A stretch of DNA of 62,717 nt, filler included, from Diploschistes diacapsis (GCA_023645945.1; 14 parts of 14 records of this genome joined end to end with filler, not necessarily neighbours in it); one strand, 5' to 3'. Positions 1-62,717 are shown, numbered from the whole stretch's first letter. Numbers and translations: made by a program. Notes: generated by a model from the sequence alone, not told the origin.

Positions 1-235
<235 letters not shown>

Positions 236-266
236 CTAAATTTATTTTATATTTTTTCTTGTTTTT

Positions 267-1055
267 TTATATTTTTATATATTGATTGTATATGTACATA
301 ACTAATAAAAGTACTATAAATATAGTCGTTATAACTAATATAGCTTTAAAGAAAAATTGTAATTTTTCCTTATCAGTATAGTGTTTAGTAACAAATATTC
401 TTAATACTTCATCCAAATAACAGTACAATAATGTTATTATACATAAATATATTATTAATAAGCTAGCTGTATATATGTGAGTAAATCCTATTACCAATTT
501 TATTTGATAATCTTTTTCAATAGACCTTTGTTTAATTATCCAATTATACATTTGTATAAGAAAATGACAAGCATTAGATAGAAATGGTATAATAGTTAAG
601 AAAAAAAGTATTAAAAAGATTGACCCCATAAAGCTTATTAACAAAAATTTACTAATATTACTTAAATCTTTCTTAAGTATAAATTTTAAACCATAAACTA
701 AAGCGGTAAGAGATAAGGCGGGTAAAACAGACGTGATTTCTACCGATCTTCATCCCAATGGTTTATTTAAAACCAGCTCATCTATGTTTTTATGGTTTAA
801 TTTACTCATTTCCAATTTATCCATAATATTTCTAGGTATATTATTATAATCTATATCAACATAACCAAAAAAATACATAAAATTTAAAGTTCCTACAACT
901 GCAGTTATTAAAATTATTACAACAATAAGATCTTTACTAAAAAAACTAGAATGTAATAAACTTTTGTTTATATCTGTTTGAAATATTAAATAATATTTCA
1001 AATCTTTAAGTACTTTTAAATTGCTTAAAAAGATGAAAACAAAAAAGAACAGCAA
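267..1055 (-). CDS. Orphan ~260-codon hydrophobic (multi-TM-like) ORF nested in the 3' (P9) region of the cox1 intron
   Basis: ORFs 750-1055 and 267-644 are in the same frame and are joined by TGA(Trp) at 750-752. Positions 645-749 have no stop (RSVEITSVLPALSLTALVYGLKFILKKDLSNISKF). Several long apolar segments are present. The start codon is uncertain. Confidence 0.6.
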
Positions 1056-1091
1056 GAAAAAAAAAGTCTCTTTTTTTATCGGACTATATCT

Positions 1092-2072
1092 TTATCCTTT
1101 GTTATTTCACTTGTCATTGAAGATAGTTCATGCTTTATACAGAGGACTATTAGGTAAAGCAGAATACGCCTTAAGATCAATCAAGTAATAATACTCATCT
1201 ATTAAAAAAAATCTTTGTTTTTTGTTAGATCTTAAAGGATATTTCAAAATATATGTTTTAAAATAATTTATGTCAGATCTACTTTGTATAGATCATTTGT
1301 AATAGCCATTCTGACCTTTATCGAAATATACATTACCTTTAAATATTTTTATAAAGTCTATTACATCAATATGTAATTTATTTGTAACGCTTACAGTTAA
1401 CTGAGGATGTTTATTTTTTATAGAATAAGTAATAGTACCATCTGCATCAAAAAACCCTGAAAATCACCCGTTATCAAAATTATCCTTGTTATAAATAGGG
1501 TATATCAAAGGTGTATTTAATAAAATACAAAGCTTTTCTAATTGTTTTAATCTGCTTGTGTGCTTAATTTTCCCATTAATTCTATTTATTAAATTAATCA
1601 TACCTTTTTTATTGTGTAATCTGTATCTTATAGCTTTTACCCCTGATCTTAATTTTATAGATCCTCCCAATTTTTGCTTAATTATAGCTAAAGCATGGTA
1701 ATCAGACAAAGACATTGTTATTTCGCAACTAGCGTAACCTGATTTGCTTACTAATAGAGTACCATCTCCATCTATTAAACCGGCTAGTCACTCGTTTCAA
1801 GCTTTATCTTGTAAAAAATTTTCACAATCTTCAAGTGAATTCTTATAAAAGGATAATGGACGTGTAGTCTCTGAGGTTCCTACTAAGAAATTAAGTCTTT
1901 TCGTTACCTGCTGATTGTTTGACATTAAACTAGTTTTCACTTTATAGGGATCATGATTAACAAATAATATTAAAGCCAGACCGCTTATTAATAAAGTATA
2001 ATTTAAATACTCAAAGTTCCAGCATATAGTCCATATCATTATATATATTACTATATATACGGGCCATCCTCG
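1092..2072 (-). CDS. Intron-encoded double-motif LAGLIDADG homing endonuclease/maturase, in frame with the upstream cox1 exon
   Basis: With TGA=Trp (code 4), ORFs 1797-2039 and 1464-1715 merge into one frame with the motifs WLAGLIDGDG and WFSGFFDADG. The frame ends at TAA 1092-1094. Confidence 0.93.
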
Positions 2073-2799
<727 letters not shown>

Positions 2800-2899
2800 N
2801 NNNNNNNNNNNNNNNNNNNNNNNNNNNNNNNNNNNNNNNNNNNTTAATTAATTAANNNNNNNNNNNNNNNNNNNNNNNNNNNNNNNNNNNNNNNNNNNN
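2800..2899. other. Artificial contig spacer; identical spacers at 5697, 8592, 11481, 14362, 17240, 20104, 22964, 25824, 51323, 54176, 57025 and 59872
   Basis: 44 N + TTAATTAATTAA (stops in all six frames) + 44 N, repeated 13 times. Confidence 0.99.
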
Positions 2900-3134
2900 G
2901 GGTATGGATGATGGGGCCGGGAGCGAGGGGCTTTGGAGCCAGGGGGATGGAGGAGGGCCTCTGGATGGAGCAGAGAGAGGCGAGTTTGGGGAGCAGGGGC
3001 TGTTTGAGGGCGTGGACGTGGGGATTAGGGAGTTTATGAGGACGGAGAAGAGGTTGGGCGAGATGAAGAGAAAGAGAAAGAGGGCAGAGGGAGGGGCGGA
3101 TGCTTCCTGGCCGAAATCGTACGGCTAAGAACAT
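2900..3134 (-). CDS. Possible 5' end of an unidentified gene (MFLA microexon, then putative intron 3122-3000)
   Basis: ATGTTCTTAGCC|GTACGA...CTAAT...AAACAG. Truncated by the contig end, with no recognisable domain. Confidence 0.3.
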
Positions 3135-3425
3135 GGCTGTAACTATATCGGAGACTGTAAAGGTGCTATAAAACCCGCTACGGTGTCTTCTGCTTCGATT
3201 TATCTCTGTCTCTCTCAACACTTGTCGGAAAGACTGTCGTGGTGTTGGTTCACGAGCTTGGTCTCTAAAGGGCCTCCTTGAGGGGCTTAGTGTACAACAA
3301 ACTCGCCGCTCGCATACTGCATGTGGGTGATGGACACCCGAACCAACTCCCTCATCAAGCTCAAGCTCAACCTCCGAGTTTTGCCGACAGAATCTGCGCA
3401 TCCCAGTTCCGCAGCTCATCGAGAC

Positions 3426-4286
3426 TCACAAGCGGCTCCGCAGCGCCTCAGTTCTTATATCAAGCTTCTCCCTCGTCGCACATCCACGGCCAGCATTCCG
3501 AGCTGCAAAGTCTGCGCACATGTCCTTGAGAGTCACGACTTCGATGTCCGATCCATGCCGGAATTCCAGATATGTCTCGCCATTCCCGTTCCGAAAGCTA
3601 TGGACAGAGCTCTCGGAGGCAAAAAGGTACTCCCGGATCTGCCGCGCTACCTCGTATGATGCCAGGTCGCGAGGGGCACTCCGCTTTTCTGGTGTATTCG
3701 GTGGATGTGAAAGGGCCAGACCCGCTTCTGCAGGGAATCCTCGTTCTTTTGCACCGTCTCCACGTTCGGCCTGAGAATGCACAGCGAAGGCTGCGGCGCC
3801 AGTGCTAAGATCGTCATGATGTTTCTCGCTTCCATGTCCAACAAGGTTCTTGCGGAGAAGAGCGGTGCGCTCATGACCGTCCATCAAGCGTTGTAATGGT
3901 TCGAGCTGCTGACCCGTGTCTTCCAAACGATTGCTCCTTGCTTGAACGGCTGGGTGGCAACAGACGAGGCGTCCGTCTTGGAGGTCTAAGTGCTGCAAGA
4001 GATTGAGTTGCGTTCGTGTCGTCGTAGAGTTTCCAGGCGGACCTCGAGTTTTGTGCACAACGAGATATGGCTCCTCCCAGAGCGCGCAGTCCACGGCTTC
4101 GGAAAGGCTGTTGCCGTCCCAGCAGAACTCATTGTTGCGAAAGCCAAGGATTTCGTTCAGGTCGATACTGCTGCAGGCCCGCAATCGAGGGTCCTCTTGG
4201 CTAACTTGGTCAGGGCGAGCCGCCACGAGGTATCTGCCCTTTTCGAGCAGCAGGTCATAATCATCAAGAACTTGTTTTCGGCCCAT
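3426..4286 (-). CDS. Hypothetical protein (286 aa)
   Basis: Long open frame with protein-like composition; no recognised motif. Confidence 0.4.
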   Translation of the reverse strand: MGRKQVLDDYDLLLEKGRYLVAARPDQVSQEDPRLRACSSIDLNEILGFRNNEFCWDGNSLSEAVDCALWEEPYLVVHKTRGPPGNSTTTRTQLNLLQHLDLQDGRLVCCHPAVQARSNRLEDTGQQLEPLQRLMDGHERTALLRKNLVGHGSEKHHDDLSTGAAAFAVHSQAERGDGAKERGFPAEAGLALSHPPNTPEKRSAPRDLASYEVARQIREYLFASESSVHSFRNGNGETYLEFRHGSDIEVVTLKDMCADFAARNAGRGCATREKLDIRTEALRSRL

Positions 4287-5796
4287 GGTCTCCTTGAATG
4301 GGGTTCTGCCTGAAATGTCGGTTCAGGAGAGAATGATGGAAAGGGAGACGGGAGAGGGGCGTTCAATCAAACAGTCAGGCCTTTCACGATTCATCCCTTT
4401 GTTGCCAGCCTTCTGCGTCATGTCTATGGTGTCACACAAAGCTTCAAGGTAATGTACCAGCACTCTCGGCCCAGTATGTAAGTCACACCAACCCATCCTT
4501 CACCAATCGCTGTGTTCGGGATCTAGGAAACCGGGGAGGTACATTTTAATCTTATCCCGGCCAGCCAGCCCTTGTCGGGTGAGAAAGGGATTTTATGTGT
4601 TTCACCGTTGCAGTAGCTCGGCGAGTGATGATCAATGTAATGACATTAATGTACGCGCCTGCTGGTAGGGTATAATGCGCTTTAAAGCAAGGCAAAAACA
4701 ACCTCCTCACCAGATACAGCTCATTTCTTGCCCGCACAGTTTTGGGCCATCTCATGGACAAGAGCCAGACCTCCGGCGCTCATGCTCTGCCTGTCGTAAC
4801 TCGAGTTTTTCAAATCTTTTATCCACTTTGTTGAATCCCACCGCCATCTCTGTTCTGATATCCTTGATATGTGCTTTGACATCCCGTATCTGCTTTCCTA
4901 GGAGGTGGGAATTCACACCTACTACTAGGCCTGTGAGAATAGCGGGATAGAGAAGATTTTTGGAGAACTAATTACCACCATTAGCTACATGAATATAATA
5001 TATAATTATTAAAAACTTACAACTGGGAAGGAGTGAAGAAGTCATTAAAGAATGATATTTATAATAAAATATTCTCTATAGCTGTAAGCTATAAGCCTAA
5101 GTATTAGGATTGGTTTGTAGGATTAATTGATAGCAGTTGGGTTGATGAAAAGAATTTCAAGCTGAAATGGTGCGTGGTCCCTGTCATTTGTGTGCTTATA
5201 TTGTTGTTCAATGATTGTTTCGGGCCATGTAAAAAAATGTTGTTGCTATTTGATTCATTCAAGCGGAGTACTCCTATCTATAGTCGTGTTATCAGGTGAA
5301 TTTGCTACGAAGTACTCCCCGTAGCCCCCAGAATAAAGGCTAGCACCGCGGTAGTCGGTGCCACCACACAAGTTCTTTTTGGCCTACAAAGGCTACAAAA
5401 AAAAAGCTAACTTCCTCTCACTGATAAAAGACCAATAATAATGGGAATGAACAGGTCAGAATCCTAAAGCCCTTCCGACACGGGCCATTAATTATGCCAT
5501 CATTAATTTAATTGTGCCATTTGTGACAGAAACAATTAAGTTGTTACTAAGCATGATTCGATTCCCCGCCCCGGGCGTATGATCGTCCTCACGTGCGCGT
5601 GGTAAGTCGGTGACTCCTCCTCCCTACCTACTACCTACCTACCTAATTATCTATCTATCTATATAGTAAAAATGGCTTTTTTCCCCTCTTCCCCACNNNN
5701 NNNNNNNNNNNNNNNNNNNNNNNNNNNNNNNNNNNNNNNNTTAATTAATTAANNNNNNNNNNNNNNNNNNNNNNNNNNNNNNNNNNNNNNNNNNNN

Positions 5797-6665
5797 CCCC
5801 TCACCTGCGCCGCGCGAACAGCATTGAACAGCTTCACCACCCCCCTCTGCGCCGTCTTCCGCAGCCGACGTTCCTGCGCCGCGATATCCGCCGCGCTCAT
5901 CCCGCCTTCCACATCATCTGAAACATCTCCTTTCACCTCCCCGCCTACCGCGCTGGCAGCAATACCAACCCCAGCGCCCACGTTCCCCTCCATCCCACTT
6001 CGTGCCTTCGTGCCTACTTCCAGACCTAACGTACTTGTAACGTCCCTCCGATTCCCCAGCAAAACATCCTTCACCCTCCCCCTCTCCTTCGCCGTCCTCT
6101 TGTCCTCACGTATTTTTCGGCGCGCCTTTGCTTCGAGCTTCGAGTCCGCCAGCGCCTTGCTGGCGTCCGCGGCCATCTTGGAGCGCGAGAGCACCGGGTC
6201 CGCGCGCGAGGGGCGAGAGAGAGAGGTGCGCAGGATGGCGCTCATGGAGGAGGAGAAGGCGGTGGGGTCGTGGCGTTTGGGTTTTTGGCGGGGGTTTTGC
6301 GGGGCGTGAGAGGAGGGGGAGGAGAGGCAGGAGTTCCAATCATCGTCGTCGTCGTGTTGTTCGTCGGACGCTTCTTCGCTGAGTGGGGTGCTCGCGTCCT
6401 CCATGGCCTCTGAATTGGCTTCGGATTCCGAGTCGGAAGCTGCGAGGGATTTTGCGGTCGGGTTCTTCGTGATGGACGCGCGTAAGGTGGCTTTCGGAGT
6501 GGCTTTTTGGGCCTCGGAGGCGGTGGGAAGCTTGACGCCTCCTTCGTCTGTGGCATTGCTGCTGTCACTGTGGTATGTCCTTTGCTTTTTGAATTTTTTC
6601 TGTGCTGGAGCTTGGGGTTTGCTGGGGGCGCCTAGCTTGCGCTTGCGGGACGGGAGGGAGGCCAT
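5797..6665 (-). CDS. RRP15: Ribosomal RNA-processing protein Rrp15 (3' truncated)
   Basis: Basic/acidic N-terminus, DPVLSRS, and the Rrp15 signature ERRLRKTAQRGVVKLFNAVRAAQ. Likely start MASLPSRKRK at 6665. Confidence 0.9.
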
Positions 6666-7045
6666 TTCAGAGTTCCCGGTAGACTTTGAAATTTGCACTC
6701 GTAGATGAGGCGGGAACTTCGCTCTTCAATTCATTTCAATGCTGATTGGAATATTTGTCCGATGTCTCCGCGCACTGGAGATGCTGGCTGGAAAATATTC
6801 AAGCGAAGAACTTGGAGCTGCGGAAACTTGGCGCCAAGGCTGTGCTCATTGGTTCAACGGGTTGATACTAAATTTCCGCCCCGCTGCCGATTCTCCATGT
6901 ACTATGCCTTATTCACGGATCATGTGGAATATAGAAGAGCTTATACTGAAACAGACAGCTACGAAGCTCGGTTCTTCGACAACTCGCTATATAAAAATTT
7001 CTTCTTTCTTCCTCGCGAGCGAAAGCAACTCACGAGCTCTATATC

Positions 7046-8591
7046 ATGGTTCTTCAAGACCTTGGACGGCGAATTAACGCCGCCGTCTCTGACCTCACTC
7101 GGTCGGCGACCCTTGACGAGAAGGTACGAAGGCGCTTTATAGTTTCGCCAAACTGTCACTGACTACTCAGGCATTCGATGACATGATCAAGGAGATATGC
7201 TCTGCCCTCCTCTCCGCCGACGTAAACGTCAAGCTGGTCAACCACCTGCGCAAGTCGATAAAAGCACAGGTGAATTTCAGCCAGCTACCGCCGCACACGA
7301 ACAAGAAGCGCCTGATCCAGAAAGCCGTCTTTGACCAGCTGGTATCGCTCGTCGACCCGCATGCCGAGCCCTTCAAGGCCCGCAAAGGGAAGCCAAACGT
7401 TATCATGTTCGTCGGCCTGCAAGGTGCAGGGAAGACTACGACGTGCACGAAGCTCGCGCGGCATTACCAGACGAGAGGCTTCAAGTCTTGCCTGGTCTGC
7501 GCGGATACGTTTCGGGCAGGTGCTTTCGATCAGCTGAAGCAGAATGCTACCAAAGCTAAGATACCCTTCTACGGTAACCTTACCCAGACGGATCCTGCCG
7601 TTGTCGCTCTTGAGGGTGTGACACGGTTCAAGAAGGAACGGTTTGAGATCATAATAGTTGATACGTCGGGACGACATCGGCAGGAGGCGGACTTGTTCAA
7701 TGAAATGGTACAGATACAAAGAGCAGTGCAGCCCGATCAAACCATCATGGTTCTCGACGCAACAATAGGACAACAGGCAGAGGCACAGTCAAAGGCTTTT
7801 AAGGAGACTGCCAATTTCGGTTCAATAATCATCACTAAGACCGATGGCAACGCTTCCGGAGGCGGCGCCATATCCGCCGTTGCCGCGACACATACTCCAA
7901 TTGTATTCATCGGTACAGGAGAGCACATGCTAGATCTCGAACGATTCCAGCCAAAAGCGTTCGTTTCTCGATTGCTGGGCATGGGCGACATGGCAGGCCT
8001 GGTCGAGCACGTCCAGTCCCTCAAGCTGGACCAAAAAGACACGATGAAGCACATTCAAGAGGGCATCTTCACAGTGCGCGATCTCCGCGACCAGATACAA
8101 AACATGATGAAAATGGGCCCGCTCTCCAAAATGGCCGGCATGATCCCGGGCCTCAGCAACATGATGGAAGGCATGAACGACGACGACGGCGCGCAGAAGA
8201 TGAAGCGCATGATCTACATCTGCGACTCCATGACCGACAAGGAGCTCGACTCGGACGGTAGGCTCTTCGTGGCGGAGCCCTCGCGGATGACCCGGGTGGC
8301 GTGCGGCAGCGGCACGAGCGTCAGGGAGGTCGAGGATCTCCTGAGCCAGCAGCGCATGATGGCCGGCATGGTGAAGAAGATGGGCGGCATGCAGAAGAAC
8401 ATGAAGAATGCGCAGGCCGCCATGGGCGGCGGCAACAAGCAGCAGCAGATGGCGGCCATGCAGAAGCGCCTGCAGAGTCTCGGGGGTGGCCAGGGCGGCA
8501 TGCCGGACATGTCGAAGCTGATGAGCATGATGGGCGGGGGCGGTGGAGGGGGTGCCGGTATGCCGGACATGAAGAGCATGATGGATATGAT
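7046..8591 (+). CDS. SRP54: Signal recognition particle 54 kDa subunit (exons 7046-7123 and 7171->8591; 3' truncated)
   Basis: Exon 1 reads [14 protein letters not shown], followed by a GT..CTGAC..CAG intron. Motifs [22 protein letters not shown] and TKTDG, plus a Met/Gly-rich M domain. Confidence 0.98.
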
Positions 8592-9262
8592 NNNNNNNNN
8601 NNNNNNNNNNNNNNNNNNNNNNNNNNNNNNNNNNNTTAATTAATTAANNNNNNNNNNNNNNNNNNNNNNNNNNNNNNNNNNNNNNNNNNNNCATTAATCA
8701 CGTAGATTTCGAAAGACAACGATATTCCGAATCAAAATACAGTAAAATACAAGAAATTAGCTTAAACATACGATCCAATCCATAATATTAAACCAAATAC
8801 TCGAGGACCTTTAAAAACTAACTTAAGCGAAAAAGCAGCGTACATGTTTCGTACTTCAGAAAAAGTTATAAATAAAGAAGAATATCTTCGAAAGAAAGTT
8901 TTTATCGTTAACAATCGAAAGCATCCCGACCATATACTTCTTAACGAGTATAGAAACTTCGGATACGACTACGCTAAACACGAAACAATAACATATGTTT
9001 TTTACGAAAACTAGTCATCAACGTAATATTCCAACGATACTATAAAGAAATATTACATAATAATAAACACGAAGACTATTATCTTTTATACGACTATATG
9101 ATAAAAGAATGTCCGGTTAATATCCACAACGAAAAAAGAATAATAAGATCAAAAACGTATCCATCAATTATAAAAAAAATCATCACGACAATAAAGTTCT
9201 ATTTCGCACATAATATTTATCGTGTAGGAAAGTACGAACATTTAAATCATACGGAATTCTAT

Positions 9263-10230
9263 TGTAAACATAAAAGTAGGCCGCAGACTTGGTGGGGGTG
9301 GTCCCCACAGGGCAGCTCCATTTAAGGAGGCCTGCTAGGTAGCTCTAGACAATCAATGCATTCTACACCTCATAAATATCCTATCTAGGTATGCTGTTGA
9401 CTACGAGATCCCACTACATTCACCTACTACACCACCTACGACTACCTACCTACTACAGCAAAAGAAGTCTTCCTAGACAGCGCGCCTTGTGTTTATAATG
9501 GGGGCTAACCTAAAGACTTGTCTAAGGACCCTTTTATATCTTACGAAAGGTAAGGAGAAGATTACGATCTAAAAGCTCCAGATATAACAGAAAGACATTG
9601 TTTATAAGAATATGGAAAGAGAAAGGAAAGAAGCATCTAATTGTCCCTAAATGGCCTATCAGCATTAAAAGAATAAAAAAACAGAATTTAATTAAAATAT
9701 ATTTAGAAAATTAAACTACGGATAAATAAAATGTTAAAAAAGAATTAAAAGTTAAAGATTATTGATATTAAAAACGATAAGTATTATTAACTCGAGTTAC
9801 TCGATACCGGACGGAAATTAAGTAGATTAACCAAAATAATACGAATACGAACGATAAGAAATAGGGATCGAATACAAATTTTAAGGAAGAACAGCAAAAA
9901 ACAAATAAACAAAAGAACCAATATTATCGGAACGAGAAAACCAGAGAACAAGAAAGAAAAAAAAGAAAGAAAAAATAACAAAAGAATGAGGCGGATATAA
10001 AGAACAAGGAAAGAAAATTTGATGTATTATTAAAGCTAAAGGCTTTACAGCAAAAAAAATAAAAGAAAATATGGTATTATAATTCTAAAAAGGAATCAAA
10101 AGAGTATAAAAAGAAAGTAATAGAACAGCGTAAAGAGTTAAATAAGGAGTATCGTTCTTCTTCTTCTTCGAATTATTTATAAATAAATCAGAAAGATTAT
10201 TCACGGATTATCGCGTCTTTCTTTCTTTTT
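9263..10230 (+). mobile_element. RIP-degenerate LTR retrotransposon 5' end: LTR (9263-9497), tRNA-Pro-like PBS and internal sequence
   Basis: LTR bounded by TGTAAACA...TGTTTA(C>T)A and followed by TGGGGGCTAACC. Homologous to 10435-11420 (inverted) and 18823-19058. Confidence 0.8.
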
Positions 10231-10434
10231 TAATTAATTTATAATTCTTTTTAAATAAACGTTCTTAATTGCTCGCTTCCTTCCGAGGGCACAGTATCGG
10301 GTTAATTATTTGTCTTTAATGGGATTTTAGGCTTAAGATCACGATATGTCGCTTCTATATTGGTCATGATCGAGCAGAGCACCCTGAGGGTCCCTAATAC
10401 TACTAATATTTAAAGGGAATTGTAAGCTAATCAC

Positions 10435-11420
10435 GAGAAAAAGAAAGACGCGATAATCCGTGAATAGTTTAACTCTTTACGTTATTCCATTACCTTCTTT
10501 TTATATTCTTTTGATTCCTCTTTAGAATCATAACACCATACTTTCTCTTGCTCTTTTTGCTGCAAAGCCCCTGGCTTCAACAATGCACCAAACTTTCTTT
10601 CCTTGTTCTTCATATCCGTCTCATTCTTTTGTTGTTCTTCCTTTCTTTTTTTTCTTTTTTATTCCCTGGTTCTCTCGTTCCGATAATATTGGTTCTTTTG
10701 TTCATTTATTTTTTGCTGTTCTTCTTTAAAACCCGTATTTAATCTCGTATTTAATACTTTTTTTTTAACGTGCGTATTCGTATAATCCTGTTTAATTTAT
10801 TTATTCTTATTCGATCTTCTTTTCCTCGTGTTCGTATTCGCGTAATCCTAATTAATTTACTTAATTTTCATCCGGTATCGAATAACTCGAGTTAATAATA
10901 TTTATCGTTTTTAATATCGATAATCTTTAATTTCTAATTCTTTTTTAATATTTCATCTATTCGCAGCCTAACCTTCTAAATATATTTTAATTAAATTCTA
11001 CTCTTTTATTCTTTTAATGCTGGTAGGCTATTTAGGGACAATTAGATGCCCTTTTTCTTTCTCTTTCTATATTTTTGTAAACAATGTCTTTCTATCATAT
11101 CTGGAGCTTTTAGATTGTAACCTTCTTCTTACCTTTCGTAAGATGTGACAGGTCCTGAGTTCAATCCTCAGGTTGGCCCTTATTATAAACATAAGGCGCG
11201 CTGTCTAGAGAGACTTCCCTTGCTGTAGTAGGTAAATAATCGTAGGTGATGTAGTAAATGAATATAGTGTGATCTCGTAGTCAACAGCATACCTAGATAG
11301 GACATTTATGAGGTATAGGATGCATTCCTTGTCTAGAGCTACCTAGCAGGCCTCCTTAAATGGAGTTGCCCTGTGGGGACCACCCCCTACCAATTTTGCC
11401 CGCCTACTTTTATGTTTACA
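10435..11420 (-). mobile_element. Second, inverted copy of the same LTR (11184-11420), PBS (11151-11182) and internal sequence
   Basis: The reverse complement aligns by eye with 9263-10230; differences are mostly C/T and G/A transitions. Confidence 0.82.
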
Positions 11421-11580
11421 TTATAAGACCCTAGGGACCTATAATTATAATAAGATAAAATAAGATAAAATCTATTTGTTNNNNNNNNNNNNNNNNNNNN
11501 NNNNNNNNNNNNNNNNNNNNNNNNTTAATTAATTAANNNNNNNNNNNNNNNNNNNNNNNNNNNNNNNNNNNNNNNNNNNN

Positions 11581-12150
11581 AAACTATATAAAACATTTAA
11601 AACTTCGTTAAACGATATATAATATTAACGTAGCAGCGATAAAAGCGATACGCGGACGAATATTAATATTTCATATACGCAATATTAAAATTATTCGGGC
11701 CTACAAAAAGTTAAATAATAAATAAAATAACTTTTAAAATATTTTACGAAAGATAAACGACGTCGATTATAAATTAAATTTATTAATATCGATAAAATAA
11801 TTAAAATCTTTTACTGGTTTTTACTTTTAAAAGACCCGCAGAACCTTTTAAAAAGGTAAATACATCCTAGATTATTTTCGGTAGAGACGGAGACCGAAGA
11901 AGAATAAAAGTTTAAAGAGATTTTTAACGCTAGACGTGGTCCCGAACGAGAATTGAACGTCTAATATAAAGTACGTTAGGTAAGATGGTTACTCGACGAC
12001 AGCTGATATCTCGCCGTTAATTTCGAAAATACTTTCGATATCCTATAAAAGTTTCATTAATTAAATCCCGAAAAGATAAGACCCCCGTGGCTCACAGTAT
12101 TCGGGGACAGGCAACTCACGTTAATAAGAATTGCAAACGGGGACGAACCT
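11581..12150 (+). mobile_element. RIP-degenerate Ty3/Gypsy (chromovirus) integrase C-terminus with chromodomain
   Basis: ~11897-12090 de-RIPs to EEWxxxEILxARR...QYKVRWVGW..DDSWYPA.NFENA.DILQEFH..NP.K..PPW. Confidence 0.75.
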
Positions 12151-12699
12151 TTAGGATAAGGCGGTATTAATTATCACGACGACCACTTTCCTATAAAATT
12201 TAGAAGTATAGTTGGCTAAAAACGACGTTGAAAGGGATTTAAAAAGAAAGAAACGTTAATCACGAAAGAACAACGAGTATCTTTTTAAATAAATATAATA
12301 ATAAAGAAGAAATCGAGGTATAAATTACCTAAAATGAATATCATGTTTATAAAAAATATAAGCATCTAAAGAAAAAGATAATAAGATAATTTAATTTAAA
12401 TATTTATCAAGCCATGCCAGGGTCATATAACTACGATAAGGTTATATGATAGATATCAGCCGTGTTAAGGATGTTAAAAGGTGGCTATATAAATAGGTAA
12501 TGCCCGAACCCCGTAGGGCTAGTATTTATATATTATTTATTTATGCTATCCTCCCTTTTAGATAATTTCTTCTTTAACTTTTCGAATCGAGACCTTTTAC
12601 CTGCAGATGCCTAGCTACACGTAATCCTTCCGGATTAGGCCCAGCCCCCGGTAGTGTAGTATTCCATACCTGCGCTGGCGTTTCACACATCGTCATCTA

Positions 12700-13800
12700 T
12701 TCCCGTTTAATGAAAGAAAGATCAATTAAAAGCAGATTATCAGATCATGATCTATACGGGAGAGATTAATTAAGAACGAATTCGTGGTTTATTTATTACG
12801 AAAGCCAAATAGGATTTTTTATAGACAAAGTATTAGATAGTTACTGAACCTGAACGTCGTTAATTAAACCTCGAATTCGCCAATTATAAACTCCGGAATG
12901 ACACGACTATTTAGGAAATATAAATATATTTGATGAAACTTTTAAAGTAGATATCGTATGGACGATCGAATCACGTTCTAAAGGTTTTCTTTTAAGCATT
13001 ATTTGCAGCACTGCCGTTTAATTACGCAGTTATTATCGACGTTATTAATATTTAAATCGATAATATTTTATCCGTCAATATCGATTACGATAAATGGTTT
13101 AATAGGTTAACCGACAAGCAAAAAAAACTAATAAAAGAAATCGTAGCATATTTATTCCGTTAAAAGGGATCCTTTCGACGATCCGACGAGAAGCGACGCC
13201 GCCGTTCTAGCTCAAGAAGCTTATTTAAAGGATATTTACTTTATAATAATAATAATCATCGCGCGATACGCTATTAACTCGCGAAGAAGTTTAGAAGGAT
13301 GGTTATCGTAGTAAAAAATAAGAACCGGGAAAAGAAATCTTAAGATATTCGCAGTAAGCAAAGGAATAAGAACAAACGCGCTTATAACGTAGAAAGTTTA
13401 GATAATGAAAGTTTAAGGACCGATACTGAACCTGAATTTAAACTTAAATCTTCATTATAATTAACCAACTTATTTATTTAGATATTAAATTTCTATTCGA
13501 AGACGACGAATTAAAGTCGGGGAAGAAATATTTTATTTAAATATTAAATTTTATTATTTAGAATCTTCGGTAGATTACAGCATTCTGGAAGCTCTTGCTT
13601 CCTATGATCGTCCCGAACCAGATAATGGTGGCTGACGGTTAGTAAAATTAAAAAAGCATTTTTAGGTTTCAATATTATACGTTTAAGATATATTATATTT
13701 TTTTCTTCTATATTGTCGGAGTAAAAGGTTATGTAAAATAAAATAACGAAAAGGTCGTTGACGGGATTATAACGTCTAGGATAGCGTTACTATACTACGA
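12700..13800 (+). mobile_element. RIP-degenerate Copia-like gag/protease relic
   Basis: Decayed zinc-knuckle-like segment at ~13235-13275 and a DSG-like protease remnant at ~13575-13610; many TAA/TAG stops. Confidence 0.45.
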
Positions 13801-13886
13801 AGTATAACGTCTTTAAAGATGATTAATTTTAATCGAAAAGATATTCAGATGAGTTAATATATTAAATAATTCCGTCCATAAGGAAG

Positions 13887-14165
13887 TATTGAGTATATAG
13901 ACGGAAGGTATAGTTATAAACTCGGCTTATTTTAAGAGGTTTACTGGAAGAACCCGGGAAATTCAATTTAGATGAACTTACCGAGGTTCAGTTCAATTTA
14001 ATTCAGCTGAACCTTATGGAATCCGATGGAATCCTGACTAGACCGATCAGGTGTAATATAGGCAGTAGAGCTTAGCGAGTCCCGTGGGATATAAAATCTG
14101 CATAGTAGGATTACTTCCTAAGATAAGACCTCTAGACTTCAATATATCCATTACGTTGCCAAACA
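13887..14165 (+). repeat. Copia-family LTR preceded by a PPT
   Basis: Shares its 3' end (CTCTAGACTTCAATATATCCATTACGTTGCCAAACA) and upstream PPT context with 60837-61075. Confidence 0.8.
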
Positions 14166-14461
14166 AATGGTTATAATAGTTATCGTACGATTAATTTTAT
14201 TAATTATTATAAGGATAATAATATCATTTCGGTCTATATGTCTGTTTATTTATCGCATATTTTTTTGTTTTTTGATGTCGATTGTTTTGGATCGTTTAAG
14301 ATTACGTACGGTAAGAAAATCGAGTAAATAATACGTACGTAGATTACGTATATTATTAAAGNNNNNNNNNNNNNNNNNNNNNNNNNNNNNNNNNNNNNNN
14401 NNNNNTTAATTAATTAANNNNNNNNNNNNNNNNNNNNNNNNNNNNNNNNNNNNNNNNNNNN

Positions 14462-14789
14462 CGAAACGAGAGAAATAGTTACGAAAAAATCGAACCTTAT
14501 TTAGATATTTAATTCGATCGACGAAATCATTCTCGCGAACGATGTCACGACGTTAATTTATAATAAGATCCCGTTCGTCCTATAAACGTTCAGTCGGTAA
14601 CCGTGAAAAAACCCCGTAATTATATTTTCTTTAAATTTAATTTTGATTTCGCTAAATATTAGGTTCCGTGGATTAACGTTTCTTATTTTTTTAATTATCG
14701 TCGTGACATCGTTCGCGAGAATGATTTCGTCGATCGAATTAAATATCTAAATAAGGTTCGATTTTTTCGTAACTATTTCTCGCGTTTCG
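14462..14789. repeat. ~90-bp near-perfect inverted repeat at the contig start (arms 14462-14551 and ~14700-14789)
   Basis: CGAAACGAGAGAAATAGTTACG...GATGTCACGACG is the reverse complement of the second arm, with about one mismatch. Confidence 0.9.
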
Positions 14790-14814
14790 GAAACATAATC
14801 TTCCTCGTTTAAAA

Positions 14815-14984
14815 TGTAACAGCGGGGGTAGTGCCTAATAGGGTAGCGCTATCCCACTGAGCCAAAAGACTAACACAATGCTTTCTGGAACCCCGAAGCA
14901 CTGTTTCCCTATTACACTATATGTAGGTGCGTGGCTGTGGCAGCAGGGGGACCTGAACCCCAGGGCGCACCTTTGGGCGTTACA
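14815..14984. repeat. 170-bp LTR-like element interrupting the Copia integrase
   Basis: TGTAAC...GTTACA termini; GC-richer than its flanks. No target-site duplication is visible. Confidence 0.7.
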
Positions 14985-16860
14985 TTTGCTTTCGTGATAA
15001 AGTCTTTAGTTATCGTAATGACGTCACTTTTTTGATTTATAAGCGTTATTTCGGTATATTTGGTTACCGAATCGAGAAAAGTGGCGAAATATTGATATCC
15101 CGAGGGTGTTTTTGGTGATATAGGGCCGCATATATCCGAGTATATTAGTCCTAAATAGGCATTTTAGGGCTCTGATGGCTTTTTGGATATCCTTTTTGTC
15201 GCTTTAGCCTGTATATAGGTTGTATAAGGCTCCTGGTTGGTTGATTTGGCAAAATTAATTCCTATTGCCTGTTTAGGTAATTGTTCTAGGGCTGAAGTAC
15301 CGATATGTTTTATTCGTTTGTGCCATAGGTTTTTGCTGATTAATTCTTTATTAGTAAAAGCATTTTGCTTTACTAGTTCAGTGGAGATGATTATCAATTT
15401 ATTTAAATAGGTATCTTTTATTAGTAACCCATTGAAATAAATATGGTAATAATTTTCATCTAGAATGGTTTTCGCGCCTTTTTCGCGTATGGCGGTAGTA
15501 GAGATAAGGTTTGTTTTTAAATCCGGCGCGTATTTGCAATTTGTCAGCCGAAGGATCTTATTGGTGGATTTAATTCGGAATTTGACTGTTCCGATACCTA
15601 GGATGTTGATTTATGCTGCTGTTTTTCATCGTAGGGCTGAATTATATGACTCGAATGATTTAAAAGCTGATAAATCCGAGTATATATGCGAGGTTGCTGT
15701 CGAATCGAGAATCCAGTCCGTTTTTTGGTCGAAAGAGGTATAGCTAATTTCCGAATTAGGCGTACTAGTCTCTAAGGAGACTAGCGTGCTTTCCGAATCC
15801 GGCCTCGCTTTTTTTGTTTTTTTCTTTTCGGGGTGTTTTGCCCAGCAGTCTGATTCTTTGTGTCCTGACTTTTTACAATAGTTGCATTGTGGTTTTTCCT
15901 TTTTAGGCCTAGCGCCTGTCGGTGCTCGGCTATTTATAGCCATCACGCTATCGATATTGTCCTTTTTTTTTGATTTTAGCCGCAATGATTCGTCGATTAG
16001 TTGCGAAAATATCGTATTTAGATCGATATCCGAAGAATTGTTGTTTCGAATTTGTTGAGTAATTATAGCTATTATGTTTTTATAATCTTCGGTTAGATTA
16101 TTTAAGGCCTAAGTAACTATAACCTTATTCGGAATAATAATATTCCGTACCATTAAATCGTCCGTTAATTGCTTAATTTGATTAACATATGCCTCGATTT
16201 TTTTTTTTTAGTAAACGTTGTTTCGAACAACTGCTTATATAATAGAAATTCCGAGCTAAATCCCTTTGGTTCATAAAGGGTCTTCAAAATCTCCCATACC
16301 TTGTTCGGATCATTAATGTTCCGGATTTGCAGTAAAGATCCATCTTCAAGAATTAACCGGATGTAGGCTAGCGTTTTTTTTAATTTAGTACTCTATTCGA
16401 TCATTTCTTCGGAGGTTGAAAATGCCGGTGGAACATTAGTAGTCATTACGTCGTAATAACCTTTTTCGATTAATACGACCTTTATACGTATTGACTAAAT
16501 ATCCTAATTTTCGCTACTACGTAGCCTAGGGATTTTCATCACTAAATCGCCCATTTTTCCGAATCGGGTATAATCGATTTCCTATTTGGGCTTAATCGCT
16601 TTATTTAATTGGATTTTATTTAATTAAATTTCAGGTAATTAATCTCGCTGTCGAATTCTTCGTAGTCTAGTTATCTAATTAAATAGTCGCGTATTCCGGG
16701 TTTATAACCTGTTGAACTAAATTATTACGCCAAAAGATGCGTATTTTTTAACAAGAAGCAGTTTATGTTTATATTTCGACATATTTTCGTAAACATGGCT
16801 CTGCGGCTCTTATTATTTATCTATGTTTTTTCCAGCTAGATCAAAATCTGCCGTGAACGG
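14985..16860 (-). mobile_element. Ty1/Copia retrotransposon 5' half (LTR ending at 16710, PBS, gag, protease, integrase N-terminus), lightly RIP-mutated
   Basis: PBS ..CAACA|GGTTATAAACCCGG; zinc knuckle CNYCKKSGHKESDC; protease WILDSTATSH; LWHKRIKHIG; integrase LIYSDICGP...YFATFLDS. The order PR-IN is the Copia order. In-frame stops are present. Confidence 0.93.
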
Positions 16861-16889
16861 GACTCGATTTCAGACCTCTGAATTAAACG

Positions 16890-17239
16890 GGTGGGGATGC
16901 AGCGCAGTGCGTTACCCGGGCTTATAATCTATTAAAAGTGGTGGAAGTTCTTAATAGATAACTGATGATTAAGAGTGTATTCTTCAGCTAGTCCTAACTA
17001 AGGAATAATCCTAGCCTGTCTAGTTTGGTAGTTGATTATTGTTCAATGATAATATATTGAAGAGGTTGAAGGTTATATCTAAGAATAATGGAAGGTGAGA
17101 GGCCTTTTATAGGCACATTTCACGCTAGTGTGATTAGTAATAACTTAATCTAGAATGTTCCCTTATCCTTCCAAATCATTCCATGCATTAGTAAGCCGAA
17201 TATTCTAGAATCTTCTAGAATCTTCTATAATCTTCTATA
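16890..17239 (-). mobile_element. 5' LTR and PBS of a second Copia element into which the first is nested
   Basis: The minus strand reads ..TTAATA|GATTATAAGCCCGGG, the RIP form of ..AACA|GGTTATGAGCCCGGG, at ~16916-16935. A short TTCTAGAATC tandem lies at the contig end. Confidence 0.6.
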
Positions 17240-18822
17240 NNNNNNNNNNNNNNNNNNNNNNNNNNNNNNNNNNNNNNNNNNNNTTAATTAATTAANNNNN
17301 NNNNNNNNNNNNNNNNNNNNNNNNNNNNNNNNNNNNNNNCTAATATATACCGTAAATAAAAAGATATAAACCTCATATAATAAAAAACGGACCGATTTAA
17401 AGTTTATAACGTAATCTTATTTAAAAAAAAACGTGCGCATATTAAGATTTAAATTATTTCACGAAATTATATCTATTAAACATATTTATAAAATAATATT
17501 ATTATAATATATAAAAGTATAAACGGATTATTAAACCTTGGACATTATCGGTACTGATACGTGAAAACAATTGTCTATTACGTATAAAAATTTTATATCT
17601 GGATTCTTATCGTTATCCGGACTTTATAATATACATAAAAGTATGTCGTATTTCTTCGGAGTAACAATTCAGGTTATCGAACTTAAAGCAATCTCGAACG
17701 CGTTGGTAGAGAAGAAAAGGTGAACGGATCCTGTTGTTATGGAAGATTAAATAAAGATTTTCCGGCCCGAGATTAAGAATATTTATTTCCGAGAATGGAT
17801 CGTAAAAGCAATCTTAGCGCTAAAGTAATATTTCTTTGCAATTCGGTTAGCCGAATAGGAATTATATAATCCTATTAGAAAGAACTTTTTTGAAATATTG
17901 ATAAAAAAAGGAATGAATTATTAAGAAATAGGAAGGTTTACGCTTCTTCCGGACGAGGAAAAGGAGGGGGAAGAAGAGGAGGAGGATGAGGAAATAAAGG
18001 ATGATCTGGATTTAGCTTAGAGGATATGGAATTTAAGGAGGAGGAGGAGGAAGAGAGCGGGAATGAATAAACAGTATGATAGGAAGAATAGATATTATAA
18101 GACCCTAGGGGCCTATGATTATGATAGGATAGAGTAGGATAAAGTCTGTTTATTTATTTATATGGCCGTTCGGTTGCTTGTTGGTTGATTAGTCTATTAA
18201 TTTTATAATAGGTTTACTTTTCTGTTTATTTGTTTAGTATTTATTTACATGTTTATTTATTTATTTTTTTATATGATTAACCTTTCTACTTTATGCTTTT
18301 TTGTTTATTTTGTGTTTATATATTGATTTACCTGCCTGCCTCTTGCTTGCTTGCTTGCTACCGCTTGTCTAAAAGGTGTAGTCGGAGAAGAGGTAAGAGA
18401 GAGAAAAGGACGGCGGACGTGCTGCCTGATATAACTGCCTAGAGGAATACTTATAGATAAGATAAATATAGCGGAAGTTAAGGATGGTTTTAGATAATTA
18501 TCGTTTTATTATTTAATTAATAAAGCGGAGTATAATATAAATACGATAAAAGTTAAGGATGTTTTTTGATAATTACCGTTTTTCTATCCTCGTGATTCGA
18601 GAAAGTAAAATATAGAGGATTAGGTTTAATAGCGTTGTTACGTTTAGAAATATTGTTACGTCGAGGAAGAAGCATTGAAGAGGATAGGTTTCTAAGTATT
18701 ACCGTTGTTTAGAAGGTATAGGATTACGTTGAGATAGGAAGGTAACGGGATTTAGGTTTTTTATTAATAAGATTTGTATGGAGTTCGTTATGGGGTAGCG
18801 AATTATTGAAGGAGGGGTCGTA

Positions 18823-19058
18823 TATAAATATAAAAGTAGGTTGTAGATTTGGTGGGGGGCGAGTCCCTTAGAGCAGTTTTATATAAAGAGGTCTGTTAGG
18901 TAGCTCTAGATAATCAATGTATCTTATACCTTATAAATGTTCTATTTAGGTATGCTGTTGATTATTAGGTCACCCTACAGCTCTCTACGATACCACCTAC
19001 GAATACCTACCTACTATAGCAAGGGAAGTCTCCCTAGACAGCGCGCCTTGTGTTTATA
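18823..19058 (+). repeat. 3' LTR of the family seen at 9263 and 11184, preceded by a polypurine tract
   Basis: GAAGGAGGGG at ~18808-18817. Shares CTAGACAGCGCGCCTTGTGTTTATA and GGTAGCTCTAGA with the other copies. Confidence 0.8.
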
Positions 19059-19099
19059 ATAAGAAATAACGAGCGATGTCGGTTTAAAATCGACGCGTG

Positions 19100-20103
19100 T
19101 TAATATTTTAAAGAACTATAAGGAAGCCGTGAATGATTTAATCTTCGGAAAAGAATAAAAAGCAATAATAAAGAAAAAAATCGATTCTTTATTACTAAAC
19201 CAGATCTAGACTAAATTATCTAAACTATCTGAACCTACCAATATTATAAGCTTAAAATAGGTTTTCGATATCAAGTATAATCTTAATAATAACATTAAAA
19301 GATTTAAGGCTAGATTAATCACAAGAGGTTTCTTATAAAGACAGAATATCGATTTCGATAAGATATTTATTTTTATTATTTAAACCGATTCGCTACGAAT
19401 TTTATTAACGGTTCTAACAATTAAAGATCTAGAATGTTATTAAATGGACGTTAATAACGCGTTTATCGAAGCGTTATTAATATATTAAATCTATATAACC
19501 GTATTAGAAGGATATAGCGTTCCGAAGGGTACCGTATTTAAAATTAATAAAAGTTTATATAAACTAAAATAGGCGGTTAAGGATTAATATAAGAAATACG
19601 GTAATATAATCCTGAATCTGGGATTTATTCGATCTAATATTAATTCGTACGTCTTTATTTTGCGAACTCGAAAGTTATTGATTAGTCTTTACATGAACGA
19701 TATTATCATAACAGCGCCGGAACTGTATAATGTATACTAATTTAAAAAAGCACTAGCTGAACGTTATAAGATCAAGGATCTAAAAGAAATAAAAAAGCTT
19801 CTAAAAATAAGAATTCAGCGATAACGCAGTTCAGGTTCAGATTTAATAAATTTAACTAAATTAATCCTAAATTAAGAAACATACGTCGAAAAGATGTTCT
19901 AACGTTTCAAAATAATAACGGACACATACAAAAATTAAAAGATATCGTTTAATAAATACGACGGTATTAAATTAAATAAGGAATCCCTTCGAAATAATCA
20001 ATGAAACGTAGTATCAAAAGATTATTAGTAGTATTATATATTTAACGATTTATACGAGATTAGACATCGCATTTACTATTAAAAAGTTAAATTAGTATAT
20101 AAT
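19100..20103 (+). mobile_element. RIP-degenerate Ty1/Copia reverse transcriptase
   Basis: De-RIPed motifs FKARL.ARGF.Q..GIDF..TF, QMDVNNAF, KSLYGLKQA and LYVDDI are seen in order. Confidence 0.9.
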
Positions 20104-20203
20104 NNNNNNNNNNNNNNNNNNNNNNNNNNNNNNNNNNNNNNNNNNNNTTAATTAATTAANNNNNNNNNNNNNNNNNNNNNNNNNNNNNNNNNNNNNNNNN
20201 NNN

Positions 20204-21610
20204 CCCCAAAACTCAATCCCTCACTAACCCTCCTCTCCTCAACCACCTAGCCTCGCAATCCTCGGCGAGGCCTCCATAAACGCCAACGCCCAAGTCACCG
20301 CCCTCTCCTCTCTCTCCTACTTGCCACGGCTCGTGCCCGCGCCACAGGCCCTGATCCGCCACGGCCGGCCCGAGCGTCTGCGGCCACTGGAGAGCGCGCG
20401 CGTCGTCTCGAGCCACTCGGGCAACTCGCGCGACCAGCTCAACCACATAGCCTCCATCATTCACGATGTCGGGGCGCAGCTGCCGGACTATACGGTGCAC
20501 GTGATCGAGCTGAAGAGGAGGAGGGCACGGGGGAGTTTGGGGAGGGTCATGACGAGGGCAATGATGGGGAGGTTTGGCGGGGAGAGATTAGTGGGGAAGG
20601 AGAAGGGGATGAAAGACCGGATCAAGAGCAAGAGCAAGAGCAAGAGCAAGAGCAAGGATAAGAACCTCGATCTAGACGGCGACAGCGACAGCGACCCGGA
20701 GCCCATCGTGCGCGCCTCGCCCAACGGCCCACTGACCTGGCTCGCGCTGCTCGGCTGCGCCATGAGTCTGACCCTGCTCGCGGTCTCGATTCGCGAGAAG
20801 GACGGCATGTCGCTGCTCGCGACGCTCAGCCTATCCGGCGTGTCCAGCATCATCGGCATCGGCTCGCGCTGGCGGCTCGAGCTGCCGCGGCGGCGCGACA
20901 CGCGGCGCGTGCCGGACAGCGACGTCGTCATCAAGTTCCCGCAGGGCGCCTTCATCGTCGTGCGCTGCAACGAGGAGATCCAGCGCGAGCTGTACTGGCA
21001 CCCGGAGAAGTGCGAGTACTTTGTCAGTCTGCGTATGTACCGGCTCATCTCGCTGCTCGCGACGCTTTTCCTCATGGCCGGCGTTATTTTCTTGGCCAAC
21101 GCCAGCCTGACGCTGCAGCTGCTGTGGGCCGGCGCGTACGTCGTGCTCAATGCGGCGTACTGGATCGTCGCGGCGCTGCCGGAGGCCCTGCATTGGGATC
21201 TGTCGGCGTATGAGAGTCGGGAGCTGAGGGTTGTCGGCAGGCCAGAGCCGCATACGTTTACGCATGCGCTGTGGACGGTCTGCTGCGTTACGGGCAGTAC
21301 CGGGTGGGCGAGGGATTTCGATATTGCACCGAAAACTCCTGTGTGGGCGGCGTGGTTGGATGAGGCGGGGGAAAGGATTAAGGAGGAGAGGTTGGCGGCG
21401 TTGGCGAGGACGAGGAAAGAAACGGGGGGACGGAGGAGAGAGGACGAGAGGGGGAGGGAATTTGGTGAGATGGGAAGCGGAGGTGCAGGTGGAAGTAGTG
21501 GTGGTAGTAGTGGGGAAATCCGGATTCCGGAGTGGAATCCGACGAAAAGGTTGAGCGAGATTCTGAAGGAGGAAAGGGTTGTTGCTGCGGGGGCGCAGCA
21601 GCCGGTGTGA
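20204..21610 (+). CDS. Fungal multi-pass membrane protein of unknown function (5' truncated)
   Basis: 429-aa ORF with GC3-rich coding bias, about four hydrophobic helices and an (AAGAGC)n Ser-Lys repeat at ~20624-20655. Confidence 0.8.
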
Positions 21611-23119
21611 TTCTTCGCTATGAGGGGCTCGTTGGTGCCCGAAAATTGCTTCTATATGAGCATACCCGATGTGCTTTGACGGCGTTCGTCTGGTCTGTCG
21701 TCTAGGCTGCGAAGATACCCCATATCGCGCTTCCTTGCATCTCGGTTCAAATATTTGAACTTCGTCTGGATGACGGTGCAATGAACAACTACGAGTCACC
21801 AATTTCATCCCTGTCGTTATGTGGTATATACCGCCATCCCCTTTCCATACCGAGGGTCCGGAGACCGGACTGTAGGGAGATATTTCACCAGCGAATGGGG
21901 TCCTGCTATTATCCACACCACTCTACCTGCGCAATACAAACCGCGAAGCAGCCAATTCTCCAATAAGTCCATGCTCCGAGGCTTAAACATGCCAATACCG
22001 AGCCTATCCCCGAAGAAAGCCAAACTGATACTGAATCTGTCTCTTAGGGTATGATACCGACTGTCTACTCCGCACGGACCAGAAAAACGGCATCGACTTC
22101 CCGCACTTCGGTACCGTACCCGTACCGCTCATGTCCAGCGATCTATGCCCACCTCGTCACTGTCGCCATCCAGATTGGGCATAGACACTGTACCAGAGTC
22201 TCGCCATTATACGCAAGCGGAATACTCGATAGCGTATCTGCTCAACCGATACTATTCCCATCCCATCAACACCATCTTCGACGCAAACACACACACTTAC
22301 ATGTGAACCCAAAGCCCATACGCTCTCGAGCCCCATCAATGACCATCGAGCCTCATACTTCCCCCCTTCTCCCATTTCCCAAGCGCCACAGACGGGACCC
22401 CCTTTTAAACGACGCCCGATCCCAGCAGCTGAGCGTAACTGGGCAGACACAACCTCCTTCAACCCCTCCCGACGCAGATGGCCGAGTACCGGGCATGGCT
22501 GCAGCGACGTTCCTCCAAAGGCGTGCCCTGGTACACATACGCGACGCAGCGGACGCGCGGGCTCTGCGGGAGGAATACGCCGGATACTACCCAGAGATTG
22601 GGGGTATGTGAGGAGTATCATAGGTCTTCTTTGCCTTCTCTTTTTCGAGTCTGTACTTTATATTTTTTGTTAATACTTTATACTCGATGATCTTGTACTC
22701 TATATTCTATACGCTATACCACATATTCTATACTTCAGCACAAGTCTTCCGCTTCCGGCACCCTTTTTCCTCTCCCCCAGAAACTACCTAACACTCCACA
22801 CGCATATAATATATAAAGTGTATCTCAAGCGCGGGGCTCCAATCGTGTATATGACGAAGTGCGTGACAAGGCCCTTTGCGCATCCATCCCCTACCCCTAC
22901 TCCCCGCCATAGGCTGGGTACCGCTTCCTCGAGCTCCCGCCTCTCGCACAACAACCCCTGCCCNNNNNNNNNNNNNNNNNNNNNNNNNNNNNNNNNNNNN
23001 NNNNNNNTTAATTAATTAANNNNNNNNNNNNNNNNNNNNNNNNNNNNNNNNNNNNNNNNNNNNGACTGAACTAGAAGGAGTCCACAGGACAAGAAAAGGA
23101 AACAAAACCTTCAACTCAC

Positions 23120-23917
23120 CGTTATCGAAATAAACATCAACATACTCCTTCGTCGCCGCCTTCAAATCCCCCGCAAACCCCTCGCTCTTGTAATCTAGCG
23201 CCTCGTCGCACCCCAGCTCCTTCAGCCACCTCCTCTTCTCCTCCCCGCCCGCGATCCCTACGACCCGGCACCCCTTGATCTTCGCAATCTGGCACACCAC
23301 GCTGCCCGTCGCGCCCGCCGCCCCGGATACTACCACCGTCTCCCCGGCCTTGGGCTCGCCGATGTTCAGCAGCCCAAAGTAGGCCGTCAGGCCGGTCAGA
23401 CCGAGCGGGCCCAGCGCGTCCGTCAGCCGCCCGTTGGAGGGGATCTCGACCTTTTGCACCTCGGCGGCGGGCATGATGGCGAGCTCGGTCCAGCCGGCAG
23501 TCGCGGTGACGTAGCTGCCCGGCGAGACGGAGGAGGATTTGGAGGCCAGGACCCGCGCGATCGTGCCGCCGCGCATGGTCTCGTTCAGGCCGACGGGGGG
23601 GATGTAGGAACGGCCCTCTGGATATGTGTCAGTAGGGTAGTTTTGGTCGTTTGGGGAAAAGCATGAATGAGGATATGGCTGGAGGTGGAGTTCAAAGTGA
23701 GGGTGCAGTGGTTGCCTAGCAGGATTGGCGGCCTACCGTTCATCCAGCCGCGCATGGCCGGGTCGAGAGAGAGGTAGAGGGTCTCGAGGAGGACCTGGTC
23801 ATCCTTCAGGTCGGCTTCGGTCAGCCTTGGCTTCTCAATGAGCTTAAATTGCTCTTCGGGGACGATGTGGCCCTTCGGTCGCGAAGCGAGGACGATGGTC
23901 TTGTACGTAGAGCTCAT
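23120..23917 (-). CDS. NADP-dependent MDR oxidoreductase, prostaglandin reductase/CurA-like (exons 23917-23737 and 23617-23120; 3' truncated)
   Basis: Motifs LYLSLDPAMRGWM, SYIPPV, GLTGLTAYFGL, VVSGAAGATGSV and DVYFDN; canonical introns. Confidence 0.95.
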
Positions 23918-24707
23918 GTCGACGATGTAACGGGCGTCCTATTTGGGCAATATTTCAGGGGATTGATGTTGCTCTTGGCTGTGGTGAAGGGATGAAAGTC
24001 GTCCGGTGTGGGAATTTAGGTTTGCAATACTCTGTCCGTTCCCCTCGGTCGGGAGAGAGGGATTTACGCATCTCTTAAGTCAGCACTTTGTTCGTCTACT
24101 GCAACCTCATCCATGTCGAGATCCAAAGTTGCCTCGGTTCCGCCGATTGGATCGCATTACAGCGGACTTGCATCATTTCTGCGACTTTACCGTCAGGATC
24201 GTTTTCTACTTTGTAAGCATCCTCATCCTAGTTGACTTCATAGTTAGATTAGTATTCCTCCTCTTCCCCTGGCGTCTATCTCCGCACTTATATCTCCTGT
24301 TTTGTACTACCTTCGGGGTTCGCAAGAAGCTCCGACCGCGATTCGGTCTATATTTTGTGCGCTCGCTGAATAGACCTTGAAAAGGCTAGTTGACTGTTAC
24401 AATTCATTGGCTTGGTGCATCTGTTGTACTTGGGCTCAGCTGTCACTTTACTTTTACGCAAGCTCTAACCTTGCTGCCTGGGAGCATTACCAAGCAGGGC
24501 TCTTGATATTGAAGCTCGATGAGCGACTGGATGCTTGCATGGTAGGACAACTGGTTTCTCGGAGTTGTGTAGTCATTGAATGTTGTTTCTCGTATATTTC
24601 TCATGTAGTGGTTTGAATTACGACATGGATGGCAAAGTCTGATATCGAGGATAATATAAAGGGGAGTATTCTCCACTGGTTTTCTTTGCTGCTTTCATTT
24701 CAATTAC

Positions 24708-25695
24708 ATGTTTAATCGAGCTTTGATTCGCTTCTGCTACAGACCTCAAGTCAATCTGTTTGTGAAAAATAATTCTCTTTTCAAAACGATGGCCACCGCA
24801 GCGACAGTGAGCGTCACGCCTCACAATAAGGGCGGGTTCTCCGTCGACGCACTATCCAAGGACTCTGCAAGCACGACCACCAAGTTGTTGCAGGAAAACC
24901 ACGAGAAGCACCACATCTTCTTCAACCACGATGGGTTCCACAGTAAGTCCAGAACTGACAGTGTTCGTTCCGCTTTCGTCCTCCTTCGATTTCGACCGCT
25001 TTAGCACCCTTGGTCTAAGTTATATCTGACACTCCAAGACCACATCGTCCACCACCTCTTCGCCATCTACGCCCTCGGGGCGGACCCCAAGGAGATTCAG
25101 CGCGCTTATGACGACAACGTAGGCTACCAGCGCCCTCCCGAGCCTTTGAAAGAGGACATCGTGGCCGACTTAAAGGACCCTTCAGTTTTCAAGCAACACC
25201 TCGACGACGAACAGTACTACCATACGTACCTTGTGTTCTTTCAGAACGAAATTAGCAAGAAAGGCTACCAAGAGGTCATCAAAGAGTACCTCCTCGCCGG
25301 CGACGACCGAGCCGACGACTTCCTCGGCCGCCTTTACGCAGGGTTCTTGCACCCCATCATCCACCTGGGCTACGGCATCGAGTTCGAACAGCCTGCGATC
25401 GTCGCCGAGGCGCTCGCGCAGACAGCCTGTCACGATGCCTGGGCTGGGGACATGCTCCGTGCTGCGGAGAAGGAGGCGAAGGTGAAAGGCAATCCAGACA
25501 AGAGCATGTTCGAGCTCTTGGATGAAGCGAGGAGCAATCCGAAGTTGAAAGAATCGGCGCATTGGAAGGATCCAAACAAGCTGAGGGATGGCGTGCTTGT
25601 GCGGGCCAAGGAGGAGATGATGGACATTGTGAGCCAGTACAAGGTCCGCGAGGAGGATTTGGAAATCAGAACGGCGGAGATGATCAATGTTTGCG
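24708..25695 (+). CDS. Questin oxidase/HypA (AflY, DUF4243)-like protein (exons 24708-24942 and 25039-25695; 3' truncated)
   Basis: Motifs HHIFFNHDGFH|NHIVHHLFAIYALGA and GFLHPIIHLGYGIEFEQPAIVAEALAQ. Alternative start at 24789. Confidence 0.88.
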
Positions 25696-25923
25696 GTATG
25701 TTTGCTTCAACCGCAGATCGATCGCACCTTAATCTGCTATCTGGAAAGCCTTCGTCTCTGTGTTTCCAACTCATCTTACTCCCATTCAAGTCTCCTATAC
25801 CGTACCCTCGATCAACCCCCTCCNNNNNNNNNNNNNNNNNNNNNNNNNNNNNNNNNNNNNNNNNNNNTTAATTAATTAANNNNNNNNNNNNNNNNNNNNN
25901 NNNNNNNNNNNNNNNNNNNNNNN

Positions 25924-27672
25924 GTTCGGGCCTGGCGGGGGCTCGGCGGGGAAGCGGCGTTGGTGTGGTGCTGCGGTTGGTTGTTCGGGAGACGATGCTT
26001 CTTCCTCGGGCTTGGGCGCGGGATCGGGACCGGTGGGCACGTGGGCGGCGACGGCGGTGCCGGGCTCCTCGTCCAGCCGCACGACCTTCAGCGTCAGGCG
26101 GACCAGCCGCGACCCCAGGCTGTTCGCGTCTTCGTGGCGCAGCGCCTCCCGGCTCGGCTGCAGCGACGAAGGTCGCACCACGGCCGGGCTCCCGTGTGCT
26201 GCGCAGAGTGTTCCGTACCGTGGCTGCTGGGCCGCCACGCGCTCCTCGGCTCTGTTTTCTTCCTCGATGCTGCCTCGAGCTTCGGCGAAGGCCGACTCGA
26301 GCTCCGCTCTGACTCGGGAGAGGTAGTATAATTCTGCGTTTTCTCTTTCCTGGGGCGTGATGGCGGAGTAGTTGAGGGATTCTAGGCCCGGCAAGCGCGC
26401 GAGGGTGAGCATGTGCGCTTCGTCCGACTTGTGGAGGGTGTAGAAGGGATTGTTAGAGACGCGGAGGGATGTGAGGCGGGGGAAGGAAGAGGGGAGGGCG
26501 TCGAGCTCCTGGAAGGTTGGGAGGAGGTTGGAGGAGAGGTCGAGGTGGGTGAGGAGTGGAAAGGAACGGGACAGAGAAGGAAGAGTCGAGATGGAGCAGG
26601 AGGCGAGGGAGAGGGAGGTCAGCTTCGTAAGGGAATGGAGGGCGCTAATGGATGAGAGGGTGCCAAGAGGGTTGAAGGATAAAGAGATGCTTTTTAGCGG
26701 AAGGGACGGAAGGGCGGTCAGGGGGTGGGAGAGGTTATTGGTCTTGAAGGAGAGCGTCTGAAGGGCGGAAAAGGAGGGGAGAAGAGATGTAAGCTGAAGG
26801 TGAATAAGTAAGCTGGTTGAGAGAATGTGGGTTTACATAACGTACTTCAGGCCATGTGATGAAGGTTGAGTCAAGCATGAGTTCTTGGACGCCTTCGAAT
26901 GCCTCCTGGACTATGGCAGGGTTGAAACCGTGCAGGTCAAGGTCATGAATTCGGTTTTCGCTAAGAAGGCAGTCAAAGATTGCACTTGGTGAACAATCAA
27001 GGAGATGTACCTCAAAACTAGTCGCCGTAGATCATGCAGAGCCTTGCATATCCCTACAACATCGACCCATCGCTCGATAAGATTCCGGCTCAGATCCAGC
27101 TCTCGGATCTTCGGACACGTAACTGCAATGTCATTTAGGGACGCCTGCCACTTTTCGCTCTGGATGTCTGGTACAGATGACGGTCCTTGCGGTCCAGTCA
27201 CCCGCATGCCATCGAGAATGACGATACGTAACTCCTGTAGGATAGCTTGCTGCTGCCTGATCTTCTCAAATCCGACCTCTTCGACGAGCTTGCCACTGAA
27301 CTCAATCGGGTTGTCTTCCTGGTGGCCAGCAGGGGCATCATCCGGCGCATACTTCTGCCTTAATGCATCAAGGAAGCTCAGTGCTGGATCCGCCGGACGA
27401 GAAGGCCGTACGAACGATGCTGCCGTCGAGTTAGGACTTAGGCCTAAGGCAAAGCTTCAGTATGCCGTAGATTAAAGGGTGAGATTGCGGGTGTCACATT
27501 TGAAGTATTGAATGCCGTTGTGCTCTCCAGCGTGTTTCCCTAGCTTTGGATCATCCCATTCCACTCCGAGCCATTCACCTTTGGTGCCGGCTACAGATCC
27601 GATGAACCGGATTGTGCAAAGCGCGGAGGAATAAGATATACGCTGCCCGATGTGAAAGCCCGAGGTAGACAT
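25924..27672 (-). CDS. TBCE: Tubulin-folding cofactor E (CAP-Gly + LRR); exons 27672-27498, 27443-27011, 26960-26846 and 26793->25924
   Basis: CAP-Gly WLGVEWDDPKLGKHAGEHNG; LRRs (ELDLSRNLI); LARLPGLESLNYSAITPQERENAELYYL; three canonical introns. Confidence 0.93.
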
Positions 27673-28394
27673 TCTGTAAGATTGAGAAGAAATGAAAGCA
27701 TTTGCGTTACCAAACAGGGTCCGTTCCTATAGCTGGTCCCAACTCTATATGTGCAGAGTGTGTTTTGCTGCTGCCTGCCGGCACTGAGCCATTTACGCTT
27801 GCGGCCGCTCTCATAACATAGGAGTTTCTTCGTGGATACTGTTAGCTCTTCCTTTTATTGTATCCACTTTAACAAGACGCTTGTAGTGAATATCCATTCA
27901 ATGATGACAGGATCCAGGATCTTTTTATCACCAATTACCACTGGGCCGTCCTCGCCCTCTGCAGAAAGGGGGCCTACGTCTCTTAAAAGCACCTCTGACT
28001 TCGAAACGTCACAGTTGCGTTGAATAGATAAACGTAGAGTCATAAGGTAATTCATTGTTATCACTAACCTGCAGTCCCCTCTCTTGTTCGGACTTTAGCA
28101 CAAGATGAGTGCCCTATGATGCGCCAATCATGGAAGTATCCGCGGCAACATCATGTTGGGCGGTCATGTTTCCAAAGATAGAAGATGACATCCCACTGCT
28201 AAAGCCGGTTGTACGCGAATGATTGCGATGGCCAAAAGGAGGCGCCTGAATCTGTTCGTAGGAAAGGAAGCGGTTCTAGGAATGGAAGGAATAAGACCTC
28301 GGGATGAGATACTTGTCGATCTGATAAGAAGCTCGAGTTTCCCCTACTTGACTCCTTTCCGCCATTTTTGGGCATTTCAAGTCGTTCTATCACA

Positions 28395-30559
28395 TCATGT
28401 CTGGGCATCCAACAGTAAGACCGTCCAATCGAACTTATCCCACCATTTCTTGAACCCTGCAACTCTCTGATCACCCCTAACCCACGACCCTTGCTTCCTG
28501 ACCACCGCTCCATCTATCCCCAGCATCCCGCCTAGCACCTCTCTGGCAAACCCATCTCCCCTCGGCCACCTCTGCTCGTCCTCCACCACATGCCCCAACC
28601 CCCCATCGACTCCAAACCAGACATGGAAATAAGGCATCTCTTTTGCCAAACTTCTCCGAAACGCCATTCTCCCCATTCCCTTCTCCCTGGCGGCGGCTTC
28701 GGTATCAATGAGTTTCCTGTGTTGGGACCATTCAAGGGCTGAAGAGAGGATGGCTTCGCGGAAAAAGGCGGGGGATTGGTTGTGCAGATACGGGGCCAGA
28801 GGGATCGCGAAGAGGGCAGCATGCGGGTGTCGGTGCGGCCGCGAAGCGTTTTCGTAGAAAATGGGCACGAGGCGCTGGGCGGTATACATGCGTATGAGTG
28901 ACTTCATGAAATTCTAAAGAGGTATGAAAGGTTAGCATGAATTCAGATGGAAGACAGCAGAGGGTTAGTAAATAGATAAAGGGTGAGAACATACTCGGAT
29001 CTCTTCCCATTCGTCATCATCGCATTCGAGAAGATTGGTGCGGTGCTGAATGGGGACAATGACGGCCCCCTGCTTGGTGAGCTCCGGCTCAGTCGGGAGT
29101 GTAAGGTATACGCGAGTAGCAAGGGAGACAACCGGAGCTGTGGGTGGCTCACCGGTGTCCTCATGGTGGCAGAGCGGACACTTCTCGATGATACGGTTCA
29201 GCTTTTGAAATTCGGTGATGGCATGGCCTTTGAGCTTGTTATCTGATTGATGGACGCGCTTGGCAAGCTTGTTAGCGTTCTCATCCATGTAGTCGAGATT
29301 GTTCTGTACCCGGGTTAGTACATAAATATGCTAACACCGAGAGGAGAGACACATACATCGAATTTGTCATCTTTAGCGATCCTTTCTGCGAGTCGAAGGC
29401 CTTCTCCTCCAGCATGATGCCTTGTTCTACGCTCTTCCCGTACCATATCCGCGATGCTCATGTCTTCATTCTCTTCAACTAAGCCTCTTTCTCGTCCTCG
29501 TTTGTTGTCGACGGACCTCACCTCGCCCTGCCTTCCACCAGCCAACATTCTATTCTCCATTGTGCCAAGGACGACCACGCCGGGATCGTCGGTTGGGATG
29601 AAACCCGATGCTTCTGCATTGTACTTGGCCTCGAGCTTTGCAGCATCTGAAGCACCTCGTAGCTTTGCCTTCATCATTTTGGCCTTTAGTCGATTCAGTT
29701 CCGTTGGACCTATTACTGTTTTTTGCACAGGCTGCTCCGTCTTAGTTTCTTCTATCTGAGCGTTTAATTGATTCATCCCGTCGTCGGCTCCAGACCGCCG
29801 AATCCCTCTCTCCAATTTACGCTCCTGGAAAAGCTCTCCACTTGGCTTCTCCTTGCCCACGTAGCCCTCCCCATAAGTTTCTCGCCGCTCTAGCTCGATC
29901 TCTTCTTCTCGCGCATCGTCAAAAATACACAGATCACCATACTGTTGCATAGCTACCTCCTCGATAGGTTGCCCAGTCTCCTCAGCTTTTCTGTAAACGC
30001 TCTTAAGCTTTGTCATTCGCCACTGTGATCCAGCATCGCCAAAAAGATACTCGACACCGTGAGACACCGGCTCCTCGGTCAAGCCTTGTTCCGCCTCGTC
30101 TTCCGCAGAATCCCGAATATGATGCTTGTTAAGTTCGCTGTCGTGGAGTTTCCGCTCAAAGTCCGCTTTGGCACCTTGCGCCGGAGGCTGTTTCGAAATA
30201 TCGTCTCTTTGATGTACGACTTTGACATCCAGCGCAGAAGGAGCTTCCATCCATGAGTCGCGCTTCAGAGCTATAGGGCGCTCAGTAGAATTCTCATCTT
30301 CCGCTGCAACGTTTCCTGCTTGTTCTTGGTCCGGCTCTTTATGCTCGGCTCGGTGTTTGTGCCTCTTATGGCTGTCGTCTTCCTGATCATAGGATCTTCT
30401 CCTTCTCTTATGCCGATGCCTGTCTTCATCTTCATTGTGGTGAGAGCGATGGTGATGGTGTCGGTGCTCCCTACGTTTACGATGCGACTTTTCTTGTCGC
30501 TCATCTTGCTCTGCGCGCTTGGCATCTGCTAAAGACTTTTCAAAATCCTCTAGAGCCAT
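28395..30559 (-). CDS. CWF19: Spliceosome-associated Cwf19 (CWF19L2) protein; exons 30559-29357, 29303-28995 and 28913-28395
   Basis: GDAGSQWRMTKLK, CPLCHHED, and CwfJ C-terminal motifs WSQHRKLIDT, MPYFHVWF, GGLGHVVED and WDKFDWT. Confidence 0.94.
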
Positions 30560-32303
30560 GGACCCATGCGCTTTAGGCTCGCCAAATGGATCGCAAACGC
30601 TGAAGCTATTGAGCAATCAGTTCGCAAGGCTGGGCTATGCTCTTCTGGACACGATATCGGTTCAAACTGGCATCGGCAGGGACCGCACTACAAAAGTAGT
30701 TAGGTATCAAATAATAGACTACCTACCAGCTGCGTACTCCAACTGCATACTCCAATGAAGGTTTAACAAATAAAATGTCTACTGCTAAGCCTTCGGGTTT
30801 AAATGGCTTATTTCCGTAGCAAAGCCACATCGTAAGTCATCCTGCTTGTGCGCGAACAAGATTCCTGACATTTTATAGTGAAACCGGAGGTGAGCCGTGG
30901 TCTTTCTGATCTTTCTCAAATTGGCTCCCTGGTATATACTGTGAGTTCCTGGACAAAATGCTGAACTGACTGGTTGTCGTATCCTAGTATCCTAACGTGT
31001 GGCAATTGAGATGAATATCCCTGTTTGGTAGCTTTCGGAGTTAATTTTCTTATCTACGGTTTTTTCCACGCCCACAAACACACTAATCTGCAACTACAAC
31101 TCTCATCAGTATAGGCAGGCCATCTGTCCTATTGCCGACCTTAAATACCGCCAATTAGCTATTCTCGCTTTTGGACTACGTTAATGAACACATATTGGAA
31201 ACAGTGCCGAAACTTTGACAGCTCAATTGGCCAAACCAAAGTTGGAAATGCGAAATCACGAGCCAACCGTCTGAAGCACTTGGCATGGTCGTGTAAGATA
31301 CTGGAGGGCAACTCGACAGCGGTTACCTTGGTACTGGGTGCAACTGCCAGAAAAGACATAAGCTCAGGTAGCAGCTGCGCTCAACCCCTTCTGTTCGCGT
31401 TAGTCGATCGCGGAACATGCAGAATCTTTAATTGTCTTATTGGGTGACTTCAGGACAGATTCCGAAAGCGGTCCCCCATCCTTGCATGATACCTGAAGGC
31501 TTTCGAGTGAGAGGGAAGAGTTGATAGATTGAGATAGACTGGTTCAGCGCAGCAGTTATTCGTAAGCGTTGGTACAATGAAGTGCAACTAGGCAGTCTTG
31601 GTACCAATGTGTATATAACTGGCCTGGTGAGCAAATGTGGGCGATTTGAAGAATATAAGCTTACAACAGGACGAGAACTTATACGAATAGGTATGCACTT
31701 CAGCGCTAAGAGGGTTATCTGCCATACAGATCAGATACCGCATGCATTTTCTCACCATCAGAACCGAGACGTCTCAGTGACCATAGTGCGGACTATCTCG
31801 ATGCCCCAAAAAGGTTAAGAACAACCAATCCTACTCCGGTAAGCACGTGCATGCACAAAGATGGGAGATATTAAAACAGTGTGACCATTAAAACATATGT
31901 AGCCAAACTCAGATTAGGACAAACATCTCACATGCAAGGCCGTCTTATAAGGCCCGTACTCGATCAGCTCTCTGCCATGTTTAACCAGATTCTTCGTAAC
32001 TCCACCCGCCGCTGTGGTGATCTTCCAACTGGGTGAACACCTAGAGTTACTCCACACGTGCCTGGTAACTTGCCCTTTCACACACAAAGGCACGGAGTCA
32101 TGACTCGCAAGTCACCTCTCACCTGAAAGAACAACTTGCACTTGTCAAACTAGAGCGGAAGTGGGTGCCTTGAGCCTACCTTCCATGTCGATAGAGCGTG
32201 AAAGTGCCATCATCTCTGGCTACTGAAGTTATGTTGAAGAGAGCTTGAGGAGTGGTTTTATCTCTTGGCTGTTGTCTTATATGTTGCTCACACGTGCAGG
32301 GAA

Positions 32304-33530
32304 ATGTCCAAGCGGCTGACAATGCTCCAGGAGGAAGGCGACACTATGGATAACATCACAAAGTTTATGGAGGAACCGGAAGGTCTGTCTACTGCGGCGG
32401 TCAATGAGGAACGAGTGGCCGTCCCGGCTGGCAGCAAGAAAAAGAAGAAGAAATCAAAAAAATCAAACGGGTCCGAACCGGCTCCTGGATTCCTAGACTT
32501 GCCACTTGAGCTCCGGTTCCAGATCTATCACGAAGCGCTCCTGTCACACTTGCCCATAGGCTTTGTTGTTGAACCGAATTTCGCGTCCAAGTGCCACGAG
32601 CACTGCGAGATTCAAGGGCCTAAATCACCAGGGCTTGCAATATTCAGGGTGTCCAGAGCGATCAACGTTGAAGCAACTCAGTACTTCTACGGCCATCTCA
32701 AATTCAAGGTCACTGATACACCCTATTGCCAGAAGCAAACCAGTGTCGAAGCCCGAGATTGTCGTGCATTCCACGCCTGCACCGTCATCGACTTTAAGCC
32801 TTTCCTAACAACCATTGGCAGGCGCAACTGTGCCAGTATTCGTCAGCTCAAGATTATGCTTTCTCGAAGGCGTTTCCTTGAGGAAGAGCCTTACCGGCGT
32901 ACTGGTACGTCGACTCTTCCCGGTCCGCAGTTCCTCACAGGTGCACTCGAGCTTCTTGCCGCCAGCAACACTCTCAACTCTCTCGAGATCCATTTCGAAA
33001 ATTACCGCAGTCTCAGCTCGTTTTTCAAATGTAAGCAGATGATGCAGCAGCTACGAGAGTTCAGTGGTATCAATCACGTGAAGCTCACTTTAGAAGAACC
33101 ATATGATCCCTTGCACGAGACGGTTGACGCTCATGCACCTGAGATGCATGAACTCGAAGAGTTTCTCAAAACTCCCCGATCCGCTGTGTGGGGAAAGCTC
33201 TCTAAATGCTTCGAGGGTCACGGCCGTAGTCCATCCAAAGTCGACCGTGAGACTCAAAAGTACAACATCCAGCGTGCTTACACTAAGCAAGCGGTTAAAG
33301 ATATAGAAAGTAGGGAGACCTTCCTCAAGCGTCGCGAGAGAGATCTCAAGAACGAGAGCGCAGCCATCAAGAAAGCTCTCAAGGATACGGCAGCAGACAA
33401 GGCCAAGTTGAGAAAGCAGACAAAGCGCTTGGACGACAGCAACGGAGTTCCAATCGATCCTCATCTACTCGATTTCCCACCCAACAAACGAGAGATCCGA
33501 GGCTTTGGTGAGGACCGTTCTGAGATGTAG
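32304..33530 (+). CDS. Fungal protein with an N-terminal F-box-like (2EXR/DUF7730-type) motif, poly-Lys NLS and C-terminal coiled coil
   Basis: Intact ~408-aa frame with PGFLDLPLELRFQIY, LAIFRVSRAINVEATQYFY and FLTTIGRRNCASIRQL. The true start may lie upstream. Confidence 0.8.
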   Translation: MSKRLTMLQEEGDTMDNITKFMEEPEGLSTAAVNEERVAVPAGSKKKKKKSKKSNGSEPAPGFLDLPLELRFQIYHEALLSHLPIGFVVEPNFASKCHEHCEIQGPKSPGLAIFRVSRAINVEATQYFYGHLKFKVTDTPYCQKQTSVEARDCRAFHACTVIDFKPFLTTIGRRNCASIRQLKIMLSRRRFLEEEPYRRTGTSTLPGPQFLTGALELLAASNTLNSLEIHFENYRSLSSFFKCKQMMQQLREFSGINHVKLTLEEPYDPLHETVDAHAPEMHELEEFLKTPRSAVWGKLSKCFEGHGRSPSKVDRETQKYNIQRAYTKQAVKDIESRETFLKRRERDLKNESAAIKKALKDTAADKAKLRKQTKRLDDSNGVPIDPHLLDFPPNKREIRGFGEDRSEM

Positions 33531-34719
33531 CTCTTGAGTATCCTAACGGATTACAGAACGTTTCTGCGGTCGCCGGCGCTCTCTTGAGCCCTGATACTCA
33601 CCTGGAATCTCAGCTTCCAAAGGAAGGATGGGTAGCGTCTACCATAACATACCGCACATCTTCTGCACCAGTTTGCGTGTTTCTCATCAGCTTCATAACA
33701 CGTAGCTGAGAAGACCGGTTGGGATGGGGCTTGATCATACTGGATGATACTGCTGGCGACTACTTTCGGGCGGCCATTTGCTTAAATTGTTCCGTTAAGA
33801 ACGCCACTATGTCGCATGTTGTAGGTAATCACGAACCTGCAATCAGGTATCCATAGATCCTCGGCCTCTTTCCCACACTGCATTGCCTGTTTGTATGGAA
33901 AATTGCACGCCAGCATAAAGATGGAAGATCATGTAGATTGGTAGCAAGCGCCTCCATTTATTTGGTTAGGAAAGAAATGTACTTACCTCCAAATAATTGG
34001 TATATTACAATCAAGTGAAGAGGAGTCTCTAAGCTGTAACCTCCCTTGCAAACATCAAATAGATTATCGCCTCAGCTCCCCTTACCATGTTCAATATACC
34101 CTCGTAGCTAATCGCTCCAACTTTTACCCCTATATCCACGTAATCATAAATATATACTATCCAGCAATCCAGCTCATGATCATGGAAAAAGTGCTCCAGG
34201 TCGAATGAGCCCAAGCGAGCAAAACAAACGATCAAGTGATTAGTCGTAGTATCGACAAGAGACATCATGGTTTCCCACACACCAGGCTTGCCGCTGCCAT
34301 GGGTCCCAACTACATGCAGTTTTCACCTCGACCCAAAATTCCCCCTTTGGGATCAAAAACCTTAGAGCGCTTCCAGCATGTCCCATTCGGTTCTCAGGTG
34401 GTCATCCTGCATGCTTCCCCCATATCTACCTCGTCTTTCTTTTTTTTTTTTTTTTTCGTATTCTACTGCCTCCTTGTATGCCCCTTTGGCTCGACCTAGG
34501 ATTCGAAGCTGCAAGGCTTGGGTAGCCCTGGACATCGTCGACATGTATGCTGATGGCCCTTCCCCAATTGGCTGGACGGGTATAGCAGAGCGAATAAAAA
34601 GGCAGGCTCGGAGTGCACGCGCAAGGTCTCCGAGCTTGGAAATTGGAGGACCCTGCCGAAGTCCGATAGTTTCGAGAGCTGACGAAGGAGCCTAACATCC
34701 AGCTCGATTTCGAGACAAC

Positions 34720-35620
34720 ATGGCAAGAGGGGGGACAGAACGGGCAAATGAGAGAGGGCTGGTAAGTAAAAAGGCATGGTAAAAGCTACAGAAACAGACA
34801 TTAAGAAGGGGGCGTTGCGGCTCCAAAGTAGGCGTTGGGAAAGAACTCGAACAGGCGCAAGGTACACCGAGCTCTCGTGTCCGGGTTCTATAGAATCTGT
34901 GAAGCCTTTTTTTTGAATAAGCTCGAAACATCCGGACCTTGCCAGAAACATAATTTACTAGATTTAGTAGGATGCAATGGCATGCGAGAATTTTTCACTC
35001 CGTCGCGCCTATAGAAGCTGTAAATGGGTTGAATCATGGCTTCCACCTTAAAAACCATATGGATGTTGAATTTCCATTCAATATCTCGTGGGAACAACAT
35101 ACGAATTTTTTGGTCCTTGTTCTGAGGCATCATAACCGGCCTTCTTCCGAGAGCATCGTAATGAGTCATGAAAGGATTGGGGGTTGTGACGACGAGCCCC
35201 CCTGTTTATGTTCTATAAAACGCCTGGATTTCTCAGTTATATTCGGCATCTTTTCTGTCTCTAAGATCGCTAGTTCAGAATCAAGACGGTGGCTCTACTC
35301 ACACGTTGTATTGTCGATGAGGGACAGGGATTGTATGTATTCCTTCGGTCACTTTCAATGTTCTACTTCTAAATCATTTAAGTCATGCTTCCGGACCCGC
35401 CAAGTATTCGGCGCGCACGGATACTTGTGAATGCAGTGAGCTCACTGATCCATGACCGAGACTACATGGTCGCTCGAGAGATGGCTGCACAGAAGGAAGA
35501 ACAGAGCTAGGAGATGAAGGCCAAAGCGGCAAACGCAAGGGTTCCGGGCTCGAAAAAGAATTTGGATGCGATAGACAAGGAAGTCAACGAGCTGATGAGA
35601 AATGTCACAAACCATGAGTA
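34720..35620 (+). pseudogene. Decayed gene resembling the 32304 F-box-like family
   Basis: KPFF*...PDLARNIIY* near 34900-34960; GIFSVSKIASSESRRWLYSH resembles AIFRVSRAINVEATQYFYGH; a coiled-coil-like tail with stops lies at ~35440-35620. Confidence 0.45.
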
Positions 35621-35755
35621 AAACAGAGACTCATCCGAGAAGCTCAAAGTAGACATTTTCCTAGCTAGAGGTAAGTTATCCTACATCTCCGCTATCCGAA
35701 ACCTTTGTTGGCATAGAGTGTTTCTATGGCGCCGTCGTTATTGTCATCCACGCAT

Positions 35756-36499
35756 CTATAACTTCATACGAAGAGCTGTCAATAGGCCATCGGACCCCAC
35801 TAAAGAAACAGGCCAACCGTTAGAAAGCGACGACATGCTGTACGTACTTCTGAAGCGTAAGCTCCCCCCGTCCACTTGAAAAGGGCTTGGGATTCGCCGG
35901 CCTAGGAGTCTCTCAAACTTGCACTCTTTACGCCTCACACTTCTCTTCTGAATGTTCGGAGGTCTCAGCTGCGCAGCATTATCTCCCGGGAACTGTTCCA
36001 AGACACTCACAGCTGGGCTCGTACGTTCCATACGCCCCAAGACTCTCACACTATGGACCGACATCCACACAGCTCTCAAGTTTAGCAAACTCGTTATGCC
36101 CAAGCATATCTCCATAGCGCTGGACGGAGAGGCCGCTTCTTCAACCAATTCCGATAGCTCACCCGAACTTGAGAGATATGATGCGTAGACGCTGGCTTGC
36201 CCATCCCAGTCAGGAACACGATCGGAGAGTGCACGAATGTCCCAGCAATGATCGAAGGAGGCAATTGTCAAGAAGCTGTCTTCGTAAAAGGCATCCTTTG
36301 CCAGGTTCAATACGTGAGATTTGACAAGGGGGTGATGGTGAAGCGTAGACCCTTAAACTAGTTCCCTCTATCGATGTCCGGTACAGACAAAGGGAGCGCG
36401 GCTTCTGGCAGCACCGGATAATGCCGAGTTGGAGCTCGAGAGGTAAGTCGAGGAAGCTGAAGGGTTGCGAGTGTCTGGGGGGATGGCAGAGGAAGACAT
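35756..36499 (-). pseudogene. F-box-like motif pseudogene
   Basis: The minus strand at ~36467-36415 encodes QPFSFLDLPLELQLGIY. An in-frame TAG and a frameshift follow before ORF 35756-36310. Confidence 0.6.
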
Positions 36500-38863
36500 T
36501 TCGTTTAATCGATCAAGATGTATTGCAGGAACGGACGATCTTTATGGCTCTATGGTCAGTAGGCATGTTAGACACTCATTCCTTACGATGGTTTCACTTT
36601 GATGCGTTCCTCAACTTCTTGATGATGCTCAAACGCAGTTCCAGAGCGACGGTACTCTCTCGCGTGGGTACGGAGACCCGGCGAGTATACTTGGTGAACA
36701 CGTCTGGCATTAAGGAGATCGATCAAGTTACCGTTCATAGTAAATCTCTCGATGAATGTTGGATAGTTGCTTCCTAATAATCCCTGCCTATCAGAAACTG
36801 TTACGTTCCCTTTTGGCTTTCGAACGTGCAGCTACTAGAAAAGCGGCGAATAAACTTAGCATCAAAACATCAATCCTCTTTCAACCCCTCTCGTCAAGGT
36901 CATAGATGCGAAGCCTAGCTTCTGCAGCGGGCGTGGTACTGATAACTTATTCTCAGGTTGTCGCAACGACGACTTGTCCGGATTGCGTCGCTCAGATCGT
37001 TCATCAGCCAAGAATATAATTAATAGATTATCGAAGGCATTCAGCACCTAAGAACTTCAACTGCGATCGGCGGCCCCAACAGGCATGCCCAACGAGCTTT
37101 GCGATGCGCCCAACCCCCATGCCGACATCGTTGCACTCTGGCATTGACGCACTCTAGTGAAGGGCGAAGATCCTAGCTAAACCGCCCCTCATCGCGCAAA
37201 CAAGAGAGTAAGAAAGACGAAACCGCGCACGAATAACAAAAAGGAATGAGAGAACGAGGCCAGTGGGAAAGCTACTACGAAGGTTTCAACTTGTGCGACT
37301 TCACGCAGAACCTCTCCCCCCTTAGACACGAAAGATCCTAAAGTAATCCGCTAGCTCTGAGAGGTACCACCAGCACCAAAAATACTTCTTTTAATTTTTA
37401 ATCGCTCGAAGTAGCTGACTGCATCGTCCTCGGAAAACGACTGTATCGCCAAATGATAGCGAAGACAAGCATAAGGGACGATAAACCAATGCGTATCTAT
37501 CAAGCGTACGAGAGAGAAGTTGAGCTTCAAAGATCGCGGTGACGGGTTTAACCCGACACGTTACTAACAAGAAGGGTTGGTTCCTCGACGAACATGGGGA
37601 AGTATTAACTCGATAAATTGGAACTCACTCTTCGTAGCTCTTCGGAGCCCCTCGAGAGAGAGAGGGGGCAGCGGTTATTGTGACCGTTAATTTTGGTAGA
37701 TTACAGACGACGCTAAGCTCAGTTGCATCGACAATACAACGAAACGCTACTTAAATTTTTACCGCATAGATATCTCACAGGAATTAAAAGCACCTACATG
37801 TTTTCCAGCCAGAGTATATACAATCTTTAAAATCCTTACATTCTATATATTCCGTTTCTTTTCACCCAACTCAATATCGCGCTGCAAGAACGTTTAAAAC
37901 CCAAGTATTAACCAACCTTCTTCTTGTTACTTCAGTCACTAACTAACTGCGGGCACTACTATTATTCTTCTGCCCGCATATTGCGTGTTACACCCGATTA
38001 TTTTGCATACCGCCAAGATAACGGTCAGAAATAACCGGGGGACCTCGACAAGGGCCCTAAAATTTTCCCAGCAGCAGATAGCAATAATAGCACGTTAGAG
38101 GTGAAAAAATTGTCCCGTCCGACCAGGACTCGATTTTGCCCCCCAGCTGGAGCGCAGAGAGCGAATAAAGGGCATAAAATAGTTTATAAACCGACCCGTG
38201 CTGTGAGATGCCCCCCGTTATAGAAAACTTCCCCATCCCGTATCTATCCCAGTGAAAGAGCGGGGAAAGCGTAGAGACAGGTTTATTAGCATAGTAGCCC
38301 AATCAGGATGATTAAGAAAAAGAGCCTTGGTATAATACTTGTTGAGGAAGCTCAAAAGCACAAAAAGAACACCTTAATATCTACTCTGTTTCGTCTACCA
38401 CCCACAGTCTGAAGAAGGATCGGAGATAGGATTGATTCCATATTCTGGTGCCGAAAACCGATTGGGTCTAGTGTTCAAGGGCTCCGGCACAACGAAACAT
38501 CAACAAACCCTTTGCGATAAAAAAAAACACTTTGTTGAAGGATTATCACAACAGCCATGTCTATGAGTTCCCTCGAAAAGTTCTTCTAGCCCGGCTGATG
38601 CCCTCGTCCAGGCCTTTTTCAGCGTCAGAAAATCTTTGCTCCCATGGATCCCATTTTTTGGCACACTGGATCCGATCCATGCTATGCAGGTGGCATACGC
38701 CTAACCGTTGATCCGAACGCGCGAGCCGCTCGACTAGGACAGAAACCCTGGGTGCATTGTTACGGCGACGCCGCTGACTATCATGCCCTTGAATGCCTCA
38801 CTCCAGCCTTCGGGTCGGCCAGAATACTCTCCCGCGGCCTCCCTTCGTTGCACCTAGATCAGT

Positions 38864-41800
38864 CTACTTAATAGTCTTCAGAAGTTCTGTAGCCTCCCGC
38901 ATATCACTTTCCGCTTTTCGCAGCACGCTGTCTACCATCCGAAATTTCATTTGCACATCAGTTAGCTCTTCTCGGGCCAGCTCTTGGAGGCCATCCACTG
39001 ATATCTCGGCTGTGACATTGTCCAGCTCCTGCTCTATATCACGAATGCGATCGATTACTTCGTTGATCGTTTCGAACTTGTCCTGTGGAAGAGTGCAAGC
39101 CAGACCGACCGCCCTCTGTTGGATCTCGTCCGCCGCGGCGCTCTGAATCCGATGGCTCTCGTGAAGCTCGAGCCCTTTCGATGTAAGAAGGTCGCGCATA
39201 TCCTCGGACATAGAGTGCTGTTTACAGAGGCTTCTAAACTGGACGGTCAATCTGCCCTGCGGAGTTTTCATAAGATTTCTCTCCTCTTGGATTTTGGGGT
39301 ATACATATCGCCAGAACCGTTGAATCTTACGCACCGCCTGGGTGTGATTCTTGTCATATTCCTCTGCTGCCCCAACCGTAGGCTGAGCCTGCGTCGGATT
39401 CCGTGATCTGGAGATCGTGGAAAGGATGCTTTCAAGCGAGCAAGTCTGTACCCCGAGTTTCTGCAGCATGCCTTCGAAATAGTGGTATCCTGCAGTACGC
39501 TTAATGAGTTTAATGGCGTCTTTACCCTCGTAGATGCCATATGACTTGACCAGTTTCTCGACGAGTTCCGGAAAGGTTCGGTGTTGAAGGTGATCGGCAC
39601 TGAGAAAATGAATCTCGAAGGCCTGGTCGACGGTAAGCTTTGAAGCTCAAACCTGAATCGCTCGATTCTATTCACCTTAGAAACTTCTGCCCAAACTCCC
39701 GTCACACTGGGCAAGTCCACGCCAGTGGCCCGCAGATTTATAATAGCAACGGAGAGGAGTTCGACATTCCGTCGGTGAAGAACGCGAGACAGGTAAAAAT
39801 GTCTGCCCAAACGAAAACCCCTCCATAGGTCGGATGATGCAGACGGATCTAATTGAGATATCATCCTGGTAAAGTCCCGTGTCAGGTCCATCAAGCACCG
39901 TCTGTAGGTGTGTATGCTGTTCTCTGGCAAGGCCTCTGAAGAAAGCGATCCCTGATGTCCGACAAACCAGGGCAGATGGATATCTATCCAGGACTGGGGT
40001 ATGAGAAGACCCGTTCGACAAACCCTGAACATTAGATACAGGGCGAAGAACTCAAAAACAGTAGTCAGAGCATGAAAAGAGGTTAGATGTCTGGTATTAG
40101 TATATTGGAAGCTGGCTGAAAATTTCTTCAGGTTGGCACTAAAAGACGCGGCATTTGGATTCCAGATCTCTGCTTCAAGCGACCGAAGTCCTTGAATCAT
40201 GTGCCATTGGAACTGGCAACCAGGAGTATTACGTAACTTAAAGGATAGTGCTCTGTTGAAACGTGCTTGTACACGAAAGTCTACGGGCGGTCAGCGGATC
40301 TGTCAAGCTTGGACGGATGTTTTATGAGCGAGATACCAAAGATTTGGGACAGCTGGATTTGTTCAAATAAGGAAGACAGATCGTTCCTCTCGTTCCATTC
40401 TCGCCCCAACCTGTGGAAGAGGAGGCCTTCAATGTGTGATGCCACGATCAGAGGGCCCCGCTGGGCTCCTTGGCTTGGATTTCCTGCCAGCAGGTCGGAC
40501 TGGGCTTTGGCGATGGCTTGAGAACAGCGCTGGACGGACGAGATGAATGTCAGCTCTTGAACAAGAATTTCAAGCCAATGACGCCTTGTTCCGAGGAAGC
40601 TCCTCTGAAAACTCTCTCCCATAATCCTCTTGTAGTAAAGGACCGACGAACTGCAGAAGATCACATTAATCTTTACTAATAACGAAATAGCCGCGGTGCA
40701 GTCAGCTACCGAAAGCCCCTTATGAGACAATAGGCACGTGCCAGCGCTGAGCTTCCGACAAGAACCAAAGATCAAATAATTCACACAACGCAACGGCCAC
40801 TCCACTCTCCATAGATCCCTCGACCTCGCGTCGAAGGCGAGTATGACAGACGCTATTCGTTCAAGCAGCCATTGGGTTGCAACTCGTGGATATTCGTCGG
40901 TCCTGACTGTGGGTGCAGCCGTCCGCAACGGAGACCAGGATAGCAAGACAAAATGATTCGCTTTACGGTCGATTTCCAGGACCCCAGCAAGAAGCAGCGC
41001 GAGCGGGTTTTGGCAGCTCTGCGCTGAAGAGAGTAATTTGGCCAAATCAAGCGCGGCCTGTAAGATTCGGAAAGGGGCTTCCCGTAACTGCTTAATGCCT
41101 TTGACCAGCGGCTGGTTAAGAAGAAGGTGAAGTTCGAGGAAGTTTTTCACCAGTCCACCCTCCATGCGCTCAAACTCCCCAGACATCAACAGTTCTCGTC
41201 CCTGCGCGGCTATTCGATGGGCTGTGACCCATTCTGGAATCCTCTGGATCACGACTCCTGCAGGGTCTGATGGGGGCCGACGGACGATATCAAAGATGTC
41301 GCGGTCATTGCCTCTCCCACAGACGATGGCGCCAGCGAAGAAGTAATCGTAGGCTCGTTGAACCACTTGCACTAAGGAATCATCAGAATCGGGGCAAGCG
41401 TCGTTCTCTAGAGCATTTATGGCCTCGGCCAATTCTCCGGCCTTGAAATGCAGCAAGAAGAGCTTTTTGGCCTTCCGTTGTTCGGCGTAGAGATTTTTGA
41501 GCTGCTCACGCATCCCGTAGCTGATAAACGCTCTCTCTTGTTCGTCCGGGGTTCCAAGTAGTTTGATAGCCGGTACGAAGGATGTCGGAAGCAATCTCTC
41601 TTCCTTGAGCAAAATTACGCAGTAGCGACTGTGACGATGAAAGCAGTTTGGACTTATGTGTTGCTGGTTCTCCACGAGGTATGCCACAAGCTGATCAGTC
41701 AGGTCCCCGCGCTGGAGAGCACCCGCGGCCTTATCGTAGTTGGAAGCGGTATGATAGCAGTCCGCGGCGCTGTTGAATGAGCCTGCTCTTTCATATAATG

Positions 41801-44535
41801 ACGCAGCTTTAGCGTATTTTTTCTTCCGACGGCACAGCTCGGCCGCTTCTTCGAACTCCCCCATCCTCTCGAGGTTTCGAACTGCATCGGTGGCCAGGTC
41901 TAACTCTATGAACTTGTCGGCCGCAGTCCGGAAGTACGACCTGGCCAGCCCAGCATTGACGACGGAAGCTTGACGCCTGCCATTTTCCTCGGCAATGTAA
42001 GCGGTCGCATGTGTCTCTCCCCGTCCGTCTTTTGCTCTTCGAAAGCAGATGACAGCATCTTCATACTGCCTGCGCTGCAAGAGCTCCTGTCCTCTGCCTG
42101 ACCATCTTCCGGGATCGTACGAGACAGACCTTAAGGAGATTAGCTCTCTGAGAAAATCTGGATCCGAAGACTTCGTCACTTCAACCAAAGGTGATGACAC
42201 GTTCTGCTTTAGGAGATCTGCCACCTGAGCGGCCAATGATTCGTCGCTCTCGATGATTGAAAAGCGGATGCGGGCTCGGGTGATGGCGACATAAAAATGC
42301 TTAAGCTCGGAACACATTCCGGCATACCTTTTGGCGTCGAAGTTTTCCGGCTTGGTCTTCAGGCACCTCCAACCACCAGGGCAGGGAGAGTCAGTGAAGA
42401 AGTCCCACAGGAATACGTCTTCGAACTCCATCCCCTTGCTTTGGAGGATGGTAAGTACTAGAGCTTTATCCCCAAGTTCGGCCTGAAGTTTAGCTTTGGT
42501 ACCCGGATCGCGCACAATGATGGCCTGTTCTGCGCCGAAGTCAAGAGTCTCCTTAGGCCGGTCGGCGGAACCGGTATCACTCGATGCCAGCATTTGGGCG
42601 TTACAGCCCAGGAAGAAGACAGGTATTGGCCCATGAATCTGCCCGACTTCAGGCTCGAGCTTGTCAACCGTCTCCGGAAAGCCATCCCATAGCATCTCCA
42701 TCACTAGAGACGCAAGGCCGAGGGTCCCTTGATGCGAGCGATAATTTTTGGCCAACATGAAGAGCTGAGGTCGTGCAAGTCCAGGCTGGTTCATCAGCGA
42801 GGCTTCAGTGGCGAAGTGGTTATAAAACAATGCCTTAATATCCTGAAAGCGGAAATGCGAATCTTGCGAGATGGTTTGGGCCGTGTCCCCAGCCAAATGA
42901 AACGCGCGACCGTCTTTGACCATGCTCAGCAACAACTCGATCTCGAGGCATCGCAAGTCTTGTACCTCGTCGACATAGATCTCGTCGAATGAGGCTCCAA
43001 GGTAATCCTGCAAGTTCTGGTTCTCCCTTACCGCCATGATCGCCTTTACTACCCGATCCACGTCGTCCGACTCGTGCCGATGAAGTTTCAAAGCCTGGTA
43101 CTTTTCGAATATATCATATATCCGCGACTTTTCGGTTTCGAGGGTAAAGGCTGGGGCCAATCTGCTGCTCAGCTGCAAATATTCGTTGCGTGTAAGGGGA
43201 TCGAGCGTTTCTCGCGAGGATAAGGAGCCCTTGATTACTCCCATGATCTCGGCAAAAGCGAGCTCGACTGGGAGTTTCGCGGTAAGAGTGGCAGGAAGTC
43301 TGGGCCAATAATCCAACTTGAAGGACTGAAAGTCCACGAAGCGGGGGGGCTCGTCTTTGCCTGATGGATGCCAGCGTGGATACTCATCCTCCGATGGGTC
43401 CGACCGTTCGTGCTCCTGCGCATCACCGTCGTTGTTGACGATAGGGAAACCTTCCCGATCCACGTTTCTAATGGTGTTCTCCAAAAGCTCTAAAAGTCGA
43501 GCAAATGTGCAAACAATGGGGAACGAGCCATCTTCCAGTTCAAAAATCGTTTCGCACTGGTCTTCGTTATCCTCGGCACTCGGCAGTGAAAGCTCTCTTT
43601 CATGATGCTCGCCTTCGTCGGCAGAACTCACGGCCAGGGTTCTCATCAGCCTGTTGATATAGTCTTTGAGTTTATTGGCGAGCTCATTCGATCTTGTAAG
43701 GAGCAATTGCCTTGGCGATCGCTCTGGCGTGACGGCAGAACCCGCTGCGTACTTTGCGAGTAGCTTGAACACAAGGCAGGTCGTCTTCCCTGTACCGCTC
43801 CGACCTAAGATCAGACTGGAGGTACTTTGGTGAAGGATAATGCGTGTTTCGTCCCCAGAAAAATCGAATGGGAACTCTGCCAGGAGGTCGTGGGCGAGAA
43901 CCGAGCGAAGCATCGGTTCGGTGAGTGTGTAAAACCGGTTGGCCATCTCGAGAACTTCTCGGTCAACCGTCCGGATGTCCAGCATCTCTACAGTCTCTCC
44001 AGGCCCCGCAGCATCTTGATAGCCAGTGAAGAGAGTGGGACTGGTATTTTTTTCGCCGTCGTCTAATGGCCTATGGCGACATCGCGTGACATGCTCAATC
44101 GAATACGATTTCTGAAGTAGGATGATATGGTCAATGGGTCGTGATATCTCCGTCTTCGTACCGATCTCCCAAACCTTCACCAGCTGGCTCTCCGCCTGAG
44201 CCATGTCGTCAAATGCAACATCGATTTGCCACAGAATCAGGATCTGTGAGTTGCACTGTGTGACAGCAAGAGGAACCTGAAGCCTCTTCCTCTGATTTTC
44301 AGCACCGGCCAGGCGGTAAGACCACGACCCGGAGGCCAAATCGCGCAGCTTCTCTTCAATGGGCCCGAAATTCCCTATTTGCTTCTGTCAGCACTGCTAT
44401 CTGGGAGCCAGTGGTACGCAAGAGAGCCAGACCCGAGCGACCTATGCTCTGGATGCTCTTAAGGGCCTTTGGAGAAAGAAGAACCTTCCAGTTCCCTGGC
44501 CTCTCTCCCAAAATCTCAAGCCCCTTTTCAGACAT
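38864..44535 (-). CDS. TRANK1/LBA1-like UvrD (SF1) helicase with TPR-like repeats, ~1850 aa; approximate exons 44535-44436, 44376-40337, 40280-39676 and 39622-38864
   Basis: Walker A GRSGTGKTT, Walker B IYVDEVQD, AGDTAQTI, LAKNYRSH, TILQSKGMEFEDV and ELKHFYVAITRAR; FAEIMGVIKGS; TPR/SNAP-like helices; IQ-like AVRKIQRFWR. The introns restore the frame between the three listed ORFs. Confidence 0.9.
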
Positions 44536-47199
44536 TTGTGGAAGCTTTTGCGTGGCGAAGGCTAAAATGGTCTCAATGAAAGTGCAGTGTAGGCTTGAGA
44601 GGTACCCTTAGGGCGGTCGGAGGAAAAATAGGAGATTTGGTTCTGTAGGCATGGTGGGGATAACTGATGTTTGCTTTCTTTATTGGCCCTGGTTGCCACA
44701 CACCATGCGCTAACGTCGGTATGCGCTCGCCAAACAAGAGATAAGATATCTGGACCAATATGGGGAAGTTTTTAGCCCGGGAGGTCACATTGCCCAAATT
44801 GTGCACTAGTTTCGGTACCGGTTCTCTTCCCAGGATGGACCAATGTTGCGCTGCTGGCTGTGGTGGGCTCAACTCAATGGGGGAGACCTGCCAAGGTAAC
44901 GCGGAATAGTGGATCATGTTCTCGCTCGTAAGCCCGTGCTCCATGTTGCTAAGCGAGAGTCTGGACACCCAGTCTCGGTGAAATCAAGCATAATTAATTA
45001 ATGACCACCTCTCTCTCTCTGTAAGTTTGGCATCCATTGCTCAGACCAATCAGCTCTGACTAGTTGGGCTAAGCCCCTTTTGGGTGTCAGCGGCTGACAA
45101 CATGCTCTGTCAGGCTGAGGGATTCAGTGTTTGCGTCCGTAAAACAGTCGATTCAAAAAATGGTTTTTAATATGGGTAAAAAACTTTTTGGCGTACATGG
45201 AGTGAATATGCTCAGAGTGTTTAAGATGTTGAAAGTAAACAAACCCCGATAAACCCTAAATATTAGCGTCGATCGAAATGCTGCTCGATTTTAACTTTAA
45301 AATCTTTGAACCATCGCGTACCCATTTTGAAGCATTCCGTATTGGGGATATTTTGTATGTGGGGGGGGTATGACAAGGCCCCGATGAAGCTCCGTAGGGG
45401 GGCCAAAAGGGTACTGGGGGAATACGCAATCTGGGAGAAATCGTAGATAGGGGTTGGCGGCCGCAGTAAGCGGGCTTGGGGAGTGCTGGTGGTTGCCGGA
45501 GGTGCTGGAGTAACGTTGGTTTAGACGTTGATTTCTTAATCGAAAAGGTCTAAATGCGCTGCTTCAAAAAAGCTTCGAAAAGCTGCCTCGGAAAGCTGGC
45601 TTCAAAAAGGTTCCTTCATCGCGCTAAAGTAAGTAACTAGCGTGGAGAGTCTTATATTACGGTAAAGTAACGCTAAATTAGCGTAAATCCTTGTTTAAAA
45701 TGGGGTTCGTTTCAGTAAAGCGAAGTTCAATTCGCCCCGGCTTCTTATAGCAGCTGACAGTTTGAGCGAAGCCCGACGCGCGGCGCGCGCTTGTAATTCT
45801 TTTCAAATCGTAACATCTGACATAACAACGTAAGTTTTCCTTGGGGATTCTTTGACAAACTCTGCATGGTAGGAGCAAGAGCATTACTGGGACTGGCACG
45901 GACGACTTTTGTGCTAGACTTATTTCCGAGGGGACAGAAGGAGTGTCTTTGCGGTACGCACTCGGGGGCCGGAGACTGGCTTCTGTTGTGCGATGCGCGA
46001 GGCGGGAACAGGGAGAGTGGATGGGGGTTCACGATGCAGAAGATCCCCCCAGCCATTCAGTCAGCGGCATGTCAGGAGGATGGAATCGACTACTATTCTC
46101 AGTAACCGAGCTCCATGCCGTCGCCGCCCACATAAACTAACCGTGACATCGGGACCAGACCCTAACAAGAACCCGGTCTCTGCCCGAAAATACCCATCGC
46201 CTCCAACAAGCGACGGCACAACCCCTGCGGCATGCCTCCTTCTAGAACCAAGCCCATAACAGCCTTTAGCGTCTCCCTCCCCGCCTAAACCCCTGTCATT
46301 CCTCTGGACCATTCCACCGCCACGCCGGCGACCCTGTCCCCCGCCTTTCGTTATCGCAACAAACACCCAGCAACTTCCGCGTTTCCTCCTGCAACCTCTG
46401 CCTGTTTCTCCTAGCGTCGCGGCCAGCTGCTTTCGCCGTGCCTTGTTCATTAAGCTCCTGCATCTTCTCCCGAACCCGACTTCGTGCCGCGCTCAACATT
46501 GTCTCGCGCCGTATCGTCTCTTCGAGAGATCTAGCGGCGGTTTTGTTAGTGGCTGGACCAAGATAGAGAAGGGATAAATGGGCGGGAAAAAAAACCACAT
46601 GTACCTCAATTCTAACCTTACGCTTGTCCTCGCCCTCTTCCTCGACCGAAGTATTGCTGACGGTATCGTCCGGAGCCTGGGGCGTACTGGTTATGAAGTC
46701 TTGTTCCACATCGAAACGCACCCACCGCTGGCGATGAGATGTGTCGGTCCGGCCGCTATAAGAGCGGTGACTGGGGGCACCTCGGATGTCCCTTGGGTAC
46801 TCATGCTTGAAGGGTGGGGAAAGGGCTGGATTGTCCGCCAACGGTGGGCGGTCGAGAAGAATCACCAGCAAGTGTTTCCAACGAATTTTTAGATGGTGGG
46901 GCCCGGCGTGACCTTTTTGAGTTCGCCAAACGGACCATGAGAAATTAAATATTTCCTCGTTCGCTCCGCTCGGGGAGATGGTTCCGGCGTCGACATCGCG
47001 TTGCGGTTTAGCTGTGGGTCATGCGAGCTTCCGACTGAGAAAAGAAGGAATATGCCAAACCCCCGGCGGTGCCGTAGCACGCCCCTTCTGCCCCCCCCTT
47101 TTCTGTGCGGGGTTGAAGTCCGAGTCCGACTGCAACGGGTAATCACTAGACGACATCGGAGCGGCACGGAACGGATTGGAGAAGAGCCATGCAGGCTTG

Positions 47200-47610
47200 C
47201 TGTCTGACGTGGCTACCATCTATGCATGGATATTGGTCCACCACAATCCTACAGGTAAAGCCCTTGCTAGTGGCGAGAAAGTTTGCGTAGCGACTCGCGC
47301 CCCATCATCGTCGCGAGTCGAGCAATTCCATCAACTCGTCCCGTTTGCGAAACCTGTCCCCCACCGCGACGCCGACATGGTCCTCAAAATGCTCGCACAG
47401 CACGCAACCCTCCAATTCCTCCGGCGGTTGCCGAAACGTATTGCCGGTGTTGTGACCATAAGGCCAGACCAGATCGCTCACAACCCTGCACATGAACACA
47501 TCGTTATCCAGCGCGCCCTCTTTGCGATAGCTCCGCAGTCCTCACAGCGCGTTATCCGGTCCGGCTATAACCATGGCCCTCGAGAACGGGTGCCAGCGTA
47601 GCGAGCCGTT
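47200..47610 (-). pseudogene. Degenerate coding remnant of unknown family
   Basis: One protein-like frame (LRWHPFSRAMV...NAL*GLRSY...SDLVWPYGHNTG...ELMELLDSRR*WGASRY) broken by two TGA codons. Confidence 0.35.
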
Positions 47611-48661
47611 CTTATTCTCGTCTCTGAGATTGATAGAGAAGGTCTGTATTCCGGGGAATTTGTCCTCCGCTTTGGTTTCAAGTCGCGAGTCGGCCGGCGT
47701 GATCACGGTATTCTCCCTTGTGAATTGACCCGCGAGTGTTTTGAGCCGAGTGCTTCGGTTTCAGGCTGGGATGGGACTGAAAGGAGCTGGGGGATAAAAA
47801 ACAATTACCATTGCATTCTTCTGAAAACCCTCTCGTGCACTTCAGCCCATGTCAATATCCATGTCAATATCTTACAGCTGTTGCGGTAGTGCCGTGATCA
47901 AAGAAAGGTATCTCCAAGTCCTCGACTCCACATCAAGCCAGCAGAGGTACATCTCTCTCTCCATGTTCAAGAGCAGTCTCACTGTCCATTGCATGTCTCG
48001 CCAGTCCTTCTGTCACCCGGGCAGTCCCGGGATCCACCGCGGCCATACTGAACAGGGAGAAGCCCCCGAACCCTCCTTTCTGGCACCGCGGCTATTCTCT
48101 CGCGATAACGCTGGCTTGCTGCTGCTCTCCCTGTCCCGAGCTTTTAGACCGACTGATCAGTCACCATCTATTGCACAGGCCTTGCTTAGTGTATAAGTTC
48201 ACGAAACCCCGAAAAGTTTTTGTTCTCAGGCATGAAGTTGAGCCAAAAACATGATATTTATATTTAGCCAAACTGTAGTAATCCTCCTGCTGCTGCTACC
48301 TAGCCAAGGTACTTATCGTCATTTGAGTCAAAGACTGAAACATAGTTGGAGATAAACTTGAAGATGAAGCGAGGTTCCAACAAAAAGAACTATCTGGACG
48401 TTTCCATGAGGTCATGAGAGCGAGTGCTGTTCCAAAGCCTCGCCGCAAAGTTGAGGGTAAGTGTCATCCCATCCGCGGACGAGTCCACGACAAGAGGGGG
48501 ACAAAAACAAAAGCACTCGCTTAAATGCTGGAATGTAGGATTGACGTCATTGAAACCCTAACGGGGTTTGTCGAAAGGACGCGTCTTCAACGTCCGCGTA
48601 TAGTATGTTGGTGTTGTATTCGTATACGTCAAGCTCAGAATTAAACAATCGCTCTTCCTGA

Positions 48662-51322
48662 ATGATAATGTCAGTTCAACATGTCGATACAGGTTCTTCA
48701 AATAAAGCAACGCTTGGCGCAACCATTCCGCTATCGGAGGTATCTCTCAATACACTGGGAAACACAGGACATGCCTCGAGGAAACGAAAGTTGTCAGAAA
48801 CACATCAGGATAGCAATGGGCTTGGAGACGTCATCTCAATACATGTGAGCTTCAGTAAAGTGTGATCAGACGTGTTTACCTCTCTAATCGATCTTCTGGC
48901 AGTACTCCTCGGACAATAAAGAACCGATCATTTTGAAACCCTGCCAACTTATCGATCGTTCTGCCATTCCTTTTGCCTGTATTGCCACGAGTACCATCTC
49001 TAGTTTCACCTCACAAGGGTCTGCATTATTTTCAGCTTACATACGGTCATTGGAACAAGATTCGGAAACTATAGAGGGGGGAGACGTCAAAGTTCTTATA
49101 GCACAATCTCTGAAAAATGAGCAGTATTTTGCTATCGAGAGATTAAAAAGAGGTATATATGCACTGTGCGCGTTGGCCAAGTGGGTTTCACAAGACTGTC
49201 TCCGCCGGAGCGTGGTAAGGAGGCATAGGCTGAGCGCACAAGATGCCGTACCAGAATCACAAAATGGGCCTTGGTGGAAAGCTGCGACGATATCACGAGC
49301 ACACACACAGAAGCAGCAGGAGGAACTACTCAAACCGTCCCTTCTACGACTCTCTATGAAGTCTCGCCCAGCTTTTCAGACTATTCCGAAGCCTGATCCC
49401 GGAGTCCTAACCGAAGCTATGTCTGTATCGATGGAAAAACCGCCGATGCCTGCAACTGTACCCCCACTGCAGGATCCTCAGTCCGAGGCTGCCGATCACA
49501 GCCACTATAATGCAATTGGGGATCTTGGACCACAGTACTTGGAGACGCTATACTTGTCTCGCGCACCGTTAGCATACTTTGTCAAGGGCCCTCTGTCGAG
49601 AGCGCGGGTAGAGCATCAATCAACAGATGCAGTAACGAGCGAGGGATTGAGCTTGCCAGAGGCACTGCGCTCCCATATACTTCCCTTCAAGGAGAAGGGC
49701 AGCGTTGCCAAGATAGATAAGAAATATGCTACCGCAATACCGGAGCTGATCCGGCAGATACCTCCTGGCGCAACAGCAGAAGATGATGGGAGTTACCTGA
49801 AGGCCGCTCTCGGTGGAAAAATCAGAAAATCCAAGAAGAGGAAGAGAATCAACCCGGATGGTTTTCTGCCCAATGAAGAGGATAGTGTCGTCAGGTGGTG
49901 GATTGCCAGAGAGACGGCAGATCCAGAGGGAGATGCACATGAGACACAGGAGAAGCGGATTAAGAGTGCATGCTTGAATCAAAAGCCTCGTGAAATGCAG
50001 CTACAGATCATCCTCATCCTCGAAATTTTGGCCCTAGAACAACAGGTGTACAGCAACGGTCAAGCTCTGAGGTCCGATATCTATGAAGACCTAGAGATAA
50101 CATCTCGTGCGTCTTCAAAGAAGAACAATAAGCCAACAGACCTCTCGAAAGCTCTGGATATCCTGCTCGAAAAGCTTCAGATATGGGAAACAACTAATCA
50201 GGGATTACTGGATATAGGAACGGAGATCAATTCGGCGAGTTCGAAGAGCAAGAGAAAGAATCATACATCCAACTCCAGTGACGACAGCCTCCGAAACTTT
50301 TGCACGGAGGTTATCATACCATTGTAAGAGGAGAATAGTTGTTCACAAGTCACTAGCTAATTTTCTACAGCTATGGACCTCGCATGCCCGACCTCACACG
50401 ATCCATCTGCCAGAAACTCGGCGCCGCCATTCCCTCCCCTCCCAGAAAGCCTCTCAGCCGCTCCCTATCCTCAACCAAAATTACCTCCACACCCGGGACA
50501 CCCGCCCTTTCCCGACGCCCATTAACCCGTGTTCTTACTGAAGGCAACCGCGCCTCCCGCAAACCCTCCATCTCCCGCTCCGCAACCGAACCCTCCCTCC
50601 CCATCATAAAGCAGGAACTCCTTCAAGACGCCAGTGCCCCCGTCCGCCGTCAAAGCCTCCAGCAGATCCGGCGCTACACTCAACGCGAAGTCGATCTAGC
50701 CGCAGAAGCAAAAGCCACCGAAGCGAAGCTCAAGCGCAAGATGGCCCTCGAGCAGGAGGTCAAGGGGGCAATCGACATGCTCAAGCGCCCGAACGCGCGG
50801 ATGGCGGTGAGAGAGTTTGTGGAGGCATCGGATCGGAGAAATGCGGAGAAAGGGGGAAAGGGTCGGAAGAGCCAGAACCCCGTGTTCAACCCGTTTGCTG
50901 CTACGGCTGGGGGCGTACAGGTTATGGCAACGCCGAAGGCGAACAGGAGGGGTGATTTCCGGGTGGGTGCGATTGCGCAGGTCGAGGCGCAGGCGCCCGA
51001 GCCCGCGGTCGACGTCGTTACCCCATCCAGCGATCCGAGGATCCCATCGTCATCTATCAAACACCGACAAAAGCCCAGCATTCCCTCAGCCTCAGCCCTC
51101 TCCAAACCCGCGCCCAAAAACACTCTAAGTTCTCAGGCCATATCCAGCACCCCGCACAAACCAACCCCACCGCACGTCCTTCCCACCCTCCACGAGTCCT
51201 CAATAGAAGCAACACCATCCCGCCCTCGCACCCTTCCTCGCTCCCGCACGGTCCACTTCCCCGCCCAACCCACCATCACCAGCACCTCTCTCCTCGAACC
51301 CTGCGAGAACGAAAGGGATGAA
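48662..51322 (+). CDS. SLD3: DNA replication regulator Sld3; exons 48662-48844, 48903-50323 and 50371->51322 (3' truncated)
   Basis: QYLETLYLSRAPLAYFVKGPLSRAR, REMQLQIILILEILAL and LRNFCTEVIIPFY; S/TP-rich tail; canonical introns. Confidence 0.92.
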
Positions 51323-51621
51323 NNNNNNNNNNNNNNNNNNNNNNNNNNNNNNNNNNNNNNNNNNNNTTAATTAATTAANNNNNNNNNNNNNNNNNNNNNN
51401 NNNNNNNNNNNNNNNNNNNNNNGGGTTTGTGGGAGGGCGGAGAAGGATGTGCCTGGTGGAGAAATCAGTTCTGTGTCTAGTAGGTAGCGCAGTAGGAACG
51501 GAGGCGGAGTATGAGGAGGGAAGAGGAGGGATGGGTATGGAAGATCAGGGCGAAGGGCTGAGCAGCACGTACTGTTCAGTACTCCGTCCGCGGAGCTTAG
51601 CGTAGCGGGAGGATGTGATAC

Positions 51622-51708
51622 CTGAGAAGTAGCCAGTGCGCGTGCGCGTGGATGGCGAGAGAGGGAGAAGAGGGGGCGCGGGACGAAGGCGCGGGAGAAA
51701 GTTGCCAT
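51622..51708 (-). CDS. First exon of a probable mitochondrially targeted protein (rest off contig)
   Basis: MATFSRAFVPRPLFSLSRHPRARALATSQ is Arg/Ser-rich with no acidic residues, and is followed by a GTATCA donor. Confidence 0.55.
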
Positions 51709-52189
51709 TCTCATCGCTGTTGCTGGATGATGGGTGCTGGGGTAGGGTCGAGGTTAGCGGAATAAAAAAGTTATTCGGTCGCATACTTAGGCGTGCTGAA
51801 ATCTTGCGGACTTTGACAGGAAGCTCTTGATGCCAAGCTTTTGAACCGTATTGAAGGGCTTGGCATATGCACTCGGCTTTACGACGAGTTGTTCGCCTCT
51901 ATCTCGATGGCCGTCTTGGAGGTTAGTGTCCATGAATACTCCAGAATTAGATGCTGCTCGACTTAGCATAACCATACGTCAATCTTTTGTTTGGGACCGG
52001 TAAGTTTGGGGTGGCTAGACTAGACTACAGGCGGTATATCTAGCACCATGCTTCAACAAATCCTGGGAGTACATCCGTGCAGCAGCAGACAAGCGCAAAG
52101 CTTTGCTCCAAGCCATGAATGCTCCAGCCGATGTTATTGAAGAATACGGCTATACACTAACTTCCTACTCTAAGCACCTTCCCTCCCCT

Positions 52190-52710
52190 TCAACGTCCAC
52201 CCTTACTCCATTCTTCCCAGTACTTCCTCCACCTTCGACAGCCTCATGCGCTTCCCTTAGTCCCTTGACACTCATCCTAGATCTCTCCGTCAAGTGGCAC
52301 TACACAGTACCCTCATGCAACCACCGGCAGCTTCAATGTCTTGTGTTCTATATGGACCGCTACGGACCCTACGTCCCTGCTCCGTTCAGGACCAGCAAGC
52401 CTACTCTCTCGCCTTCCATTATCGACACGCGCTCCACGAGCGCCTCGTACGTTGTGATTCACGTCAGAGGCATGCTTGCCGCTTGCACAAAATCCAGTGA
52501 TTTGGGCTTGAGCGCAACGCGGCTATCGACCAGCTGCAGCTCTTGGCACGTAGGGGAGCCGAGACAGAAGACAGCGTTGCCGGGCTTGAAGGAGCTGGTT
52601 GAGGCGGCGAGGGCCCCGACAGCTTCGATTATACCGGAGCCGTCGAAGCCGAGGATGTGAGGAGGATTGGGAGCGTAGAGATAGAACTTGGGGAAGACCT
52701 TCGCTAGCTT
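52190..52710 (-). pseudogene. Zinc-binding/quinone oxidoreductase (MDR) pseudogene
   Basis: ILGFDGSGIIEAVG..FKPGNAVF..KPKSLDFVQAASMPLT*ITTYEAL..LVLNGAG, then stops and a jump to the C-terminal GLREAHEAVEGG..TGK. Confidence 0.8.
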
Positions 52711-53543
52711 TAGTGAAAATAAGACGATAGGGAGGCCTTGTGGATACGGAAAAGGTAGATATGAGGAGGGGGAGTGGACCGCACGGCAGGAAAGAAACGG
52801 AGAATGTACTAGTCTGGCGTGACGTGAATGTACGAAGGCTCTTCGAGAAAGGCATACACGGGTATGAGTTGCGCTATTGAAAGTAAGCAATGCTTTCAGA
52901 ACCCTGCTGTACAGGCCATACTAACGATGGAGAGATAGTGCCTTGCGCGTGATGTCGATTTAGGCAGCAATTTGTTTACCTATAGGCAATAACTAAAGCA
53001 GACTGATATATAAAAGAGCCAAGCTCGTAGTCTCAACACAATGGCTGATCTTTTAGGACGGTGCGGAGCGTCTAAAGGTAAGTTGGACGTTGAGTTCAGA
53101 AGATACTCTGTCGTGACAAGAAAGAGATGATGAATAGACAGATAGATGCCTTCAGAGGTGCCTTAACGACACACATATGCTTTATAATGGTGTAGTATCC
53201 AGACCCGTGATTATGAAGTAAACTCTACAAGCAGCCTTCCTGTTCAAGTTCAAAAGCACACTGTCTCCTTGCTACATTCAAGGGGAAATTACCATAACCG
53301 GAAAGCAAGAGGCTTGGCATCCACCATTCAACAGAGTCAAGCCACTAGGTACTTTCCCAGTGCCTATATTATCTATATAAGCCTGTGTAGCCCATTCCTG
53401 CTCTTTTGATGCTGAACATTCTCGTCCGGCCATTACTCCTTCAAAACCTGAAGCCGAATCTCATTTCCATTGGAGTTCTTACCTCACCAACTGTATCCAG
53501 ACATCGCCGCAGACGAGCGCAAAGCATCTCATTAATCAGAGAT

Positions 53544-54175
53544 ATGGCGGCTAATCTACCGCATCTTCCGGAGGTAGAGAGGTTGTCGCCGTTCGTTGTC
53601 AGGATTCTGGGTGGAAATCCAGGGAAGGTGGGTCACGCTACTTTGCTTTTGTTCCATACCGATATCTGGGGCTGCATATCGCTGTATGGTTATCTAATGA
53701 GCTTGATTATTCATAACATGAAGCAACAAGTGCCAGCTTTCCCCAGATGTTGAAGGACACTCACAAAATCCCAGTTCACTCTCCAAGGTACCCCTCCATA
53801 AACGCCCCTCTCGATCCATCAATCCCCCCTCTCCCATACTTACATCTCCTCATTCGGTCCCTCCATCTCTCTATCACTGCTCAAGGTCTCAACCGTATAG
53901 GCACAAACACCTACCTCCTCGGCTCCGCTCACTCGCCGACCCGCTTCCTGATCGACACGGGCCAAGGCTTCCCCAGCTGGACCACTAACCTCACCTCGCA
54001 CCTCAACTCCCCCACCTCTGCAGACCCCACCACAGCCTCCACCGCTCCCACCGCACCAACAATCACCCACGCAATCCTAACCCACCACCACCACGACCAC
54101 ACCGGCGGCCTGCCCTTCCTCTCCTCCCTCCCATCTTCCTCCAACCCCTCATCAACCCCAACACAAATCCACAAA
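53544..54175 (+). CDS. LACTB2-like metallo-beta-lactamase fold protein; exons 53544-53627, 53775-53787 and 53901->54175 (3' truncated)
   Basis: Spliced RILGGNPGK|FTLQ|GTNTYLLG; FLIDTGQG; metal-binding motif THHHHDHTGG. Confidence 0.92.
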
Positions 54176-54275
54176 NNNNNNNNNNNNNNNNNNNNNNNNN
54201 NNNNNNNNNNNNNNNNNNNTTAATTAATTAANNNNNNNNNNNNNNNNNNNNNNNNNNNNNNNNNNNNNNNNNNNN

Positions 54276-54414
54276 TAGAGGGCGCCGAGGAGCTCCGAAC
54301 GCTCGAAGGGCTTCAAACGGCGTTGTGGTGGCATAATTAGAAGAATAATAGCAAGAGTTGAATGTTTATTTACTACCGCTTATGGTGGACCTAACTACTT
54401 TTGGCCTAGTACTG
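54276..54414 (-). mobile_element. 5' end of a Tc1/mariner element (TIR and transposase start at 54334)
   Basis: TA|CAGTACTAGGCCAAAAGTAGTTAGGTCC, then MPPQRRLKPFERSELLGAL, homologous to the element at 57125-57948. Confidence 0.75.
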
Positions 54415-55019
54415 TATCTCCTTTGACATGCATCTCCATGACATGTACTTCAGTCGAAGCCGAGAAGTCCTCTCGACATATATTAGTGATTACTAGAGGA
54501 GTCGGTTCTTGGGTTTTGTGAACCACCACGCTATCAATAGACCTTGAAGGATTTCTCACTCCGAGGTCGTCTCATCTTATTTTGCTTTCTTGCTTTTCAA
54601 CCCTTCTCGCGGTCAAGAATTACACCACGGAATCTGGACATGTTTCTGTCTTTCCCTCTCTGCTAGAAGACCGTTGCTCGCCCTTTCAGCAATAGGTCAG
54701 GTCAGCTGCTAAAGAAAGGGTCGTGCCCCGCAGGCTAATCTGCCCCCATACAGGGTGATGATCCGTCCTTGCATATCGTACATGGGCTATCTTAAGCTCG
54801 AATGCTTGCGAAACCTTACGGATATGTATTGCGTGACGGGCACAATCCAGGATCTGCGTTCTTCCAAGGAAGGATATTGCCCTATCGTTGCTTGTTTAAT
54901 CAATTCTGTCTACGCAAAATGCATGGATGGATACTGGTATATAATATTAGTGCAGTGCGCTGCGTCTTACCATATCACCTATTCTTTCTTTGCAAGAGAC
55001 GACCGTGATAAACTTCAAG

Positions 55020-56783
55020 ATGCGGTTCGTCAGCTTGCTGTCAAGCTTGCTCTGCCTCCTTCCCCTGGCGTCTACGTTCCCTAGCGATCCCTACACTGTG
55101 TTCGAAAAGCTCAATACAGTACCAAAGGGATGGATGGAAGAGTCCACCGGACCAAGTCCGAGCGACCCGATCACCATGAGGATCCATGTGAAGCAGCAGA
55201 ACGTCGAAGCGTTTGAGAAGAAGCTCCTTGACGTATAGTGAAAGTTGCGTCAATAGTGTACTCACGCTAAGAGTCCACAGATCTCTACCCCTGATCATTC
55301 CGAGTATGGCAATCACCTGGAAATGGATGCCATTCAGCAGATGCTGCAGCCTTCTGATGAATCCATCGGTACTGTCCGTCAGTGGCTCGAAAGTAATGGG
55401 CTTGGCAATGATCTGAGGATCGAATCCGACTGGATCTATGCGACAATGACCATGGGAGATTTGGAGAGGTTGTTACAAACCAGGTATCGGTCCTATCGCG
55501 ACCTGGAAACCGGTGCCAGAAGGTCCAGAACGCTTTCATACAGCGTTCCTCGCCATGTCAAGTCCCACGTCAATATGATCCACCCAACAACGAGTTTTGC
55601 TAGGGCTCGGGCCATGAGAAGCGCTGTGCTCTACCACAAAGCTGCTGATGACGCGACCATTCCGGCTGGCTGCAACTCTTCGATCACGCCGACTTGCATT
55701 GGTGACCTCTATGGCACTGCAAACTACACGCCGAAGTCCACGCCCGCGAAGATGAGCGTGGCCGGCTTCCTCGAGGAGTGGCCGCAACGTGCAGATCTTA
55801 CCGAGTTCCTGGCCAAGTATGATGCATCCAACGCGAAAGCTGCCTTCCCCTGCGTGCTTGTTAATGGGGGCACGTGCGATCAAACGACCAATACCTCCAA
55901 CATTGTTGAGGCAAACCTCGATATCCAGTATGCCATCGGTATCAACAACGAAGTGCCAACGACCTACTACAGCACGGGGGGCCGCCCACCGATCCTTGGC
56001 GGTGGCGAGAACGATAATGAGCCGTACCTGGATTTCTTGAACTATATCCTCAAGCTCTCATCTTCGGACTTGCCCACAACGATATCCATCTCGTACGGTG
56101 ATGCCGAGAACACCGTGCCGCCATCGTACGCCAAGTCTGTTTGCAACCTCTTCGCCAAAGTCGGTGCTCGCGGCGTGTCTGTTCTGGCTGCTTCGGGGGA
56201 CGGAGGAGCAGCCTGCGATGACAGCAGCGGCAGCGACGTTCTCACCCCAATCTTTCCTGGCGGCTGCCCCTATGTCACGACCGTCGGTGCGCTTGTTGGC
56301 GTCCAGCCGGAATCGGCAGTCGACTTCTCGGGCGGTGGTTTCTCGAACTACTTTGCGCAGCCTTCGTATCAGGCTGCTGCCGTCAAATCCTGGATCAAGG
56401 GCAATTACGATCCCGCCCTCAAGGGTCTGTACAACGCTTCCGGACGTGCGTTCCCCGACGTCTCGGCCCAAGGCAACGACTTCCACGTTATCATAGCCGG
56501 CACCGACGAGCTCGTTGGAGGCACCTCCGCCTCGACTCCGACGTTCTCCAGCATCATAAACTTGGTGAGCAACCAGCTGCTCGTCGAGGGCAAGCCGCCC
56601 CTAGGTTTCTTGAATCCGTTCCTGTACTCCAACGGCAAGGCGGGCTTGACGGACATCACCAGCGGCATAAGCTACGGCTGCGCCGGTGCCGATGGCTTCA
56701 ACGCCGTGGAGGGATGGGATCCGGTGACGGGCCTGGGCAGCCCGGTGTTTCAGAAGCTGGTTACCGCGGCAGGAGGCACCTAG
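55020..56783 (+). CDS. Secreted tripeptidyl peptidase / sedolisin (family S53), ~571 aa; exons 55020-55232 and 55281-56783
   Basis: Signal peptide MRFVSLLSSLLCLLPLAST; pro-domain; EANLD, SISYG, ASGDGG, GRAFPDVSAQG, GGTSASTP and GWDPVTGLGSP. Confidence 0.97.
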
Positions 56784-57124
56784 GGTGGTTGCGTGCTAGA
56801 GGATGCAGGGAGATGGTGCCGCGGTAAAGGCGGTGATTTGCACATGCAGCAGCTGTGATGGATGACCCCCCCAGACAGTTTACGAACCAAGATAACTTCT
56901 CCGCGCCTCGACCGCTCTGAGCCACCCATCATAATATTTGATTATCCGTCGCCCAGCCCCGGATCGCCAACCCAATGTTCCCCCTCAGTAACTAACTTAT
57001 CCCCCTTGTAACTCGATTTAACTCNNNNNNNNNNNNNNNNNNNNNNNNNNNNNNNNNNNNNNNNNNNNTTAATTAATTAANNNNNNNNNNNNNNNNNNNN
57101 NNNNNNNNNNNNNNNNNNNNNNNN

Positions 57125-57948
57125 GTTTATAATAGGAGCATTATCCTGCAAAAAACCTTGCCTAAATTCATAAATTTGGGGCAAAATATCCCTTAATAAA
57201 ACATAATAAGCCTCGGCGGTAGTATTTCGTTTATTTATGTAATAATTTTCGAAGAAATATCACACGACGCGTCCATCGGTTTTTATATCAGCCTAAAGTA
57301 TGATGCTTTTCTTATTTTTAATCGTTTTTGTTAAGTGATCGGGAAGCCATTGTTTTTTTATATGTTTTTATATCCATTTTCGTATTTTATTATTTTTTAT
57401 TACTATAAAGCACTCGTCGGCGAATTAAATATTAGTAAAATTTTCGGCGCGTTAAGTTCGGTGTATTCGAGAGTGTTTTAGGCGTTTTTCCGCATCTTTA
57501 GGCTCTAAATATGGCTTCTATCGTATCTTATATTTTTTAAAAGAGGGGTCGATGTCGCGGAATCTTCGGCGCATTGTATTTTTGTTGGTAGACGAGATAT
57601 CGAGTAATTTAGATTATTTAGATTCTGGATGGCGTCTGGCCGTTCGATAGAGTCTATTTTCTTGATTTTTGGACGTTGTTCGAGGTCTTCCGGAGCGCTT
57701 CAGATTATCTTGGTCTTTATTACGCTTTGAAACCTTTGCTATTATTTTTTTGGCTGTAGAATAAGGAATATTTAGTTTATTGGCTGCATTTTTCAGGATA
57801 ATACCTGATCTATATGCGTTTATAAGTTTAAAACGCTCCCAGAGCTTCAAACGACGATATAGTAACATTATTATAGAAATAATAGTAGGCATTTATTGTT
57901 TATTTGCACCGATTTAACCGAGGGACCATTACTTTTGGACTAGTACTG
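57125..57948 (-). mobile_element. RIP-degenerate Tc1/mariner DNA transposon (5' TIR, HTH, partial DDE)
   Basis: TA|CAGTACTAGTCCAAAAGTAATGGTCC; RSGRPRTTS; catalytic remnants FADEC and FLQDNAP; multiple stops. Confidence 0.9.
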
Positions 57949-58218
57949 TAGGTGCTGGGAAGGCTGTAGCCAATCAGAGTACTTGTAATTGCTGCTTACG
58001 CCTGCCCTCTGGCTCTACAAGTCTTAAATTCTCCAACTTATATTCACTTCTTCATCTTTCTTACAACCCACTGAAAACTTCACTACTACTAGTCAAGCCT
58101 CCATTTTCGAGATCGACACACAATACTTCAAAACATCTCGGTACCTTAGCTCCTCCACAACATCTAGGCAACGCTCACCGCGGCTTGTATTACCCTCCGG
58201 ATATCTAAAGCAGCAATC

Positions 58219-58590
58219 ATGGTCAAGGCATCAACCTGCTGCGGACGCTCCGACCAGGGCTGCGTCTGCGCTGCTAAATCGACCTGCTCGTGCGGCAAGA
58301 GATCAGCACTCGACTGCAACTGTGAGCGCTCAGCTGTCGAAAACACCGTTGCTGGTCCTCGCTGTAGCTGTCGTGCTCGCCCTGCAGGCTCATGCACTTG
58401 TGACAGAGCCGCGCAAGAGAACGCAGGTGTTCAGGGGGAGAGTTGCAGCTGTGGAAAACGTTCATCTGGTACGTTTCGTCTGTCGCGTCATTTGCCACAG
58501 TGCTTATCAGATATAGATGCTTGCACGTGCGAGAAATCTCAAGACGCGGGCTTACTTCCCACCGAGGTCGACTTCACCAACAAAGCCTAA
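58219..58590 (+). CDS. Cys-rich metallothionein-like copper-resistance protein (Crd2/CrdA-like); intron 58469-58516
   Basis: Repeated CxC/CSCG motifs and a C-terminal E(V)DFT; GTACGT...ATAG intron. Confidence 0.85.
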   Translation: MVKASTCCGRSDQGCVCAAKSTCSCGKRSALDCNCERSAVENTVAGPRCSCRARPAGSCTCDRAAQENAGVQGESCSCGKRSSGTFRLSRHLPQCLSDIDACTCEKSQDAGLLPTEVDFTNKA

Positions 58591-59250
58591 TTTTGCGGCT
58601 ATCGTGTCTCTCTCTCCACCCTAGACTTCTTACAAAGCAGGACAGCATTGCAGTGTGATCTTGTGCTTATGATGTCCTTCAGAGTCGGGGTATGCGCTGA
58701 GCTAGGTGTGCTCGCATGGACCTCAGGGAAATTGGCATCGGTATTAAGAAATGGGTTACTGCAGATTATTTGTTTACTATCAATAATCTGCCAGCTTAAC
58801 AGGCGTTAGTAATTGCATGTTCTGAATTATGACAAATGAAGTTTAGCAGCCTTGAAGGCTGTATCTCCTCCCTAATGCATTGATCCCTGTATTTGAACAT
58901 CTCAACACCAATGGCCGTTGTAGCCGTGATCGCGTTTATTGAACTCGGAGCAGTGTTATAGCGAATCGCCCGGCCACGATTAGAAATACTTGACTCGAAG
59001 CCTCCGAGTCTCCGAGTCGGAGGCGAGTCAAGAAGTTCCGACATGCCGATGCCGACTTTTGATCGGCATCTTTCCTTCCTCATTTCAACAACCCCCTGAC
59101 GTATGCTCAGTACACCAGGGTTCAGGCCCCTTGAAGTTCTGATACGTGGATGCCTCAACGACAGTGCAGGGTCCGATGTGACTTTTGCTTTCATATTTTG
59201 CGCCGCTTCCACCAGACGCTCTCGCAAAAAAGAAGTCGTCACTATCAAGG

Positions 59251-59871
59251 ATGCCCTTTGCAAGACCGCTCCGGGCCCTCTGCAGCACCTGCAGGCTCCA
59301 AGCTCGAGCGCTCGTACCCCTGTCCGCACCTCAAGCAGCTGCATCTACCCAGCCGCGTCCTCGGCGCTCGAAGTCGATTTCCAGCTCGCCACACACCTCG
59401 CGCTCTGGCGCGCCGCGCCCCGACGCCGCCGACGACGACGACTACTACGCGCTCCTCCTTTCGCAGCCCCTTCCCGTCTCTGCCACCGCCCAGCGTCCCA
59501 CAGCTCCCCCGGCCAGCGCCAGCGGGCCCAACTCGCCGACTCCGGGCCCGGACGCGACTCGCAGCGCACAGCAGCAACAGACTCCTACGGATCTTGCGTC
59601 CAGAGCGCGGGTTATCTTCGGCTCCCGCCTCGCCGGCCCGGCCGCGCGCGCGGCCCGGGAGGAATCCTACGAGGCCATGAGAGCGCGGGGCGAGGGCGAG
59701 TGGATAGCTGGCACGTGGATCCCGCCGCGGCCGGGCGAGCCGGATAATTGCTGCATGTCGGGGTGCGTGAATTGCGTTTGGGACGGGTACAGGGAGGAGC
59801 TGGAGGGCTGGGCTGAGCGGAGGAGAGAGGCGAGGACCAGGGAGGCCAGGGGGAGGCAGGAGGGTGCTGGG
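59251..59871 (+). CDS. Oxidoreductase-like domain protein (OXLD1-like), probably mitochondrial (3' truncated)
   Basis: PPRPGEPDNCCMSGCVNCVWDGYREEL; Arg-rich presequence-like N-terminus. Confidence 0.88.
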
Positions 59872-59971
59872 NNNNNNNNNNNNNNNNNNNNNNNNNNNNN
59901 NNNNNNNNNNNNNNNTTAATTAATTAANNNNNNNNNNNNNNNNNNNNNNNNNNNNNNNNNNNNNNNNNNNN

Positions 59972-60547
59972 ATTTACGCCAATACCCCTCATGATATTAT
60001 ATTTAAAATTTTCTTTCCTGCTACGTTATGATAGATTTTAAAAGATTAAAAAACCTGCTTTTTCGAGTAGTGATTTTTAATTCGCTTAAAAATGTCACCT
60101 GCTGTCGTAATCAATGTGCAATTTTTAAATATGATATGGAAATAGTTGGAAAACAATATTTCGTTAAAAAACCAAAAATAACGGCTAATTTCAATGAATT
60201 ATTGATGATTTAAAATATTTCTTGGCAAAGTGGCCGGAATCTGGGGGTGGCCGGAATCCCCGTGAAACACGTTATTCGAAAAACATATTTTATACTGCGT
60301 TATGACCGAGTTCGAAAGATAAAATAATACGTGTTTTCGAGTCGTTATTTTTAATTCGCTTAAAAAAATTGACTGATGCCGTAATCCATGTGCACATTTT
60401 ATATATGATAGATAATTGATTGTAAAGTAATATTTTGAAACAAAAATAAAAACAACTATTAATTTCGAAGAATTATTGAAGATTTAAACTATTTCTTGGC
60501 AAAAGTGGCCGGACTCTGGGGGTGGCCGGAATCCCCGTCAAACACGT
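59972..60547. mobile_element. Two tandem/nested ends of a pogo/Fot1-like DNA transposon (termini at 60272 and 60547)
   Basis: Two ~270-bp homologous units. Each ends in AAAGTGGCCGGA(A/C)TCTGGGGGTGGCCGGAATCCCCGT(G/C)AAACACGT|TA, a TIR with an internal direct repeat and a TA target. Confidence 0.8.
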
Positions 60548-60549
60548 TA

Positions 60550-61075
60550 TTATTAATTTATTCGGTGATAATATTGATTTTCTAGATTTAATAAAGTACG
60601 CAAGGATTAACGATCGTTTAAAGCACGTCGATATTGCTTATTATTACGTACGGGATCTTATTAAGTAAGGACGTATTAGGGTGTCTTATGTCTTTATCGA
60701 TAAAATGATTATTGATAAGCTTACGAAGCTATTAAATTATTCGAAACACGACGCCTTTATTAAGGGATTTAATCTAGTTTAAAAGATATCTAATTAGATT
60801 ACATAGATATACCGGACGATTCCGTCTGTGGGGGAGTATTAAGCAGGTAGATAGAAGACATGGCTAGGAGTACGACTAAATTTTAGAGGGAAGTTTAGTT
60901 TAGCTGAACTCCGAAGTTCAGTTTAATTAAACCTTTTGGAATCCCAACTAGACCTGTTTAGGCATAATGTAGGTAATAAGGCTTAACGTATCCCACAAGG
61001 ATAAAAGTCTGCAAAGTAGGATAACCTCCTAGATAGAAACTCTAGACTTCAATATATCCATTACGTTGCCAAACA
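60550..61075 (+). mobile_element. Ty1/Copia RNase H relic, PPT and 3' LTR (60837-61075)
   Basis: LFGDN...KHVDIAYYYVRDL...MI(A)D(G)LTK(P)L; PPT GTGGGGGAG; the LTR matches 13887-14165. Confidence 0.88.
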
Positions 61076-61079
61076 AAAT

Positions 61080-62717
61080 CCATATTTCTTCGGTTTTATT
61101 AACAAGCGATTATATAGCGAAACGTATCTTAATTTTATCGTTAAGAAAACACTTATGTGATATAATAAACATATTTTCTATATTTGTTATTCAACGGTTA
61201 TGTTCTTAAACAGTTTTTCTATAAAAGGATAATAACTTATCTGGTTTAATATCGCGGTAACGGTCTATAGTATCTAAATAATCCTAATTTATTTATCGTT
61301 TATGTATTATCTCGGCTATTAATGCTGTTTTAATAATAATTTTATTTTCTTGACGAAGGCATCTTTTCTCGCCTTTATTATCTGATTTTTTTTAAACTTT
61401 ATATCTTGTTTCATTTTTAATAATATGTTTTTAATTATTTTTAATGTATCCTTTAATATAGATTCGAAATCATCTTCTTATTCTAGCGATTCGTCTACTA
61501 ATGTTTTATCTTTAGATTGCGAGTCTCGTTCTTATTGTTCGATATGATCTGAATCTTTTTTATTAAGTAAGATAATTTTAGATAGTTCACTTCTTTCCTT
61601 TCCTTCACTTTCTTTTATTTTAATTTAATTGCGTGAGTTTGCCCTGCGTATACGTTGCGAAAAACGTGTTATCTTGTCGGATCGTCGTTTTTAAGAAAGA
61701 TAGAGTAATTAGAACTGTAAAAAGTAGAATACGATAATATAACAAGATGATTATACGTAAGGTAGGTTCATACTAGGACTAATTACTAAAGAAGAGGAGA
61801 TAGTAAGAAGGACAAAATCCCCCTTCAAATACCCGTAAGCCAAGACCCTGAGCGCCGCTTGTCCGACTCTTGGCATGCTCCTCGCTTGGCCTTACATATA
61901 TTAAATATTAAACGATCTTTTAATTCAATTCGTTTATTTAATTTACGCTTCTTATAATTATTAAGAAGCGTTTTTTACATTCGATTTTTGTTACGAAACG
62001 TTATAAACTTAATATACGTCGATTTAAATATACGAATTATTCGATTCGAATAACGTCGAATCGGATTAATTAATTTTAAAACGGTTCGTAACGTTTAATT
62101 AAATTCTTTATTAATCTTTCGTAATTCGGTCGTATTTAATAAAGAATTATATAATAAAAATAAATCTAAATCGAATTGATTCGAGATTAAAAGAGGGTTG
62201 TAAAATGGAAGTAAAAGAATCCGATAAATCGAATAAAACTTATTAAATACGGTTATAAAATTAATAAACTATAATTCAATATTTATAAAATCTATTTGAG
62301 CGTTTCGACTCGTAATAACTCGATTCCGAGCTATTAAAAATAATTCGACTTATTCCAAACGTGTTATACGCGATTTATTTAGTCGAGTAATATGATCCGT
62401 TTCTTGCGTCAACGCGCTTTTTAACGGCGAAAACACTACGACATCGAATAATTAAAAAAGATAAAAATTATACGATAATAATATCATTAAATTGATTCGA
62501 TTAGACATATAAAAACGAATAATATTAACGATAATATAATTACTATAACCGTTTATAATTAATAAATGACGCGTTTCGAGTTTATTCGATCTGATTAAAA
62601 GTTTAAAAATACGTATAAACCATTAATAACCGTATTTATTTATTATCTATCTTTTATTATTAATATTAAAAAATCAGTTTCGAGACATTTCGGCTGAAAT
62701 CTAGCTAATATTAATAT
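61080..62717. repeat. Heavily RIP-mutated AT-rich repeat DNA, family unresolved
   Basis: TpA-rich and CpA/TpG-poor with no ORFs; a GC-richer island lies at ~61815-61895. Confidence 0.6.

Follow-up and report, generated by a model that had tools for sequence, protein, structure and literature searches.

A second, hydrophobic open reading frame in the 3′ tail of a homing-type cox1 group I intron from a lichen-associated fungal mitochondrion

Introduction

Fungal mitochondrial introns are usually viewed as a ribozyme accompanied by an endonuclease. The yeast intron aI4-alpha (I-SceII), which we take to lie at the same cox1 site as the intron described here, between ...FWFFG and HPEVY, carries a LAGLIDADG open reading frame (ORF) that continues the upstream exon and terminates close to P7′, like the endonuclease ORF of our intron. 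Unlike the latter, it has to our knowledge no second ORF behind P7′. In the sunY/nrdD system of phage T4 the ORF is located 3′ of the core, with several hundred coding nucleotides between P9 and the 3′ splice site; there it is the sole ORF and is related to endonucleases, whereas the frame reported here (ORF2) is a second, hydrophobic ORF.

Intron and mitochondrial ORFs of other kinds are in print. Organellar group I introns house rps3, N-acetyltransferases and aminotransferases (review PMC8393795). In Sclerotinia borealis, 9 of the 61 intronic ORFs are given as "hypothetical protein" (PMC4162613). Fungal mitochondrial ncORFs or uORFs with transmembrane regions were described by Himmelstrand et al. 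2014 (PMC4201751). By their definition, an ncORF has at least 420 nt, no significant similarity to characterized proteins and a methionine start; five of the six ncORFs have predicted transmembrane regions. The AT-richness of stop codons serves as the argument for their authenticity, and a plasmid origin is proposed (PMC4201751). An earlier sequence-only reading of the DNA studied here had stated that intron ORFs are almost always endonucleases, which needs softening in view of the non-endonuclease intron genes and transmembrane ncORFs in print (PMC8393795, PMC4201751).

ORF2 resembles the ncORFs of Himmelstrand et al. in being a long orphan frame in AT-rich fungal mtDNA with several predicted helices. 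It has their size and lack of similarity (789 nt, unmatched in Pfam, NCBIfam, PHROGs and PDB sequences), and its five or six hydropathy peaks correspond to their transmembrane regions, but its likely start is TTG and not a methionine codon. Those ncORFs come from Agaricomycetes and are largely intergenic or plasmid-derived, whereas ORF2 is located in an intron tail of an ascomycete-type (lichen-associated) mitochondrion, with no plasmid gene seen in its 2.8-kb context; the comparison is one of features and not a direct one of sequences. With passengers of the rps3 type, ORF2 would share the status of a non-homing, non-splicing gene that is placed in a peripheral region of a group I intron and co-inherited with it. 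Those passengers are soluble and belong to recognizable families, and rps3 is essential, whereas ORF2 would encode a polytopic membrane protein of no known family. Also unlike them, it stands beside an intact endonuclease gene and is under weak recent constraint. The intronic ORFs of the Sclerotinia type are likewise intron-located, devoid of an endonuclease domain and routinely annotated; they are mostly unanalyzed and many are thought to be fragments, whereas for ORF2 there are conservation, empty-site and substitution data. We would place ORF2 as a new, very small family in a known but poorly understood class, that of transmembrane ncORFs and intron passenger genes.

Results

A group I intron with a LAGLIDADG endonuclease ORF interrupts cox1

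The window, i.e., the whole stretch of 62,717 nucleotides from Diploschistes diacapsis (GCA_023645945.1) that was analyzed, consists of many short contigs with pairs of 44-N spacers between them (26 N runs), and its G+C content alternates between about 25 to 30% and about 50%. The first contig (1-2799) is mitochondrial and uses code 4, as TGA occupies tryptophan positions within cox1 itself. Its DNA recurs in lichen, rock and glacier-forefield metagenomes and in several organisms (15 rows from 9 studies), and no run recorded as RNA contains it. Code 4 and the labels of these runs together would suggest an ascomycete that forms lichens or dwells on rock. For haplotype comparisons, contigs from four runs (X1 to X4) of four studies were placed on 1-2799. 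All features of the intron are on the minus strand of this contig, as follows:

2073..2405, minus strand: cox1 upstream exon, ending in ...HLFWFFG, 5′ limit approximate (Pfam COX1 positions 114-210, E 3.2e-29)
2062..2075, minus strand: P1 hairpin and internal guide (direct sequence reading, pairing inferred)
236..2072, minus strand: group I intron of 1837 nt (sequence, intron-less joint and contiguous COX1 profile)
1092..2072, minus strand: LAGLIDADG homing-endonuclease ORF, fused in frame to the upstream exon (Pfam LAGLIDADG_1)
1863..1874, minus strand: R-type motif, 5′ strand of P7 (sequence)
1081..1092, minus strand: S-type motif, 3′ strand of P7 (P7′), overlapping the endonuclease stop codon (sequence)
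1059..1077, minus strand: P9-type hairpin with an 8-bp A/U stem and a 3-nt loop (fold)
267..1055, minus strand: ORF2, 262 codons plus TAA (269-267), with a likely TTG start at 1055-1053 and TGA read as tryptophan at 752-750
252..261, minus strand: 3′ arm, CAAGAAAAAA, of a possible long-range stem (inverted repeat I2, weak)
140..235, minus strand: cox1 downstream exon, from the HPEVY start at 235 to ...GYLG (Pfam COX1 211-240)

The interruption of cox1 is exact, as the Pfam profile covers positions 114-210 in the upstream piece and resumes at 211 (to 240) in the downstream piece. Three contigs of run X2 join 234 to 2072, with exactly 1837 nt missing. This intron-less joint is an allele from other fungi in that sample and fixes the boundaries independently; exon pieces from other fungi in the same run align as far as 2405. 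On the other side, the contigs diverge at 138-150 and in-frame stops follow GYLG; another intron lies beyond GYLG, towards position 1.

The 5′ exon ends in U, and the last base of the intron is G. P1 would have 5 bp, pairing GGU/CG (the slash marks the splice site) with UGGCC and placing a U-G pair at the splice site. The guide GGAUG (2069-2065) is complementary to CAUCC (235-231), the first 5 nt of the 3′ exon, and would form P10 with it; both pairings are deduced from the sequence. The designations R and S for 1863..1874 and 1081..1092 are those of the group I literature. The intron at 236..2072 has the U-G pair in P1, the terminal G, a guide able to pair with both exons (P1/P10) and both P7 strands, all as in group I. 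Rfam gave no match at gathering score in the window and no group I model at E<=10 in 1-2799, where four unrelated weak matches were the only ones returned. We attribute this miss to the large ORF insertions and would expect the model to be insensitive for ORF-bearing mitochondrial introns.

The endonuclease ORF matches LAGLIDADG_1 (E 3.7e-17) in two stretches and carries two motifs, and it has weak PDB sequence matches to I-OnuI-family enzymes. Its TAA stop codon (1094-1092) falls within the S/P7′ motif, from which 845 nt remain to the 3′ splice site.

A long hydrophobic frame fills the intron tail

From stop to stop, ORF2 spans 1091..267 (274 codons) in the same frame as the endonuclease ORF, with one TAA between them, and it occupies nearly the whole tail. 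The other five frames of the tail contain 7 to 39 stops, versus 1 in the ORF2 frame, and none of 2000 mononucleotide shuffles reached 274 open codons (mean 65, maximum 156). The sequence-only reading had put the intron's extension past S/P7′ at about 850 nt and had seen in it a code 4 frame of about 260 codons, beginning after the LAGLIDADG stop and ending about 30 nt before the splice site; our measurements (845 nt, 262 codons and 31 nt) agree closely with these estimates. They also support its placement of a second ORF downstream of P7′, in the 3′ tail of a cox1 group I intron of the homing type.

No ATG occurs before residue 60 of the 262-residue reading of ORF2. The TTG codon at 1055 is likely the start, and we prefer it because the resulting length equals that of the intact homologues described below (262 residues) and the N-terminal hydrophobic stretches align with theirs. 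In run X2, four extra bases are present in the hairpin homopolymer after 1070. They break the continuity of the frame, which argues that ORF2 is not a read-through extension of the endonuclease ORF.

Five or six segments of the ORF2 product have a 19-residue Kyte-Doolittle mean above 1.6; helices were called with this hydropathy window and not with a trained transmembrane predictor. Pfam returned no family at E<=10 for the protein, and hence no LAGLIDADG or GIY-YIG domain. For seven members of its family Pfam gave noise (best E 0.042), again with no LAGLIDADG_1/2/3 or GIY-YIG. The family profile had no match at E<=10 among PDB sequences, and NCBIfam and PHROGs gave no match either. The earlier view of a non-endonuclease ORF that encodes a hydrophobic protein and is not recognizable as a standard mitochondrial gene thus stands. 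A search of the ESM Atlas with the homologue P0004 gave unnamed bacterial clusters as its best matches, with scores of <=0.80, no better than chance. ORF2 itself, modeled with AlphaFold from a 7-row alignment, came out all-helical, but the model is too poor to use (pLDDT 46.7, pTM 0.32). The other contigs of the window contain no ORF2 paralogue by tblastn (best other E 0.46).

The P9-type hairpin directly follows P7′ in the fold, at 1077-1059, and ORF2 lies beyond it. The homopolymers of the hairpin vary in length in X2 and X3, as fits a non-coding RNA. The RNA of the tail folds somewhat better than shuffled sequences (z = -2.8, 20 shuffles). At its far end, CAAGAAAAAA (261-252) can form 10 bp with UUUUUUCUUG (1062-1053), and the centroid fold shows long-range pairing of roughly these regions. 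Such a stem might loop out ORF2, so that the 3′ splice site would come close to the core. The indication is a weak one, as the arms are of low complexity and both X2, with a 10-nt deletion at 244, and X4, with 261 G>C, alter the stem.

ORF2 belongs to a tiny family with a conserved loop

A word-indexed search of 5.8 billion clusters returned a single protein, P0002 (244 residues, 226/244 identical). An exhaustive HMMER search of 1.84 billion representatives gave three matches, P0003 (95 residues, 85% identity to ORF2), P0004 (262 residues, 39% identity, E 7e-42, aligned over residues 15-272) and P0005 (157 residues, 31-32% identity, E 3e-10), the last covering the C-terminal half of ORF2. A profile search of the 5.8 billion clusters added P0009 (262 residues) and P0010 (83 residues), making six 90%-identity clusters in all; P0006 and P0007, also of 262 residues each, belong to the cluster of P0004. 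No source names any member of this family. The contigs that carry P0003, P0005, P0009 and the group of P0004, P0006 and P0007 measure 33-84 kb and are probably complete mitogenomes. Pattern searches for relatives gave 330 matches in JGI metagenome contigs, 194 in IMG/VR and 366 in GTDB genomes, none of which was confirmed. A literature search found no paper describing the protein family, which is weak evidence, as the search was by words and not by sequences. So far the family comprises members from a few fungal mitochondrial contigs and from lichen, rock and glacier-forefield metagenomes.

Two fragments flank the TGA of ORF2: P0010 extends exactly up to it and P0005 starts right behind it, the pattern expected of a gene caller that uses table 11. 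The break of these fragments at that point indicates that the TGA, read as tryptophan, is conserved in the family. The hydropathy peaks of ORF2 match those of the P0004-type relatives in position, and polar motifs are conserved between them. Identity to P0004 amounts to 42/128 residues in the hydrophobic segments and 57/129 outside them, and it is concentrated in the loop at 159-192, a hydrophilic or amphipathic stretch (23/34 identical, versus 76/223 elsewhere; Fisher p=2.7e-4).

We simulated neutral evolution of the frame in 300 runs with ORF2's own base composition. The frame was still open in 13% of the runs at 93% identity, and in none of the 300 at 66% or at 39%, where a mean of 13 stops had accumulated. 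As several intact members of 262 residues exist at 39% identity and neutral runs never remain open at that distance, stops must have been selected against over most of the history of the family.

Related introns have empty or differently filled tails

A search of JGI metagenome contigs with the LAGLIDADG protein of the window identified six loci, five of them distinct (L002 = L003). In L004, L005 and L006, whose LAGLIDADG proteins are 52-70% identical to that of the window, the tail is empty. L005 and L006 have the S motif and a short hairpin, followed by HPEVY within about 40 nt. In L004, HPEV appears within about 35 nt of P7′, and another LAGLIDADG intron starts right after. The sequence-only reading had called for introns with and without the insert to be compared, and the three empty introns, with about 35 to 40 nt after P7′, supply this comparison. 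Features of the core recur in the set: the S motif aligns with counterparts in the five related introns L001, L002, L004, L005 and L006, L001, L002/L003, L004 and L005 have the R-type motif as well, ahead of the endonuclease domain, and the coding stretch G-x-x-W-P, fused to the exon at P1, is shared by L002, L004 and L005. By folding, L005 and L006 have hairpins in the position after P7′ that matches the hairpin of the window, and since these hairpins align, the module was added between the hairpin and the last bases of the intron. ORF2 forms a discrete module of ~790 nt, with the P9 hairpin on one side and, on the other, the 3′ splice site of the mobile cox1 intron. Flanking direct repeats were looked for around the module as an insertion signature, and none was convincing.

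The tails of L001 (endonuclease 67% identical) and L002/L003 (62%) contain 740-780 nt with a different ORF, which we call type B. It is non-hydrophobic, and its copies in L001 and L002 are homologous (23% identity, E 5e-8) and both interrupted by in-frame stops. Its intact relatives P0013, P0014 and P0015 (246-268 residues) form a small unnamed family of five clusters, with no Pfam, NCBIfam or PDB match. P0013 starts with the S motif in another frame, which ties the family to the same intron position. Invariant HPDY and E-x-K stretches run through the family and, in our reading of the sequences, recall PD-(D/E)xK nucleases; the AlphaFold model of the type-B protein is useless (pLDDT 32.0). The tail of this cox1 intron family therefore exists in at least three states: empty, with a hydrophobic ORF, or with a soluble one.

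Recent constraint on ORF2 is weak or absent

Contigs of all four runs, from four studies, contain the ORF2 module together with the same endonuclease, in close haplotypes. X1 is identical to the window sequence, and a second haplotype is common to X2 (represented by one contig of 2015 nt over 138-1881), X3 and X4. The X2 contig has 31 differences from the window, 27 listed and 4 unlisted. Among the listed changes, codons 31-274 of ORF2 carry 17 non-synonymous and 1 synonymous in this 93%-identical haplotype, distributed 7:5:6 over codon positions 1, 2 and 3; every one of the 17 real amino-acid differences that separate P0001 from P0002 is explained by them. The endonuclease part (1095-1881) has 3 non-synonymous changes and 1 synonymous change listed. 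Per site, ORF2 has changed 4.9 times as often as the endonuclease ORF (18/732 versus 4/786, p=0.002). With 143 synonymous and 589 non-synonymous sites in ORF2, dN/dS is 4.1 with the listed synonymous change alone (binomial p=0.11 versus 1), and 0.83 if all 4 unlisted differences are synonymous in ORF2 (p=0.75 versus 1).

The frame is open over 262-274 codons in the window, X1, X2 and X3. In X4 alone, 361 A>T turns L244 of the 274-codon frame into TAA, with loss of the last helix. P0003 also stops after residue 95, but this case is ambiguous, as it may represent TGA read by a table-11 caller, and was not counted. In X3, minor-fraction deletions of 1 to 4 nt are seen at 601, 613, 963, 1027 and 1057; we treat them as probable errors or heteroplasmy, as they are mostly in homopolymers and the run is very deep and fragmented.

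The open frame in the window and X2 is by itself no proof of selection, because 13% of the neutral runs are open at that distance. Taken over both time scales, ORF2 has been maintained in the long term, with recent constraint on its amino acids weak or absent and at least one of its copies truncated. The earlier suggestion that a stop-free frame of this length in AT-rich DNA reflects selection is therefore upheld over the long term, with relatives intact at 39% identity where 0/300 neutral runs are open, and not at short range, where the changes are 17:1 and dN/dS lies between 0.8 and 4.1. Signs that the same reading had counted against selection are partly present, namely, a dN/dS near 1 against the X2 haplotype and a premature stop in one haplotype, X4. 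Judging from these sequences, ORF2 would be weakly constrained apart from the conserved hydrophilic loop, with some copies decaying.

Discussion

We think it probable that ORF2 is, or until very recently was, a genuine passenger gene coding for a membrane protein of ~262 residues from a tiny orphan family. That there is no gene at all, the open frame arising from T-rich base composition or from RNA structure within an extended P9, is very hard to credit. The second codon position of ORF2 is 49% T, so that any open frame here reads as hydrophobic, and the modest excess of folding in the tail RNA would suit a structural role. Yet 0/2000 shuffles attain the length of the frame, which also disfavors T-richness alone as its cause, a possibility that the sequence-only reading had itself raised. 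The protein has homologues at 39% (E 7e-42) and 31-32% identity (E 3e-10), polar motifs are conserved among them and 0/300 neutral runs are open at 39%, and about 35-40 nt of tail suffices in the related introns. We regard as equally far-fetched that ORF2 derives from a standard mitochondrial subunit (nad, atp or cox) by divergence or from a second endonuclease by degeneration. A protein of about 260 residues with 5-6 helices would not be out of place among atp6, nad6 and cox3, but neither the protein (no Pfam at E<=10) nor its family (best E 0.042; no PDB-sequence or NCBIfam match) points to such a subunit, and the absence of a LAGLIDADG or GIY-YIG motif speaks against an endonuclease.

The alternative that ORF2 is a relic in decay deserves more weight, although we hold it to be unlikely: a once functional mitochondrial or plasmid-type ORF would have landed in the tail and would now be functionless, not yet having collected a stop. 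The ratio of 17 non-synonymous to 1 synonymous among the listed changes and their even spread over codon positions agree with it, as do the rate of change relative to the endonuclease ORF (4.9 times per site, p=0.002), the premature TAA in X4, the lack of an ATG start, and the 13% of neutral simulations that are still open at 93% identity. Against it, no stop interrupts the 262-274 codons of the copies in the window, X1, X2 and X3, the four intact 262-residue proteins of the P0004 group are mutually different and all open, and region-specific conservation implies that function lasted for most of the family's history. The sequence-only reading had thought of a selfish CMS-like or addiction-type factor. 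A membrane protein that influences mitochondrial fitness or transmission through a CMS-like, addiction or competition action, spread by the endonuclease and under diversifying selection, is an explanation that we find improbable. If the two listed synonymous changes of both ORFs are taken as the neutral rate, the non-synonymous rate of ORF2 is higher (17/589 versus 2/298, p=0.046), but this excess disappears if the 4 unlisted differences are synonymous (p=0.51). Physical linkage to the homing endonuclease in 4/4 runs, in close haplotypes, fits such a factor, and long-term retention with local decay would, in our view, resemble the life cycle of a selfish element; the protein nevertheless has no similarity to a toxin, a CMS protein or any known family (Pfam, PDB sequences, NCBIfam, PHROGs).

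On the preferred reading, that of a passenger gene, the module would be transcribed inside the cox1 precursor. The ribozyme core (P1-P9) would be complete without it, with ORF2 looped out, and P1/P10 and the terminal G would still define the distant 3′ splice site. Translation of ORF2 would then begin at a non-ATG codon beside the hairpin, with the intron RNA, excised or processed, as template, and we infer that its product enters the inner membrane. As the related introns manage without the module, ORF2 appears to contribute nothing to splicing or homing. As the module travels with the intron, any homing event would copy ORF2, which would thus hitch-hike.

The tail between P9 and the 3′ splice site thus appears able to carry an unrelated membrane-protein gene, with a different orphan gene in the same slot of sister introns. 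The case is well bounded, as an empty-site comparison, a conserved family and substitution data are available together. If such passengers are expressed, they would be lineage-specific inner-membrane proteins that travel by homing, with a bearing on mitochondrial conflict and on the annotation of many "hypothetical" intronic ORFs. In the boldest version of this idea, to which we give little credence, ORF2 would be a horizontally mobile membrane effector under diversifying selection that alters mitochondrial competition or inheritance in lichen-forming fungi, and the 3′ tail would be an exchangeable "cargo slot" loaded with different orphan genes, hydrophobic here and soluble, possibly nuclease-like, in L001 and L002.

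Lysine and arginine are denser in the three short loops of ORF2 (10/47 residues) than in its two long loops (11/87). By the positive-inside rule, the long conserved loops might, speculatively, face the intermembrane space.

Divergence along the cox1 contig

Comparison of window 138-2799 with the haplotype of sequencing run X2 revealed a mosaic of divergence along contig 1. Across the endonuclease ORF and the greater part of the upstream cox1 exon, divergence is about 0.4%; in ORF2, the predicted membrane-protein frame in the intron tail, it is 2.3%. The 95-nt downstream cox1 exon carries three synonymous changes, and the upstream intron has at least nine changes between 2679 and 2761, mostly G>A among the differences listed. 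This mosaic pattern points to recombination or gene conversion whose breakpoint would lie near the P7'/hairpin region. In one contig of another run, X4, an A>T change at window 361 turns codon 244 of the 274-codon frame into a premature TAA; the last predicted helix of the ORF2 product would thereby be lost.

A second type of orphan ORF in the tail

In two sister introns from metagenome loci, the tail slot that ORF2 occupies here holds another orphan ORF:

L001:3952-4735, different orphan ORF
L002:3922-4657 (= L003), different orphan ORF

Both are interrupted by in-frame stops; the database proteins P0013, P0014 and P0015 (246 to 268 aa) are intact relatives. HPDY and E-x-K stretches are invariant in this family and may represent a PD-(D/E)xK nuclease motif. 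Searches of Pfam and PDB with the family returned no matches, and the predicted structure was unusable.

Other introns and contigs

The cox1 gene on contig 1 is densely interrupted by introns, two more of which are partly present:

Window 1-140, start of another intron, after ...GYLG
Window 2406-2799, 3' part of the upstream intron, G+C-richer, structured at about 2680-2790

In the related locus L004 (1850-2626), a second LAGLIDADG-bearing intron begins just four codons past HPEV, directly behind an "empty" tail, i.e., one lacking a tail ORF.

The window consists of short contigs, mostly of about 2.8 kb with one of about 25.4 kb, separated by pairs of 44-N spacers, and mixes mitochondrial, AT-rich and nuclear-type (about 50% G+C) pieces. 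Adjacency across spacers carries no meaning. On an AT-rich contig, open frames at 15164-16108 (minus strand) include a stretch resembling a CCHC zinc knuckle, together with sequence similar to retroelements. These features point to the degraded remains of a nuclear retrotransposon and not to mitochondrial DNA.
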